NCBI GenBank assembly: GCA_965214605.1
Contig: OZ243961.1
Coordinates: 2,880,001 to 2,944,000 of the forward strand
DNA: 64,000 nt
Source: an uncultured Candidatus Binatia bacterium
Lineage (GTDB): Bacteria; Desulfobacterota; Binatia; Bin18
Direction of reading: 5' to 3'
The position numbers and the translations under genes are program-made. Below, one piece after another: positions 1-64,000 of the stretch. The stretch's first letter is position 1. Each line of letters opens with the position of its first letter. The notes beneath the pieces are model-generated. The model was not told the DNA's origin and did not search any database. It saw only the letters and a program-made list of their open reading frames with translations.

Positions 1-20
1 GCCAGGATGATGCCTTTCAT
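1..20 (-). CDS. rfbA: 5' end of glucose-1-phosphate thymidylyltransferase (runs off window)
   Basis: Reverse strand reads ATG AAA GGC ATC ATC CTG GC = MKGIILA, the typical RfbA/RmlA N-terminus, with a GAGG RBS, directly downstream of rfbB. Confidence 0.8.
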
Positions 21-57
21 ACACATCCTTACCTCATAGGTCTGTCACACTGCTCAG

Positions 58-1176
58 TCACCTATCCTGGCCACGTTTGGCCGCGGTCTGCCCGGCTAGA
101 TCAATCCCTAAGCGTTGGCCCTGGTCTTTGCCCGCCAGCACGGTCTCGCACCACTCCCGATGTGAGAGATACCACTCGACCGTGTCTTGCAGGCCGCGGT
201 CAAAATCATAACGAGGGTGCCAGCCGAGCTCGGTCCGAATCTTGGTCGCGTCAATGGCGTAGCGGCGGTCATGGCCCGGCCGATCCGCGACAAAGGTTTT
301 CAGCGCCGCGTAGCTTGCAATCCCTTTTCGGCCTAAACTCGGGTTATGAGCGGCTGGAAAGACGGTCTCCATGCACGCACAGAGCCGGTCGACAACCTCC
401 AGATTGGTGCGTTCATTACCGCCGCCAATATTATAGCTCTCCCCTACCCTACCGCGCTGCAGGACAAGGAGCAGACCGGCGCAATGGTCTTCAACGTGGA
501 GCCAGTCTCGCGTATAGCCTCCGTCACCGTAAATCGGTAACAGCTTGCCCTGTAGGGCGTTGAGCACCATGAGCGGAATCAACTTTTCGGGGAATTGGTA
601 GGGGCCATAATTATTTGAGCAGTTGGTGATCAGGGTTGGCAGCGCGTAGGTTTCTCGATAGGCCCGCACCAGATGATCGGCCCCGGCCTTTGAGGCCGAA
701 TAGGGAGAATTTGGCGCATATGGAGTCGTTTCTGAAAAGAGGCCGGTTTGGCCCAAAGTTCCATACACTTCGTCGGTTGAGATGTGCACGAAACGGAAGG
801 CCGCCCGCTGCTCAGCCGACAGCCCCGTCCAGTAGTGACGTGCGGCCTCAAGCAGCGAGAAGGTACCGATAAGATTGGTCTCAATAAACGGCCACGGCCC
901 GTCGATTGAGCGGTCAACATGGGTTTCTGCGGCAAAATGAATAATGGCCTGGGGCTGGCTGTCAAGGACAAGGCCGGTCATGGCCGCTCGGTCGGCGATA
1001 TCGGCCCGAATAAACCGAAAGCGCGGCTGGTACCGCACCTCTGCTAGGTTGGCCAGGTTGCCCGCATAGCTCAGCTTATCCACAACGACGACCCGGACTT
1101 CGGTCTGAGCCAAGGCATAGCGGACAAAATTGCTCCCGATAAACCCTGCCCCGCCGGTTACCAGTATCGTCCCCAT
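58..1176 (-). CDS. rfbB: dTDP-glucose 4,6-dehydratase
   Basis: [46 protein letters not shown] and [10 protein letters not shown] motifs. ATG 1176 chosen; GTG 1185 possible. Confidence 0.95.
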
Positions 1177-1356
1177 GCGCGCCACCCCTGTCTGTTCGTC
1201 GCAGCTCTAGCCGCCTCCGATCGCCACGGCTGACTATAGCACTGCCGGAGACCAACTGCGAATCAGGCCGCCTAGGGAGGCCGAAGTCAAGCTCATATGC
1301 TACACCCTAATAGATCTGACACATCAGGCGACACGGCACGATCAGGAGACAAGCCT

Positions 1357-2370
1357 ATGTCCATCTATATTTTAGCCGGAGATGTTGGTGGGACGAAGAC
1401 CGATCTTGCCCTCTACCACGCCGCGGATCAGGCTGCTGAGGAAGAGGGCAGGGCGATGACCTTGGTGCGCGAGGCCTCTTTTCCCAGTCTGCGCTATCCG
1501 GGCCTAGAGGAGGTCATTGATGTCTTCCTCGACCGCCAAGCACCTGTCAGAGCCGCAGCCTTTGGGATTGCCGGACCCGTCCTAGACGGAAAAGTCACCA
1601 CGACAAACCTGGCCTGGCAGGTCGAAGCGACCCGTCTCGCCCGACGCCTCAATGGTGCTCAGGTCCGGCTGATGAACGACCTTGAAGCCACGGCCCATGG
1701 TGCCCTCTCCCTCGCCCCGGAGGAGATACAGAGCCTCAACCCGGGCCTTGCGCGTCGCGGCCACCGTGCGATCATTGCCGCGGGTACGGGACTGGGCCAG
1801 GCCTTTCTGTTCTGGGACGGCCAGCAGTATCGGGCCGCAGCGACTGAGGGGGGTCATGTCGATTTTGCCCCTCGCAATACGCTTGAAGAACGCTTATTAG
1901 GCTATCTCCGGCGGCGCTATACGCGTGTCTCCTACGAACGGCTCGTGTCCGGTTCGGGTCTGGGCCAGATCTGTCGCTTTTTGGTCGAGGAGGAGGGCAG
2001 AGCCCTCACTGCTGGGGTGGCGAAACGGATACAGACTGCGGATCCGGCGGCGGTTATCGGCCAGGCTGGGGTAAGCGCCGAGTGTCCCACCTGCGAGGCC
2101 GCCGTTGAGATCTTTCTGAGCATCTACGGCGCTCAGGCTGGGAATTTGGCGCTTACCGTTATGAGTCTGGGTGGCGTGTATGTTGGGGGCGGAATTATCG
2201 TTAAGCTGTTACCCAAAGTCGGCCACGGCGCGTTTATGCGAGCGTTTGTGGACAAAGGACGCTTTGCCTCGCTGATGGAAGAAATCCCGGTGCGGATTTT
2301 GCTCAACCCCAAGACTTCTCAAATCGGTGCCGCCCAGGCTGCGCTCCGGCTCCTCAGCGGCTCAGCCTAA
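1357..2370 (+). CDS. glk: Glucokinase
   Basis: [29 protein letters not shown] and GGVYVGGGI motifs; AGGAG RBS before ATG 1357. Confidence 0.92.
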
Positions 2371-4351
2371 GCCGGCCCACAATCGCTGCAAAAACCTCCT
2401 CTGCGCACTCCTCGACAGAGTGCTCTGTGGTCTGAATACGCAGCGCTGGATGGTCCGGCGGTTCATACGGCGAGGAAATGCCGGTAAACTCGTCAATCTC
2501 TCCGGCCCGGGCTTTGCCGTACAACCCTTTCACATCTCGTTGCTCACACACCTCGAGCGGCGTCTCGACATACACCTCAAAGAAACGCTCCGGCCCAATT
2601 GTCTTCTGAGCCCGGCGGCGGTCGTCGCGAAAGGGAGAAATAACCGGCACTAGCACGATCAACCCGGCCTGATTAAAGAGGCGTGCGACCTCTCCAATCC
2701 GACGGATATTCTCGGTTCGCGCGTCGGGTGAAAAGCCGAGATCTGTGTTCAGGCCAAAACGGAGAGTGTCGCCGTCTAGGCAAAACGCGTGGAAGCCCGC
2801 CTCGTGCAGACGCTTTTCCAATGCGTGGGCTATTGAGGACTTGCCCGAACCGGACAATCCTGTCAACCACACGGTAAGCGGGTGTTGAGCCAGGGCAGTC
2901 TCTCGATCGGCGCTTGATACCAGGCCTGTCTCAAGCCGAATATTGCGCTCCTGCTCCAAACGGCGGTTGGGATCTTTTGAGAGGCTGGGGTCTGGAAAAG
3001 GGTCTGTTGAGCCCTCTCCCAATGATTGGTCATCAATGCTCTCTTTTGGAACCCGGTCGATGACCATGCCCGCCCCGACCGTGTTATTGGTCAGGCGGTC
3101 GATAATGATAAAGGCACCGGTCGCCCGATTTTTGCGGTAGGGATCAAAGGCGACCCGTTTTTCGAGCTTCAGCACGCAGCGTCCGATTTCATTCAGCCGT
3201 AACTCGTCGGCCGCCTCTCGGTGCAGGGTATTGATATCCATGCGATAGCGGACCGCGCTGATAAGGCCGGGCGTCTTCAGCGTGGCGTGCTTAATCAGGT
3301 AGGGTTTGCCCGGCTGCATCGCCTCTTCGGTCATCCACACCACCATGGCCTCAAAGCTGCTTGCCTCCACCGGTCGGTTGTTCGGATGGACGAGGACATC
3401 ACCCCGGCTAATATCGAGTTCATCCTCAAGAGTAAGAGTCACGGCCAGCGGTGAGCAGGCTTCGTCAAGTTCTCCGTCGAAGGTGAGAATCGACTCGACC
3501 CGGCTCTTTTTCTGCGACGGGAGCACCATGATCTCGTCGCCCGGCCGCACAATCCCCCCCGCAATCGTACCACAATAGCCGCGGAAATCCGCATTCGGGC
3601 GGTTGACGTATTGGACCGGTAGTCGAAAGTCGATCAGATTCAGGTCTGAGGCAATATGCACGTGTTCTAGCAGATACATGAGGGTGGCACCCTGATACCA
3701 CGGCATGGCCTCGCTTTTGGTGACCACATTATCTCCCCGCAAGGCGGACAGGGGGATAAAGCGGACATCGTTCTGTTCCAGCCGGGTGGCAAAGGCCGAG
3801 TAGTCGGCGACAATGGCGTCAAATACCTCCTGCTTGTAGGCGACGAGGTCCATCTTATTGACCGCGACAATGACGTGCTTAATGCCCAACAGCGAGGTGA
3901 TAAAACTGTGGCGGCGGGTTTGGGTCAGCACGCCGCGGCGTGCATCAATCAGAATAATAGCCAAGTCGCAGGTCGAAGCCCCGGTGGCCATATTGCGCGT
4001 GTACTGCTCGTGGCCGGGCGTGTCGGCGATAATGAATTTCCGTCTGGCGGTTGAAAAATAGCGGTAGGCGACATCAATGGTGATGCCTTGTTCACGTTCG
4101 GCTTTGAGTCCGTCGGTCAATAGCGCGGGGTCAAATGCCGAGTCGGTCGTGCCATAGCGCTGCGAATCTTTTTTGATCGCGTCGAGTTGATCTTCATAGA
4201 TCAGCTTTGAATCGTATAGCAGTCGGCCGATCAGGGTACTCTTGCCGTCATCCACGCTTCCACAGGTCAAGAAACGCAGCATGTCTTTGCGTTCATGTTG
4301 GGCGAGATAGGCTTCGATATCGGTGGCGATCAGATCGGATTGATGCGACAT
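2354..4351 (-). CDS. cysNC: Bifunctional sulfate adenylyltransferase subunit 1 / APS kinase
   Basis: [16 protein letters not shown] and [12 protein letters not shown] GTPase domain, plus C-terminal [14 protein letters not shown] kinase domain. Confidence 0.96.
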
Positions 4352-4373
4352 GGGCGGCGGCTTCCGGCAAAGA

Positions 4374-5294
4374 CTAGAAATAGCCCTCTTTTTTCTTCTC
4401 TTCCATCGAACCCGTCTGGTCGAAGTCGATGACCCGACCCTGGCGCTCTGAGTGCTTGGTCAGCAGCATCTCTTGAATAATCAGCGGTAAAGTATCTGCC
4501 TGTGACTCCACTGCGCCGGTCAAGGGATAGCAGCCCAGGGTTCGGAAGCGGACCATCTTCATCTGGGGTTTTTCTCCCGGCCGCAGCGGCATCCGCTCAT
4601 CGTCAACCATGATCCAGACCCCATCCCGGTCGACAACCGGCCGCTCCTTGGCATAGTACAGCGGGACGATCGGGATCTGCTCGAGGTAGACGTACTGCCA
4701 CACGTCAAGCTCGGTCCAGTTTGACAGCGGAAACACCCGGATGCTTTCGCCCTTGTCAATGGTGGCGTTATAGATGTTCCACAACTCGGGACGCTGATTT
4801 TTGGGGTCCCAGCGGTGATTGCGGTCCCGAAACGAATACACCCGCTCTTTGGCTCGCGACTTTTCTTCATCTCGTCGGGCACCGCCAAAGGCCGCGTCAA
4901 AACGGTAGCGATCAAGCGCCTGTTTGAGGGCCTCAGTCTTCATAATATCGGTGTGTTTTTTCGAGCCGTGGGTGAACGGATTGATCCCGGCTCGGCGCCC
5001 CTCTTCGTTGATGTATACGATGAGATCTAAGCCCAATTCTTGTCGGACATAGGAGTCGCGAAAGGCGATCATGTCGCGAAACTTCCAGGTTGTATCAACG
5101 TGGAGGAGTGGAAACGGAGGGATTCCTGGATAAAAGGCTTTGCGCGCTAAGTGGAGCATGACGGCCGAATCCTTGCCGATGGAATACAACATGACCGGAT
5201 TTTCAAATTCGGCGACAACTTCCCGAATAATATGGATACTTTCCGCCTCAAGACTCCGTAAATGGGTCAGGGCCTGCGCGTCGTCTGTTTTCAT
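4374..5294 (-). CDS. cysD: Sulfate adenylyltransferase subunit 2
   Basis: [37 protein letters not shown] and C-terminal KKEGYF. Confidence 0.97.
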
Positions 5295-5348
5295 CGCGTG
5301 TATTGTGGAGGAAGACAGGCGATAAGCCAGCCCCGACCAGAGAAAAGA

Positions 5349-6050
5349 TTATCGTTCATCCGTCCCTCGCCCTTGACCGCACACCGTGCAGTCGGGATCC
5401 TTGGCGACCGGCCAGTCGCTGAATCGGAACTGGGGAAACTGACACTCAAAGACCCGGCTGGATGAAGAGGGGCTGAGCCCGACCAGCCATTTGAGGGCTT
5501 CGGTGGCCTGAAATGCTCCCCAAAACAGATCGGCCAGCCGCTCAAACGCTGCTCCCTCCGGTATCCCTCTCCTGTGCTCAGCCGGCAGACACGCCCAGCA
5601 GGCCGCGTCCGGACCGCTCCGGCCCACGAACAAGCGTCGGTGCGAGGTCTGAGCCCAGCTGCAGCACAAGGGGTGGCCGACACTGCCGCAGGAGTCGACG
5701 AGCAGATCGGGCTCGGAGACCACCAGGTCATAGGCAGCGAGCAGTGGCAGTGCCGCCCCGCCTGCGTCATGCCGCACGACGCGACAGTCCGGATTCAAAC
5801 GCTCAAGCGTGGCTACGACCGGGTCATCCGGCTCATCGCTCGCAAAGGCCGAAAATATCGCCGGCCGCCCGCGGCTGCGCAGCCCAATGGTGCCGACTCC
5901 GGCAGCGGCCAGGTACAGCAGGGTCGTTGTCTGGGGGGCGCCGCCGTTGACGAGCACCCTGGCCCGCAGCAGTGTCTCTTGGCCTTTGCCGCCCAGCTGG
6001 GGGAGAATGATTTGGCGGCTATAGCGTTCGATTTGGGCCTCAGACAGCAT
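5349..6050 (-). CDS. Degenerate ThiF/MoeB-family (E1-like) protein, predicted inactive adenylation subunit
   Basis: Has N-terminal IERYSRQIILPQLGGKGQETL, YLAAAGVGTIG, QATEALK and two CxxC (CWAC, CTVC). Lacks GxGGLG, DxDxVxxSNLxRQ and the post-CxxC Cys. GTG 6092 is an alternative start. Confidence 0.8.
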   Translation of the reverse strand: MLSEAQIERYSRQIILPQLGGKGQETLLRARVLVNGGAPQTTTLLYLAAAGVGTIGLRSRGRPAIFSAFASDEPDDPVVATLERLNPDCRVVRHDAGGAALPLLAAYDLVVSEPDLLVDSCGSVGHPLCCSWAQTSHRRLFVGRSGPDAACWACLPAEHRRGIPEGAAFERLADLFWGAFQATEALKWLVGLSPSSSSRVFECQFPQFRFSDWPVAKDPDCTVCGQGRGTDER

Positions 6051-6121
6051 GAGAACAGGGTGGTCGAGCCGGGAGGGGGTCTTTAGAATCACATCGGAGT
6101 TCGTGAGACCGGCGACCTGTC

Positions 6122-6397
6122 TTATCCTCCGGCGATTGCCGGGACGATAGAAACCTCGTCACCATCTTTGAGGGCCGTGTCAAGATTGTCTGAAAAACGG
6201 ATATCGTCGCCGTTCACGAAGATATTGACAAAGCGGCGAACATTCCCCTGGTCGTCGCAAATCCGCTCTTTGATCCCCGGGTGGTTCTGTTCGATATTGT
6301 TAACCACAGCAGAGATCGTATTGCCTTCTGCCCTGACTTCTTGGGCACCGCCGGTGAAACGACGAAGGGGGGTTGGTATCCGTACCTGGACACTCAT
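6122..6397 (-). CDS. MoaD/ThiS-family ubiquitin-like sulfur carrier protein
   Basis: VRIPTPLRRFTGG...FVNIFVNGDDIRF...SIVPAIAGG with free C-terminal GG; GAGGAGG RBS before ATG 6397. Confidence 0.93.
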   Translation of the reverse strand: MSVQVRIPTPLRRFTGGAQEVRAEGNTISAVVNNIEQNHPGIKERICDDQGNVRRFVNIFVNGDDIRFSDNLDTALKDGDEVSIVPAIAGG

Positions 6398-6455
6398 ACC
6401 TGACACCTCCTCATAACTCATACAAGATTTTTCTAACTGTGACGGTTTTCTATGG

Positions 6456-7739
6456 CTAATGCAATTCCGTCGCTCGAACTTTTTCCAGCGGCCTGACCGG
6501 CCCGTCTCGGGTCGCCCGATATAGTGCGTCGAACTCAGCTAGGCGGGCATCTATGGTCTGTGGTTCGGTCAACTGTCCAGCGACGGCTTCGATCGTCTTA
6601 TAGCCGTTGCCGGTAATACAGATCACAATCGACTCGTCGCACGGAATACGTCCCTGCTCAATCAGCTTTTTGGTTACCGCCACAGTCGTGCCGCCGGCCG
6701 GCTCGGTAAAAATCCCCTCTGTGCGGGCCAACAGCTGAATCCCGGCCACGATTTCTTCGTCCGTCGCTGCTTCACCCCAGCCGCCCGACTCGCGGACCGC
6801 CTGCAGCACGTAGTAGCCGTCGGCCGGGTTGCCAATGGCGATCGACTTGGCGATCGTGCGCGGTTTGACCGGATCGATCAAGTCTGTGCCTTTGTGCAGC
6901 GCGCTCACAACCGGCGCACACCCGGCGGCCTGGGCGGTATAGATCTTGGGCAGCTGCCCACCCTCGACTAGGCCGACTGTTTGGAGTTCCTCGAACGCCT
7001 TGGCCACCTTGGGCAAAATCGTGCCGCCCGCGGTTGGTACAACAACGTGCTGGGGGAGGCGCCAGCCGAGCTGCTCCGCAATTTCAAAACCGTAGGTTTT
7101 GGCGCCTTCGGTATAATACGGCCGAATGTTGATATTCACAAACGCCCAGCCGTATGCATCGGCAATCTCACTACACAGCCGGTTCACGTCGTCGTAGTTG
7201 CCACGGATGGCAATCGCCTGCGGACCATAGATTGTTGAGCCCACCACCTTGCCCTGCTCCAGGTCGGCCGGAATAAAAATACAGCAGCGGAGCCCGGCCC
7301 GAGCCGCGTGGGCGGAGACCGAGTTGGCCAGATTGCCGGTCGAGGCACAGGACACCGTCTCAAAGCCAAACTCCAGGGCTTTTGACATCGCGACTGAGAC
7401 GACCCGGTCTTTGTATGAAAACGTTGGATGATTGACCGAGTCGTCTTTGACATACAGTTCATTGAGCCCGAGTGCAGCGGCGAGCCGGTCGGCTTTGACC
7501 AGCGGGGTAAAGCCGCTGTGGAGGCCGATTGTCGGCGGTCGGCTAAGAGGCAGGAGCTCTTGATAACGCCACAGAGAAGCCGGCCGCGCGGCAACGGTCC
7601 GGTGAGACATCGTGCGGCGGATGAGAGCATAGTCATACTCGACTTCGAGCGGCCCAAAACACATTTCACACACATGGACGGGAGTGACGGGGTAGTCCTG
7701 TCCGCACTCACGACAGCGTAAACCGGTAACAGTGTTCAT
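6456..7739 (-). CDS. thrC: Threonine synthase-like PLP enzyme (possibly a sulfur-carrier-dependent homocysteine synthase)
   Basis: N-terminal CRECG...CEMC, PLP lysine motif HPTFSYKDR, CASTGNLA, EGAKT, EGIFTEPAGG and ITGNGYKT; adjacent to moaD and moeB-like genes. Confidence 0.85.
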   Translation of the reverse strand: MNTVTGLRCRECGQDYPVTPVHVCEMCFGPLEVEYDYALIRRTMSHRTVAARPASLWRYQELLPLSRPPTIGLHSGFTPLVKADRLAAALGLNELYVKDDSVNHPTFSYKDRVVSVAMSKALEFGFETVSCASTGNLANSVSAHAARAGLRCCIFIPADLEQGKVVGSTIYGPQAIAIRGNYDDVNRLCSEIADAYGWAFVNINIRPYYTEGAKTYGFEIAEQLGWRLPQHVVVPTAGGTILPKVAKAFEELQTVGLVEGGQLPKIYTAQAAGCAPVVSALHKGTDLIDPVKPRTIAKSIAIGNPADGYYVLQAVRESGGWGEAATDEEIVAGIQLLARTEGIFTEPAGGTTVAVTKKLIEQGRIPCDESIVICITGNGYKTIEAVAGQLTEPQTIDARLAEFDALYRATRDGPVRPLEKVRATELH

Positions 7740-7782
7740 ACGTATCCTTCAGGGAGAAACGCTCCGGTCGGTGTATCTCTCC

Positions 7783-8541
7783 TCAATGAGTCTGACACAG
7801 CCCGGCTTCTTCGTAACGTTCGGGCTGGAGGCTGGTGATGGTGGGCAGGGGGCCGCACAGCGGACAGCGTGGGTTGGGGTTGAGGCGGACCTCGCGCCAA
7901 CGCGGAAGCTGGGCATCATAGGTCAGCAGACGATTGGTTAACAGCTCTGGGCTGCCGTTCAAATATTTGACCGCCTCAGTGGCTTGGATGAGACCGAGGC
8001 TGCCGGCGACGCTGCCCAGAACGCCAGCCTCCTGACAGCTCGGAATCTCATCCGGAGAGGGCGCAACCGGAAATAAACACCGCAGGCAGGTGCTTTTTCC
8101 CGGCAGGACGGTGAGGGTTTGGCCCTGAAACTGGACAATTCCGGCGTATGAAAACGGTTTGCCGAGCAAGACTGCGGCGTCATTGATCAGAAATTTTGTG
8201 GTGGTTCCGTCGGTCGCGTCGATCACAAAGTCATAGTCTTGGAAGACGGCGCTCATATTGTTCAGCGTGAGCTGCTCTGGGTAGGTCCTGAGTCGACCGG
8301 TCGGCCGCAGACGGGAGAGCTTCTCGCGGGCAGATTCTACTTTGGGGTGGTGCAGATCGGGTGTGAAATGCAGGATCTGACGTTGTAAATTGGACACATC
8401 GACCACGTCTGGATCAATCAGGCCGATCCTGCCGACCCCAGCCAGAGCCAAGGCGAGGGCCGCCGGACAGCCCAGGCCCCCGACACCGACAACAAGCACC
8501 GACCCACCATCTTTTAGAACGGTATCCATTCCGGCATCCAT
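7783..8541 (-). CDS. moeB: ThiF/MoeB-family adenylyltransferase (E1-like) lacking the N-terminal RYSRQ segment
   Basis: VLVVGVGGLG, DPDVVDVSNLQRQILH, DFVIDATD, CLRCLF, PSCQEAGVLG and CPLCG. Start overlaps the bamD 3' end. Confidence 0.9.
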   Translation of the reverse strand: MDAGMDTVLKDGGSVLVVGVGGLGCPAALALALAGVGRIGLIDPDVVDVSNLQRQILHFTPDLHHPKVESAREKLSRLRPTGRLRTYPEQLTLNNMSAVFQDYDFVIDATDGTTTKFLINDAAVLLGKPFSYAGIVQFQGQTLTVLPGKSTCLRCLFPVAPSPDEIPSCQEAGVLGSVAGSLGLIQATEAVKYLNGSPELLTNRLLTYDAQLPRWREVRLNPNPRCPLCGPLPTITSLQPERYEEAGLCQTH

Positions 8542-9647
8542 TCCCGCATTTTTAACATCGGATCTTGTTCTTCTTCGAAGTCTTCTTCCTCCTCTTCGAT
8601 CGGTCCACTCGCCCAGGGTAAGAAGCGGCGTATGCCCCGCACCGATTGTTCTTCCTCAAGCCCGGCCAAGCGGCGTTCTTCGGCCTCTTTTCTATATTTT
8701 TCGCGGGCTTCTTCAATCAGTCTGAGTTCTTCGCGGCGGTCTTCCAACGCTTGCGCCCGAATGTTGGCCTCCTCCTTTCGCAACGCGGTGACCAGCAGCA
8801 AAAGCGGATCAAGACTAGGCTCGGGTAGCCCGGCCAAGTCCCCGTTGGCCACGTCGGTGGACGGGCCAGCTTCTTGTCCGTCTTCGAGCGAAGCGACTTC
8901 TTCGGCCAGAGCGCCAATTTGTTCCAACTGTTTGATTTGTTCGGCAGAGGGGAGGGTGGTGGCCCGAAAGTCATGGGCTTTGGCCGCCAGAGTGGCTAAC
9001 TCTGGTGCCTGGTCCAGGGTCAGGACTTCTTCGAGTCTGGCTAGGGCCTCCGTGCTGGCCTCGGTTTCGGGATACTGCTCGACAAGCGACCGCAGACGGA
9101 CTCTGGCCGCAAACAAATGACCGATCCTCTGATACTGATTGCTAATGCCGAGGATACTCGACGCCAGCACTTCGCGGCACTCCCGACTCTTTTCCTCGGC
9201 CAGGGCGCTGAAGCTGCTGTCGGAGTAGCGCTCAAGGACAATCCGGAAATGTTTGTAAGCGTTTTGGGTAACGGCCTGGTCTCGGTCCGGCGAGCGCATC
9301 TGTTCGAGATATGACATGCCCCGATAGTACTCGACAAACGGCAAGTGGGGGCTCGTTGGATAGCCGCGCTCAAAGTCGTTAAACGCGGCTATCCCGTCGC
9401 TATACTCGCCATCGAGATAATACGAGTAGGCGATTTTGAGTTGGGATTCCTCCGCATAGGGATTGAGGGGGTAGTGGTCGAGCAAATCACGGAAGTTCTC
9501 GGTTGCAATATTATAGTCCCCATCCACGTAGGCTTTTTCCGCTATATCGAAATACTCCTGAGCCGACGGGCGTTTGACCACCGACGTGCAGCCGGCAAGG
9601 CAGACAAGAACAAGCACCCATACCGACAACCCGCTGTCTCTCCACAT
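8514..9647 (-). CDS. bamD: Outer membrane protein assembly factor BamD with extended acidic C-terminus
   Basis: Lipobox LAGC, TPR helices, YPLNPYAEESQLKIAYSYY and DRDQAVTQNA motifs. Confidence 0.85.
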   Translation of the reverse strand: MWRDSGLSVWVLVLVCLAGCTSVVKRPSAQEYFDIAEKAYVDGDYNIATENFRDLLDHYPLNPYAEESQLKIAYSYYLDGEYSDGIAAFNDFERGYPTSPHLPFVEYYRGMSYLEQMRSPDRDQAVTQNAYKHFRIVLERYSDSSFSALAEEKSRECREVLASSILGISNQYQRIGHLFAARVRLRSLVEQYPETEASTEALARLEEVLTLDQAPELATLAAKAHDFRATTLPSAEQIKQLEQIGALAEEVASLEDGQEAGPSTDVANGDLAGLPEPSLDPLLLLVTALRKEEANIRAQALEDRREELRLIEEAREKYRKEAEERRLAGLEEEQSVRGIRRFLPWASGPIEEEEEDFEEEQDPMLKMREWMPEWIPF

Positions 9648-9811
9648 GACCCTCTCACGTTAGAGGATTTTCTCGGAGCTTGTCAACGTACCTGAGCGAT
9701 GCGGGCAGGCTCAGACCGGGGCCGACAGAGCTCGGCGGAGTTGACAGCCCGGAAATAGACACTCTAAGATACCCGAAATCCTTGTGTGTACGGATAAAGG
9801 CAGGGACCGCT

Positions 9812-11062
9812 ATGAAAGACGAACGCCGTCGCGTCGTAATTACTGGGTTGGGTTTGGTCACGCCGCTCGGTACGGGGGTTGAGAAAAACTGGACTAGGCT
9901 GGTCGAAGGTCGCTCCGGTATCGGTCCGATCACCCGCTTCGACGTATCGGACTTTCCCACCCGGATTGGTGGCGAGGTCAAAGATTTTGTGCCCGAGGAG
10001 TTCATTGAGAAACGAGAGATCAAAAAAATGGACCCCTTCATCCAGTACGCCTATGCCTCAGCCCAAATGGCAATGGATGAAGCCGGCCTGCCGATCACAC
10101 CGGACAATGAGGACTTAGTGGGGGTGATCCTCGGTGTCGGGATCGGGGGCCTGACCAGCATTGAAACCTACCATAAAATTTTCCTCGATACCGGCCTCAA
10201 AAAGGTCTCGCCGTTTTTTATTCCCAAACTGATCGCAAACTTGGCCCCCGGTCAGATCGCCATTCGCTATGGCGCTAAGGGCATCAATTACACTCCGACG
10301 AGCGCCTGCTCCTCCGGAGCGCACGCTATTGGCGAGGCGTTTCGTTTGATTCGCTTCGGCGAACAGCAGGCCGTGATTGCCGGTGGTGCAGAAGCCGCGC
10401 TCACCCCCCTAGGGCTCGGCGGCTTTATCGCCATGAAGGCGGTCTCGACCCAAAACGACGAGCCCCAAAAAGCCAGCCGCCCGTTTGATAAACGTCGGGA
10501 TGGCTTTGTGATGGCCGAAGGAGCCGGTATGGTGGTGATGGAAGAGCTGGAATCTGCGCGTCGTCGCGGGGCGAAGATCTACGCCGAGGTGGTCGGGTAT
10601 GGCGCGAACTGCGACGCTCACCATATGACCGCCCCCTCCCCTGAAGGAGAAGGGGCGGTCCGCTGTATGCGGCAGGCGCTGCGCAGCGGCAATATTCACC
10701 CGACCGAGATCGACTACATCAACGCCCACGGAACCTCGACGCCGTACAACGACGCAACTGAGACCCAGGCCATCAAACGGGTGTTTGGTGAGCATGCCGG
10801 ACGGCTGGCAATCAGTTCAACCAAATCCATGACCGGTCATCTGCTCGGTGCCGCCGGAGGAGTTGAGGCGATCTATACCGCTCTGGTCCTTGATCGTGAC
10901 ACCCTGCCACCGACCATTAACTATGAAGAACCTGATCCAGACTGTGACCTCGACTACGTCCCCAACACTCCGAGAAAAGCGCCGATTCGGGCGGTTCTCT
11001 CAAATTCATTTGGCTTCGGCGGTACCAATGTGAGCATCGCGTTTCGCAAATGGACGGAGTAA
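9812..11062 (+). CDS. fabF: Beta-ketoacyl-ACP synthase II
   Basis: [45 protein letters not shown] and [10 protein letters not shown]. Confidence 0.96.
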
Positions 11063-11188
11063 GACAACGTGGGATTGACGAAGCTGTCGAACTCGAGGTG
11101 GACGATGATCTCTTCTTGACAAGATGGTCATCATCGTTCCCCTTTCCGGCCTCATTGCCTCGGGCCAGGAGAGAGAAAGGGATTACGC

Positions 11189-12172
11189 ATGGGCGCTCGT
11201 ATCATCGGCACCGGATCCTCTGTTCCCAAGACCTGTTTGACGAATAACGACCTGGAAAAGCGCGTTGACACGAGCCATGACTGGATTGTCACCCGGACCG
11301 GAATCTCTCAACGGCATGTGGTGACCGAGGGTGAGGATATCCTCGACCTGATGCACGCCGCCAGCCTCCAAGCCCTGGACGCCTCGGGCATACAGGCTGA
11401 TCAGCTGCAAGCAATTGTGGTGGCCACCGTCTCCGGCAACTATGCCTTCCCCTCAACCGCGTGTTTGCTCCAAGCCCGCCTCGGGCTCGACAATATCCCG
11501 GCCTTTGATGTGAATGCGGCGTGTGCGGGCTTTGTGTACGGTCTATCCGTCGCCCATAGCTATATCAAAAGCGGCGACTACGACCGGCTGCTGCTAGTCG
11601 GTGCCGATACACTCAGCACCATGGTGAACTGGGAAGACCGCTCGACGTGCGTACTGTTTGGCGATGGGGCGGGAGCGGTTGTGTTGGATACCCAGAATGC
11701 CCGGTCCGACGAACGCGGCCTGCTCAGCACGGTTGTGGAATCAAGCGGGGCACTGTGGAAGCTGCTGCACGTGCGCTCCGACCATAGACAGACGGTCGAT
11801 CAAGAAGATGTGCGTCCCAAAGAGTGGGGGATTCAGATGAAGGGGCCTGAGCTGTTTAAGGTCGCTGTCCGGGCCTTATCGGAGGTCACCCGTAAAGCCC
11901 TGGACAAGGCTGGGCTATCGCCCGCAGACGTGGACCTCATGGTTCCTCATCAGGCCAATCTGCGCATTATCCGAGCTGTTGCCGAACGTCTCGGGATTGC
12001 GATGGACCAGGTGTACTGCAACATCCAGTATTACGGCAATACCTCGGCCGCCTCTATCCCTATCGCGCTTGACGAGGCCGTCCGCGTTGGCCGGGTCCGG
12101 ACCAACAATATTCTTGCTCTGTGCGGTTGCGGTGGAGGGCTGACCTGGGGGACCTCAATCATCCGCTGGTAG
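11189..12172 (+). CDS. fabH: Beta-ketoacyl-ACP synthase III
   Basis: WIVTRTGI, DVNAACAGF, LFGDGAGA, PHQANLRI and GNTSAASIP. Confidence 0.95.
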   Translation: MGARIIGTGSSVPKTCLTNNDLEKRVDTSHDWIVTRTGISQRHVVTEGEDILDLMHAASLQALDASGIQADQLQAIVVATVSGNYAFPSTACLLQARLGLDNIPAFDVNAACAGFVYGLSVAHSYIKSGDYDRLLLVGADTLSTMVNWEDRSTCVLFGDGAGAVVLDTQNARSDERGLLSTVVESSGALWKLLHVRSDHRQTVDQEDVRPKEWGIQMKGPELFKVAVRALSEVTRKALDKAGLSPADVDLMVPHQANLRIIRAVAERLGIAMDQVYCNIQYYGNTSAASIPIALDEAVRVGRVRTNNILALCGCGGGLTWGTSIIRW

Positions 12173-12176
12173 CCGG

Positions 12177-12692
12177 CTAAAACCACAATTCATCCCACAG
12201 CAGCAACGCAACGACCGCCCGCCGCTGAGCCCTCCGCGTATACGCCTCGGCCGCCCGCAGCGCTTCGGCCTCACGCAGATGGTAGGAGAGCACGTCGCCC
12301 TTGCCGTCAGGTCGTTGGGGCGGCTCGCGCAGGACAATCAACAGTTTTTCTTCCAATACCGGTCGCTTGGTCTCAACCGGAGGCGGAAAGCGGTCAAATG
12401 GATAATGCTTGAGCGAGGGTCTGGTCCGTGACCGGCCGCCCGGTTTGGCCGTACTGTAGCGTTTTTCCAGCAGCCAGAACTGGGAGAAGCCGGGCGGAAT
12501 ACACTGTCGGGCTTCGGCGTGGATCAGGTTCAAGCGCGTTCTGTCCAAGACCAGACTCCAGCGTATCCACTTGCGGGTCATGTAGATAAAGACATGGCCC
12601 GCGTCGCCCTGGCCGGCGCGGGTAAACGGGGTGCGGGCGGGCAGAAGATTGGACGGAAAATCCCGATAGTACGGATCGTAGGCTTCGACCAT
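12177..12692 (-). CDS. Hypothetical protein (171 aa)
   Basis: Fills the gap between the amidase and fabH, co-oriented with the amidase; ATG 12692; no family recognised. Confidence 0.6.
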   Translation of the reverse strand: MVEAYDPYYRDFPSNLLPARTPFTRAGQGDAGHVFIYMTRKWIRWSLVLDRTRLNLIHAEARQCIPPGFSQFWLLEKRYSTAKPGGRSRTRPSLKHYPFDRFPPPVETKRPVLEEKLLIVLREPPQRPDGKGDVLSYHLREAEALRAAEAYTRRAQRRAVVALLLWDELWF

Positions 12693-12723
12693 GTCTGCCG
12701 TCCCCGCTCGTGGCCGCCGCGCT

Positions 12724-14142
12724 TTAGGACACGAGCGGCGGCCGCCGCTCGCCCACCTGGGTCGCCTGCTCAAAGGCGTGGGCCAAGCACAGCAGGCCCA
12801 AATCGTCCTGATAGCGGCCAACAATCTGCACGCCGACCGGGAGCCCTTCGGGAGTAAATCCACCCGGCACCGAGATCGCCGGCAGGCCGGTGACGCTGAT
12901 GTAGTAGCACGACTTCATCCAGTCGAGGTAGGTGTCGAGCGCCTGCCCATTGATCTCGGTCACATACTGTTGGGTCACCTCAAACGGCGGGACCTGCGAA
13001 ACCGGGGCAATCAGGAACGCGTAGCGGTCCATAAACTCCCGCATGTGGTGATATAGCTCGGTACGCCGACGTTCCGCCCGCCCGATCTGAGGACCGCTCA
13101 ACTGCTGGCCCTGCTCAATATTCCAGACCACCGAGTCTTTCATCTGGGCTCGATGTTCGTCCAAGAACTCGCCCAAAGTCAACTCAAAGTACCACGCCCG
13201 CCAGACCCGAAAAATCTCATCCGCATGGCTAAAGTCCGGCGTGGCCTCTTCGACAACGCAGCCTAGCTGCTCAAAAACCGCCCGCTGGGACTCCAGGACG
13301 GCAGTCACCCGCGGATCAACCGGCAGATCACCCAGGGTATGGCTCCAGGCTATCCGTACGTCCTGAAAAGACCGCTCCAGGTCTTGGGCGAACAGGTGAC
13401 CCGGCTCATTGAGCGCAAGTGGCGCTCGGGGGTCGGGGCCGGCCAAGACGCTCAGCAACAGGGCCGCATCTTGCACCGTTCGCGCCATCGGCCCCTCCAC
13501 CGCCAGCGGAAACCACGCGACCCGATGCGGCCAGGTTGGCACGCGTCCGGGAGATGGGCGCAGGCCGACCACATTGCAGAAACTGGCCGGGTTGCGCAGC
13601 GAGCCGCCTAGGTCGCTGCCGTCGGCCAGCGGCATCATGCCGCACGCCAAGCCAACCGCCGCCCCACCGCTACTCCCCCCACAGGTTTTGCTGAGATCAT
13701 ACGGATTGCGCGTCGCTCCAAACACCTCGTTATAGGTCTGTGAGCCGGCCCCGAACTCAGGCGTATTGGTCTTGCCAATGGTAATCGCCCCGGCCTGACG
13801 CATGCGCTCCACAATGATCTCATCTTGGTCAGGAACAAAGTCGGCAAAAATGGGCGAGCCCAGGGTCGTCCGTATGCCTGTGGTCAGGACGAGGTCTTTA
13901 TGGGCGATGGGCAGGCCGTGCAAAGGTCCAAGGGTGTCAGGCGTAGAGCGGGTCTCGTCAGCCCGGCGGGCCTGGTTGAGCGCTTGCTCGGCAATCAGGG
14001 TGACAATCGCGTTGACCTGCGGGTTGATCCGCTCAATCTGCCCGAGATGAGCCTCGACAGACTCCTGACAGGATACTTCCCGACTGCGGATACGTGCGGC
14101 TAATTCTGTGGCAGTCAAAAAACACAGTTCGCTCGTAGACAT
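12724..14142 (-). CDS. Amidase signature family protein
   Basis: GLPIAHKD, GKTNTPEF, GGSSGG and DGSDLGGSLRNPAS motifs. Confidence 0.93.
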   Translation of the reverse strand: MSTSELCFLTATELAARIRSREVSCQESVEAHLGQIERINPQVNAIVTLIAEQALNQARRADETRSTPDTLGPLHGLPIAHKDLVLTTGIRTTLGSPIFADFVPDQDEIIVERMRQAGAITIGKTNTPEFGAGSQTYNEVFGATRNPYDLSKTCGGSSGGAAVGLACGMMPLADGSDLGGSLRNPASFCNVVGLRPSPGRVPTWPHRVAWFPLAVEGPMARTVQDAALLLSVLAGPDPRAPLALNEPGHLFAQDLERSFQDVRIAWSHTLGDLPVDPRVTAVLESQRAVFEQLGCVVEEATPDFSHADEIFRVWRAWYFELTLGEFLDEHRAQMKDSVVWNIEQGQQLSGPQIGRAERRRTELYHHMREFMDRYAFLIAPVSQVPPFEVTQQYVTEINGQALDTYLDWMKSCYYISVTGLPAISVPGGFTPEGLPVGVQIVGRYQDDLGLLCLAHAFEQATQVGERRPPLVS

Positions 14143-14182
14143 AATACGTCCCCCTCCTGTCTCACATGAGCAGCGCGCTGCT

Positions 14183-14941
14183 CTAGCCTCTGCCCACATA
14201 TGGCATCTTGGTCGCCAGCACCGTCATAAACTGTACATTGGCGTCGAGGGGTAGGCTGGCCATATACACGACCGCGCGCGACACGTTCTCAACGTCCATT
14301 GTCGGCTCGGCTGCCACCGTTCCGTTGGCCTGTGGCACGCCGTGCTTCATCCTGGCTGTCATCTCCGTCTCGGCATTCCCAATATCAATTTGGCCGCAGG
14401 CAATATCGTATTTGCGACCGTCGAGAGCAGTCGATTTAGTCAGCCCCGTCATGGCGTGTTTTGTGGCGGTGTAGGGGGCCGAGTTGGGGCGCGGCACCTG
14501 GGCCGAAATTGAGCCGTTATTGATAATCCGTCCCCCGCGCGGAGCTTGGTCTTTCATGATCTTGAACGCCTCTTGGGTGCACAGAAAGGCGCCGGTCAGA
14601 TTCACATCGACCACGCTCTGCCACTGCTCGTACGACAGGTCTTCGAGAGGCAGCGGCGGTGCGCCGCTGCCAGCATTGTTGAATAGAAGATCGAGCCGTC
14701 CAAATTTTTCGCGAGTCTTGCTAAAGAGCACGCGTACCGCGGTCGGGTCGCCTACGTCGGTTGGCACGACGAGGGTCTGATCCCGAGACGCTCCGGCTGC
14801 GGCCACTGTTTGCTCCAACAGCTCGGCCCGACGGCCGGCTAGGACGACCGCATAGCCTTCCTGCAACAGGGCCAGCGTGAGGTGCCTGCCAATGCCCGTT
14901 CCGGCCCCTGTCACTAACGCGACTTTTTGATATGTCGTCAT
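14183..14941 (-). CDS. Short-chain dehydrogenase/reductase
   Basis: [17 protein letters not shown] and YTATK catalytic motif. Confidence 0.93.
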
Positions 14942-15055
14942 GATCTTCCCTCCTGTGGGATGGAGTGTGCCCATTGTGACTGCTTTCGGCGGCTTTGTCA
15001 TTCGGTGTCTCTTGTCCGGACTCGGCCAACCGCCTACGATCGGGTAGACACGCCT

Positions 15056-16207
15056 ATGGCTCACCTGATCTTTCTGCCCGGTTTTTACGGCACCCGTCTA
15101 GTCGACAAAGCGACTGGCAAGATCGTCTGGATCTCGGCCGGCCAGGCTATATTTGGCTCTCGGACTGCAGCCCGGAGCGATTTTGGTGTGAGCGGGGCGC
15201 TAGACCTCGTCCCTGGATCGGTTCTGGACCGGCTGCCGGTCATTCCCGGTCTCTATGCCCTTGATGTCTATCGTCATTTTCTGGACGAACTGCACGCCCT
15301 CCTTGGTCCTCAGACACAGTGCCATCTGCTCGGCTATGACTGGCGCGCAGATTATATTGAGGCGGTAAAAAAGCTGGCCGGGCTAGTCCGGACGCTCAAG
15401 GCTCAGGATGCGGCGCCGATTCTGCTGGTGGCCCACAGCCTCGGCGGGATCGTGGCCAGCTATTATTTGCGCTACGGGGAGCAGGAACCCGAGACGGCGC
15501 GTGAATCCTGGCAAGGAGCGGGTCACCTCGACGCGGTAGTCCTGGCGACAGTCCCCTTCCAGGGTTCAATGACCGCCTTTCGGAATATGAAACACGGCGT
15601 CAAGTTCGGCCTCAATACAAGCCTCATCAACCCCAGGGCGTTTAGCACCTTTACGACCGGTTACACCATGCTGCCGACCTATCGCCCGGTCCTGCTTGAC
15701 CATCGTCTCCGGGCCCTGTCTCACACCCTGTTTGAACCTGAGCTGTGGCGGCGCTACGCTTGGGGCTTGCTAGGCCCGACTGAGGCCGTATCGGCCGCCC
15801 TGGCCGAAAAGCGGTGGACCTCTGTGAGCCAGTCCTTGTTCCGGGGCAGACTGCTGTACGACCGGCTGCACCAGCCGTTGGAACGCCGACCCGAGCGGCC
15901 CACCCCGGTGCTGTACGCTTGGGCCGGTTCGCACCCGACTCTGAGTCGAGCCGTTGTGCTGGAGCGGCCGGCGGCTGAGGTGATTTTTGAGCGCCGCGAG
16001 TTTGCTGCCCGGCTGCCCGGCCAGCCTTACCGGGCGCTGTGCGACGACGGGGATCGGACCGTTACCACGGAGTCGGCCCGGCCGCCCCCGGCCTTCAGGC
16101 AGGCGCTCAGGGTAGAAGAGTGCCAGAGTCAGGCCGTCCACTCACAGATCTTCAACGATCGGCGCGTGCGCGACAGAATCCGAACCTTCTTGCGCGCCAA
16201 GCGATAA
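15056..16207 (+). CDS. Alpha/beta hydrolase, lipase/LCAT-like
   Basis: [13 protein letters not shown], nucleophile elbow AHSLGG, DGDRTV and C-terminal His (AVHSQIF). Confidence 0.85.
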
Positions 16208-16212
16208 CGCCC

Positions 16213-16231
16213 TCCGCCTTATAGAGGCGGA
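16213..16231. terminator. Hairpin after the lipase gene
   Basis: TCCGCCT-TATAG-AGGCGGA stem-loop just after the stop codon; no clear U-tract. Confidence 0.4.
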
Positions 16232-16379
16232 ATTGGTGAATGTCCACGCGGTGAGTAGGAGATAGGCTGCGGCGGAGTTGCACGGTGACTCCCCCGCATG
16301 CCAACCCGGACAATAGGGACGGAGCGGCGAAGACAGTTAGGCTTGGGAAGACAGCTGCCACTAGAGAGTTTGCCTATAA

Positions 16380-16587
16380 CAGCGTAGGGCTTGCCAACAC
16401 ACTATCAAACGGGGGCCTTGGTCTAGCCAGAATACCCCTCCCCACCTGACCGCGTAACCTTCGGGCGGTGTCAAACGAGTCCTCTATATGCGGCTGAGCC
16501 CGGGGTATGATTCCACGGCAGAGGGACCTGTCTTGAGCGAGCGGCCCACCTCAACGGGGACTGTTGGCAGTTGACAAGGGCACGCTG
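16380..16587 (+). ncRNA. Candidate structured RNA, 6S RNA-like
   Basis: Nested long-range pairing: CAGCGT/ACGCTG, TGCCAACA (16392-99)/TGTTGGCA (16562-69), a bubble, then GGGGGCC...GGCCCACC; internal cUUCGg tetraloop at 16459-64. Not confirmed by a covariance model. Confidence 0.45.
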
Positions 16588-16623
16588 AGAGAAGTGGGAG
16601 GACGGCGTCCGTAAATCGCCGTT

Positions 16624-18276
16624 TCATTCGGCGGCACGTAGAAGGGCTGCGAGTCGCTTGCGGGAGACCGCTCTCTCAAAGCGTCGCCACACCTTGCCAA
16701 ACCGTCGGTGTTCTTTTGCCGCGTGTTGATCCTGGCTGTAGATCAGCTGTCCGAGGGTTAGCAACAGACGCCGGTCGGTCTTACGCAGTGGCACGGTCTG
16801 AGCATAGCCGCGCAGGCGTGCCGAGGCAACGCAGGCGTCCTGATGCTCGCCTAGCACGTCCTGGAGCTGTTTGGTCGCTTCAATGGGTTTCTTCAATGGA
16901 TCGCCGAGCGGTTTATAGACACCGCGCAGAAATTCCAGCAAATAGCGCAGGCGCTTGCCCCGGATGCGCAGGATGTGTAGTAGCTCGGCCGGAGAGTGGG
17001 CTTCAATCGCCCGGCCGCGTCTGAGCAGCTGTTTGAGATGGCGGTTGACAGCCGGTGCCGCGGCGTCACAGATACGCACCGCGTTCGATTGACGCTGTGC
17101 TGTTACCGAGGGACCGCGCTGTACGAAACGCTCAAAACGTTCTATCAGCCGGATATAGCGGCCGCTCTGAAAAGTCGTGATCAACCGGCGACGGCTACGC
17201 TGCCACTCCTCAGCTAGGTGACGTTCGTACGGGGCGAGGTAGGCGGCATCGTCGGCCGGAATGGCCTCCATATAACGTTTAAGATTTTCGCGGTACACGT
17301 CCAAGTCGCGGACCTCGCCCAACACCCGCGCCGCCCAGCGAAATTCGGCGTTTAGGCTGACGATCGCCCGCGCCGGAAGCACCGCGTGAAAGACCCGCAG
17401 AGCGGCTCTGATATGGCGCATGGCGACCCGCATCTGGTGGACGCCCTCGGGATCAAGGCCCTCCCAGGCGCGGGGCTGCTGAAGTGCCAGGATGTGTGCC
17501 TGATGGGTGAGATGCGCATACGCCAGGCGAATCCAGAGGTCTGTTGGACCGAGCTGCGGGGCTGGGGCTAGCCCGGTCGAGGGGGACAGTCCGGTGGTTT
17601 GCAGGCCACGCTGAAACTTGTTGAGCCGAGCCGGCAGGAGATCAATTTTCTTAGGTAGGAGCTCGGCTAGCTGAACTAGCGGTTCCTGGGGACCGTGCTT
17701 GAGCTCAAGCTCGATCTCGCTGAAGTTTAGCACGCCGGGGGCGAGCTTGGTGTATTTTTCTCCGTTGATCTGGACTTGGTCAATCGCGAGTTCAATCAGA
17801 GTGAACGATGATTCTTTCTTGGTGAGATGGTCCTCCTCATCGTGGACTGTACGGGCTGGCGGGTCGGCCGGGCTGGACAGCGCATACAGGATGCGCTGGT
17901 TGCGGACCACAAACAGCTCGCGGGTTTTCTTGTTGCCGACTAGGCCGGAGAGGCGGTCGCGGACTGGGCCCGAGGGAATATCGCGCAGCGTGGTGTGGGA
18001 GATGAGCAGCCGCTGTTCGATCTCTTCGCGGACCTGAATGGCGCTGTCGCGTAAGCCCAGCTCTTTGAGGGCCAGGGCCTGCTTTCCGTTGCTGTCGCGC
18101 AGGCGATAACCCCAGCCGGCCCGGAAAATCGCCCAATCGTGGGTATCAAAATATCGATCGACGATGGTCTCGTTCGAGTGTGGTTCAACACCATAGCCCA
18201 GCTCTCGCAGGACGGTCATCAACTGACCGATCTGGTACGGGTCTTGAACGAGAAACTTGGCTTCGATTTCTGGCAC
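16624..18276 (-). CDS. CYTH + CHAD domain protein
   Basis: N-terminal EIEAKF and EIELELK (CYTH); VHQMRVAMR, EVRDLDV, HILRIRGKRLRY and QDVLGEHQD (CHAD). GTG start at 18276. Confidence 0.92.
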   Translation of the reverse strand: MPEIEAKFLVQDPYQIGQLMTVLRELGYGVEPHSNETIVDRYFDTHDWAIFRAGWGYRLRDSNGKQALALKELGLRDSAIQVREEIEQRLLISHTTLRDIPSGPVRDRLSGLVGNKKTRELFVVRNQRILYALSSPADPPARTVHDEEDHLTKKESSFTLIELAIDQVQINGEKYTKLAPGVLNFSEIELELKHGPQEPLVQLAELLPKKIDLLPARLNKFQRGLQTTGLSPSTGLAPAPQLGPTDLWIRLAYAHLTHQAHILALQQPRAWEGLDPEGVHQMRVAMRHIRAALRVFHAVLPARAIVSLNAEFRWAARVLGEVRDLDVYRENLKRYMEAIPADDAAYLAPYERHLAEEWQRSRRRLITTFQSGRYIRLIERFERFVQRGPSVTAQRQSNAVRICDAAAPAVNRHLKQLLRRGRAIEAHSPAELLHILRIRGKRLRYLLEFLRGVYKPLGDPLKKPIEATKQLQDVLGEHQDACVASARLRGYAQTVPLRKTDRRLLLTLGQLIYSQDQHAAKEHRRFGKVWRRFERAVSRKRLAALLRAAE

Positions 18277-18310
18277 GGGACGCCTCTTTTCCTTAAGGAG
18301 GGTATAAAAA

Positions 18311-19417
18311 TTATGTGTTGAGCGGGCCGGCCTGTTCTTGGGCGTGCCGCACCAGTGCCGCATAGCGATAGAGGGCGTGGACAAATTTGCCGTACGGAAA
18401 GGTGAGAAACAGGCCAGCGACAAGACCTAGATGGATCACCAACAGGCTCCCCATGGCCGCGGTCTCGCGTACGGCGAGCAGTATCAGACCGCTCAGGCTG
18501 GTCAAAAACAGTAAGACGAGGAAGCCGACATCCATGCCGAAGACGCTCTCATCGGCCGGCCGTGGGTCGCTGCGCCACTTGAGCCACAGTAGCCCGGCGG
18601 GGCCGACTAGCAGACCTAGCCCACCACTTGTTCCCAACACGACCGGCAGGCTCATATACGGATAGGGGGCCTGCCACGCAAAAACGTGGTGGTAAGTCGC
18701 CGCTATGCTGGTGGCAAGAAAATCGAGCATAAAACCGTAAAAAGTGAGGTGATGAAACCATTTTCTGAGCTGAGAGAAGCCCGCGTCCGGGTAGGTACAG
18801 CCGTGACCACCGCCGCCCAAATAGGTCAGCCGTAGGGCATCCCAACCACCTCGGGCCAGGGCCGTCAGATCGGCGAACTCATTCCACTTGCCGCCAATGG
18901 CGTGCCAAAAGCGGGCCAGGCCGATCCCAAAGGCCAGCAGGATAAAGCCGCTGAGGACTAAGGCCGGAACCACTATCAGCAGATAGGGAATAACAGCATA
19001 AAAAGCGCCCGCCCCGGTGTGGGCCGAAAAGATGACCGAGGAGTCCTGCCAACCCAGCACGAGCAGCACGACGAGGCTGACGCTGGCCACGGTGATAGAG
19101 CTGAGTGCCAGCCCGTTGCGCCGAAACAGTCCGGCCAGGACGTGCGGCCAGGCAAAATCCTGATAGCTGTCCAGCCGCAGGGCGGAGAAGGTCTTGGGAA
19201 CATTGACCCCGAACTCGTGGGGCGGTGCGTACTGGCACGCGTAATAGCAGCCCCGACAGTTGTGACACAGATTGGCCAGATAGATCACGTCTTGGGGGCT
19301 GAATGTTCTGCGTAGTTCCATGGCCGGAAAAACCGCACAAAACCCATCACAATAGCGACACGCGTTGCAGATCGTCATCAGCCGCTGGGCTTCGGTCAGG
19401 AGTTCAGTGGAGGGCAT
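18311..19417 (-). CDS. tcuB: Tricarballylate utilization 4Fe-4S membrane protein
   Basis: CNACRYCDGFCAVF and CHNCRGCYYACQYAPPH clusters, TM helices, PYGKFVH. Confidence 0.93.
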   Translation of the reverse strand: MPSTELLTEAQRLMTICNACRYCDGFCAVFPAMELRRTFSPQDVIYLANLCHNCRGCYYACQYAPPHEFGVNVPKTFSALRLDSYQDFAWPHVLAGLFRRNGLALSSITVASVSLVVLLVLGWQDSSVIFSAHTGAGAFYAVIPYLLIVVPALVLSGFILLAFGIGLARFWHAIGGKWNEFADLTALARGGWDALRLTYLGGGGHGCTYPDAGFSQLRKWFHHLTFYGFMLDFLATSIAATYHHVFAWQAPYPYMSLPVVLGTSGGLGLLVGPAGLLWLKWRSDPRPADESVFGMDVGFLVLLFLTSLSGLILLAVRETAAMGSLLVIHLGLVAGLFLTFPYGKFVHALYRYAALVRHAQEQAGPLNT

Positions 19418-20810
19418 GACGGGCTGCCTCTCGTCCGGCAATGCGGCCAAAAACCGTGCCGATGGTCATGCCAAAACCGGCCATATAGCCCTGACCGAGA
19501 ATATTGCCGGCCATGATTTCACCGGCCGCGTACATATTGGCGGCGGGTTTTCCGTCTTGCATGATGATCTGGGCGTGCTCGTTCACCCCTACACCCAGAT
19601 AGGTAAAGGTAATGCCCGGTCGGAGCGGATAGGCGGAAAAGGGTGGGGTGTCCAGGGCAACTGCCCAGTGACTCTTTGGGGGGCTGAGGCCACGCGTCGC
19701 ACACTCGTCTAACTCCGAGGGGTCAAACTGGCCGGGCTCGACGGCAGCGTTAAACGCGGTCAGTGTCTGCTCAAGGGCGGCTGAGTCCAGTGCGAGTTTG
19801 TCCGCCAGCTCAGCGATAGAGGCGGCTTCAATGGGTGGGAAAACCGACGGCATGAATTTCCCCAGCGCCTTGGCATCAATAATCGCATAGGCAATCTGGT
19901 CTGGCTGCTGGGCAACGATTCTGCCCCAAATGGCGTAACGCTTGGGCCAGAAATCTTCGCCCTCGTCGTAGAAGCGTTTGGCACGGTTATTGACCACGAT
20001 GCCAAACGGCACGCAGTCCAGACGGGTGACAATGCCGCCGTCAAACTTAGGCGCCCGAGCGTCGATCGCCACCGCATGACACTGGCGTGGATCGCCCACC
20101 GACTGTGCTCCGTTGTGGAGCAGGGCCCGCAGCATTGTGCCCGTGTTATACGGAGTGCCGCGGATAATGAAGTTATCGGCCGCCGCGCCCCAATACTTCT
20201 TGAGCCAGGCGATGTTGGCCTGGAATCCGCCGGCGGCGATAACGACCGTTCGGGCGCGAACCTGTTGGGCGGTGTCGCCCGAGCCGATGACCGCCGAAAA
20301 AAAGCGGCCGTCCTGCATGATCAGATCGGTCACCTCCGTCTGGTAGGCGAATCGTACCCCGAGCTGGTGGGCGGTGTGGTAATAGGCGTTGAGCAGGGCT
20401 TTACCCCCGCCCAGGAAAAAGGCGTTTGTTCTTGACAGGTTCAACGTGCCCCTCAGCGGAGCCTGAAAGCGGCAACCGCGGGCTTCCATCCAGGTGCCGA
20501 GGTCGACCGACTCGCGCAGGGTCAGACGGGCGAGGTGTTCGTTGGTCTTCCCGTCGGTTACCCGCACCAGATCCTCCCAAAACTCGTCCTCGTCGTACGG
20601 CCCGGTCAGAAAGGCGTTGGCCCGCCTATGGGCATAGCGCAGATTACGCGTATGGCGACTGTCGCCGCCCCGAAAAGCCTCGGGCGCACTTTCCAGCAGC
20701 AGCACCGTGGCCCCGCCCTGCGCCGCGGTCATGGCTGCGCACAACGCCGCATTACCACCGCCGATGATCAACACATCGACCATTTGGGACAGATCTAGAT
20801 CGGTTTCCAT
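19404..20810 (-). CDS. tcuA: FAD-dependent tricarballylate dehydrogenase
   Basis: IGGGNAALCAA, SRHTRN, SRTNAFFLGGGKAL, APKFDGGIVTRLD and MTIGTVFGRIAG; overlaps the tcuB start. Confidence 0.93.
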   Translation of the reverse strand: METDLDLSQMVDVLIIGGGNAALCAAMTAAQGGATVLLLESAPEAFRGGDSRHTRNLRYAHRRANAFLTGPYDEDEFWEDLVRVTDGKTNEHLARLTLRESVDLGTWMEARGCRFQAPLRGTLNLSRTNAFFLGGGKALLNAYYHTAHQLGVRFAYQTEVTDLIMQDGRFFSAVIGSGDTAQQVRARTVVIAAGGFQANIAWLKKYWGAAADNFIIRGTPYNTGTMLRALLHNGAQSVGDPRQCHAVAIDARAPKFDGGIVTRLDCVPFGIVVNNRAKRFYDEGEDFWPKRYAIWGRIVAQQPDQIAYAIIDAKALGKFMPSVFPPIEAASIAELADKLALDSAALEQTLTAFNAAVEPGQFDPSELDECATRGLSPPKSHWAVALDTPPFSAYPLRPGITFTYLGVGVNEHAQIIMQDGKPAANMYAAGEIMAGNILGQGYMAGFGMTIGTVFGRIAGREAARHALH

Positions 20811-20971
20811 TCGGCTCCAGATTATGCGGCTTTGGAGCGTTCCTGCAAGAGCCGGGGGAGTTGAACCTTTGACGCTTACAGGAAACGATACGCTCTTCTC
20901 GGAAAAGAGATAGTCATCCTTGTCCACTTTAGTGTAGTCTGGCCGGGACACAGAAAGGAGCTCTTGCCACC

Positions 20972-22324
20972 GTGACGCAGCCGCACGACGCTCCGTCCGC
21001 CTTCCGTACGGTCGGGGAGCGGAGCCAAGACCTAGACCAGATTGATTTCAATGCCGAATTTCGGCATACCCTTGACCTGATCGAACAGGACTGTCCGTGC
21101 TTGTTTCTGACCGGCAAGGCCGGCACGGGAAAATCGACCCTGTTGCACTACCTGCGCCAGACAACCGCCAAGGCCACCGCGGTCCTCGCTCCGACCGGCG
21201 TGGCCGCCCTCAACGTCGGGGGCCAGACGATCCATTCCTTTTTTCGGTTTCCGCCCGCACTCATTGATCCGGACAGTCTGCAGAAGCGCCAGAATACAAA
21301 ACTGTTCAAAAAATTGGAAACCCTGATCATCGACGAAGTCTCTATGGTCCGGGCCGACGTGATGGACGGGATTGATAGGGCCCTGCGCCTCTACCGGGAC
21401 GCCCTGCACACGCCGTTTGGCGGAGTCCAAGTCATCCTGTGTGGTGACTTGTTCCAGCTTCCACCCATTGTCAGAGAGCGGGACCTGCAGACCTTTTTCG
21501 ACCAGCACTACGGTGGTCCGTACTTCTTCTGCGCCAAGGTTTTTGAGAACCTCCAGCCCTCCTCGGTCGAACTCACTAGGATCTACCGCCAACACGACAA
21601 GGATTTCATCTATGTGCTGAATAAAATTCGGGAGAACGAGGTCGACGCCAAGCTCTTGACGATGCTGAACGCTAGAGTGCAGCGGGGTGGTGGGCCGCCA
21701 CACAACTCCTCCTTCATTACCTTGACGGCGACAAACCGGGCCGCGTTTCGGATGAACCAGATCTGTTTGGAGCGCCTTGCCGGGCGGTCGTATACCTATC
21801 AGGCAGAGGTCCTCGGTCAGTTTGAGGAGTCCATCTCTCCGACCGAAGAACTGCTGGAGCTGAAACCCGGGGCCCAGGTCATGCTCATCAGGAATGATCC
21901 AGACAAACGCTGGGTCAACGGAACCATCGGACGGGTCAGTCGCCTGACCGACACACAGGTCTGGGTTGAGGTGAACGGGACGGTGTATGAGCTGGAGCCC
22001 GAGATCTGGCAAAATATCCGCTACCGCTACAATCAGGAGATGAAGCGGATTGAGGAAGAGGAAGTCGGCAGCTTTATCCAATATCCGCTCCGCCTCGCCT
22101 GGGCGATCACTATTCACAAAAGCCAAGGCCAAACCTTTGACAAGGTCAGGATTGATCTGGGCCGTGGTGCGTTTGCCCATGGACAGACCTATGTTGCGCT
22201 CAGTCGGTGTACGTCCTTGGAGGGGCTCGTCTTCAGCCGCCCGGTAACACCTAGAGACATTGTGTTTGACGAGCGCGTATACGATTGGAGGCGGGTCTTT
22301 CCCCCGGTTCCTAGACCAGGCTAG
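20972..22324 (+). CDS. Pif1-like SF1B DNA helicase
   Basis: TGKAGTGKS, APTGVAA, TIHSFF, IIDEVSM, GDLFQLPP, AWAITIHKSQG and YVALSR. Confidence 0.92.
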   Translation: MTQPHDAPSAFRTVGERSQDLDQIDFNAEFRHTLDLIEQDCPCLFLTGKAGTGKSTLLHYLRQTTAKATAVLAPTGVAALNVGGQTIHSFFRFPPALIDPDSLQKRQNTKLFKKLETLIIDEVSMVRADVMDGIDRALRLYRDALHTPFGGVQVILCGDLFQLPPIVRERDLQTFFDQHYGGPYFFCAKVFENLQPSSVELTRIYRQHDKDFIYVLNKIRENEVDAKLLTMLNARVQRGGGPPHNSSFITLTATNRAAFRMNQICLERLAGRSYTYQAEVLGQFEESISPTEELLELKPGAQVMLIRNDPDKRWVNGTIGRVSRLTDTQVWVEVNGTVYELEPEIWQNIRYRYNQEMKRIEEEEVGSFIQYPLRLAWAITIHKSQGQTFDKVRIDLGRGAFAHGQTYVALSRCTSLEGLVFSRPVTPRDIVFDERVYDWRRVFPPVPRPG

Positions 22325-22402
22325 GCGATGGGGGGCTCCTAGCCCCAAGCAGGCGGGGCAAGAAAGAGGAACGAACCACTGAGCAAAATAAGGAGGCCAG
22401 GC

Positions 22403-24001
22403 ATGACAACAAACAGATACGAGCTCCTGCTCGGGGACACCTACCAAGAGCCCCAGGCGACTTCAGGCTGGCAGGTCTTACGGCGTTTAGCGCCGAGCGG
22501 GCTGTACGGCGCAAACGGTATGCAGTTTGGTCCGGATGGACGGCTGTACGTCACCCAGGCCTTTGGTAGCCAACTGACCGCGCTCAATATTGAGACCGGC
22601 GCGCCTGAAGTCATCTCGCCTTTAGGGGGGGCGATTGTTGCGCCTGACGATGTGGCGTTTGACTCGCATGGCACTATGTACGTCACTGAGGTCATGAGCG
22701 CTCGGGTATGTCGGCGCACCCCGGCTGGCGAGGTCAGCATTCTTGCCGATAACCTGCCGGCGGTGAACGGCATCACCTGTCACCAGGATCGCCTTTTTGT
22801 CGACGAGTTTCGCGGCCACGGGCGTATCCTTGAGCTCTACCCGTATGACGAGCGGCCGCCGCGTGTGATTGTGGACGATCAGCGTGGGCCGAACGCCTTG
22901 TCGGTTGGACCGGATGGTAAGCTCTACTATCCCCTCGTGCCGCTCGGCGAAGTGTGGCGGGTAGATATTGCAACGGGGGACACAGAGAAAGTCGCTGATG
23001 GTCTCAAAGGCCCGCCGGCGGTGAAGTTCAACCACGACGGATCACTTATTGTTCCCCAGGCCGGCACCGGCGAGATCGTCCGTATCGACGTCCAGACCGG
23101 AGCACGAACCGTCATCGCCACGGTCCGGCCCGGTATTGATAACCTCGCTATAAGTCCAGATAACCGGCTGTTTGTCTCACATTTTGTTGACGGTGGCGTG
23201 TCCGAGGTGGCGACTGATGGCAGCAATGTCGAGCGGGTCCTGGTGCCGGGTGGTCTCGTTGGTCCGTGGGGGCTCGCGTGCGGTGAGAACAACACGCTCT
23301 ATATTGCCGATGGGCTGAGTCTGGCCACACTTTCGGCGGACGGTGAGGTGGGGCGGCTCGGCGGCTTGCTTGACAACAGTTTTCCCGGCTTTGTCAGAGG
23401 CATCGCGGTCGCTGCCCCGGACGAACTGCTGCTGACAACCGTGACCGGCGATGTGGTACGCTATAACCCCAAAGCGCTGTCTTTCAGCTACGTCATCCGA
23501 AAACTCGACCACGCTTACGGCTTGGCCTGCGAGGCCAACGGGAGCATTGTGGTGGCTGAAGCTGGCAGTGGCTCGGTGCTGCGGATTGATGCCAACGGAC
23601 AGTCCTCTCGCGTTGCCAGCGGCCTGTCACAGCCGTGCGGTGTAGTCGTGGCCGAGGATGGCAGTCTAGTGGTGAGTGAGGTGGGGAACGGACGGGTGAG
23701 CAAGATTGATGCGGCTGGCAATACGTCTTTGGTCGTTGACGGGCTCCAACAACCGCTGGCCATAGCCGTGCGTCAAGGCGCGGTGTTGATTCTTGACCAC
23801 GGCACCAAAACCCTGGAGAGCGTCGATCTGAGAACCCGCCAGAGGCAAACCCTGGCCACTCGGCTCCCGGTCGGTAATCCGGCCGGGCTGTCGCGTGGTC
23901 CCATGGAATTCGGCGGCAGTCTGGCCGTGGACCGGGCCGGGACGATCTATATTCCTGGTGACGGAGAGGGGAGTGTCCTGATGCTCCGTGAGGAGCCCTG
24001 A
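22403..24001 (+). CDS. SMP-30/gluconolactonase-like tandem beta-propeller protein
   Basis: Repeated blade motifs (NGMQFGPDGRLYV, DDVAFDSHGTMYV, DNLAISPDNRLFV) over 532 aa; AGGAGG RBS. Confidence 0.8.
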   Translation: MTTNRYELLLGDTYQEPQATSGWQVLRRLAPSGLYGANGMQFGPDGRLYVTQAFGSQLTALNIETGAPEVISPLGGAIVAPDDVAFDSHGTMYVTEVMSARVCRRTPAGEVSILADNLPAVNGITCHQDRLFVDEFRGHGRILELYPYDERPPRVIVDDQRGPNALSVGPDGKLYYPLVPLGEVWRVDIATGDTEKVADGLKGPPAVKFNHDGSLIVPQAGTGEIVRIDVQTGARTVIATVRPGIDNLAISPDNRLFVSHFVDGGVSEVATDGSNVERVLVPGGLVGPWGLACGENNTLYIADGLSLATLSADGEVGRLGGLLDNSFPGFVRGIAVAAPDELLLTTVTGDVVRYNPKALSFSYVIRKLDHAYGLACEANGSIVVAEAGSGSVLRIDANGQSSRVASGLSQPCGVVVAEDGSLVVSEVGNGRVSKIDAAGNTSLVVDGLQQPLAIAVRQGAVLILDHGTKTLESVDLRTRQRQTLATRLPVGNPAGLSRGPMEFGGSLAVDRAGTIYIPGDGEGSVLMLREEP

Positions 24002-24648
24002 GGAGGCCCGGGAGCGTGACGAGCCGCTAGCGGGCGTGTCTCCCCGTCCGTACTCCCGGCAAAGAGGGCCTGTCTGCGGACTCAGGCCGTCAAGCATTGG
24101 AGGGGTCCATGCCATCGGCCCTTCCTTAACAAATTCTCTTCCGGAAACGTCCGTGTGACAGGTGGTACCCTGGTTGAGGATTGGGACGAACTCATTTCCG
24201 CGTGAGCGCAGTGATGTCCGGTGACACAGAGGAGAGGAGTGTGACGCTGCTGTTGTTGACCGCTTGCACAAAGAACGGGTGAGCGAACTCTCAGGGGGAC
24301 GTCGACAGGTTTTACCGGAATCGGGCAGTGAGCGGGCAGAAGAGCTTTGGCAGAGTGAGCTGAACGCGCACCTCACCCCGTGTTGTTCGTGTCCGAAACA
24401 ACCGCCGTGCGACGTAACCGTGTCTCCTAAAAAGATCTCATCGCTGAAGAAGCGCTCTCACCGACTTTCCTGAGTTGACTGTGCGCGTTGTCCATCCTCC
24501 CATCAGCGAGCCTGGGCTGCTGCAATAAGATTTCGTCGCCCGACTCTGCCCGACTCTGTAGAGCGGCCTGGCCCTCTCTGGCTCGGCTGAAAGGGGCGCC
24601 GTCGGAGAGCGCACCGTTTTTGTCTAACGCAGTCAAGGACGAGGTGGA

Positions 24649-25707
24649 CTAGGGATGCTTGACGAGGAGTGTGGCGACACACGTTCTTTGTTTCGGTGTT
24701 AATCTATCCAGTCCGGCTAGTTCGATACGGGTCGTCTGATCGAGCAGCGCCGGACCCCAATCCTCTGAGTCCTCACTGTCTTCCGGACAAAATGTGGCCC
24801 CAAATAACGACGCGCCAGTCAGATCCGCTCCGCGCAAATCCGCCCCCCGAAAGTCCGCGCCCTCTAAGTCTGCCGCCCGTCCCTGATCGGAACAAAATGA
24901 CGCATTGCACAGATGCGCGCCCTCAAAGTGGGCGTTTGACAGATTCGCGCCGTCAAAACATGCGCCATTGAGCCGTGAGTGTTCGAAATGGGCATCGCGC
25001 AGGAAAGCCCCTCGGGCGTTAAGGCCAGTCAAATTCCGACCGGCGGCGCGAATACCGAGCAGATCTCGACCGGAGAAGTCCCGCGTTTTCAAAAGGCGTC
25101 GATACAGCCGGTTATCAATGTGGGGAATAATATAGCGCTGCTCTTGCCACGGGTCGGCGTGATTGTGATAGCCGGCCTCTTTTTCCCAGTAGCCGAGTTC
25201 GTCTTCGGCGACCACACGAATCTCTTCGAGCCATTTGAGGCTTTTATAAAAATAGCGCTCGCGGACGACCGTTCGGATTGGGCCTCCATGCTGCTCTGCT
25301 AAGGGTTCTCCCTCGTAGCTGAGGGCGAGCAGGGTGTCGAGCTCAAGGGCGTCGGCCAAGGGGAGTGAGGTGCTATGACGGCGGGCACTACGGGCCACAA
25401 ACGAGACAAAACGTGCTGCTGGCAAGGGCTGACAGGCGTCTAAGACGGTTCGGAGCAGTACGCCGCCAAGACGCATCCTAGGTTTAGACCAACGGGTCAC
25501 ACAGTGGATGTCAACCCGCACGTCTACCTGCGGCAGAGCTCGTAACTCTTTCACAGACCAAGTCTGGGGCCGTGCGACTAGCCCGCTGACCCTCACCTGC
25601 CACGGCTTGTCCCGCCGTGCGGCATCTGGGGCGGACTCCCCGACCATCGGCCATTTGCCCGATGCCACGAGTTGCTGGTGAGGAGGGAGGCGAAATTTAT
25701 ATGACAT
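24649..25707 (-). CDS. Molybdopterin-dependent oxidoreductase (sulfite oxidase/YedY-like) fused to pentapeptide repeats
   Basis: DIHCVTRWS (Mo-ligand Cys), HGGPIR, YKSLKWL, GYWE; C-terminal pentapeptide repeats (ANLSN AHFEG AHLCN; ADLEG ADFRG ADLRG ADLTG). Confidence 0.85.
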   Translation of the reverse strand: MSYKFRLPPHQQLVASGKWPMVGESAPDAARRDKPWQVRVSGLVARPQTWSVKELRALPQVDVRVDIHCVTRWSKPRMRLGGVLLRTVLDACQPLPAARFVSFVARSARRHSTSLPLADALELDTLLALSYEGEPLAEQHGGPIRTVVRERYFYKSLKWLEEIRVVAEDELGYWEKEAGYHNHADPWQEQRYIIPHIDNRLYRRLLKTRDFSGRDLLGIRAAGRNLTGLNARGAFLRDAHFEHSRLNGACFDGANLSNAHFEGAHLCNASFCSDQGRAADLEGADFRGADLRGADLTGASLFGATFCPEDSEDSEDWGPALLDQTTRIELAGLDRLTPKQRTCVATLLVKHP

Positions 25708-25799
25708 CGCTACTTGGTATACGAAGGCGGAGCCCTGCACCTATTCTCCTTCTGTTCACAATTTGCTACGAGAAGCAATAGTTCTAGGAGGACCCCCAT

Positions 25800-27248
25800 A
25801 TGACACCAGAGCTCGTCCAACTCGACGCCATTGCCCAGGCTGACCTTGTCCGTCGTGGTGAAGTCACGCCGCTTGAACTCGTCGATGCCGCCATCGCCCG
25901 GATTGAGACTGTCAATCCACAGCTGAACGCAGTGATTACCCCGCTCTTTGACAAAGCCCGGGCCTGGGCCGCCTCGGCCGAGCTACCCGACGGTGTATTC
26001 CGTGGTGTTCCGTTTCTCTTGAAAGACATCGGCTGCCACTCGGCCGGTGACCCGTATCATGAGGGCCTGCGGTTTTTGCGTGACCTGAACTGGGTGGCCG
26101 CGCAGGACACGTATATGGCGGCAAAGCTGCGGCAGGCAGGTTTGATTTTTGTCGGCAAGACCAATACACCGGAGCTAGCTATTCTGCCGACGACCGAGCC
26201 CGAGGCGTATGGCCCGACCCGCAATCCATGGGATCCCGGCCGCTCGCCGGGCGGTTCAAGCGGCGGCTCAGCCGCGGCCGTTGCCGCGGGTATGGTTCCA
26301 GCCGCGCATGCCAACGATGGTGGCGGCTCGATTCGTATTCCGGCTGGCGCGTGTGGCCTAGTTGGGCTCAAGCCCTCACGGGGAAGAGTTTCTTTGGGAC
26401 CGGAGCACGGTGAGTTCTGGCAAGGGATGGCGGTTGAGCATGTGGTGACACGCTCGGTACGCGATTCAGCGGCTATTCTCGACGTCATCGCCGGTCCGAT
26501 GCCGGGTGATCCCTACACCGCCCCGCCTCCACCCCAACCGTATGTGCAAGAGGTTGGCCTTGATCCTGGCAGGCTCCGCATTGGAATTATGACGCGTGCC
26601 CCCGGTGGCGTCGGTGCCGTTCATCCGGACTGTGTCCGCGCGACCCGACACGCGGCCCACCTGCTCGACTCGCTCGGCCACACGCTCGAAGAGTCGTATC
26701 CCCCGGCCTTGGATGACAATATTCAGCGGGGGCACCATTTTTGGACGTTGATAACTAGCCAAGTGGCTGCCAGTCTTGACGTCTGGAGCAAAAAAACTGG
26801 CAAAACGCTTGAACTAACCGCGCTTGAACTCAATACTCGTACAGCGGCTGAAATCGGTCGGACACGGACGGCTCGCCGCTATATTGAGGCCATTGAATGG
26901 CTGCACGCCGACGCGCGGCGCATTGCCAGTTGGTGGGAGGAAGGCTTTGATCTGCTGCTGACGCCCACCATGGCCGAACCGCCGCCCCCGTTGGGCCAGT
27001 TTATTGCTACCCCAGAAGACCCGATGGCGGCCGCCCGGCGGACTGCCGCCCTTGCGCCTTTTACGCCCGCGTTTAATGTGACCGGCCAGCCGGCACTTTC
27101 CGTGCCACTGGCTTGGAACGCCGACGGTCTGCCGATCGGGGTGCACCTGGTGGCAGCGTATGGGCGTGAGGACGTGTTGATTCGGCTGGCGGCACAGGTA
27201 GAACAGGCCCAACCGTGGGCGGATAAATGGCCGCCGGTACGGGCGTAA
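25800..27248 (+). CDS. Amidase signature family protein
   Basis: [22 protein letters not shown] and [12 protein letters not shown]. Confidence 0.93.
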
Positions 27249-27366
27249 TCCAGAGCTGCCGGGCCTGTTTCTCCAAACCTTTTCTTTCCTCTCGGCTTGC
27301 AGTAGAGTAGCCTGTGTCTGATACGGTCATATCGGTCGTTTTCATAACCGCTTTGGGAGGAGAACT

Positions 27367-28596
27367 ATGTCTGATGGTGCTCTAGCTGGTCTGAAGATCA
27401 TTGAGTTAAGCGAACGGGTGACGGGACCGTTTTGTACAAAAGTCATGGCCGATCTAGGAGCGGAGGTGATTAAGATTGAAAAGCCGGGCAGTGGCGATAT
27501 CGCCCGCACGCGTGGCCCATTTCCCGGCGATGAGCCACACCCCGACCGGAGCGCCCTGTTTCTGTACCTGAACACCAATAAAATCGGCATTACGCTGGAT
27601 ATCAGCCAACCGCAGGCAACAGCCCTGTTTCGGGATCTGGTGAAAGACGCCGATATCCTGGTCGAAACCCAACCCCCCGGTTTTCTGGACAGTCTGGGGC
27701 TGGGCTATGCGAGTCTCCGGAAGCTTGCACCCCGATTGATTATGACGTCGATCTCCCCGTTTGGACAAACCGGTCCCTATTGTCAGTACAAGGCGTATAA
27801 TCTTAACAACTTTCATGCTGGCGTGGTCGGGTATGAGACGCCTTTTAACTATGTGACCGACCCCGATAACGAACCGCCGATCAAAGCTGGTGGTCAGCAG
27901 GCAGACCTGCTGAGCGGGTGGACCGCGGCGTCAGCCACGATGAGCGCGGTCTTTCTCCGCGAGCAGACCGGTGAGGGGCAGCAGGTTGATATCTCTGAGG
28001 TTGAGGCAGTCGCCCACATGGTTCGCCCCAATACCGCGCTCTATACGCATGAGCCGCCCGACGGCCCCAACCGTAGTCGGTTTCTCCGGCGGACAAAGTG
28101 GGGCTTAGCCTATGTCTTTCCGTGCCAAGATGGTCATATTGCGCTGTTGGCGCTCACCGATCAGCACTGGGAGAGCCTCAAGGAGCTGATGGGTCGGCCG
28201 GAGTGGGCGGACAGCGAGTTGTTTGCAACCCTGATGAGCCGCTTTCAGAATCTTGATGCGCTCGAAGCTTCTGTCTCCGCCTGGATTGCTGAGCAGAAAC
28301 GCGATGAACTGGCCCGGGAAGGCCAAGAGTTACATATTCCGGTTTTTCCGGTGCGTGACATGCGAGAGGTTGTCGAGTCCAGCCAGTTCCGGGACCGCGA
28401 GTTTTTTATTGATATCGACCACCCAGCAACCGGGCCGATCACCTATCCCGGTGCGCCGTTTAAATTTTCAGCCACTCCGTGGCAGGTCCGCTCCCCCGCA
28501 CCCCAGCTCGGCCAGCACAATAGCCAGGTGTATAGCCAACGGTTGGGCTTGAGTGCGCAGCGGCTGGAGCAGCTCCACAGAGATGGGGTGATCTGA
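27367..28596 (+). CDS. Class III (CaiB/BaiF) CoA-transferase
   Basis: ALAGLKIIELS, ADLGAEVIKIEKP, ISPFGQTGPY and APQLGQHN. Confidence 0.92.
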   Translation: MSDGALAGLKIIELSERVTGPFCTKVMADLGAEVIKIEKPGSGDIARTRGPFPGDEPHPDRSALFLYLNTNKIGITLDISQPQATALFRDLVKDADILVETQPPGFLDSLGLGYASLRKLAPRLIMTSISPFGQTGPYCQYKAYNLNNFHAGVVGYETPFNYVTDPDNEPPIKAGGQQADLLSGWTAASATMSAVFLREQTGEGQQVDISEVEAVAHMVRPNTALYTHEPPDGPNRSRFLRRTKWGLAYVFPCQDGHIALLALTDQHWESLKELMGRPEWADSELFATLMSRFQNLDALEASVSAWIAEQKRDELAREGQELHIPVFPVRDMREVVESSQFRDREFFIDIDHPATGPITYPGAPFKFSATPWQVRSPAPQLGQHNSQVYSQRLGLSAQRLEQLHRDGVI

Positions 28597-28647
28597 AAGA
28601 GGCTAGGGGACGACGCCCGCCCGTGTCGACTTTAAGGAGGGAAGAGT

Positions 28648-29856
28648 ATGCCATTACCACTCGAAGGGATTCGCGTTGCCGATTTTGGTTGGATTCTGGC
28701 TGCACCACAGTGCACCGCGTGGCTGGGAGCGATGGGTGCTGAGGTCATTCGGATTGAATCTCACCAGCGCTTAGATATCATTCGCTTCCTGGGCCAAGAT
28801 CCTCGCAAAGAGATGACCCCGAACCGCTCGCCGCTGTTTAATGGACTCAATTTCAGTAAAAAAAGTATTACTCTCAACTTGAGTCATCCACGCGGCATCG
28901 ACCTGGCCAAGGATCTGATTAAACACAGTGATATCGTTGTTGAAAATTTTACCGGCGGAGTGATGAAACGCTGGGGTATGGGCTATGATGACCTGTGCCA
29001 GCTCAAGCCTGACATTATCATGGTGTCAGGGACGCCTGTCGGTCAGTACGGTCCGGATAGCCACTGTGTGGGCTGGGGGCCGATTACCCAAGCGTCGGCC
29101 GGGATTTGCCACCTGACCGGCTATGAGGATGGGCCGCCGAGTAGTTTGGGGGGATCCTGGCCGGATTACATGGTCGGGGTGGTGATGTCCTACGCCGTAC
29201 AAGCGGCACTGTTCTACCGTAAACGAACTGGAAAAGGACAGTATATTGATCTGGCTATGGCCGAAGTGGTGACCTCGATGCTGCCCGAGGCGATCATGGA
29301 CTATACTTTGAATAGGCGCGATCAAGGCCGGCTCGGCAACCATGACATGCGTATGGCTCCGCATAATGTGTATCGCGCCAAAGGCGACGATAGCTGGATC
29401 ACCATTGTTGTTGAGACCGAACAGGAGTGGCGCAGCTTATGCGGAGCGGTGGGCCATCCTGAGTGGATTGAAGACGAGCGGTTTAAGGATCAAAAAAGCC
29501 GCAAGGCCAACGAGCGCGAGCTTGATGCACTCCTGACGGCCTGGACACGAGAGCGCACCAATACTGATATTATGCACCAGCTCCAAAAGGTCGGGGTGGC
29601 GGCCACGCCGGTCTTTGATACTGAGGGCCTCCTCAATGATCCTCAGTTTCAAACCCGCGACTTTCTTGTCTCGCCTCCCCATCCTGAGACCGGCGGTCAC
29701 CCGATTTCGGGTATCCCCGGCATATACAGCGGCTTTGAACCTCGGTATGGCCAGGCGCCGTGTTTGGGACAAGATACCGAGTCGGTGTGCTGCGACCTGC
29801 TGGGACTGTCGCGGGAAGAAGTTGCCCGACTGCAAGACGAGAAAGTGTTGTATTAG
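28648..29856 (+). CDS. Class III (CaiB/BaiF) CoA-transferase
   Basis: PLEGIRVADF, MGAEVIRIES, DIVVENF and APCLGQDT. Confidence 0.92.
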   Translation: MPLPLEGIRVADFGWILAAPQCTAWLGAMGAEVIRIESHQRLDIIRFLGQDPRKEMTPNRSPLFNGLNFSKKSITLNLSHPRGIDLAKDLIKHSDIVVENFTGGVMKRWGMGYDDLCQLKPDIIMVSGTPVGQYGPDSHCVGWGPITQASAGICHLTGYEDGPPSSLGGSWPDYMVGVVMSYAVQAALFYRKRTGKGQYIDLAMAEVVTSMLPEAIMDYTLNRRDQGRLGNHDMRMAPHNVYRAKGDDSWITIVVETEQEWRSLCGAVGHPEWIEDERFKDQKSRKANERELDALLTAWTRERTNTDIMHQLQKVGVAATPVFDTEGLLNDPQFQTRDFLVSPPHPETGGHPISGIPGIYSGFEPRYGQAPCLGQDTESVCCDLLGLSREEVARLQDEKVLY

Positions 29857-29941
29857 TGCGGCTAGGGCCGTGTGCTGAAACCCGAGGGGCAGCTCTGTGT
29901 GGCTGTCCTTTTCTTTGGCAGCTGTCCGCACTGGTGCAAGC

Positions 29942-31141
29942 ATGAGGCGCGGCCTGTTCGTTTTGTCTTTAGCCATTTTTGCGACCATGCTGGGCAACGG
30001 CGTGGTGATGCCATTTATCCCGCTGTATTCCCAGCAGTTTGGAGCCGAAGGCCTGACCATTGGGATCTTGTTTGGCTCGCATTCGGCCTCGCGTACCTTT
30101 TTACTGCCTTTTATCGGCCGCGCCTCCGATCGACGCGGTCGGAAAGCATTCCTGCTGTGGGGCGTGGCTTTTTATGCCGCGGCCTCGATCGCCTTTTTAC
30201 TGGCCAATAGCCTGTTTGTCTTAACCCTGGTCATGGCCCTCCAAGGGGTGGCGACGGCAATGGTCCAGCCTATCTCCATGGCCTATGTCGGCGACCTGAC
30301 TCCCAAGGGCCAAGAGGGAACGTATAGCGGCTATATTAATACGGCTTTTCTTGGCGGTGTGGCGGGTGGACCGGTGCTGGGGGGTGTGATCAGAGACCTG
30401 TATAATATGCAGGCCAGCTTCCTGCTGCTGGGTCTTCTGAGCCTCCTGTCTCTTATTCTGCTGTGGATGTTTCTGCCCGAGATTTCCCACGAGAAAAAGA
30501 CCCAGACGTCCACGCCCCTCCCCTTCCGTGAGCTCTTTTCGTGTTACCCGCTGGTTGGGGTGTCGGTCTTTCGGCTTAGCTACGCGGCAGCGAATGCGGC
30601 CATCTGGGTCTTCGTTCCTCTGCTCGCCTCCCAGCTGCTTGCGCTCACGACCTCTCAGATCGGTCTGTTGATCTCGCTCAATGTGTTGGTGAGCATGGTC
30701 CTGCAGGCGCCGTGCGGACGGCTGGCTGACTGGGTCAAGAATAAGACGATGTTGATTGTAAGCGGTGGACTAGTCAGCGCGCTAGCTCTGGCCCTGTTTC
30801 CTTTTGCGACCAGCTATTGGCATCTGGTGGTGCTCAATCTGCTCGTTGGTGGGGCGTTTGGTCTGGCCTATCCGGCCCACATGGCGGTGGCCATGGAGAA
30901 CGCCAAGGGTTTTGGCATGGGGACTGTGATGAGCCTGCTGCTAACAGTCCACAGCTTTGCCATGACGGTGGGGCCGGTGCTGTTCGGCCTGGTCATTGAT
31001 CTCTACAGCCTGAACGGCGTGTTCTACAGCGGTGGTCTCTTTGGCCTCCTGGTGACACTCGCCTGTTATGTGTTGGCCATGTTGCCGGTGACAACGACCG
31101 AGCCGGCGGCGGTGGACAAAAAGCCGGTGGTCGCCGACTAG
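29942..31141 (+). CDS. MFS transporter
   Basis: About 12 hydrophobic helices; motif A GRASDRRGRK. Confidence 0.9.
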   Translation: MRRGLFVLSLAIFATMLGNGVVMPFIPLYSQQFGAEGLTIGILFGSHSASRTFLLPFIGRASDRRGRKAFLLWGVAFYAAASIAFLLANSLFVLTLVMALQGVATAMVQPISMAYVGDLTPKGQEGTYSGYINTAFLGGVAGGPVLGGVIRDLYNMQASFLLLGLLSLLSLILLWMFLPEISHEKKTQTSTPLPFRELFSCYPLVGVSVFRLSYAAANAAIWVFVPLLASQLLALTTSQIGLLISLNVLVSMVLQAPCGRLADWVKNKTMLIVSGGLVSALALALFPFATSYWHLVVLNLLVGGAFGLAYPAHMAVAMENAKGFGMGTVMSLLLTVHSFAMTVGPVLFGLVIDLYSLNGVFYSGGLFGLLVTLACYVLAMLPVTTTEPAAVDKKPVVAD

Positions 31142-31158
31142 CGGTCTGCGCTTGCCCC

Positions 31159-32409
31159 TCACGCAAACATATCAAACGTCTCAAACTCACCCCGCAGCAG
31201 CGAGGCTGGGTCAGGATAACCGAGCCATTCTTTGATCAGGCTGGCGTACACCCGACGAAAGTCGGTGGTGTAGCGGAGATTGCCGTCGTCTAGTTCGGTC
31301 AGGCTCGGAGGGCTGCCGTAGTAGCCGCCTTTGACCCTGTCGCCCAGCACAAACACTGGCGTGGCCGTGCCGTGATCGGTCCCCTTGCTGGCGTTCTCCG
31401 GTACGCGACGGCCGAACTCGGTAAAGACCATGACGGTCACATCCTTGCCCCGGCCGATCCGCCCTAGGTCTTCAATAAATGCCCGGAGTGCGTCCGAGGA
31501 GTAGGTCAGGATTCGAGTGTGCAGGTCGAGTTGGTGGACATGCGTGTCAAATACATTCCCGGCATAGCTGACGTAGTACAGGTGGGCCGGCATCTCGGCT
31601 TTGATCAGAGCGGCAATTTTGCGCAGGTCCAGCCCTAAGCCGGCCGAGCGAGCGCCATAATCGACCGGGGTGTCATAGTCAGCCCAGGCCTGACGGACAA
31701 AGGCGGCGCTGTAGGTCACGTTTTCAACCAGGCTATTGAGAAAGGTGAGCGAGGCGTTGTAGGTCGGCCGGCTTTGGCTCAAGCGCTGAAAGACGGGTCG
31801 CTGTTGATAGAGTCCGCGGCGTGAAAAATTTTCCGGGTCGGAAAAGACTAGCGGGGAGTGATGACGGCTGCGCACGGCTAGTGACTGAGTGGCGGCGATA
31901 TTGACTAAGTAGTTGGGTCTGACCTGCGGGTTTATGGCGTCGGCCAAACGGCCGAGCCAGCCGAGTTTTTCGCCCGTATGAGGAATGCCGGTGTGCCAGA
32001 AGCCCATGGAAGAGAAGTGGGACAGGATTGGATTTTCATAGCCGCAGCCGTGCACAATGGCGAGTTTACCGTCCCCATAGAGTCGCTCAAAGCCGAAGAG
32101 GGCGGGATGAAAACCGAAATGATCGTCAATCTTGCGCAGGCTCTTGGCCGGAAGGGCGAGGGTGGGGCGGAGTTGGTAATATCTATCGTCCCCATACGGC
32201 ACGACCGTATTCAAGCCGTCATTGCCGCCCGACAGTTCAACCACGACCAAAATGCGCTCTGGGTGGGCATAGAGGGGGGGCTGATCTTTTGAGGAATCAG
32301 CCCAGGCCACTAACGGGCGGTTGAGTGCTCCCAGACCAAGGCCCAGACCGGACACTCCGGCCCATAGCGCCTCGCGACGGGTGAAGAGACGATTGAACAG
32401 CGTAGACAT
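31159..32409 (-). CDS. DUF1501 domain protein with Tat-like signal
   Basis: TRREAL leader, VVELSGGNDGLNTVVP, FDTH, TEFGRRV and NASKGTDHG. Confidence 0.9.
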   Translation of the reverse strand: MSTLFNRLFTRREALWAGVSGLGLGLGALNRPLVAWADSSKDQPPLYAHPERILVVVELSGGNDGLNTVVPYGDDRYYQLRPTLALPAKSLRKIDDHFGFHPALFGFERLYGDGKLAIVHGCGYENPILSHFSSMGFWHTGIPHTGEKLGWLGRLADAINPQVRPNYLVNIAATQSLAVRSRHHSPLVFSDPENFSRRGLYQQRPVFQRLSQSRPTYNASLTFLNSLVENVTYSAAFVRQAWADYDTPVDYGARSAGLGLDLRKIAALIKAEMPAHLYYVSYAGNVFDTHVHQLDLHTRILTYSSDALRAFIEDLGRIGRGKDVTVMVFTEFGRRVPENASKGTDHGTATPVFVLGDRVKGGYYGSPPSLTELDDGNLRYTTDFRRVYASLIKEWLGYPDPASLLRGEFETFDMFA

Positions 32410-32421
32410 CGGCAGTTCCCC

Positions 32422-34365
32422 TTATCCCAGTTGATAGGCGGACGTGCTCATAATCAAATGCACCACCAGCCGGACCGGCTCTTCCAGATAGCTCAAGGCC
32501 GGGACGATGTCGTCAGTACCCAGCTCTTGGCTCAAAAAATTGACCAAAGCCCGCCGCTCATCCGCATCAAGCGGCACCCTCAGCAGGCGAGCGGCAAAAT
32601 AATCAACCACATCGGCGCTAGTCTGCAACCCCGCCTTGGTCACCATCGTCGTCAGGCTGAGCTGAGCCGCCCGGCGAGGGATGGGCTTGACCCGTCGGAA
32701 GGCTTCCATCCAGCCGTGCGTGCTGCCGTAGCGAGTATTAAAGTCCTCATCTGCCCCGGCCAATTGGTTGAACATGGAGACCGCTGGCAAAGCCTCGCCC
32801 CTGGCATTGCCCCCCATGCCACCAGCCATGCCAGGGGTCATCGCACCCATCCCTATCCCCGTGCCGCGCTCTATTGTCGCCTGGGTGATCTCGTGGCCCT
32901 GGGCGATTTTTACCGCGACCCTGCGGTTGACCTCTGGCATGCGCTGGTCAGGTGGCTGAAAATTGGCAATATCGGGAAAGAGCACCTCTCGGGCAAAGTT
33001 GCCCCGTTCGAGCAAGAGGGCCGAGGTAACCCAACTCCGCCCGCCTTCCCAGCCGGCAACATTAGGCGGGTGGAACAATTCTTGGCCCAGGGAACGGGTG
33101 ACGGTGTTGAAGTCGGGCACCCCGGGAATTTCGTTCAGTCCAAGCTTGCGATAGGTCGAGACCACCAGATGGACCGGGCTCTTAATTTGGGTACCGTAGG
33201 CCGGTGGGCTGTAGAAGTCACGCGCTAGAAAGATGGTCCGCAGCAGCGCGCCAATATCGTACTGCTCGGCCTTAAAACGTTTGCCCAACTCGGCAATCAG
33301 CTCGGCTGACGGGTCGCTCTGGACAAAATAGCGATACAGCTTGGCAGCGATGAAGCGGGCAGTGACATTCTGTTCCAGAATAATGTCGATAATCCCGACG
33401 CCGTCAAAATTTCCGGTGCGTCCCAAAAAGGTTTTTTGGCCGTGGTCGTGCAACTCAGGCTTTACCACAAAGCGCAGGCCGTCATTCGTCCAGCCGGTAA
33501 AGGCGCGGGCTGCCTCCCGGATATCGGTTTCGGTATAATTGCCGACTCCGAGGGTAAACAGCTCCAGAATTTCACGACTGAAGTTTTCGTTCGGGCTCCC
33601 CTTAATATTTTCACCCGCGTCTAGATACACGAGCATGGCCGGGTCTTTGGCTACGCCGATGAGCAGATCCCGAAAGTGGCCGTTCCCGTGTTCATAGAAC
33701 AGGGCGAGTTGTTTGAGCGATTTCCGGTAATCACGTAGCTTGGTATCGGACGTGGCAAAATGTCCGTGCCAAAACAGGGCCAGCTTTTCCTCCAGCGGCC
33801 GCTTACTGTTCAGCATCCGGTTGGCCCACCACTGGGCCGCCCGACGAATTTCCAAATAGTCTGCCCGCAGCCAATAGAAAAACCGGTTGACAACCGGCTG
33901 GAGCGGTCGGTCGCCACCCGGCTTGATTTTGACGCCCATGGCCTCGCCGTTTGCCCGGGCAATCCGGACCGCGTCAATCCGACTCTTGGGAAACGGCTCA
34001 ACCGGAGGATCAAAAATGTTGGATTCATCAAATGGCGGCAGGTGATCGTTGGCAACGGCCTGATAGTTGACCAGCCATTCGACGGCTTCTTGGGGCGTGA
34101 GACCAGCCAGGCGGTCGATCTCCTGAGGTGTTCCACCAAAGCCGGCTCGCTCTAAGAGGTGGGCGGCCCGGTCGCGACTCCAAGCGGCTGCTGAGATCGG
34201 CCTCAGATCTCCCACCCACTCGGGCGGGCCAGCCCCCTTTGTCTGTTCGGGCAGGGGTGATGCGTGCAAGGCCCCTATTATCCACCCGATGAGGCTAAGT
34301 GGAACAAACAGCAGCCTCCAGATCAACGTGACTCCGAGGCGATGCAGCGAACCCCATTGACGCAT
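32422..34365 (-). CDS. DUF1800 domain protein
   Basis: AAHLLERAGFG, EKLALFWHGHFATS, PAMLVYLD, PNENFSREILELFTLG and PPNVAGW; typical partner of DUF1501. Confidence 0.9.
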   Translation of the reverse strand: MRQWGSLHRLGVTLIWRLLFVPLSLIGWIIGALHASPLPEQTKGAGPPEWVGDLRPISAAAWSRDRAAHLLERAGFGGTPQEIDRLAGLTPQEAVEWLVNYQAVANDHLPPFDESNIFDPPVEPFPKSRIDAVRIARANGEAMGVKIKPGGDRPLQPVVNRFFYWLRADYLEIRRAAQWWANRMLNSKRPLEEKLALFWHGHFATSDTKLRDYRKSLKQLALFYEHGNGHFRDLLIGVAKDPAMLVYLDAGENIKGSPNENFSREILELFTLGVGNYTETDIREAARAFTGWTNDGLRFVVKPELHDHGQKTFLGRTGNFDGVGIIDIILEQNVTARFIAAKLYRYFVQSDPSAELIAELGKRFKAEQYDIGALLRTIFLARDFYSPPAYGTQIKSPVHLVVSTYRKLGLNEIPGVPDFNTVTRSLGQELFHPPNVAGWEGGRSWVTSALLLERGNFAREVLFPDIANFQPPDQRMPEVNRRVAVKIAQGHEITQATIERGTGIGMGAMTPGMAGGMGGNARGEALPAVSMFNQLAGADEDFNTRYGSTHGWMEAFRRVKPIPRRAAQLSLTTMVTKAGLQTSADVVDYFAARLLRVPLDADERRALVNFLSQELGTDDIVPALSYLEEPVRLVVHLIMSTSAYQLG

Positions 34366-34529
34366 CGGTACAGCCCCCCACTTTTTTCTATATCATGCAC
34401 CCTCTGTCGCCAAGAGTCCAGACGTCCGCGCTGGAGCCTTGACCTAGCATTCTCTACAGGGGTAGACAGAGGAGGAGTCAGGTGGGAGATCTTATCGGTC
34501 CTCCCTTGGTTCCTGAACAGGAGGGTATT

Positions 34530-35387
34530 ATGGCGCGCCGTTTAAACAAAGTCATTGAGCTGCTTGAGGCAGGTCAGGTGGTGTTTGGCGGAGGCATGGT
34601 GTGGACCGGCAATATCGATGAGGCGATGGCCTATGCCGATCTTGGCTATGATTTTCTTATTTTTGAAATGGAGCATGAAGGTTTTGACTTACCGGGCCTC
34701 CGTCTCTCGCTCCAATTTCTCTTAAACCGCAAACAGATCGTCGCTCAGGGCGCCCTCCAACCCGACGTAGTTCCGTTTGTCCGGGTGCCGCCGAACGCCC
34801 GCGAGCGGAACCAGTGGGTCATCAAACAAGCGCTGGACACCGGGGTGTACGGCTTGATCGTACCGCATATGGACACGGTCGAGCAGGCCAAAGCGGCGGT
34901 GATTGCCAGCCGCTATCCACAGGCCGAAGGGGTGGCCGATTTTGAGCCGGTGGGCGAACGGGGCTGGTGGTATCGCCTTGCTCCTCGGTATTGGGGGCTC
35001 GGGGTGCAGGACTATTATGATGTGGCCGACCTGTGGCCGCTCGACCCACAGGGTGAGCTGTTTCTCATGCCGATCATTGAAGGCGTACAGGGCGTGCATA
35101 ATCTCCGCGCAATTTTACGTGAGGTCAAAGGGATTAGCGCTATCTGGGCCGGGCCCGGTGACCTGTCGATTGAGTTGGGCACGCGTGGAAATATGACCGA
35201 TCCCCGAGTCGAAGAGGGGCTTCAGCAGGTGTTAAAAACCTGTCAAGAGTTTGGCGTACCGTGCGCAGCAGTTGCCAGCCCTCGAGATGTGGAAAAGCGT
35301 ATCGAGCAGGGCTTTCGTATCATTATCTCCGGTCCAAGCCGGACCGATCAGGTCTTAACGACCGGAAAGCAGGCGGCGGGGCGCTAG
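34530..35387 (+). CDS. HpcH/HpaI aldolase family protein
   Basis: FEMEH, FVRVP, KQALDTGVYGLIVPH, IIE and GPGDLS. Confidence 0.88.
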   Translation: MARRLNKVIELLEAGQVVFGGGMVWTGNIDEAMAYADLGYDFLIFEMEHEGFDLPGLRLSLQFLLNRKQIVAQGALQPDVVPFVRVPPNARERNQWVIKQALDTGVYGLIVPHMDTVEQAKAAVIASRYPQAEGVADFEPVGERGWWYRLAPRYWGLGVQDYYDVADLWPLDPQGELFLMPIIEGVQGVHNLRAILREVKGISAIWAGPGDLSIELGTRGNMTDPRVEEGLQQVLKTCQEFGVPCAAVASPRDVEKRIEQGFRIIISGPSRTDQVLTTGKQAAGR

Positions 35388-35419
35388 GGCGTTCTCTGTC
35401 GGCCGTGCAGGAACTACAG

Positions 35420-37009
35420 ATGACACAAGAACAGATACGATATTCGCAGAGCCGACGGCCACACCGATGGGTCGCCCTCCTTATGGTTTGGATCGGCAGC
35501 TGGACAGTGCCCGCTTTTTCCCAGGCCGAGTCGCCCTCGGAGCTACGCTTGGAGCAGGTCGAGCTTTCCGATACCGCCCAAGGCAAGCTCCTCTCCTTGC
35601 AATTCTCCCAGCCTCCGGCCGCGCTCAAGGCTTTTGCTCTGGGCTCCCCACCTCGGGTCGTGATCGACGTCGAGGGGCCGTTCCGGTCCTTGGCATCGGC
35701 CAAGTATGCCGCCCGGGATAGCCTTATTGAGCGCGTGCGAGTGGGTTTTCATAAGGAACACATCCGCTTTGTGCTCGACCTCAAAAAGAACCTCATCCCA
35801 CCCTTTGCTGTCGAGCAGAAACAGGATCGGGTGGTCGCCAATCTTCAGGTTTCGGGCCAACTGGCGACCGATGCTCCAGCTCAGCTTCTCTTTTCACGCA
35901 GCGGCGCGACCCGTAATACTCGGATAGTCGCTAAATCGACCCGAGCGAATCAGACCGAACGGCTCGCTGCTCCCGCCACGCCCACACCGCGGCCGACCGT
36001 TCAGACCGCTCAGACCTCTGAGCGAACTCCACCTCCCCTAAGCCCGTCCCAGCCTGTTGCGGCTCCTCGTTTGTCCGTGTCCCCAGCGCGACCGTCCGCA
36101 CAGGCCGGGGCATCCCAGTCCGCTGGCCCGTCCGCCCAAGCGGACAGAAGAGCCCCGATTCCTCGCGTCCTCTCCAGGGCCTCACTTCTGCGTTTGGCTC
36201 CTTCCTCTCAGACGACGCAGCAAGCGTACTCCCTGTTGAACCCTTCACCCGTCCCGCCTAGCAGCACGTCGGCCGGTCGTCAGCCAGCCGCTCCTGCGCT
36301 CAGCACCTCGCTGCCCCAGACCCCAGTGATGCCTGCCCAGCAGGCACGGCAGCCGCATCGGCAGCTGGCCGCCCTCTCTCCAAAGGATGCGCTGAGCCAG
36401 TCCGCAAAAAAAGTGCCGGCCGTACCCAGCCTGTCCAGTGAGGCCCGGCGTCATTTAGGAAAAGGACAGATCCTATACGATCAGGGAAAAGTTGCTGAAG
36501 CGATTGTTGAGTGGCGAGAGACGGCCCGCCTAGCGCCGAATAATGCCAAGGCGTACCATCTGCTCGGTCTTGCCCTACAGGACCAGGACAAGACCGAGGA
36601 AGCGATCAGCAAGCTCCGGACCTCCGTGCGTCTCGATCCCCAAAACGCCACGGCCTATGTGCATCTGGCCCAAGCCTTAGAGTCTAGAGGTGATACCAAA
36701 AAGGCTTTGAGCGCTTACAACGAGGCCCTCAAGCTAGTACCGACTTCGGCCCACGTCCATAACCGGCTCGGCCACCTGCTTGCTTCTCAGGGCGACTGGC
36801 AGGGTGCGGCCGAAAAGTGGAAACAAACAACTGAACTCCAACCGGATTATGCCTACGCATACGCCAATCTGGGCGAAGCCCTCGAACAGATCGAGCAAAA
36901 GAAAGAAGCGCTGGAAGCCTATAAACAGGCGGTCACCCTGAAGCCGGCAGCGCCGTTCGCCGCCGAAGTCCGCAAACGGATTGTCCGCCTGAGCACCGAC
37001 GAGATCTGA
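35420..37009 (+). CDS. Exported AMIN-domain / TPR protein with Pro/Ala-rich linker
   Basis: Signal peptide, AMIN-like FALGSPPRVVIDV...RVRVG...RFVLDL, low-complexity linker, C-terminal TPRs. Confidence 0.82.
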   Translation: MTQEQIRYSQSRRPHRWVALLMVWIGSWTVPAFSQAESPSELRLEQVELSDTAQGKLLSLQFSQPPAALKAFALGSPPRVVIDVEGPFRSLASAKYAARDSLIERVRVGFHKEHIRFVLDLKKNLIPPFAVEQKQDRVVANLQVSGQLATDAPAQLLFSRSGATRNTRIVAKSTRANQTERLAAPATPTPRPTVQTAQTSERTPPPLSPSQPVAAPRLSVSPARPSAQAGASQSAGPSAQADRRAPIPRVLSRASLLRLAPSSQTTQQAYSLLNPSPVPPSSTSAGRQPAAPALSTSLPQTPVMPAQQARQPHRQLAALSPKDALSQSAKKVPAVPSLSSEARRHLGKGQILYDQGKVAEAIVEWRETARLAPNNAKAYHLLGLALQDQDKTEEAISKLRTSVRLDPQNATAYVHLAQALESRGDTKKALSAYNEALKLVPTSAHVHNRLGHLLASQGDWQGAAEKWKQTTELQPDYAYAYANLGEALEQIEQKKEALEAYKQAVTLKPAAPFAAEVRKRIVRLSTDEI

Positions 37010-37022
37010 ATCAAGAAGCCAC

Positions 37023-37045
37023 CCCCCCAGCCGTCGGCTGGGGGG
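37023..37045. terminator. GC-rich hairpin between convergent genes
   Basis: CCCCCCAGCC-GTC-GGCTGGGGGG between the stops at 37009 and 37050. Confidence 0.6.
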
Positions 37046-37049
37046 AGCG

Positions 37050-37430
37050 TCATAGATCCTGGAGTCCAGGGGATCCTGTTTCCCCAGGGCGCTGAGAGGA
37101 CGGCTGGTGTTTTTTGACTTCCCCGCGTCGGTACTGGCCATAATCCTCCAAGCGTCGGCGGGCGGCTTCAAACGTCTCTCGAATCGCCTGGCGCAGATCG
37201 GTCGTTGCGTGGTGGTTGACCACGAGTTCCGCTCCGGGCACGGTCAGATCGATCCGGGCTATGTACGGACCGCCTTTACGGTGATGGTGAACGGGCCCTT
37301 CTAGCACGACCCGACATTTTAGGATGCGGGGATAGAAGGTGGCGAGCTTTGCGGCTTTGTCTTGGATATGTTCGACGGTTGCACGGTCTAGGTGAAGGTC
37401 TTTTGGGGATAGGTGAAGGGTAAATTGCAT
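37050..37430 (-). CDS. HPF/RaiA family ribosome-associated protein
   Basis: KAAKL, CRVVLE, HHHRKG, RIDLTVPGAELVV and AIRETFEAARRRL. Confidence 0.85.
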   Translation of the reverse strand: MQFTLHLSPKDLHLDRATVEHIQDKAAKLATFYPRILKCRVVLEGPVHHHRKGGPYIARIDLTVPGAELVVNHHATTDLRQAIRETFEAARRRLEDYGQYRRGEVKKHQPSSQRPGETGSPGLQDL

Positions 37431-37508
37431 ATGTTTCTCCTCATGTAGTGCGTCGGAGCGGAGCGGCTAGAACCTGACTCCTCCAGACCAGGGACCGGGG
37501 AAAGGAGA

Positions 37509-37718
37509 TTACATATTTAAACGGAAGCCGACTTTGATTTTGACCTGAAACTGGTCGACCTTACCTTCTTGAATGAGGCCACGGGCTTCGACGACCTCGA
37601 ACCAGTCCAGATTGTTCAGCGTCTGACTAGCGCGGCTGAGAGCATTTTGGATTCCGTCTTCAATAGAAGTCTCTGAGACGCCGACGAGTTCAATCAGTTT
37701 GTACGTTTTTTCCTGCAT
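37509..37718 (-). CDS. Dodecin
   Basis: TYKLIELVGVS...AL.RASQTL..LDWFEV.E.RG...QVKIKVGFRL. Confidence 0.93.
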   Translation of the reverse strand: MQEKTYKLIELVGVSETSIEDGIQNALSRASQTLNNLDWFEVVEARGLIQEGKVDQFQVKIKVGFRLNM

Positions 37719-37778
37719 AGATGCTCCTCTTCCTCTCTAGATGTCGGGTGGCAGTCTAGTGCTTGGCCAACACCAATC

Positions 37779-38018
37779 CTATCCGGTGGCCCAGTTGCGC
37801 ATCTCTTCATCGCTCAGATAACGGAATCCGACGTCAAGCGTGACCTGATACTGTCCGACTTTGCCGTCAGCGATCGTTCCGCGAACTTCTTTGACCTCAA
37901 ACCAGTCCAAGGCTTTGAGGGTCTGATTGGCACGATCAATCGCGTTGGATACCGCTTGAGAGATCGAATTGTCCGAGACGCCAACGATCTCGGTAATCAC
38001 ATACGTTTTATCTTGCAT
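37779..38018 (-). CDS. Dodecin (second copy, C-terminal extension)
   Basis: TYVITEIVGVS...RANQTLKALDWFEVKEVRG...YQVTLDVGFRY. Confidence 0.93.
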   Translation of the reverse strand: MQDKTYVITEIVGVSDNSISQAVSNAIDRANQTLKALDWFEVKEVRGTIADGKVGQYQVTLDVGFRYLSDEEMRNWATG

Positions 38019-38173
38019 ACCTACCTCTCCTTCTGTACTACGAACTCCTTAATCGTCAGTACTGCTAAGAACTCTAACCCGATCTGACTCGGATAGTCAT
38101 GATACACAGGTGATATTCCAGTGACATTAAAGTGATCTTGTGGTCAGGCTCGGAGATGATATTGAGGGAGGAT

Positions 38174-41100
38174 ATGAAATCCGGGGCACAGATTAGCTTT
38201 CCCCCCTTTCGCCTTGATCTGGGAAATGAATGTCTCTGGCGAGGAGCCCAGTCTATTGCCCTTAAGCCCAAAGACTTTGCTGTGTTGCTGTGCTTGGTGG
38301 ATCAGCCCGGACAGCTGGTCACCAAACAAGAACTGCTCGACACGGTATGGGCTGGAACAACAGTAAGCGAAGGGGTGCTCAAGGTCTGCATTCGTCGTAT
38401 TCGGCGCGCTTTGGGTGACGCGGCAACACGGCCTCGGTTCATTGAGACCGTCCATCGCCGCGGCTATCGGTTCATTGCCCCGCTGTCTTCGGCCGCCTCA
38501 TCTCCACTCCCTCATCCCCACTCTCCCCTTCCCCCCCTCGTGGGTCGTGAGCAAGAACTGGCTCTCCTCCACGGTTGGTTTGACCGTGCCCAAGCCGGGG
38601 CCCGCCAGGTCGTCTTTGTGACCGGCGAAGCGGGTATCGGCAAAACGACGCTGGTCGAGGCCTTTTTGCATCAGGTCGAGCACCAAGCCTCGGTGTGGGT
38701 CGGACGTGGACAGTGCATTGAACAGCACGGGGCGGGCGAGGCGTATATGCCGGTCTTGGAAGCCCTAGAACGGCTGTGTCGGCGGGCAGACGGGAAACGT
38801 CTGGTGGCCGTCTTAGATCAGCACGCGCCGAGCTGGTTGGCACAGCTACCGTCTTTGCTTGAGCCGGGTGAACTCGAAGTGCTCCAGCGCAGAATTCAGG
38901 GCGTCACCCGCGAGCGGATGCTGCGGGAGATGGTGAAAGCCTTGGAAGCCCTGACCGCCCAGGTCAGCCTGGTGCTGGTGCTTGAAGATCTCCAGTGGAG
39001 CGATCATTCCACCTTGGCCCTCCTGTCAGTCTTAGCCCATCGGCAAGAAGCGGCCCGCCTGTTGGTCCTGACGACTTACCGACCGGCTGATATCAACGCC
39101 GACCATCCCCTCGCTGTCCTCAGCCAAGAGTTGCACATGCACCGTCACTGTAGAGAGCTGTCGCTGGCTTTTCTGTCAGCGGCAGCGGTTGGGGAGTATC
39201 TGGCCGGTCGCTTCCCGCTCACTGCCTCAGACCACGCTCGGCTGACCGAGTTGTTACACCGGCATACGGACGGCAATCCGCTCTTTTTGGTCAATCTGCT
39301 AGACTATCTGGAGGCCCACGGCTCCCTGACTGAGGTCAACGGCCGCTGGCAAGTCCGGGAACGGCTGTTTGACCTGGCGAGTATGGATGCTGGTCGGGAA
39401 TGGGTGCCCGACAGTTTGCGACAGATGATCGAAAAACAAATTGAGCGCCTCAATCCACACCAACAGCGGCTGCTTGAGATGGCCAGTGTGGTCGGAGTCG
39501 AGTTTTCCGCCGCCGCCCTAGACGGCAATGTGGTTCCTGTGGGAAGAGGGGATGAACTCCCGCATTTCAAGAATGGGGCGGCCATGCAGGCCGAAGAGCA
39601 CTGCCAAGCCTTGTCTCGCCAGGGAAAATTTTTATACGCCAACGGCTGGACCGAATGGCCGGACGGAACGGTGGCCGGCCGTTACAGATTTATTCACTCG
39701 CTCTACCAAAACGTTTTGTATGGGCGTATTCCGGTTGGCCGTCGTTTGCAGCTCCACCGCGCCATCGGAGAGCGAGAGGAACAGGCATATGGTGGGCGGG
39801 CCGGAGAGATTGCTGCTGAGCTGGCCATGCACTTTGAGCAGGCCCGGGTCTATGACCGCGCCGTTCCCTATCTGCAGCAGGCGGCCCACAACGCCCTGCA
39901 ACGGTGTGCTTACCAAGAGGCCATCACCCATCTTTCTCGCGAGCTGTCCCTGCTGGGCAGGCAGGACCCCCCGGACGCGGCGCCAGATCGCCAGGCGCGC
40001 ATCCGGCAGGAAATCGCCCTGTTGCTGAGTCTCAGCATTCCGCTGGCGATGACCAAAGGCTATGCCGCTCCAGAAGTGGAGGAAGTCTATAGCCGGGCGC
40101 GAAGCCTGTGTGAAGAGACCGGCGATACCCGCCAGCTCTTTCGAGCCTTACGCGGGCTGGGCGCGGTAGCCCTAATTCGGGGTGAATTTAACACCACTTG
40201 TCGTTTGGGAGAACAGTTCTTGACCCTGGCCAAGCGTCAGAACGAGCCGACTCTGCTGCTTTCGGCCCATAACGCCCTGGGGATTACCCACTTTCATATG
40301 GGCGAGTTTAGCCGGGCGCGGACGCACCTTGAGCAAGGGCTGACGCTCTACGATCCCGACAAGCGCCGGGCTGACGGGTTTGTGCAGGATCCGGGTGTGG
40401 TATGCTACTCGTATACTGCCTTTTCGCTGTGTCTGCTCGGGTTCCCACGCCAAGCACGTAGCAGCGTGCGGCAGGCCGTGTCCCTGGCCCGCAAACTCGC
40501 CCACCCCCATAGCTTGACCTATGCACTGGGCTGTGCGGCCATTGTGTCCCATATGTGCCGGGCTGGACACGATACCCGGGTGTTTGCCGAGGAGACAATA
40601 GCGGTGTCGCAGGAACACGGCTTCGCCTATTGGCTGGCCATGGGGACGATCCTGGTGGCGGGCAGTCAGCCTCAGATGGCAGACAGGATTGCGCAGATCC
40701 ACCAGGGACTGACCGATTGGCAGGCCACCGGGGCTCGGGTCATGCGGCCCTATTATTTAGCGGTCTTGGCCGAGGCATATATGACAGCGGGTCGGCTTGC
40801 GGACGGTCTGCAGACCGTTGATGAGGCTGTGGAGCTGGTAGAGACGACGCACGAACGGTTTTGTGAGGCGGAGCTGTACCGGATGAAAGCCAAGATTTTG
40901 CTGGCCCAAGAAGGGGAAGGCCAAAAGGCAAAGGTCGAAGGTTGCCCCTCTGGGACTCGGCCCCAATCCCCCACCCTTCGCTCCCAGGTTGAGGAGTATT
41001 TTCAGCGAGCGATTGCTCTTGCCCGCCGACAGCAGGCCAGGATGTGGGAGCTGCGGGCGGTCTTGGATCTGAGCCGGGTGTGGCAGGCCCAGGGGCGAGG

Positions 41101-41182
41101 GACTGAGGCCCGTGAGCTGTGGGAAGAGAGTTTTGCCCAATGTGATAACGCCGAAGAGATTGTCGATGCGGGGCGGGGCTGA
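38174..41182 (+). CDS. OmpR-type winged-helix + STAND-like ATPase + TPR regulator
   Basis: LVTKQELLDTVW...FIETVHRRGYRF wHTH; Walker A GEAGIGKT; LEDLQWSD; GNPLF; helical repeat C-terminus. Confidence 0.88.
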   Translation: MKSGAQISFPPFRLDLGNECLWRGAQSIALKPKDFAVLLCLVDQPGQLVTKQELLDTVWAGTTVSEGVLKVCIRRIRRALGDAATRPRFIETVHRRGYRFIAPLSSAASSPLPHPHSPLPPLVGREQELALLHGWFDRAQAGARQVVFVTGEAGIGKTTLVEAFLHQVEHQASVWVGRGQCIEQHGAGEAYMPVLEALERLCRRADGKRLVAVLDQHAPSWLAQLPSLLEPGELEVLQRRIQGVTRERMLREMVKALEALTAQVSLVLVLEDLQWSDHSTLALLSVLAHRQEAARLLVLTTYRPADINADHPLAVLSQELHMHRHCRELSLAFLSAAAVGEYLAGRFPLTASDHARLTELLHRHTDGNPLFLVNLLDYLEAHGSLTEVNGRWQVRERLFDLASMDAGREWVPDSLRQMIEKQIERLNPHQQRLLEMASVVGVEFSAAALDGNVVPVGRGDELPHFKNGAAMQAEEHCQALSRQGKFLYANGWTEWPDGTVAGRYRFIHSLYQNVLYGRIPVGRRLQLHRAIGEREEQAYGGRAGEIAAELAMHFEQARVYDRAVPYLQQAAHNALQRCAYQEAITHLSRELSLLGRQDPPDAAPDRQARIRQEIALLLSLSIPLAMTKGYAAPEVEEVYSRARSLCEETGDTRQLFRALRGLGAVALIRGEFNTTCRLGEQFLTLAKRQNEPTLLLSAHNALGITHFHMGEFSRARTHLEQGLTLYDPDKRRADGFVQDPGVVCYSYTAFSLCLLGFPRQARSSVRQAVSLARKLAHPHSLTYALGCAAIVSHMCRAGHDTRVFAEETIAVSQEHGFAYWLAMGTILVAGSQPQMADRIAQIHQGLTDWQATGARVMRPYYLAVLAEAYMTAGRLADGLQTVDEAVELVETTHERFCEAELYRMKAKILLAQEGEGQKAKVEGCPSGTRPQSPTLRSQVEEYFQRAIALARRQQARMWELRAVLDLSRVWQAQGRGTEARELWEESFAQCDNAEEIVDAGRG

Positions 41183-41274
41183 ACGTCCGTCCTTGGCCGA
41201 CCTGACATAAACCGAATCGTTGACAGACTGAACCGGAGCGCGCACAGTAGTGCAGCCGTTGAGAGGCCATAGTA

Positions 41275-42501
41275 ATGCAGTGCTTCTATCTTCTTATCGT
41301 CGTATTTTTTTTCTTCTCTCTGCCTTCTCCACAGCTCCCTGCACAGATTCCCATATTACAAGGACATCTTGTGGAGCGAAATCGCCTCAAGCATCTGGAA
41401 GAAATGGCTCGGCATCCCTCTAGCGAAGTCAGAGAGGGAATTGCTCTTAGTGCTTATCAGTCTGGAGAGGAGACGGCGAAAAAACTTTTTAGTATTCTGG
41501 TCAATGATTCCGCCCCTGCCGTGAAAAAGGCGGTGGCGTTTTATGCCAGCCTATTGGGAGGCGAAACCGGGGAGTATTTTCTGACCAGCCTGGCAAGTGA
41601 TCTTAGCCTTGATGTGAGAAAAGAAGTTGCTATCAGAGCCTCTGAACTAGGAGGCAAGGAGGGTGAAGCGGTTCTTGCCATTCTAGCTCGGGATGAAGAC
41701 CTGACGATTAGACGATTGGTCGCACAACACGTCGGCAAATTAGGAAACGAACGGGCGAGAAGCCTTGTGAACGTTCTTCTTCGGGACCAAGAAACACGGG
41801 TTCGCATAGATATCGCTCTCAATGCCCACCTCTTTGGCAAGGAACGAGCAGCTGAGCTGCTCTTCACTTTAGCCCATCCGGATGAAGATCCCTCGGTGAA
41901 AATCATAGCCGCTTCCAGCGCTTACAAACTGGGGGGTGAGCCGGCCGAAAGGGTACTCTCCCGTTTGGCCCTAGACTCAGACGCTCGAGTCAGGAAAGTG
42001 GTGGTGCTTCGTGCCTGCCAGTTGGGGGGCCAAGTGGGAGAGAAACTTTTCAGCACTCTGATTCGCGACCCGGACCCTGAAGTTCGGATGGAACTCGCCC
42101 GTCATGCCTGTCAATTAGGAGAGGAAAAGAAGGAAGGGATATTTCTCTCTTTGGCCAAGGACCCAAACCTAGAAGTGAGAAAAGCGGTGGCTTTCAGCCC
42201 CTATGATTTAGCTTGCAACAAAAAGGGAGACGATGTTGTGAGCGTTCTGCTTTTGGACCCGGCATCCGAAGTGAGAAAGGCGATGGCTCTTTATGCGACT
42301 CAACTAGGAGGGGTAGAGGGAGAAAGAATTTTGAGTATGCTCCTTTTGGACCCGGCATCCGAAGTGAGAAAAGATCTTATTGTCAGGGCTACCCAATTAG
42401 GAGGTGACGGGGGAAAAAGAATTCTTCAACGCCTGCTTCGCGACAGTGACCCTGAAGTGGTAAGAAAAGCCAAAGCGGCGCTTGCCCAATACCCAGTCTA
42501 G
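41275..42501 (+). CDS. Secreted HEAT-repeat protein
   Basis: Hydrophobic N-terminal leader, then about 12 repeats of about 31 aa (L..D....VR..A...A..LGG); visibly more AT/AGA-rich than neighbours. Confidence 0.85.
   Translation: MQCFYLLIVVFFFFSLPSPQLPAQIPILQGHLVERNRLKHLEEMARHPSSEVREGIALSAYQSGEETAKKLFSILVNDSAPAVKKAVAFYASLLGGETGEYFLTSLASDLSLDVRKEVAIRASELGGKEGEAVLAILARDEDLTIRRLVAQHVGKLGNERARSLVNVLLRDQETRVRIDIALNAHLFGKERAAELLFTLAHPDEDPSVKIIAASSAYKLGGEPAERVLSRLALDSDARVRKVVVLRACQLGGQVGEKLFSTLIRDPDPEVRMELARHACQLGEEKKEGIFLSLAKDPNLEVRKAVAFSPYDLACNKKGDDVVSVLLLDPASEVRKAMALYATQLGGVEGERILSMLLLDPASEVRKDLIVRATQLGGDGGKRILQRLLRDSDPEVVRKAKAALAQYPV
42250..42371 (+). repeat. 29-bp exact direct repeat at 93-bp period inside the HEAT gene
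   Basis: CTTTTGGACCCGGCATCCGAAGTGAGAAA at 42250-42278 and 42343-42371. Confidence 0.9.
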
Positions 42502-42512
42502 AGGAGGAAACT

Positions 42513-44213
42513 ATGGCCTATGATGTTGTGATTAAGAATGGCGCTGTTATTGATGGGACGGGCAAGTCGTCGTACCAGGCCGACGTGGCCGTTCTGGGCG
42601 ACCGGATTGCCGAGGTCGGGACAATTAGCGCTCCGGCAAAACGGACGATTGATGCCGAAGGGCATCTGGTGACGCCGGGTTTTATTGATATTCATACCCA
42701 TCTGGACGCCCAAATCAGCTGGGATCCGGTCGCGTCCTCGTCGTGCTGGCACGGCGTGACCTCGGTGGTGATGGGGAACTGCGGGGTCACTTTTGCTCCC
42801 TGCCATCCAAAAGACCGGGAATATTTGGCGCATCTGATGGAGTCGGTTGAGGACATCCCGGCTGAGAGCATTCTGAGCGGTATGCCGTGGACGTGGGAGA
42901 CGTATGGCGAATATTTACAGGCCCTCGACGTGCTGCCGAAAGGTGTCAACGTCGGCGGTCTCGTCGGCCACTGCGCGGTTCGCTATTGGGCTATGGGTGA
43001 AGAGAGCCTAGAGAACAGGCCGGCCGACCCTGAAGCAATCGCCCGCATGCGGGATATCGTCGAGGAGGCCATTGCTGGGGGGGCGCTGGGATTTTCCACA
43101 TCCCGAACCATTCTGCACCGGACACCGGAGGGCCAGCCGGTGCCCGGCACTTTTGCGACCACCGAAGAACTGATGGGTATCGCGAGCGCGCTGGGTAAGC
43201 TGGGATGCGGTGTGGTGGAAGCCGCTCCAGGCATTGATAGCGGGCAACCTGAGGATCTCAGACGCGAGGTGGACTGGATGACCGAGGTCAGCCTGGCGAC
43301 CGGCCGGCCAGTGACCTTTGGTCTGGCCCAGAGCCGTCCCCATCCGCAGGCATTTGCCGCCATGCTCGACCAGATCAGTGACAGCAATGCCCGCGGGGCT
43401 ACTGTCGTGGCCCAGTCAACAACTCGTGGCATCGGGGTGTTATTCGGCTTTGTGAACCGCACCCCGTTTGACCGAGCCCCGGCCTGGCGTGCTCTCCGTA
43501 CTCTGCGTCTCGACGAAAAAGTTGCCAAGCTGCGCACCCCCGAGTATCGCGCCACCATGATCGAACAAGCGCTGGCCGACCCACCGCCAATTGATTTTAG
43601 TCAGATCTTTGTCCTGTCCGAGGACGAAGCCCGCTATGACCACCAAGCCCATGACAGCCTGTACGCCCACGCCCAGCGGCTCGGCGTCAGCCCGGCCGAG
43701 GCCTTCATTCAGCTGTCTGTCGAGCGCGGCGGAAAAGCCCTGTTCAACTATCCCTTTTTGAACCCCCAGTTTGAGGCGGTGCAGAGCATGTTGGATCATC
43801 CGCACGTGGTGATTGGCCTGGGCGACTCCGGGGCTCACTGCGGACAGATCATGGATTCCAGCCTGCCGACCTATTTTCTCAAGCACTGGGCCCAGGAACG
43901 CGGGCACTTCACGGTAGAGCAGGCCATTCGCAAATTGACCGTAGACCCGGCCCAGCTGTTCGGGATTCAGGACCGGGGGGTGATTCGTCCCGGGGCATAT
44001 GCCGACCTCAACGTCATTGATTATGACAACCTGCACCTGCCGCCGCCGACCTTTGTGCATGACTTCCCGGCCGGGGCTGGCCGCTACATCCAGCAGTCGT
44101 CCGGCTACAAAAATACCCTGGTCAACGGTCAGGTCTTTATGGAAGGTCTGGAGCACTCCGGCGCCCTAGCTGGCCGGGTGTTGCGCAGCACCTCGTCAGA
44201 ACTGGCCCGCTAG
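42513..44213 (+). CDS. N-acyl-D-amino-acid deacylase-like amidohydrolase
   Basis: PGFIDIHTHLD, HGVTSVVMGNCG, GLGDSGAH and DRGVIRPGAYADLNVID. Confidence 0.92.
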   Translation: MAYDVVIKNGAVIDGTGKSSYQADVAVLGDRIAEVGTISAPAKRTIDAEGHLVTPGFIDIHTHLDAQISWDPVASSSCWHGVTSVVMGNCGVTFAPCHPKDREYLAHLMESVEDIPAESILSGMPWTWETYGEYLQALDVLPKGVNVGGLVGHCAVRYWAMGEESLENRPADPEAIARMRDIVEEAIAGGALGFSTSRTILHRTPEGQPVPGTFATTEELMGIASALGKLGCGVVEAAPGIDSGQPEDLRREVDWMTEVSLATGRPVTFGLAQSRPHPQAFAAMLDQISDSNARGATVVAQSTTRGIGVLFGFVNRTPFDRAPAWRALRTLRLDEKVAKLRTPEYRATMIEQALADPPPIDFSQIFVLSEDEARYDHQAHDSLYAHAQRLGVSPAEAFIQLSVERGGKALFNYPFLNPQFEAVQSMLDHPHVVIGLGDSGAHCGQIMDSSLPTYFLKHWAQERGHFTVEQAIRKLTVDPAQLFGIQDRGVIRPGAYADLNVIDYDNLHLPPPTFVHDFPAGAGRYIQQSSGYKNTLVNGQVFMEGLEHSGALAGRVLRSTSSELAR

Positions 44214-44236
44214 CCAGAGATGAAACCCCCCTTAAC

Positions 44237-44277
44237 GAAGCCATGTCCCGGCTATATCGAGCTTGGGACATGGCTTC
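44237..44277. terminator. Long hairpin after the amidohydrolase
   Basis: 13-bp perfect stem GAAGCCATGTCCC / GGGACATGGCTTC. Confidence 0.55.
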
Positions 44278-44648
44278 CCCGTCGCTTGTCTGTTGTTCAT
44301 CGTCCGCAGCAGGCTGATGAAGACATCCCCTAGTCCCTCACACTTCTCTCACTTCCAGACGATCCCGGTGCCTATTGCGAGGAGAAAATAATCGACCTCG
44401 TCTTGCAGTGTGTCCCTCTCCGACACCTTACGAGACGTGCGGGAGATTGCCTGTTGCCTTCCCACTGCCCTTGATCTCGAAACGTGAGCCCCCCTTCTTG
44501 TGCTTTGGAAGCGCGCGTCTTTGAGAAAACGGGGAAAGTCGGCGACAGACAGAGCGGACGGGGTGAGGATCCCCTTGTCTGTGGCGTCTCGATGTTTACC
44601 GATTGCTCTCTGCCCCCGCACCTTTTCCGGCAATGACCACCGTGCATG

Positions 44649-44830
44649 TATAATCCATCGGTCTGCCAAACGAGGCAAAAGGCAGGCCCGTAGCGCCCGA
44701 TGTGGTGCTGCTGGGCGCGTTCCGCTCTCGGAATGACTGCTATTGGGAGGTCGAACTCCCAGCCTCACCCGCACTTCGGTTGGAGACATCGGGTCATTCC
44801 AAAATGAGAGTCTGCCTGTCGGCTGCACCA
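44649..44830 (+). ncRNA. Candidate multi-stem structured RNA
   Basis: TATAAT at 44649 followed by nested stems and possible pseudoknot pairings (see finding); family not recognised. Confidence 0.3.
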
Positions 44831-45090
44831 CCGATTGCTCGACGGTCTCTCTGTCAGGGGTGTCATCACCGTCCGCTCTCCACTGACCAAAAACTGGTCG
44901 TGTTGACGGAAAATAGCAGAAAAATCGGGGAGGCGGATGAGCCGAAAATCAGTTTCGCGCCTGCGAGGTATTGGAAATATCGCCAAGGGACCGCAGAGAG
45001 GCCCAGCAAAGTCTGCCGGCCTTGCGCAAGTTGGGCGAGAACGCTATTGAGGAGGCCTAGCCTGATAAGCGTAAATGAGGAGGGCAAGGT

Positions 45091-45462
45091 ATGGGTCAGC
45101 AGCCAAGCCGTGGCCTGGGACACGCAATTATCTTAGGGACAGCCGTGATCGGCATGTGTCTCGTTGCTCTGGGCGGGGTCGCCGCTCAGGAAGGGTATCC
45201 CGAGGGGTACAGCCCGTCGGAGCCGGCCGCTGAGGGTGAGACCAACGTGTTGGCCCGTTTTGCGTCTGTCTCTACCTATATGACGGATAAACTTGAAGCC
45301 GCCGGCGGCAATGACTCGCCCATTTGCTATCGCAACTGTCTTACCGTCCCGATCAATGACATTCTCGACTGTCTGGAAAAAAACAATACCTATGCAACCA
45401 GCGAGTCGTGCGAGCTGGACGCGGTCAATAAAATGGCGGCCTGTGACCCCACCTGCCAATGA
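45091..45462 (+). CDS. Small secreted Cys-rich hypothetical protein
   Basis: GAGGAGG RBS, signal-peptide-like N-terminus, six Cys in the C-terminal half (CYRNC..C..C..CDPTC). Confidence 0.7.
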   Translation: MGQQPSRGLGHAIILGTAVIGMCLVALGGVAAQEGYPEGYSPSEPAAEGETNVLARFASVSTYMTDKLEAAGGNDSPICYRNCLTVPINDILDCLEKNNTYATSESCELDAVNKMAACDPTCQ

Positions 45463-45470
45463 CCGCCGAC

Positions 45471-46526
45471 TCAGCCAAAATGGGGTATGACGTCCCGGGC
45501 GAAGCGCTCCATTGAGCGAAGCGTATCTTGGTGACCGAAATGGCCGAAGTTGAAATACAGAATGACCTCTTCAATACCGGCCGCTTCACACTGCTTAAGG
45601 GTCCTAATACACGCTTCGGCATCTCCGGTGACAATACTGCGCTCCCCGACCTGCTCGGGTTGCATGTTCTTGAGCCGCTCGACAATATCGGCAAAATAGG
45701 CAATGTGGGGAGGCGCGGAGGCGCGGTCGGCGGGAAAGGCTGGCAGGATCGCTTTGAGATAGCGCAAGAGGCGGGCTTTGGTTTGGAGAGCCTCGGTTGG
45801 ACTATCGACCACATTGACAAAATAGGAGCACTTGGCCCGGGCGTCCGTATGCCCGGCCTCGGCAGCTAGCCCTTTATAGGTCTGGACGGCTTCGCCAACA
45901 CTCCCGAACATCATGGCCGCGGCAAAGGGAGCAAAGAGTGTGTGGAAGCCCTTGTCCGCCGCCATTTCAACAGTCGGACGGCTGAAACAGGCTACATAAA
46001 TGGGCGGGTGCGGCCGCTGGACGGGCCGCGGCACACAGCTCACCGGCTCCGGCAGTTCATAGAACTGCCCGTGGTAGGTGAACGCTTCTTGCGTCCAGGC
46101 CACCCGTAGGAGTTCCAACCCCTCGGCAAAACGGTCGCGGCTTTCCTCAAACGGCGTGGCCAGGGCATCGTACTCGCGCTTATCATAGCCCCGGCCAGCT
46201 GAGAATACAGCCCGGCCCTGACTGAGCAGGTCGAGCAGGGCAAAGTCTTCGGCCACCCGTAGGGGATGGTGGCAGGGCAGCAGCACGGTGGCCGGAGCCA
46301 GTTTGATGCGGTTGGTCTGGGCGGCCAGGTGCGACAAGAAAACGGCCGGGGCGGGTAAGCAGCCAAACAGCCCAAAGTGGTGTTCCGGCACCCAGGCCGA
46401 GTTGTAGCCCAACTCTTCGGCAACCTGGCACTCTCTGAGTACCTCGCACAGGAACTGGTTTGGGTCGCGCCGGTTGACACCATAGGCGGGTGGATTATCG
46501 GTCAGAGTGAAATAGCCGAATTTCAT
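45471..46526 (-). CDS. Luciferase-like (LLM) flavin monooxygenase
   Basis: MKFGYF, AEELGYNSAWVPEHHF, HPLRVAEDFALLDLLS and PVQRPHPPIYVA. Confidence 0.92.
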   Translation of the reverse strand: MKFGYFTLTDNPPAYGVNRRDPNQFLCEVLRECQVAEELGYNSAWVPEHHFGLFGCLPAPAVFLSHLAAQTNRIKLAPATVLLPCHHPLRVAEDFALLDLLSQGRAVFSAGRGYDKREYDALATPFEESRDRFAEGLELLRVAWTQEAFTYHGQFYELPEPVSCVPRPVQRPHPPIYVACFSRPTVEMAADKGFHTLFAPFAAAMMFGSVGEAVQTYKGLAAEAGHTDARAKCSYFVNVVDSPTEALQTKARLLRYLKAILPAFPADRASAPPHIAYFADIVERLKNMQPEQVGERSIVTGDAEACIRTLKQCEAAGIEEVILYFNFGHFGHQDTLRSMERFARDVIPHFG

Positions 46527-46571
46527 ACAGTCAGTTTCAATCCTCGTCTCGCCCGTAGGGTTGGGGACTCC

Positions 46572-46594
46572 GACAGGGGCAACCTGCCCCTGTC
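46572..46594 (-). terminator. Hairpin downstream of the GST gene
   Basis: GACAGGGGCA-ACC-TGCCCCTGTC. Confidence 0.5.
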
Positions 46595-46601
46595 AGACTA
46601 C

Positions 46602-47255
46602 TTAGCCGCCCTGCTGCTGTTTTTGCAGCGCCTCTAAAGCGGCTCCCTGCTCGGCCAAAACTCTCTTGGTCGAGTCCCGCTCTTGAATTTTTCCCCACCA
46701 GGCGGCCAGTTTCGGACGTCCTTCGATCGCCGGTTTTTGGCCAAAGGCGGGCAAGAAGGTGTTCATAAAGAAAATCGTCGGTGTGAGCGCGGCGTCGGCC
46801 AGGCTGAAGTCAGCCCCGGCTGCCCAGCCCTCATCCGACAATTGTAATTCAAGGTGGTCGAGTCGGCCCTGAATCTCGGCCATTTTCTCGTCAATAAAAC
46901 TCTGCTCAAGATCCTGGCCGAACAGTTTCGGAAAGCAGGCCCGCAGTGGTGGATCAAGATAGAGGTCGTGCAGACGGGTGAAACTGCGCACCTTGGCGCG
47001 CTCTTCGGGGTCCTGAGGCAACAGCGGCTTGTCCGGAAACTTGTCTTCGAAGTATTCGTTGATGAGTTCGGATTCGGCGATGATCTGGCTGCCGGTATCG
47101 AGCGCGGGGACTTTGCCCAAGGGGTTGATCTTCTTGTACTCGTCAGACCCCATCCCGCCGGGCGGTTCGGTTAGTTCGATATCCAGGCCCTTTTCATAGG
47201 CGGCGACGCGACATTTTGAGGCGAAATTGCTAAGTGGTACGCTGTAGAGCTTCAT
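46602..47255 (-). CDS. Glutathione S-transferase family protein
   Basis: MKLYS, INPLGKVPAL, ES and FSLADAAL; AGGAGG RBS. Confidence 0.92.
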   Translation of the reverse strand: MKLYSVPLSNFASKCRVAAYEKGLDIELTEPPGGMGSDEYKKINPLGKVPALDTGSQIIAESELINEYFEDKFPDKPLLPQDPEERAKVRSFTRLHDLYLDPPLRACFPKLFGQDLEQSFIDEKMAEIQGRLDHLELQLSDEGWAAGADFSLADAALTPTIFFMNTFLPAFGQKPAIEGRPKLAAWWGKIQERDSTKRVLAEQGAALEALQKQQQGG

Positions 47256-47769
47256 GCTTCCTCCTGATATATGGCGGTGTTCGGGAAATATAAGAGAATT
47301 GGCACTAAAACTATCCTGCACTGCGCGTGCGAAGTCAAGCACGAATTCAGGTTGCGAGTGTGTGAAAAGTGGTGATAGGACAGGCGCACGATGGGTGTCG
47401 TACGCAGCTTAGTACCCCCTTGGGCGGTCTTCTCCTGTGGGGGACCTTTACCCCGTCTGCGGCGCCGGCACGCATCACGCCCACATTAAGGTCAGCCGAG
47501 TTGACTCTCCGACCTTTGAGGGGCGGAGCGGTGGCACGGTTGAGTTGATAAGAAAAGTTGGGGCTGAGCGTTTGGTGTAGGTGCTCCTGTTCTCTCGCCA
47601 GACCTGGGCCTGTCCCGGGCTCCAGCGAGTGGGCCTCCGTCAACAGGCGCTCTGTCGCTGGGCTCCAAGACAGGGGTTGCTCTTGGCAGAAGATGCCGCG
47701 GCGTATATTGCTGATGAGAAGCACAAGGCGTACTCCGTCCGCGACTAAACGGCCGTCAAGGAGGATTGC

Positions 47770-48810
47770 GTGGAGTTTGGTTTATTTTCGCTGTTTGACT
47801 TTTTCCCCGATCGTCAGAATGAGGTCCAGTACTACCGCGACACGCTCGACGTTGCTGTTGCCGCCGAGCAACTCGGCTTTGACTCGGTGTGGTTTGGCGA
47901 GGAGCACTTTTATGCGTTTGGGATTTGTCCCAGCCCTCAGTTATTTCTGACCGCGCTAGCGCGGGAAACGTCCCGGATTCGTTTAGGGACCTCCATCAGC
48001 CTGCTGCCGTTTGAAAATCCGTTGCGCAAAGCCGAAGACTTTGCCATGCTCGATATCCTGAGCGACGGACGGCTGAATTTCGGGGTTGGACGCGGCCTTA
48101 TTCAGAAGCACTTTGAAGGATTTGGGATCAAGCCGCAGGAGAGTCGCGCGCGCTACGAGGAGTCCTTAGAGATTATCCGTCGAGCCTGGACCCAAGACCC
48201 GGTGGAGTATCAGGGAGAGTTTTGGCGCGTCCCGTCCCTCTCCCTGAGTCCCAAGCCGTTTCAAAAACCCCACCCGCCGATCTATCGGGGCACGATCAGT
48301 CCCGAGTCGTACGAAAGTGCCGCCGTTGCCGGAGACAACGCCTTTGTGGTGCCGTGGTTGACCGCTCCGCACCCCAAGGTCAGAAAGCGCGTTGAGGACT
48401 ACCGCCGTCTGCTCAAAGAACACGGCCATGGGCAAAAACGGATGACGTTCATCTTCTGGCTGTTTGTCGACCCCGATCATAACCGCGCCATTCGTGAGGG
48501 GCGAGAGGCGATCCGTGCCTATACCAATCTGTTCACCTCGTTCGTGCCGCCCGAGCTGATGAGTCGGATGAAAGCCGACGATCCGCTCAAAACCTTCTTT
48601 AAGTTTGTCCGGGCTATGCCCGATCAAATCGAACAGCGGGCCGTGGTTGGGACTCCGGCAGCGTGCCGGCGACGTTTGACCGAACTGAACGAGGAGTTTG
48701 GTTTAGACCAGGTCGCGTTTTATTTTCACGCCGGAGGCCGAGATATCGGCCGTGTCAAGGCCGGGCTGGAGTTGTTTGCCAGGGAAGTCATGCCAGAGTT
48801 CAGGCCGTAG
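47770..48810 (+). CDS. Luciferase-like (LLM) flavin monooxygenase
   Basis: AEQLGFDSVWFGEEHF, PLRKAEDFAMLDILSDGR and PKPFQKPHPPI. Confidence 0.92.
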   Translation: MEFGLFSLFDFFPDRQNEVQYYRDTLDVAVAAEQLGFDSVWFGEEHFYAFGICPSPQLFLTALARETSRIRLGTSISLLPFENPLRKAEDFAMLDILSDGRLNFGVGRGLIQKHFEGFGIKPQESRARYEESLEIIRRAWTQDPVEYQGEFWRVPSLSLSPKPFQKPHPPIYRGTISPESYESAAVAGDNAFVVPWLTAPHPKVRKRVEDYRRLLKEHGHGQKRMTFIFWLFVDPDHNRAIREGREAIRAYTNLFTSFVPPELMSRMKADDPLKTFFKFVRAMPDQIEQRAVVGTPAACRRRLTELNEEFGLDQVAFYFHAGGRDIGRVKAGLELFAREVMPEFRP

Positions 48811-48835
48811 AAGTGATTCCTAAGGAGGGAGTACG

Positions 48836-49615
48836 ATGTTGCTGAAGGATAAGATCGCGATTGTCACCGGGATCGGGACCGGTATGGGCAAGGCTATCGC
48901 TTTACGCTACGCCAAGGAAGGCGCCCATGTGGTGGGGGCTGAGATTGACGAGACGAGCGGACAGCAGACCGCGGCCGAGGTTGACGTGCATGACCGGCGC
49001 GGCCTGTTTGTCAAGACCGATATGGGCAAGCTTGACGAGATCAAGGCGATGGTCGCCACAGCCGTGGCGACCTTTGGGCAGATTGATATTCTGGTCAATA
49101 ATGCCGGGGTGACCCGGAGTCTGGGCTTTTTTGATGTCACCGAAGAAGACTGGGACTGGATTCATTCGGTGAATGCCAAGGGGGTCTTCTTCTGCATGCA
49201 GGAGGTGGCCCGCGAGATGGTCAAGCGGAACGAGGGGCGCATCGTCAACATCGCCTCCATTGCCGGCAAGGGATTTCGCGGCACGTCGAATATCTCATAT
49301 GCCGGCTCCAAGGGGGCAGTCCTTGCCATGACCCGGATCGGCGCCTCGCAGCTGGCCAAGCACAATATTAACGTCAACGCCATCTGTCCCGGCGCAACCC
49401 GTACCAGCCTGTACGAGCGGGTGATGGATCAACTCACCGAGCGTGAGGGCATCAGCAAGGCCGAGGCGATTGCACGCATGGACGCCTCGATTCCGCTCAA
49501 ACGCTCAAACACCCCGGAGGACATCGCCAATATGGCCGCCTTCTTGGCCTCGGACGAGGCCCGCAATATCACTGGTCAGTCTTTCAATGTCGACGGCGGC
49601 TTGATGTGGGACTAA
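48836..49615 (+). CDS. Short-chain dehydrogenase/reductase
   Basis: TGIGTGMG, NNAG, YAGSK and ITGQSFNVDGG. Confidence 0.93.
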   Translation: MLLKDKIAIVTGIGTGMGKAIALRYAKEGAHVVGAEIDETSGQQTAAEVDVHDRRGLFVKTDMGKLDEIKAMVATAVATFGQIDILVNNAGVTRSLGFFDVTEEDWDWIHSVNAKGVFFCMQEVAREMVKRNEGRIVNIASIAGKGFRGTSNISYAGSKGAVLAMTRIGASQLAKHNINVNAICPGATRTSLYERVMDQLTEREGISKAEAIARMDASIPLKRSNTPEDIANMAAFLASDEARNITGQSFNVDGGLMWD

Positions 49616-49633
49616 CTCAAGAGATCGTTGACG

Positions 49634-50320
49634 GTGTTGCTCTCAGGATAGGAGCATTGTCACCGGGATGCGGTATAGGGAAGGCGCCCATGTGGGAGGT
49701 CGCGATTGATGAGGCGAGTGGACGGCAGACCGCGGCGGAGGTCTAGCACCGAAGGGCGGGGGCGGCACGTTTGTCAAGACCGATATGGGCAAGCCTGACG
49801 AGATCAAGGTGATGGTCGCCGTGCTGACCTTTGGACAGATTGACATTGTGGTCAATAAGGCCGGGAAGGCTCGGAAGTCACCGACCTTTCCGCTGTGACT
49901 GAGAAAGACTAGGACCGGATGCATTCGGTGAAGGGGAGCTTCTTCTGCGGGCAGAAAGTGGTCCGCGAGACGGCCAAGCGGAACGAGGGGCGCATCGTTA
50001 ACATCGCCTCCATTGTCGACAAGGGGCTCCGGGTCACAGCGATTACTATGACCCGGCTCGGCCCTGGCAACTGGCCAAGCACAATGCCGTCTGCCCTGGT
50101 GTGGCCCGCACCGGTCTCTATGAGCGGGCGATTGACCAGCACACTGAACCGAAAGGTCTCAGCGAGGCCGAGGCGATTGCACGCATGGACGCCCCGATTC
50201 CGCTCCTCACCCCTCTTCCCCGGCGGACATCGCCACTATGGCCGCCTTCTTGGCCCCGGATGAGGCCCGCAGTATCACGAGCCAGGCTTTCAGTGACGAC
50301 GGCGGCTTGCTGTGGGACCG
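49634..50320 (+). pseudogene. Degraded tandem duplicate of the upstream SDR gene
   Basis: Collinear nucleotide matches to 48836-49615 (GTTTGTCAAGACCGATATGGGCAAGC, AAGCGGAACGAGGGGCGCATCGT, GCCGAGGCGATTGCACGCATGGACGCC) broken by many indels. Confidence 0.9.
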
Positions 50321-50344
50321 ACAAACTGAGTTGGAGGAAAATTC

Positions 50345-51565
50345 ATGGCTCAAGGAATGGATCATCTACTGTCTGACTTACGCGTTCTTGATCTAACCCG
50401 CGCCTTAGCCGGCCCGAGCTGTACCCGGATGCTGGTGGAAATGGGGGCCGAGGTCATCAAGGTTGAGCCCGCTCCGAACGGGGATATGGTCCGCAGTATC
50501 TCGGTCTTCCGCAATGACCGCAGCCTGTACTACGTCCAGCAGAACCGGGGCAAAAAGAGTCTGTGCGTCAATCTGCGTGACCCCCAAGGGCTGGCGCTAG
50601 TGGCCGAACTCATCCCTCAGGTGGACGTGGTGGTCGAGAATTTTAAGCCCGGGGTGATTGCCAATATGGGGCTGGGCTATGAACGGCTCAAGGAGCTGAA
50701 GTCCGATATCATCCTGTGCTCCATCTCGGCCCTGGGCCAGAGTGGCCCGCTGGCCGATACGCCTGGCTACGATTACATTGCCCAGGCCTACTCGGGAGTC
50801 ACGTCAATGATCGGTGAGCCGGACGACGCTCCATATATTCCGCTGGTCGGGCTGGGCGATGTCAGCACCGGCGTCCACGCTGCCCTGGCGATTGTGTCGG
50901 CCCTGCGCTATCGCGACCGCACAGGGATTGGCCAGCATTTGGATATCGCACTGCTCGACGTCTACTACCACTACCACGAGGCCAATGTCGAAACCTATAG
51001 CGGTAGTGGCGGGGAAATCGAACCGACCCGTAGCGGCCGCTATATGACCTATGCCTGCCCGTGTGGGGTGTTTCGAGGCAAGGGTGGCTATCTGGTCATC
51101 ATGGCCCTGCTGCACCACTGGAAGGATTTGTGTAAGGCGCTGGGCAGAGACGAACTGGCCACCCATCCGGACTACATCACCGACGTCAAACGGCTCGAAC
51201 GGCGTGACCAGATCGTCACGATGGTTGAGGACTGGCTCCAGACCTTCCCCGATATGCCGAGTGCCGTCAAGTGTTTGGAGCAGCACGGGGTGCCGGTTGC
51301 ACCAGTGCTATCGGTAGCCGAAACAGTCCATCATCCTCATCACCGGGCCCGAGGAACTGTGCGGACGGTCACCGATCCATTGCACGGTGAGTTTGAGATA
51401 CCGGGTATGCCGCTCAAGTTCTCGGAATTTCCCGAGCCGCTGCCGCTAGTGGCGCCTACGCTCGGACAGCACAATGAAGAGATCCTCACCACCTCTCTGG
51501 GCCGCTCAGCGGAAGATGTCCAGAAGCTGCGCGAGGCGGGCGTGTTACTGGAGAAGAATAGCTGA
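50345..51565 (+). CDS. Class III (CaiB/BaiF) CoA-transferase
   Basis: RVLDLTRALAGP, MGAEVIKVE, NRGKKS, VENFKPG, GLGDVSTG and APTLGQHN. Confidence 0.93.
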   Translation: MAQGMDHLLSDLRVLDLTRALAGPSCTRMLVEMGAEVIKVEPAPNGDMVRSISVFRNDRSLYYVQQNRGKKSLCVNLRDPQGLALVAELIPQVDVVVENFKPGVIANMGLGYERLKELKSDIILCSISALGQSGPLADTPGYDYIAQAYSGVTSMIGEPDDAPYIPLVGLGDVSTGVHAALAIVSALRYRDRTGIGQHLDIALLDVYYHYHEANVETYSGSGGEIEPTRSGRYMTYACPCGVFRGKGGYLVIMALLHHWKDLCKALGRDELATHPDYITDVKRLERRDQIVTMVEDWLQTFPDMPSAVKCLEQHGVPVAPVLSVAETVHHPHHRARGTVRTVTDPLHGEFEIPGMPLKFSEFPEPLPLVAPTLGQHNEEILTTSLGRSAEDVQKLREAGVLLEKNS

Positions 51566-51580
51566 ATGAAGGAGTGCCGT

Positions 51581-52780
51581 ATGTCTCACTCCCATGTGTT
51601 AAACGGTTTACGCGTGCTTGACCTCACCCGTGCCTTGGCAGGCCCGAGTTGTACCCGGATGTTGGCCGAGATGGGAGCCGAGGTGATCAAAGTCGAATCG
51701 GCTCCGCATGGAGATATGGTGCGGAACGCGAGCACCTTTCGCAAGAAGCGCAGCCTGTATTATGTCCAGCATAATCGAGGTAAGAAGAGCCTGTGTGTCA
51801 ATCTACGCGATCCCCGGGGCATGGCCTTGGTTGTGTCACTCGTTGCTCAGGTCGATATCGTGGTCGAGAATTTCAAGCCCGGAGTTCTGGCCGATATGGG
51901 TCTAGATTACGAGCGGCTCAAGGAGCTGAAGTCCGATATCATCCTGTGCTCTATCTCGGCCATGGGCCAAACCGGACCACTGTCTCGTAAGCCGGGCTAC
52001 GATTATATTGCCCAAGCCTATGCCGGGACAACCTCAATGATTGGCGAGCCCGACGATGCACCGTATATTCCGGGGGTTGGCCTAGGAGATGTCAGCACCG
52101 GCGTCCACGCCGCCTTGGGGGTCCTGGCCGCCCTGCGGCACCGTGATCAGACCGGGCAGGGCCAGCACCTCGACGTGTACTACCACTATCACGAGGTCAA
52201 CGTTCACCAGCCACGGGCTACGGCCGGCCGGCTCAAGCCCAAGCCGGCTGGCCGCCACATGACCTATGCCTGCCCTGCGGGAGTTTTCCACGCCACCGAC
52301 GGCTATGTGGTGATTATGGCCCATTTGCACCACTGGAGAGACCTGTGCAAAGCCATCGATCGCCCCGACTTGGTCGATCACCCGGACTTCCAGACCGATA
52401 ATCTCCGTCTCAAACGCCGAGACACGGTGACCCAGATCCTTGAAGACTGGCTCCAGACGTTTCCCGATGTGCCTAGCGCGGTTGCCCACTTGGAAAAGTT
52501 TGGGGTTCCAGTCGCCCCGGTCTTATCGGTCATAGAAACGCTGGACTATCCGCACCTGCGTCAGCGTGGCACGGTGCGGACGATTACCGACCGTATCCAT
52601 GGCGAGCTTGACGTGCCAGGCTTTCCGATCAAGTTTTCGGCCTTTCCTGAAGAGTTGCCCCTCGAAGCCGCAACCTTAGGCCAACATAATGAGGAGATCG
52701 TGACGACGTATCTGGGGTAGACACCCGAGCAAGTGCAGCAGCTGCGAGAGGCTGGCGTGCTGGTGGAAAAGGAGATCTGA
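51581..52780 (+). pseudogene. Class III CoA-transferase paralog with internal deletion and in-frame TAG near the C-terminus
   Basis: Highly similar to 50345-51565 but lacks the IALLD segment. TAG at 52718-20 is followed in frame by TPEQVQQLREAGVLVEKEI*, matching the paralog tail. Confidence 0.7.
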
Positions 52781-53332
52781 AATCCGGCCCTTGATGCCTG
52801 GGCGAGGAGCTATGCAAGGACCCCGGCAAATAGGAAAAGGGGCAGTTCGCGGTCTTGATGGTGCTGATTGTGGACCTCTTGCCGAGGCAGCCCTGCGCCC
52901 GTCGTCATCGGGCTGAGCGCCATTGTCTCCCTGGAAACGTTACACCGTACGAACATTCATGAGCCCAACGCAGGACCGGACTTGAGTGTCAAGTTCTCAA
53001 CGCGAGGCGGATGTGTCTGGATCGGGTACCCAGAGCGAAATCGTCCAACACGTTCCCCCTCGTCTGAATTAATGAGTAGACAATTGGTGTCGGTGGTCCA
53101 CAATAATGTCCCTCCTGACTGTGACAGTCGCAAGAACGGCTCTCGCGGTTCCGTGAAAGAAGTCCCGACCACTCGTGTCGCTGATCTGGATTGTGAAATG
53201 CTCTCTGTGGGTGCGATCCGCTTACTAGTGCGACGTCTGCCATCTTGGAACTTGTCACGTTGGACCGCTTCGTATAGTTCAACTACTCCCTAGGCGATTC
53301 GGACTATATCTAGATGATAAGGAGATGGTGCG

Positions 53333-54598
53333 ATGTCAATAGCCGACTTCGACCCGCTTGCTCCCGAGACCGTGGAGTGTCCCTACCCCTTCTACGCTGC
53401 CATGCGCTGTGAGGCTCCGGTCTATCAGGTGCCGGGTGCGGGATTCTTTATCGTCAGCCGCTATCAGGATATTAAAACCGTGCTACTCGACACGGCAACA
53501 TTCACCTCCAGAACCGGTCCTGGAGTGAGAAAGGAGCCGCCCAAAGAGGTGCTGGAAATCCTGTCCCAGGGATGGCTGCCGGTGGACACGCTTCTCACAA
53601 ATGATCCCCCTTCCCACCGTCGGTACCGGGGACTGGTCAATAAGGCCTTTACGCCGCGCCGGGTGGCTCTCATCGAACCCAGTGTCCGGACCATTGCCAA
53701 CACCTTGGTCGATGCCTTTATTGCCGACAGTCGGGTGGAGTTAGTGAGCCAGTTTGCTGTCCCGCTCCCGCTGACGGTGATCGCCAATGCCTTGGGCGTT
53801 CCGCCAGCCGATCAGGCGCTTTTCAAGCGCTGGTCTGACGATGCGGTAGCGCCCCTCGGCGGTATGATCACCCCGGAACGAGAGCTTGAGTGCGCCAAGA
53901 GCACAGTCGAGTTCCAGCGCTATTTTGCGGCCAAACTCGACGAAAGGCGAGCGGCTCCCCAGGACGATGTGCTGACGGATCTCATTAATGCCCGGCTTGA
54001 GGGAGAGACGCCGCTCAATACCGCCGAGATGCTGAACATTTTGCAACAGCTGCTTGTTGCCGGAAACGAAACGACGACAAACCTGATTGCCAGCGCTATG
54101 CTCTTACTGCTGCAAAATCCACAGCAGCTTGCCTCCGTCTGCGCCGATCGCTCCCTCATTCCCAACTTTGTTGAGGAAGCGCTCCGCTTCGAGTCGCCCG
54201 TTCAAGGACTCTTTCGTATGGCCAAGGTGGAGACCGAGTTGGGCGGAGTGAAGATCCCGGCCGGCTCGCGTCTCGTCCTCATGTACGCTTCGGGCAACCG
54301 TGATGACCAGGAGTTCCCTCAAGCCGACCGCTTCGATATCTGCCGGGCCAACGCTAAGGACCACTTCGCCTTTGGGGCCGGTATTCATTACTGTCTAGGA
54401 GCGTCGTTGGCCCGACTCGAAGCAACCGTGGCTTTTGAGACTCTGCTCGGTCGCCTTCCCCATATCCGGCTGGCCGAGGGTCAAAACGACTATACGCACA
54501 CGCCGAGTTTCATCCTGCGAGGGCTGAAAGCCCTGCATCTCGAGTTCGACCAAGAAGGGTCTGCCGAGACAGGGCCCGGTCTGTCTCGGCAGGTGTAG
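53333..54598 (+). CDS. Cytochrome P450
   Basis: AGNETT I-helix, EALR ExxR and heme motif FGAGIHYCLG. Confidence 0.96.
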   Translation: MSIADFDPLAPETVECPYPFYAAMRCEAPVYQVPGAGFFIVSRYQDIKTVLLDTATFTSRTGPGVRKEPPKEVLEILSQGWLPVDTLLTNDPPSHRRYRGLVNKAFTPRRVALIEPSVRTIANTLVDAFIADSRVELVSQFAVPLPLTVIANALGVPPADQALFKRWSDDAVAPLGGMITPERELECAKSTVEFQRYFAAKLDERRAAPQDDVLTDLINARLEGETPLNTAEMLNILQQLLVAGNETTTNLIASAMLLLLQNPQQLASVCADRSLIPNFVEEALRFESPVQGLFRMAKVETELGGVKIPAGSRLVLMYASGNRDDQEFPQADRFDICRANAKDHFAFGAGIHYCLGASLARLEATVAFETLLGRLPHIRLAEGQNDYTHTPSFILRGLKALHLEFDQEGSAETGPGLSRQV

Positions 54599-54617
54599 CG
54601 TGCTCAGGAGGTAGACA

Positions 54618-54845
54618 ATGGCGAACAAACGCCGACATCCCCTGACCGGGGCGCTCTATGAATTACAGGAAGATGGCCAAGTGAAAGTTGTGGCTCGCGG
54701 GGGTGACGAAGGGATTTTCACCGCCCAAGGAGTATGGATCAAAGGAACGCTGACCCATGCTGACCCGCACCTATGTTTGTGGTTGGCCGGCCCGCAATTG
54801 CCCTCCCGCCACCGGGTCGCGCTCGAAGATTTGGCCCATGATTGA
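54618..54845 (+). CDS. Small protein upstream of the Rieske oxygenase
   Basis: GGAGG RBS; HPLTGALY...ADPHLCLWLAGPQ; operonic spacing between the P450 and Rieske genes. Confidence 0.75.
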   Translation: MANKRRHPLTGALYELQEDGQVKVVARGGDEGIFTAQGVWIKGTLTHADPHLCLWLAGPQLPSRHRVALEDLAHD

Positions 54846-54873
54846 TGAAGAGTGAACGTGAGGTGAAGCAGGT

Positions 54874-56286
54874 ATGACCGAAATTTTATCCGCCAAAGGC
54901 GACCGTTCGGACGGTCTATCGTATCAGGACCTGCTGAATACGGATTCTCATACCGTGCCTGCGGTGTTACGCCAGGAGAATCCGCTGGCCAGTGGAGTCC
55001 AGAAGGTCAATGTCGAGCGTTATATCTCCCGTGAGGCGCATGAACGCGAAAAAGAACGACTGTGGAGCCGGGTATGGCAGATGGCGTGTCGGGAAGAGGA
55101 CATTCCTGAAGTCGGAAGCTACACGGTCTACGATATTGCAGAGAAGTCCTATCTTGTCGTCCGCTCTGCACCGGATACGGTCCAGGCGTTCTACAACGCC
55201 TGCCGCCATCGTGGCCGGCTGCTGCGCGAAGAGCCGGGCCGCTCACCCGATCTCCGCTGTCCGTTTCACGGGTGGTGCTGGCATCTGGACGGCTCCTTAA
55301 AAGAAGTGCCGTGTCAGTGGGACTTCCCGGAAGTCACGCCCGAGGAATATCGTCTGCCAGAGGTGAAAGTCGGGCGGTGGGGTGGCTTTGTCTTTATTAA
55401 CCCCGATCTCCACTGCGGGCCCTTGGAACAGTTCCTTGGCGACCTGCCCCAACAGTTTACGCCGTGGCCGTTAGAGCACCGGTTTAAGCAGGCCCATGTA
55501 GCAAAAATCCTGCGCTGTAATTGGAAGGTCGCCCAGGAAGCTTTTATGGAAGCCTATCACGTTGTCGCAACCCATCCGCAGATTCTGGCCAGCATTGGCG
55601 ATGCGAACTCCCAGTACGATGTATGGGGCAACTACAGCCGGGCGATCACGCCAAACGCAACGCCAAGCCCTCATCTGAATTGGACGCCAACCGAACAAGA
55701 TATGCTGGACGCGATGATGGATCGGAATCTTGACGAGCCGCCCGTGGCAACCGTGCCGGACGGGATGACCGCTCGTGAGTTTGTCGGGACCACTGGGCGT
55801 AAGGCCATGCGGCCCATCTTTGGCGATACTGTTGAGCGTTTCAGCGATGCCGAGATGACGGATAGCTTCTACTTTACCCTCTTTCCAAATTTCCATCCGT
55901 GGGGAGCGTTCAATCGGATTACCTACCGTTTTCGACCCTATGGTGACGATCACCGGATGTCGATTATGGAGTGCATGTATCTGGCACCCTATCTGCCGGG
56001 TGAACGGCCGCCCGCCGCACCCATCCACTGGCTCGGGCCGGATGATGACTGGACCGAAGCCTCAGAGCTCGGCCTCCTGGCCCGCGTATTTAATCAAGAC
56101 GTCTACAATCTGCCTAAGGTGCAGCGCGGATTGGAGGCGGCCAAAAAGCCCGGCTACGTGACTTTTGCTAGCTACGCCGAGACTAAGCCCCGTCATTTTC
56201 ATCAGCTGTATGAGCGGTGGGTAGAAGCGGAGGCCGGGTCTCCACGGACGAACAACATCTCGACCTGCAACGGGACGCCCTGCTAG
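54874..56286 (+). CDS. Rieske aromatic-ring-hydroxylating oxygenase alpha subunit
   Basis: CRHRG...CPFHGW Rieske motif; NWK..EAFMEAYH...TH and QD mononuclear-iron ligands. Confidence 0.94.
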   Translation: MTEILSAKGDRSDGLSYQDLLNTDSHTVPAVLRQENPLASGVQKVNVERYISREAHEREKERLWSRVWQMACREEDIPEVGSYTVYDIAEKSYLVVRSAPDTVQAFYNACRHRGRLLREEPGRSPDLRCPFHGWCWHLDGSLKEVPCQWDFPEVTPEEYRLPEVKVGRWGGFVFINPDLHCGPLEQFLGDLPQQFTPWPLEHRFKQAHVAKILRCNWKVAQEAFMEAYHVVATHPQILASIGDANSQYDVWGNYSRAITPNATPSPHLNWTPTEQDMLDAMMDRNLDEPPVATVPDGMTAREFVGTTGRKAMRPIFGDTVERFSDAEMTDSFYFTLFPNFHPWGAFNRITYRFRPYGDDHRMSIMECMYLAPYLPGERPPAAPIHWLGPDDDWTEASELGLLARVFNQDVYNLPKVQRGLEAAKKPGYVTFASYAETKPRHFHQLYERWVEAEAGSPRTNNISTCNGTPC

Positions 56287-56763
56287 CCGCTGAGTGCACG
56301 ACCATTTATCAGGATGAGGGTATCAGCGGGCCGACGCAGGACCGCCCCGGCCTGGCGCAGGCGTTGGCGGCGTGAGGCGCCACGGATACGCTAGTCGTCT
56401 GGAAACTGGATCGCTTGGGACGCTCGCTCGGGTTCCTGTGTCGGCTGATTGAAGAGTTAGGCCAGCAGCAGACGGGATTTCTCAGCCTCACCGATGGGAG
56501 CGATACGGCCACCAGTGCCGGCAAGCTGGTGTTTCAATGATGGGAGCGTTGGCCGAGTTTGAGCAGGCCCTGATCCGCGAGCGGACGAAGGCGGGCATGC
56601 ACGCCGCGCAGCAACGCGGCAAACATGTCGGCCGGCCCCGGACGCTCACGCTCCACCAAGTCATCTACGCCCGGGAGTTGCTCGCTGCGGGGCAGTAGTG
56701 GCCCAGCTCTTTGGGGTCTCCCCTAATACGATGGGGCGAGCGGTCAAGCGCGTCACCCGGTAA
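56238..56763 (+). pseudogene. Serine resolvase/invertase pseudogene
   Basis: Reads VSTDEQHLDLQRDAL...ISG..RPGL (TGA 56373) ..DTLVVWKLDRLGRS..GKLVF/MGALAEFEQALIRERTKAG..GRP..HTH; N-terminal YAR lost; stops and frameshifts. Confidence 0.9.
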
Positions 56764-57020
56764 GGACCGTGGGCATGGACATTCACCGCGCGCCGGGAGT
56801 ACACGGCAATGACTTCCGCCGGCGGAGTGAGGCGTGGGATCTGATCGACCTCGACAACGGAGAAGCTTTGAGCGGGGTACGCGCCAGGAGCCAGGTAGGA
56901 GAACGCGAGCGAGACGGCGCCGGTACTGTCGATTTTGAGCGTCAAGCGCAGAGGGCTGGCCCGCTAAGCGGCCCCTGTACTACACAGCGGGCAGCAGCGA
57001 GAACCGGCAGGAGCGAGACA

Positions 57021-57520
57021 ATGAACCAACGGATTCTGCATGTCACGTTGAATACCGGGCGGATGGCCGTACAGCAGCCCGGCGCGATCCAGCCGGAAAC
57101 CCTGAAAGTGCTCCGGCCGCGCGTGGCCCGGCTCTTGAATAGACAGCCGGGCCTCCAAATGCAATGGCTCGGCTTGCCGCTCCCCTTTTTCCCGTTTGAG
57201 CTAACCAGCAAGGCCGACGCCTATGGGCCGCTCTTTTTCGTACGGTGGGGTGGGGAGAAGAAAGGCCTCGCCCGCTTTGCCGTGGGCACCAACCGCACGG
57301 CGGATGCTAGCCTCTGGGAGTTGATCCATCAACTCGGCCGGGCGAGCTGCCGAGGCGGCCGGTGACACACCCCCTCTACCGGCCGCGCGGGCCGTGGTGT
57401 GCCACTGTGCGTCACACAACACGACGGCTGCTCGACGCTGCTACGGCCGCCCAGCTCGGCGAGATCGAGCGCGGGGTGACGTGGGCTGTGGTACAGATGG
57501 GAGGGAAGAAAGGCCAGTAG
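57021..57520 (+). pseudogene. Frameshifted hypothetical protein
   Basis: MNQRILHVTLNTG... after an AGGAG RBS; coding-like continuation in other frames (PWCATV...LGEIERGVTWAVV) to TAG 57518-20. Confidence 0.45.
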
Positions 57521-57824
57521 GGAGCCGCTCCGCCCCCTCTCGGGCGGCACTTGAGGGAAGGCCAGGATGTTTCACCCTGTCTTGAAAGAGCAAAGGCCGT
57601 GAGCTTGCCGTAAGCAGCCGAGTCCATCTGTAGGGTCTGGAGGCGGGGTGAGTGGTTGGAGAAGACTGGACAGCGGAAGGGCAGGCGGCCGGGTGGCTGC
57701 TCGGGACACGTCCCACTGTTGTTCTCCCGCCGGTGTCGCTAGGAGAAGCTTGACACTTCGGGTTATCGGACGTAGCGGCCTGAGTGGGGGAGCGGCTGTT
57801 GAGCCGTGGCTGAGCAAACGGGGA

Positions 57825-58530
57825 CTAAAATTCGTGGAGGGCTATGCCCTCTGTATATTCTCCATCATGGCGGTTGTAGTGATACAAGGTCACCCTAGGA
57901 ATTGCTCCCACAATAGTACCAACGATGAATGCCAAAGAGGAAGGGATACCGAGTAAGAGATGCACTGGGCGATCTTCGTCAACATAAGAGAAAATTAATG
58001 AGGCAATCTCCTGCGCAAGATCAACCCCAGTTCTCATGCAGGGGAATATGCCCCTTGGCGGCCTTCAGCCGTACGTAGACGATCTCCTTATCCGCGGTTT
58101 CAGGATAGGGGTGGGGAAGTTCGTGAGCTGTGAAATCGAGGATAACAAGAGCGGGTTGAGGTCCACTATGACCGTTAGGCTTCGATTCAACCCTAATCAG
58201 CTTGTAGTCATCTACTCTTTTATTTAACAGGTGATAGCCTTCGTTCTGGTCAATATTCTCCGAACTGAACACGACCGCATAGGGGTCTTTCACCATTCCT
58301 GCATGCTGATAGACCTTCATTGATACACGGCGCCCTCTTTGTGCGCCCAAAGCGAATGCAACTGGGGCAGGTGACGCGAAGAAAAAGTGGTAGACAGGTT
58401 GAATCGGCACTCGGTTAGTAAGGCGGTCGAAATGGCGGCCAATGTCGGCGGTTCGATTTCTCCAACAAGGGGAAGTGAGATCCAGCCGCTGCTCGTTGAA
58501 ATAGGTCCAATCGCTTTGGTGGATCTGATC
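57825..58530 (-). pseudogene. SAVED-like domain fragment (5'-truncated, frameshift near 58025)
   Basis: Two pseudo-repeat motifs YHFFFASPAPVAFALG and VHLLLGIPSSLAFIVG...LYHY..GEY resemble SAVED. ORFs 58021-58608 and 57825-58037 join if one G is removed from a GGGG run. Confidence 0.55.
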
Positions 58531-58927
58531 CGGCGAGGTATCAGCCCCCATGCCTTCGCCAGCGATGGGCATCGCTGGCACGTCCGCGCCTTCTGCCACA
58601 TTGACCACAAGTTTAAGGACTTTCTTCTATCTCGCTGCCTGGAGTGTAAGATGGTTGGCGCTGCCAAAGCCGAACCGGTCGAAGATACTCACTGGAACGA
58701 AGTCGTTAAGCTACGGCTCAAGCCGAACCCAAAACTATCAAAATCACAACGGAAGGTGATCGCGACTGATTATCGTATGGACAACGATGAATTGATCATT
58801 CCTGTCCGGAAAGCACTGCTCTACTATTTTCAAAGTTGACAAAGCGCTGGATAACCCACAGGAAACGCCCGTGGTGATTGTCAACAAGGCCGTCTTCGAG
58901 AAGGCCTTTGAGGAGACGAAGGCGTGA
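58531..58927 (+). pseudogene. WYL-domain (CapW-like) regulator, C-terminal fragment
   Basis: ISPHAFASDGHRWHVRAFC..FKDFLLSR..W..L.PNP.LS..Q...DY.M...VRKALLYYF, frameshifted tail to TGA 58925-27; N-terminal HTH absent. Confidence 0.8.
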
Positions 58928-59198
58928 GATTGGAAAGAGAGGGAGTTGGTTGGGTGCAGATTCCGGGCAAAGTGAAGAGCGTTCCGGGACGGCTTGTGTG
59001 CGCTAGAATAGAAAAGAGGTCGAGAACCGTGTCCGAGTCTAGCGAAGAACGGAACGGCCGGCAGTGGAAGGCTTGGCTGTTTGTCTCGAAAGTCGCTCGG
59101 CTTTCTACAGCTCATGTTGACACTGCTCTTGAGGACCGTGCGTGCGAGGTCCTAGAGAAGTCATGGTCTTCTAGGCCGGTAATAAGCCATGTCTCTGC

Positions 59199-59871
59199 TT
59201 ACGGCACATAATTTTGACGGGCGCAGCCCCCTGGGCTCCAGTATTGTTTTTCAATCGCCCAGAGTGCTGTTGGAGTCGCGTTTCGCAGCACGATCCGATT
59301 CTGGACACCGGGAAAGAAGGTCAGCCCAGTCAGCTCTTCGATCTTTGCCACTGATGCCAGCCGTGGCCTGTGATCGTACACATGGCCGGCCTTCCTCGCC
59401 CCGCTGCAGTTGATCCATGTTTCCAGAGGTCTTGGCTGTCCATCGCTGTCCTCCTCGTATGCCTGCGGAAAGAGAAATGCCAAGGCATCAACATTGCCCC
59501 CTTCCGTCTCTCTTACCGCGACCTTGAACAGAGCATGGGGAACGGCGACGGGAACCTCGCCCTTTTCGGCTTCGCCAATAAAGCCAATCGCTTTGTCCTT
59601 CTCGAAGACTGGCCCGGCGATGATCCACAGCCGACCGAATTTGTTAGCGGCTGCCGCCGTGTAGTCCTCAAGATGACGCCACGGTCCCTGGTTCATGTCT
59701 GCAGCTTGCGGCAGCGCGTTCCAGAAAAAATGGGTATTGCAGGAGGCCTGCCAGCTGATCCGCTGAGCATGATTGGCCATCGCCAAATGGCCACGATTCC
59801 ACACACGGCCGATCCCGCCATAGCTGTTATCGATCCGCTTCTTTGTCACGTCGGCCCGGTCAGTCCCATAG
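59199..59871 (-). pseudogene. DNA/RNA non-specific endonuclease, C-terminal part (IS-interrupted)
   Basis: NRGHLA, NALPQAADMNQGPWRHLE, IIAGPVF and VAVPHALFKV motifs of NucA-type nucleases. Confidence 0.88.
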
Positions 59872-59905
59872 AAAAGATAGGGAATTATATACTTGCGTAC
59901 CAAAA

Positions 59906-60088
59906 TCATCCTGCTTGCCGCGTCCGTTTCCGGCCCGTTACTGCTTCATAATCCCAATGTTTCTTAGGCTTTGCGCCTAATACGACTTCCGCTATCCGTT
60001 CAGGTGAAGCGTCAATCCGCTCGGGCATGGCGTACTTGAGGGGACGGCCCTTCGGTTTCTTGGGTTTGCTCGGTTTCTTCAGTTTCAT
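59906..60088 (-). CDS. Small basic protein at the IS end
   Basis: AGGAG RBS; MKLKKPSKPKKPKGRP...PERIDASPERIAEVVL..KPKKHWDY; stop abuts the terminal repeat. Confidence 0.6.
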   Translation of the reverse strand: MKLKKPSKPKKPKGRPLKYAMPERIDASPERIAEVVLGAKPKKHWDYEAVTGRKRTRQAG

Positions 60089-60215
60089 GTCGTTGCTCCT
60101 TTTATCACTCCCCAAAAGGCTTGACGGTTCTGTCTCGTTTCTTTACAGACCGTCTGCATGGATGTGGACGAATATATTGCTCTTTTCCGGCCTAACTCGA
60201 AACAACTGAAAACAT

Positions 60216-60812
60216 TTAAGGTGCTTTCTGACCAAGCATGGCACTGTCGAGAATGCGCGTATACTCATGTTGCCTCCGGGCAGATTGCTGGCAGTCGCCC
60301 TTAGGCATAATAAAATCCCCTCCGTTCGTGCGGAGACGGCGGGGGATTTGCTGCTCGCACACATAGGCTTGGCTGATGGTGTAGGGTGGGTCAGTGAGAA
60401 GGAGATCAACGGACTGGTCTTCTAACTGCTGTGCGCCTGCAATCCCGTCTCCATACAACAGGCCAGTCTGTTTGGTCTGGGATGTGCACTGCTCGATAGT
60501 AGCCGTGTGTTCGCTCGTTGGTGCGCGTAAAGCTGCGGCAATCGCTTGGGCCAATTCTTCTTGGTTTGGCGCTTGTGTCACCTGAAAATGCCCATCTAAT
60601 TGCACTTCCCCAACAGAGGCTGCAGGCCGACCCCGCTTGACAAGAAGTGGGACGACCCAGCCCTGATTGTCCATAGAAACTGGTGTACCGAGTGCAAGTT
60701 GCTGCCGTTCGCCATTGAGAGTGGTAGACATCCAGAGATTCACCGCACTCTTGGCATAGAGCTTGGTGGAGGACGCCTGGATTTTGCCTGCTGCCTGCCT
60801 ACTCGTTCCCAT
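60216..60812 (-). pseudogene. Truncated N6/N4 DNA methyltransferase passenger
   Basis: LLYGDG...DQSVDLLLTDPPY catalytic motif IV; ORF ends about 55 aa later with no FxGxG SAM-binding motif. Confidence 0.7.
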
Positions 60813-60826
60813 CTCCTTCCCCTCCT

Positions 60827-61768
60827 TTATGCGGTCAAGTCTTTGTACTGAAGCTGCTTGCCAACCATGCTGTGAGTCAGCGCGTCCATTTGCTCTGCCG
60901 TGTCCAACGGACGGGCATTATGTCGGCCTGAGAACTCTTGAACGTAGCGGTCTAAGTGCTTCTCGCTCATATGGTGATAGGTCCCGTGGTAGCCGCGCTT
61001 CAGCATCGCCCAGAAGGACTCTATGCCGTTGGTATGGGCTTGGTCCTTCACGTATTCGCTCACACTATGCTTGACGGATTCGTGATTCTCTAGTCCCTCA
61101 TAGCTCCGATGTTCATCCGTGTAGACCTTCGCTCCCTCTTCCCGGTTCTCGTTCACAAAGCCTTGCAAGGTAGGTGCGTCTGTGTGTTCAACCACGGTCG
61201 CCTTGACGGTGTTCGTGTCTCGGTCCTTGATCCCGACTACAGCAGTCTTGCCGACCGGCCCACGGCCTGCTTTGCGTTTCTTGCTGTTGTGTTTGTTCTT
61301 CTCATGGCCACCCACATACGCCTCGTCCACTTCCACCGGCCCGGCCATCTTGGCCGTTTCGTCGTTCCACATTTCCCGGATTCGGTGGGCCAAGTGCCAC
61401 GCGGCCTTTTGCGTGATGTCCAAGTCCCGGTGTAGCTTCATGGAACTCACACCCTTCAAGTGGGTGCTGTACAGGTAGAACGCCAAGGCCCACTTGCTGA
61501 GCGGCAACTTTGACTGGTGCATGATGGTGTCGGTCTTGACGGTGAAGTTCTTGCCACAGCCCTTGCAATGGTATTCCGGGGTCTGGCGCTTGCTCGTTCG
61601 GCTGGAAATGGCGTCGCTGTCACACTTCGGGCAGTGAATGCCGTTCGGCCACCGCCGTGCTACAAACCACGCTTCCGCCTTGGCATCATCGCCAAACTGC
61701 TGTATGGCTTGGACAAGGCTGACGCCTGTGCGGTAGTGTTTTCCAGGTGCGTTGTGGGCTTGACTCAT
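60827..61768 (-). CDS. IS1595-family transposase
   Basis: Zn finger CPKC..CKGC, HTH, catalytic VEVDEAY, YTDE and HTNGIESFW; RYVQEFSGRHN. Confidence 0.95.
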   Translation of the reverse strand: MSQAHNAPGKHYRTGVSLVQAIQQFGDDAKAEAWFVARRWPNGIHCPKCDSDAISSRTSKRQTPEYHCKGCGKNFTVKTDTIMHQSKLPLSKWALAFYLYSTHLKGVSSMKLHRDLDITQKAAWHLAHRIREMWNDETAKMAGPVEVDEAYVGGHEKNKHNSKKRKAGRGPVGKTAVVGIKDRDTNTVKATVVEHTDAPTLQGFVNENREEGAKVYTDEHRSYEGLENHESVKHSVSEYVKDQAHTNGIESFWAMLKRGYHGTYHHMSEKHLDRYVQEFSGRHNARPLDTAEQMDALTHSMVGKQLQYKDLTA

Positions 61769-61798
61769 GGCTGTTTTCTCCCTCTAATTTATGGACTT

Positions 61799-61827
61799 AG
61801 TGTACCAAAATCATGGAGTGTTGTCAA
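61799..61827 (-). promoter_or_regulatory. Sigma70-type promoter of the transposase
   Basis: Reverse strand TTGACA-17 nt-TACACT, overlapping an internal copy of the terminal-repeat motif GTGTACCAAAA. Confidence 0.65.
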
Positions 61828-61858
61828 GGGATTTTTGGTACACAAGTATATAATTCCC

Positions 61859-62236
61859 AAAAGATAAGCCGGGTGCTTTGTACCAGTCAGCCGGGCGTTT
61901 GATGGAAATGTCTGGTTCTTCGTAGTGGCCGGCTGCGTCTGGCGACACGCCTTTCAATTCGTAGGCCACCCACCCCGGTACAGCTAGCAGATCGCCTACT
62001 CCATCACCGTTGTCGTCATCAGCGTGGCCGAACGAGGAGACGTAGGCCCCGAACCTTTTGATGACTTCTTTTTCGTTCGGAGCATAGCGATCATGATCGT
62101 GATCCGGCGTAGCCACGGCCGGATATGGCGAAGCGCCGCGGTGGCTCTCGCAAATAAATCGCTTTGCTGCGGCCCCGCGGCTCATACACGTGACCATCAC
62201 AGCTGCGGCCAACACGCAAAAAATGAAGCGGGTCAT
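61859..62236 (-). pseudogene. Non-specific endonuclease, N-terminal part with signal peptide
   Basis: MTRFIFCVLAAAVMVTC leader and VPGWVAYEL motif; reading frame runs into the IS target duplication. Confidence 0.82.
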
Positions 62237-62249
62237 AAGCGATTCCTAA

Positions 62250-63098
62250 TCACGCTCTCTTGGGCGTTCGGGGGCTGTCGCCTGATCCGCGCAGATTGGC
62301 GACCTTGCCCAGTAAGTCGAACCAGAAGGGGGCGCCGAGACTGACAGCCGCAATCGTCAGGAGCCAACCCACAATCAATTTGAGCCAGCCGCCCATATCC
62401 TGTGGACGGCGGTCCCAACCGATGGGAAACGTTTCCAACGCTTGCAGCGTCTTCTCCTCCAGGGCCACGGTATTCTGTTCAGCGGCCGCAACCTGCGCCT
62501 GTGCGGCGACGGACGCACGCAACGCATCGTTACGCCACAGCTCCTCGCCCATATGAATGGTACTGGCATTTGTCCCGATAGTCACCACACCCGCTATAAT
62601 AAAGATGAGCATCTTGACCCGCCGTTTGTACCATCCAGCGACCCGGTCCATGCCCTCGTCAAACCATCCGGCGAGGCTGCTATGCAGGGAGTTAGCATGC
62701 TCTTCGCTGTTGTCCATTAAAGCGTTGAGCACCTCTTTGAGGGGATTGTCTGCTTCGATCTTCCCGATAAATTGCCGGGCTTCGTTAGCTGTCTGTGTAA
62801 CAAAACTCTCCTTATCACTTTCTTTTGCAATGACCCTGAGCAATACCGTGCTGATCGTCTCGGGAGCGATGTAGGAAGGCAGGTTGTTGGGCTTAGCCAA
62901 GTTCTTGACGAGCGGATGTGCATAGACCTTTTTGGCATATTGCTCGCCTATCAGGTTCTCGATGCCAGCCCGCAGATTTTTGGAGCGAAGTTTGCACAGG
63001 CTGGCAATCCATTCCTGGATGTCTGAGGCGATCAGACTCAGGATGACATAAAAGAAAATGAGTCCGAGCGCGACATCAATGATCGGATGGTCGAGCAT
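62250..63098 (-). CDS. Hypothetical membrane protein
   Basis: IDVALGLIFFYVILSLIAS..QEWIA, WFD..MDRVAGWYKR and GWLLTIAAVSLGAPFWFDLL; several TM segments; GAGGAGG RBS. Confidence 0.8.
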   Translation of the reverse strand: MLDHPIIDVALGLIFFYVILSLIASDIQEWIASLCKLRSKNLRAGIENLIGEQYAKKVYAHPLVKNLAKPNNLPSYIAPETISTVLLRVIAKESDKESFVTQTANEARQFIGKIEADNPLKEVLNALMDNSEEHANSLHSSLAGWFDEGMDRVAGWYKRRVKMLIFIIAGVVTIGTNASTIHMGEELWRNDALRASVAAQAQVAAAEQNTVALEEKTLQALETFPIGWDRRPQDMGGWLKLIVGWLLTIAAVSLGAPFWFDLLGKVANLRGSGDSPRTPKRA

Positions 63099-63116
63099 GG
63101 CTGCCTCCTCACTGCA

Positions 63117-64000
63117 TCAGTCATCCAGGATATCTTTCAGCGTCTTGTCGGCTGGCAGGTCGCCAGCCTGCGTCGCAACTTCTGGAGCATTAAAGAGCGC
63201 GTTGCCCGGCGACCAGAGTTCCACGCTCTCAGCGTGCTCCGCAAAATACGTGGGATCGTCGGTGGTCACGCGCAGCTGCTCGGGTATGCCGGGAGCCGAC
63301 AGGCCGTATTCCCGATTCCCCAGAGGCCGGACATCGGTCCCCGGCAGCATCAACTCAGTGGACCTGATAATCCTGTCGAGGTCCTCCATAGTGACAGGAG
63401 CTGGCGCACGCGTCGGGATGGCAAGGTCCTGCTCGGTCACCGCGTCGATATCGAACCCCTCTTCCCTGGCTTCCTGCTCCTGTTGCTCAATCGCGTTTAC
63501 AACAGTGGCACGTTCCCGACCATCTCGGTTTGCTCCAGCCAGCACGGTTTGCGAAATCGTCCGGGGCACTTGGGCCAGAATCGGTTGCAAGCGACCGACC
63601 ACGGACTCGAACAAGCCGATACGACTCCTGAGCGCTCGGTACACATCGGCTTCAACTGTGCCCTCGTAGTGCAGGTTGACGATATGCACGTTCTCGTGCT
63701 GTTGGCCGAGGCGATCAATGCGGCCGATACGCTGTTCCACCTTCATCGGGTTCCACGGCATATCGTCATTGATCAGGACGCCACAAAACTGAAAATTCAG
63801 GCCCTCGGCCGCCGCGTCCGTGCAGAGCAGGACATCGGCCTCGCGGTCGCGGAACCGTTGTTTGGCCTCGTCACGTCCGATCTGATGCCAGGAGCCGTCG
63901 GCGGAGGGGACTTCTCCACCACGACCCGAGAAGCACATCAACTTCATATCCGTGTCCTGAAGGAATGCTTCTCGCAAAAAATCCATGGTGTCGGTGTACT
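63117..64000 (-). CDS. SNF2/RapA-like helicase, C-terminal part (begins beyond window)
   Basis: YTDTMDFL, LLCTDAAAEGLNFQ and DMPWNPMKVEQRIGRIDRLGQ (helicase motifs IV-VI). Confidence 0.92.
   Translation of the reverse strand, partial: YTDTMDFLREAFLQDTDMKLMCFSGRGGEVPSADGSWHQIGRDEAKQRFRDREADVLLCTDAAAEGLNFQFCGVLINDDMPWNPMKVEQRIGRIDRLGQQHENVHIVNLHYEGTVEADVYRALRSRIGLFESVVGRLQPILAQVPRTISQTVLAGANRDGRERATVVNAIEQQEQEAREEGFDIDAVTEQDLAIPTRAPAPVTMEDLDRIIRSTELMLPGTDVRPLGNREYGLSAPGIPEQLRVTTDDPTYFAEHAESVELWSPGNALFNAPEVATQAGDLPADKTLKDILDD

What the first reader, a model, noticed from the sequence alone, without database searches (positions are those of the whole stretch)
5349..8541. Complementary split E1: predicted bacterial heterodimeric ubiquitin-like-protein activating enzyme
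Seen: two ThiF/MoeB genes flank thrC-like and moaD. The 7783-8541 protein has GVGGLG, DPDVVDVSNLQRQ, both CxxC and the conserved Cys (PSCQEAGV). It begins almost directly at the Rossmann strand with no RYSRQ segment, and the upstream DNA is bamD coding sequence. The 5349-6050 protein keeps IERYSRQ, the QATEALK helix and both CxxC, but its Gly loop is NGGAPQ, SNLxRQ is absent and there is no equivalent Cys. Established: in homodimeric MoeB the N-terminal Arg finger is donated in trans to the partner's ATP site. Eukaryotic SUMO and NEDD8 E1s (Aos1/Uba2, APPBP1/UBA3) are heterodimers in which the inactive subunit supplies that Arg. Inference: each protein lacks exactly what the other retains, predicting an obligate one-active-site heterodimer that parallels eukaryotic E1 subfunctionalisation. 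I do not know of this being described in bacteria.
Basis: partly seen in the sequence, partly recalled or inferred. Interest (0 to 1): 0.85.

Follow-up and report, generated by a model that had tools for sequence, protein, structure and literature searches.

The report
Two-gene split sulfur-carrier activating enzyme
Two neighbouring ThiF/MoeB-type genes have each lost what the other keeps (one the ATP-using active site, the other the N-terminal arginine segment), which suggests, though it is not shown, that these bacteria activate a small sulfur-carrier protein with a two-subunit, one-active-site enzyme like the SUMO and NEDD8 activating enzymes of eukaryotes.

Summary

- **Gene B (7783-8541, minus strand):** a complete ThiF/MoeB catalytic core that begins about 14 residues before the Gly loop. 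It has no RYxRQ segment, and bamD coding sequence overlaps its start.
- **Gene A (5349-6050):** keeps the N-terminal IERYSRQ segment. Its R12 aligns with the trans arginine fingers MoeB R14 and ThiF R11. It has lost the Gly loop, SNLxRQ, and the Lys, Asp and Cys equivalents of MoeB K86, D130 and C187.

Both forms are conserved families:
- Of 120 A homologs, all keep RYSRQ and none has SNLxRQ.
- Of 120 B homologs, none has the Arg motif and all have SNLxRQ.
- A is under purifying selection (median dN/dS 0.17), strongest on its first 30 codons.

I surveyed 66 genomes from 19 families of the same class:

| Operon state | Genomes |
|---|---|
| Finger-less active copy plus finger-bearing degenerate copy | 54 |
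| Two intact copies | 2 |
| One intact copy only | 9 |
| Broken | 1 |
| Finger-less copy alone | 0 |

One genome, G576, is an early-stage intermediate. At least two independent splits are implied.

The operon is a MoaD-like, ThrC-like and cysDNC sulfur-carrier pathway for homocysteine and/or cysteine. The finger is reported as non-essential in E. coli MoeB and ThiF. I found no paper describing this arrangement.

The parts
7783..8541 (-). ThiF-B: the catalytically complete ThiF/MoeB-type adenylyltransferase subunit (252 aa). It lacks the N-terminal RYxRQ arginine-finger segment.
   Evidence: Pfam PF00899 scores 228.9 bits over profile positions 22-237. Alignment to MoeB starts at MoeB residue 28. 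R54, K67, D111 and C169 correspond to MoeB R73, K86, D130 and C187 by that alignment, and all four are invariant in alignment A3. None of 120 homologs has R[YFW]xR[QHN] upstream of the Gly loop.
5349..6050 (-). ThiF-A: the degenerate ThiF-fold paralog (233 aa). It keeps the N-terminal IERYSRQIILPQLGGKGQE segment, the Zn-type Cys4 and the QATEALK helix. It has lost the Gly loop, SNLxRQ, and the Lys, Asp and Cys of the active site.
   Evidence: Shown. R9, Y10 and R12 are present in 119 of 119 family members. The third Gly of the loop is Q in 94 of 119. The K86 and D130 columns are gaps in 119 of 119. Median dN/dS is 0.17.
6122..6421 (-). MoaD/ThiS-family sulfur-carrier protein (99 aa) ending in Gly-Gly. 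It is the presumed substrate of the A/B enzyme.
   Evidence: Pfam ThiS PF02597 scores 67.3 bits. NCBIfam hits are SAMP1 (66.8 bits) and MoaD_arch. The translation ends ...PAIAGG. A close counterpart is found in 111 of 121 genomes of the class.
6456..7739 (-). ThrC-like PLP enzyme (427 aa) with an N-terminal Cys-rich ribbon. It is the candidate carrier-thiocarboxylate-dependent homocysteine synthase (MetM-type).
   Evidence: Pfam PALP scores 230 bits. NCBIfam PRK08197 scores 323.8 bits and TIGR00260 scores 288.3 bits. The own genome holds two further ThrC-family genes over the cut-off. The function is inferred from the neighbouring genes and from the Streptomyces MetM/MetO entry in PMC13759103.
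8514..9647 (-). bamD (outer-membrane assembly lipoprotein). It is the conserved upstream neighbour, and its 3' end overlaps the start of ThiF-B.
   Evidence: Pfam YfiO scores 123.7 bits and TIGR03302 scores 172.6 bits. A BamD-like frame lies upstream of the B-position gene in most related operons.
4374..5294 (-). cysD (sulfate adenylyltransferase subunit 2), directly downstream of ThiF-A.
   Evidence: Pfam PAPS_reduct scores 192.3 bits. The same order is seen in G110, G534, G610, G552, G586 and G618.
2354..4351 (-). cysN-cysC fusion (sulfate adenylyltransferase subunit 1 plus APS kinase).
   Evidence: Pfam GTP_EFTU scores 156.1 bits and APS_kinase scores 211.9 bits.

Best explanation
ThiF-B and ThiF-A are the two subunits of one asymmetric, MoeB-like dimeric activating enzyme for the MoaD-like carrier encoded between them.

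- **B** holds the only working ATP and carrier-adenylation site.
- **A** is a catalytically dead paralog. It keeps the fold's N-terminal helix with the arginine that, in homodimeric MoeB and ThiF, reaches into the partner's ATP site.

The pair arose by duplication of a complete ThiF inside a sulfur-carrier operon, followed by complementary degeneration. The adenylated carrier is then thiocarboxylated, and it donates sulfur to the ThrC-like enzyme (homocysteine). In most relatives it also serves a CysM-like enzyme (cysteine). Sulfate activation is encoded by the adjacent cysD and cysNC.

*Shown:* the sequence states, their conservation and their co-occurrence. *Inferred:* physical heterodimerisation, donation of the Arg in trans, the pathway chemistry and the sulfur donor.
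For: 1. **Complementary residues.** A's R12 aligns with MoeB R14 and ThiF R11. B keeps the equivalents of MoeB R73, K86, D130 and C187. PMC13139853 (passages) names ThiF R11 and MoeB R14 as fingers from the neighbouring subunit, and R70/R73 as the other ATP-coordinating Arg.
2. **Family-wide table.**
   - In 119 A members, R9, Y10 and R12 are present in 119 of 119, while the catalytic positions are lost.
   - In 119 B members, all catalytic positions are present in 119 of 119, and the finger segment is absent.
3. **Selection.**
   - A has a median dN/dS of 0.17 over the 85 usable pairs of 300.
   - Pooled pN/pS is 0.055 for codons 1-30 against 0.37 for the rest.
   - A is less conserved than B in 28 of 28 matched locus pairs, with median identity 48% against 67.5%.
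4. **Gene order.** Every one of the 12 metagenome loci with an A-type gene and enough upstream DNA also carries a B-type gene. All 9 of 9 B frames with a complete 5' end lack the motif.
5. **Class survey of 66 genomes in 19 families.**
   - 54 have a finger-less active copy plus a finger-bearing degenerate copy.
   - 2 have two intact copies.
   - 9 have a single intact copy.
   - 1 is broken.
   - 0 have a finger-less copy alone.
   - The finger Arg is kept in 55 of 55 degenerate partners, even where only about 160-230 residues remain.
6. **Intermediates.** G076 and G608 have both copies intact. G576, in the same family, has a finger-less B. Its A still has the Gly loop, R73 and K86, but has lost the Asn, the Asp130 equivalent and the Cys.
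7. **Trees.** A and B are separate clades (support 100 and 99), with the intact G076 copies next to each (82 and 80). The tree of catalytic cores needs at least 2 changes of finger state.
Against:
[quoted passage not shown] It also states that E. coli TcdA, a working homodimer, lacks one. B might therefore work as a finger-less homodimer.
- **The A partner is often very reduced.** In many families the A-position partner is a frame of about 155-230 residues in which the C-terminal half of the ThiF domain does not align. Whether a MoeB-like dimer interface survives there is unknown.
- **No fusion was found.** No fused A-B protein appeared among 120 listed longer proteins. The tool itself calls such a blank weak evidence.
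- **Few independent events.** All co-occurrence comes from one class with a vertically inherited, bamD-linked operon. The number of independent events is small (at least 2), and the trees are quick searches with SH-aLRT support only.
- **The reference set is circular.** The 35 'canonical' reference sequences were selected by the motifs themselves, so they serve only as a reference.
Confidence: 0.68

Rival explanations
1. B works on its own as a finger-less homodimer, as E. coli TcdA does. A is a non-catalytic accessory with another role, for example a scaffold or adaptor that holds the carrier, the PLP enzymes or a sulfur donor, or a regulator. In this reading its conserved N-terminus serves that other role.
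For: - The finger is reported as non-essential in MoeB and ThiF and is absent from TcdA (PMC13139853, passages).
- Inactive E1-like domains that merely bind partners exist. A gave a weak NCBIfam hit to the TOMM leader-peptide-binding E1-like domain TIGR03882 (E 9.7e-06, below its cut-off).
- A small NIL-domain gene precedes A in many relatives, and one NIL-A fusion exists (P0081).
- The A family has an invariant Cys in LNPDC.
Against: - The part of A that is most conserved is exactly the segment that is conserved in complete ThiFs and missing from B.
- That segment was lost from B only in lineages that have an A partner: 0 of 66 genomes have B alone, and 9 of 9 single-copy operons are complete.
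- An unrelated adaptor role would not predict this coupling.
Confidence: 0.2
2. A and B act in sequence rather than as one enzyme. B adenylates the carrier, and A, with no ATP site, binds the carrier or its acyl-adenylate and delivers sulfur through its own cysteines. It would replace the rhodanese domain that MoeZ-type enzymes carry.
For: - Neither A nor B has a rhodanese domain, whereas the own genome's other MoeB-like gene lies in a longer 403-residue open frame.
- The Streptomyces pathway lists MoeZ as its [MetO]-sulfur ligase (PMC13759103). That MoeZ carries a rhodanese domain is recalled, not from a call.
- In the A family, C89 is invariant and C121 nearly so.
Against: - These cysteines are not kept in the short A-position partners of other families, for example the G143 and G038 sequences, while the finger segment always is.
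- The idea does not explain why B lost its N-terminus.
Confidence: 0.08
3. The pattern is an artefact: a truncated or mis-started B gene, and a decaying pseudogene A.
For: None beyond the first impression of a short N-terminus and a degenerate sequence.
Against: - B's frame is closed upstream by a stop codon, and bamD occupies the upstream DNA.
- None of 120 homologs and none of 54 class genomes has the motif in frame.
- A has an intact ORF in every one of 25 loci used, with dN/dS well below 1.
Confidence: 0.01

Closest known systems
E. coli MoeB and ThiF (homodimeric MoaD/ThiS adenylyltransferases; PDB 1jw9, 1zud, 1zfn)
   Same: Both A and B have the same fold family. B aligns at E 8e-43 to ThiF and 4e-39 to MoeB, with all the catalytic residues that were checked. 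A aligns over its full length at E 2e-12 to 4e-11. The Zn-type Cys4 is present in both. The substrate is a MoaD/ThiS-type protein ending in GG.
   Different: The known enzymes are symmetric homodimers in which every chain has both the finger and the active site. Here the two features sit on different gene products. The pathway is neither molybdopterin nor thiamine synthesis.
Eukaryotic heterodimeric E1s: Aos1/Uba2 (SAE1/SAE2, SUMO) and APPBP1/UBA3 (NAE1/UBA3, NEDD8)
   Same: Both have two paralogous MoeB-like modules with one active and one inactive adenylation module (PMC11354881, passages). B's best eukaryotic matches in the PDB are SAE2 and UBA3 (E about 1e-17 to 1e-16). I did not read it in a paper here.
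   Different: There is no catalytic-Cys domain, no ubiquitin-fold domain and no E2 here. The product is presumably a thiocarboxylate, not a conjugate. The subunits are minimal (233 and 252 aa). The origin is independent, from within a bacterial sulfur-carrier operon.
Yeast Tcd1-Tcd2 (ThiF-family tRNA ct6A dehydratase heterodimer; PMC13139853, 2026)
   Same: By that paper's model, this is a two-gene ThiF-family heterodimer. The inactive Tcd1 supplies an arginine finger (R59) to the active site of Tcd2, and Tcd2 supplies no finger in return (passages).
   Different: It is eukaryotic and mitochondrial-membrane anchored, belongs to the TcdA branch and acts on tRNA. The R59A mutant lost only 26% of the ct6A/t6A ratio. 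Tcd1 lost a single ATP-coordinating Arg rather than the whole nucleotide site.
Bacterial Bil (BilD) E1 of antiviral ubiquitin-like operons
   Same: It is a bacterial E1 with an inactive and an active adenylation domain that form a pseudodimer (PMC11354881, passages; PMC10557695 seen in a search listing only).
   Different: The two modules are fused in one polypeptide, it has a Cys domain, and it works with an E2 in conjugation and defence. Here there are two separate minimal genes in biosynthetic sulfur metabolism.
CysO/CysM/MoeZ (Mycobacterium) and MetO/MetM/MoeZ/Mec (Streptomyces) sulfur-carrier amino-acid pathways
   Same: Both combine a MoaD-like carrier, a PLP enzyme (ThrC-like as MetM, or CysM-like) and a ThiF-family activating enzyme. 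PMC13759103 Table 2 lists MetO, MetM, MoeZ and Mec with experimental evidence, citing Hasebe et al. 2024. PMC3227635 on MoeZR and CysO was seen as a search listing and abstract start only.
   Different: In those systems a single MoeZ activates the carrier. That MoeZ is a ThiF plus rhodanese fusion is recalled, not from a call. Here the activating function is split over two rhodanese-less ThiF paralogs. No JAMM/Mec gene was seen among the seven genes, but I did not search for one elsewhere.

Membership tests
ThiF/MoeB adenylyltransferase family (PF00899): protein B | Rossmann-type GxGxxG nucleotide loop, the Asp after strand 2, and SNLxRQ with the ATP-coordinating Arg (MoeB R73) | tested here: met
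   GVGGLG, LIDPD and SNLQRQ are present. They are invariant in 119 of 119 B-family members.
ThiF/MoeB adenylyltransferase family (PF00899): protein B | Lys and Asp of the adenylation site (MoeB K86, D130), the conserved Cys (MoeB C187) and the Zn Cys4 | tested here: met
   K67, D111, C169 and C152/C155/C226/C229 align to these positions by the MoeB alignment. They are invariant or nearly so in A3 and in the 119-member table. The MoeB residue numbers K86, D130 and C187 are partly recalled. R73 and R14 are quoted in PMC13139853.
ThiF/MoeB adenylyltransferase family (PF00899): protein B | N-terminal RYxRQ segment with the trans arginine finger (MoeB R14, ThiF R11) | tested here: not met
   The Pfam match starts at profile position 22. 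The MoeB alignment starts at MoeB residue 28. The motif is present in 0 of 120 homologs and 0 of 54 class genomes.
ThiF/MoeB adenylyltransferase family (PF00899): protein A | Overall fold and family membership by profile | tested here: met
   PF00899 scores 40.7 bits against a cut-off of 28.1. A aligns over its full length to ThiF and MoeB chains. No structure model was possible.
ThiF/MoeB adenylyltransferase family (PF00899): protein A | Catalytic residues: Gly loop, ribose Asp, SNLxRQ Arg, Lys, Asp and Cys | tested here: not met
   The third Gly is Q in 94 of 119. The Asn is A in 96 of 119. The Arg position is P, E, G or S. The Lys and Asp columns are gaps in 119 of 119. The Cys position is not conserved.
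ThiF/MoeB adenylyltransferase family (PF00899): protein A | N-terminal RYxRQ arginine-finger segment | tested here: met
   R9, Y10 and R12 are present in 119 of 119 members. A's R12 aligns to MoeB R14 and ThiF R11. The finger Arg is kept in 55 of 55 degenerate partners across the class.
Heterodimeric E1 (Aos1/Uba2- or APPBP1/UBA3-like architecture) | Two different MoeB-like subunits, only one of them with a functional adenylation site | tested here: met
   By sequence only.
Heterodimeric E1 (Aos1/Uba2- or APPBP1/UBA3-like architecture) | The two subunits bind each other, and the inactive one completes the active site of the other | not testable with these tools
The only support is indirect, from co-occurrence and complementary conservation.
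Heterodimeric E1 (Aos1/Uba2- or APPBP1/UBA3-like architecture) | Catalytic-Cys domain, ubiquitin-fold domain and hand-over to an E2 | tested here: not met
   A and B have no domain beyond ThiF. There is no E2-like gene among the seven genes of the operon.
Sulfur-carrier amino-acid pathway (MetO/MetM, CysO/CysM type) | MoaD/ThiS-fold carrier ending in Gly-Gly, next to a ThiF-family enzyme and a PLP enzyme of the ThrC or CysM type | tested here: met
   Shown for the window. The same core is present in 66 of 66 surveyed class genomes: ThrC plus CysM-like in 41, CysM-like only in 22 and ThrC-like only in 3.
Sulfur-carrier amino-acid pathway (MetO/MetM, CysO/CysM type) | Orthology of the ThrC-like gene to Streptomyces MetM, and thiocarboxylate-dependent homocysteine synthesis | not tested
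NCBIfam itself scores the gene as threonine synthase PRK08197, above its cut-off.

The most novel reading that the evidence does not exclude
A whole bacterial class has turned the homodimeric MoeB/ThiF-type activating enzyme of its cysteine and homocysteine sulfur-carrier pathway into an obligate two-gene heterodimer with one active site. It did so by complementary degeneration after duplication, at least twice independently. Living representatives exist for every stage: single intact copy, two intact copies, early split and deep split. In the deep split the inactive subunit is whittled down to about 160 residues around the arginine-finger helix. This would be a prokaryotic, experimentally tractable replay of the origin of the eukaryotic SUMO and NEDD8 E1 heterodimers.
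Probability: 0.55. Interest if true: 0.85.

Novelty: new variant of a known kind. Interest (0 to 1): 0.76.

Why it matters
The step from a symmetric MoeB-like homodimer to an asymmetric enzyme with an active and an inactive module is a key event in E1 and ubiquitin evolution. So far it has been studied mainly in eukaryotes, and in fused form in bacterial Bil defence operons.

If A and B form the predicted complex, this gene pair offers three things:
- **A minimal system.** Each subunit is only about 230-250 residues, and the substrate is simple.
- **Natural stages.** Relatives exist at each step: one intact copy, two intact copies, an early split and a deep split. These allow a direct test of how subfunctionalisation locks a homodimer into an obligate heterodimer.
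- **A test of the finger.** It can be asked whether the trans arginine finger, reported as dispensable in E. coli MoeB and ThiF, becomes indispensable in such a system.

There is also a practical point. The degenerate subunit is currently annotated as 'adenylyltransferase/sulfurtransferase', 'molybdopterin-synthase adenylyltransferase' or 'hypothetical' (source names). It almost certainly cannot adenylate anything.

The finding also flags a widespread MetO/MetM- and CysO/CysM-like route of sulfur assimilation in an uncultured-rich lineage.

Tried and rejected
**Modelling and earlier notes, all closed**
- The protein Atlas did not hold the sequence.

**Genome-contig scan with the A alignment**
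- It returned 80 loci at 29-36% identity. These are ordinary complete MoeB/ThiF genes, because the chosen patterns also fit canonical enzymes.
- They were used only as outgroups and controls.

**Searches that undercount or found nothing**
- The phylum-wide search with A as a single protein found it in only 3 of 201 genomes. This undercounts: the later class survey, anchored on the carrier gene, showed that most A-position partners are too divergent for that query.
- The A profile cannot separate A-type from canonical ThiFs by E-value. Canonical genes reached 8e-49.
- The search in the phylum of G201 at E <= 1e-55 found 1 of 151. That hit is the same place as G110.
- The search in the phylum of G202 found 0 of 151. 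The tool notes that an empty answer shows nothing.

**Fusion search.** No fused A-B (Rosetta-stone) protein was listed among the 120 best longer proteins of 409-2000 aa. The top hits were MoeB-rhodanese and MoaD-MoeB-rhodanese fusions at 36% identity or less. The tool calls such a blank weak.

**Expression.** No RNA holder was listed for window 5300-8600.

**Literature.** Five searches found no paper describing a two-gene bacterial MoeB/ThiF heterodimer.
- Subscription journals and supplementary files were not searchable.
- The Burroughs/Iyer/Aravind surveys of E1-like proteins were not read and could mention such inactive paralogs. My one search aimed at them failed on a term-length error and was not repeated in that form.
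- Hasebe et al. 2024 is not held.

**Pseudogene and mis-start explanation.** Considered and rejected; see the rival explanations.

**Rows dropped before counts**
- In one search, A homologs shorter than 200 aa and B homologs shorter than 230 aa were left out. That left 119 of 120 for each family, counting the window's own protein.
- In one search, only pairs with 0.1 < dS < 2 were used: 85 of 300 for A and 5 of 45 for B.
- In one search, G537 was left out because its B is broken.
- In the class survey, 60 of the 105 genomes with a carrier match that I had not already fetched were chosen by me to cover all 19 families, favouring long contigs. The unpublished G587 was not fetched.

Full report
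**What is in the window**

Seven genes lie head to tail on the minus strand:
- bamD 8514-9647
- ThiF-B 7783-8541
- a ThrC-like PLP enzyme 6456-7739
- a MoaD/ThiS-family carrier 6122-6421 that ends in Gly-Gly
- ThiF-A 5349-6050
- cysD 4374-5294
- a cysN-cysC fusion 2354-4351

Gaps between the genes are 22-71 nt, and bamD overlaps the start of B by 28 nt. Pfam and NCBIfam confirm all the assignments.

**Check of the observation**

B matches the Pfam ThiF profile at 228.9 bits, but only over positions 22-237 of 238. A reaches 40.7 bits (cut-off 28.1), and its best stretch is profile positions 1-49.

HMMER alignments to the solved E. coli enzymes make this residue-exact.

For B:
- B begins at MoeB residue 28.
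- It has GVGGLG, LIDPD and SNLQRQ.
- Its K67, D111 and C169 match MoeB K86, D130 and C187.
- Both CxxC pairs are present.

For A:
- A aligns from its residue 2 to its end.
- IERYSRQ lies on the MoeB and ThiF RYxRQ motif, so A's R12 is the counterpart of MoeB R14 and ThiF R11.
- It reads NGGAPQ at the Gly loop and has an 8-residue gap where D..SNLQRQ should be.
- It has no Lys, Asp or Cys counterparts.
- It keeps both CxxC pairs and the QATEALK helix.

B's frame is closed by a stop codon upstream, and the upstream DNA encodes the end of BamD. The short N-terminus is therefore not a start-codon choice.

**Both states are conserved families**

- **A family.** The 120 best homologs of A (38-100% identity) all carry RYSRQ, and none carries SNLxRQ. 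In a 31-sequence alignment the invariant block is Q6 I7 R9 Y10 S11 R12 Q13 I14 I15 L16 P17 G20 G21 G23 Q24. The rest of the protein averages far lower identity.
- **B family.** The 120 best homologs of B (63-100% identity) show the reverse. None has an R[YFW]xR[QHN] motif upstream of the Gly loop, 119 have the loop (the exception is a fragment), and all have SNLxRQ. The catalytic residues are invariant.
- **Joint alignment.** The finger residues are 119 of 119 in A and absent in B. The catalytic residues are 119 of 119 in B and lost or deleted in A. The Zn Cys4 is kept in both. The 35 canonical sequences in that table were picked by these same motifs, so they are only a reference.

**Selection**

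I used Nei-Gojobori estimates on 25 A genes. These have a median dN/dS of 0.17 (range 0.11-0.46) over the 85 of 300 pairs with 0.1 < dS < 2. Pooled pN/pS is 0.055 for the first 30 codons and 0.37 for the rest.

In 28 of 28 matched locus pairs A is less conserved than B, with median identity 48% against 67.5%. A is thus a fast-evolving but clearly selected gene whose most constrained part is the arginine-finger segment.

**Co-occurrence**

*Metagenome scan.* The scan was steered to the A-specific N-terminus and gave 80 loci. Wherever an A-type gene had enough upstream DNA (12 loci), the order was bamD, B-type, ThrC-like, carrier, CysM-like PLP enzyme, A-type, ATP sulfurylase/APS kinase. All 9 B-type frames with a complete 5' end lack the motif in the whole stop-to-stop frame, and they start 12-22 residues before the Gly loop. 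Complete ThiFs caught by the same scan always have the motif 27 residues before the loop.

*Class survey.* I then anchored on the carrier gene, which is present in 111 of 121 genomes of the window's class (this count includes the unpublished G587). I fetched 60 further operons, giving 66 genomes in 19 families. Each ThiF-like frame was aligned to a canonical ThiF HMM and read at nine key columns:

| Operon state | Genomes |
|---|---|
| Upstream copy with no finger and 6-7 of 7 catalytic residues, plus downstream copy with the finger Arg and 0-5 of 7 catalytic residues | 54 |
| Two complete copies (G076, G608) | 2 |
| One complete copy and no second one (families f86, f93, f95) | 9 |
| B in two broken frames beside a degenerate partner (G537, a 78%-complete assembly) | 1 |
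| Finger-less copy alone | 0 |

- The finger Arg is kept in 55 of 55 degenerate partners. The first Arg of RYxRQ is kept in 48 of 55.
- A regex control that does not depend on the HMM gave 0 of 54 B-types with the motif in frame (1 of 54 in another frame) and 11 of 11 complete copies with it.
- In many families the A-position partner is only a frame of about 155-230 residues. It is unalignable beyond the first Rossmann elements, yet it still begins with ...IERYSRQ, IERWSRQ or IERYARQ.

**Stages and history**

- G076 and G608 (family f3) keep both paralogs intact.
- G576, of the same family, has a finger-less B. Its A still has the Gly loop, R73 and K86, but reads LTALRRQ for SNLxRQ and DTAPG for DxxD, and it has lost the Cys. 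This is an early stage of the same split.
- In a tree of A-type, B-type and complete ThiFs, the A family (support 100) and the B family (99) are separate clades. The intact G076 copies lie next to each stem (82 and 80).
- I built a tree of the upstream copies' catalytic cores with the finger segment excluded. In it the single-copy clade is sister to a clade holding all two-copy operons (89). The three f3 genomes group together (91), and at least two changes of finger state are needed.
- A lost N-terminal segment and a lost active site are unlikely to be regained. The simplest history is therefore duplication, then complementary degeneration at least twice.
- These are quick searches with SH-aLRT support only, and no species tree was available.

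**Mechanism proposed**

In MoeB and ThiF each chain donates an N-terminal arginine (MoeB R14, ThiF R11) to the ATP site of the neighbouring chain. A second Arg (R73, R70) in the same chain also binds the phosphates (PMC13139853, passages).

Here only B has a nucleotide site and only A has the donor segment. The best-supported reading is therefore an A-B dimer with a single completed active site that adenylates the Gly-Gly end of the carrier.

The neighbours point to thiocarboxylate-dependent homocysteine and cysteine synthesis fed by assimilated sulfate. These are the ThrC-like enzyme, the CysM-like enzyme found in 63 of 66 relatives, and cysD/cysNC or Sat-CysC. The model for this is the Streptomyces MetO/MetM/MoeZ/Mec system listed in PMC13759103 (Table 2) and the mycobacterial CysO/CysM system (search listing only).

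These pathway steps are inferred, and the sulfur donor is unknown. Neither subunit has a rhodanese domain. The own genome has another complete MoeB-like gene elsewhere, in a 403-residue open frame, and two more ThrC-family genes.

**What speaks against it**

- No model of the complex or of either protein could be made.
[quoted passage not shown] 'Obligate' therefore rests on conservation, not on chemistry.
- The very short A partners may not retain a MoeB-like interface.
- No A-B fusion was found.
- The co-occurrence comes from one class with a vertically inherited operon.

**Comparison with what is known**

- The fold and chemistry are those of MoeB and ThiF.
- The architecture is that of the eukaryotic SUMO and NEDD8 E1 heterodimers and of yeast Tcd1-Tcd2.
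- Bacteria are known to have a fused inactive plus active E1 in Bil operons (PMC11354881).
- A two-gene MoeB/ThiF-type heterodimer in bacterial sulfur-carrier metabolism did not turn up in five full-text searches. Subscription journals, supplements and the classic E1-superfamily surveys were not covered by these.

I therefore rate it a new variant of a known kind.

**Verdict**

- Confidence in the one-active-site heterodimer is 0.68.
- Interest is 0.76.

Noticed in passing
L188 6254-6622, L190 8413-8961, L010 8002-8274; protein P0081: A small NIL-domain protein (PF09383) is encoded just before the A-position gene in many related operons. One database protein (P0081, 307 aa) is a NIL-A fusion. 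The window's own operon has no NIL gene. NIL domains are linked to methionine and sulfur metabolism; that link is my recollection, not from a call.
   Followed up: partly
window 6122-7739 compared with 66 class operons: The window's operon has only the ThrC-like PLP enzyme. Of the 66 related operons, 41 have both ThrC-like and CysM-like enzymes, 22 have only the CysM-like one, and 3 (the window among them) have only the ThrC-like one. One carrier probably serves two amino-acid pathways in most relatives.
   Followed up: partly
window 7783-7830 (C-terminal tail of B); alignment A3: The B family has a conserved C-terminal tail after the second CxxC (PTITSLxPExYE..LC), with a frequent Cys near the very end. 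This could be a sulfur-relay or partner-binding element in an enzyme that has no rhodanese domain.
   Followed up: no
window 5349-6050, residues 85-89 and 121 of A; alignment A1: The A family has an invariant Cys in LNPDC and a nearly invariant C121. Neither is a feature of the E. coli enzymes in the alignments. The intact A-position copies of G076, G608 and G576 also have the first of these Cys. The short A partners of other families do not.
   Followed up: partly
L136 614-1753, L137 638-1753, L147 1112-1762, L126 552-1217: These metagenome frames carry RYSRQ or RYGRQ about 177 residues from the frame start and have no SNLxRQ. They look like A-like proteins with a long N-terminal extension or fusion. 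In L147 the frame lies downstream of a MoaD-like gene.
   Followed up: no
L010 4544-9077 and L027 4955-9409: Two MAG loci from the genome-contig scan have the order CysM-like, complete ThiF, ThrC-like, carrier, NIL, complete ThiF. This is a two-intact-copy operon outside the surveyed set. It suggests that two ThiF paralogs per carrier operon are maintained even without degeneration.
   Followed up: partly
own genome G000:C1:439850-440554 (L001); C1:1227096-1228064 and C1:1665420-1666400: The genome also has a complete MoeB-like gene in a 403-residue open frame. That length fits a rhodanese fusion, which was not checked. It also has two more ThrC-family genes above the TIGR00260 cut-off. The housekeeping molybdopterin and threonine functions are therefore probably encoded elsewhere.
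   Followed up: partly
L199 (G537), L120, L149, L138: In these loci the ThiF-like genes are split over two frames. These are probably frameshifts or assembly errors in metagenome-derived sequence. They were left out of the counts or listed as 'other'.
   Followed up: no
window 8514-9647 and related loci: bamD lies directly upstream of the B-position gene in most two-ThiF operons of the class, often overlapping it. It was not seen next to the 9 single-copy operons within 7 kb. The reason for linking an outer-membrane assembly gene to a sulfur-carrier operon is unclear.
   Followed up: no
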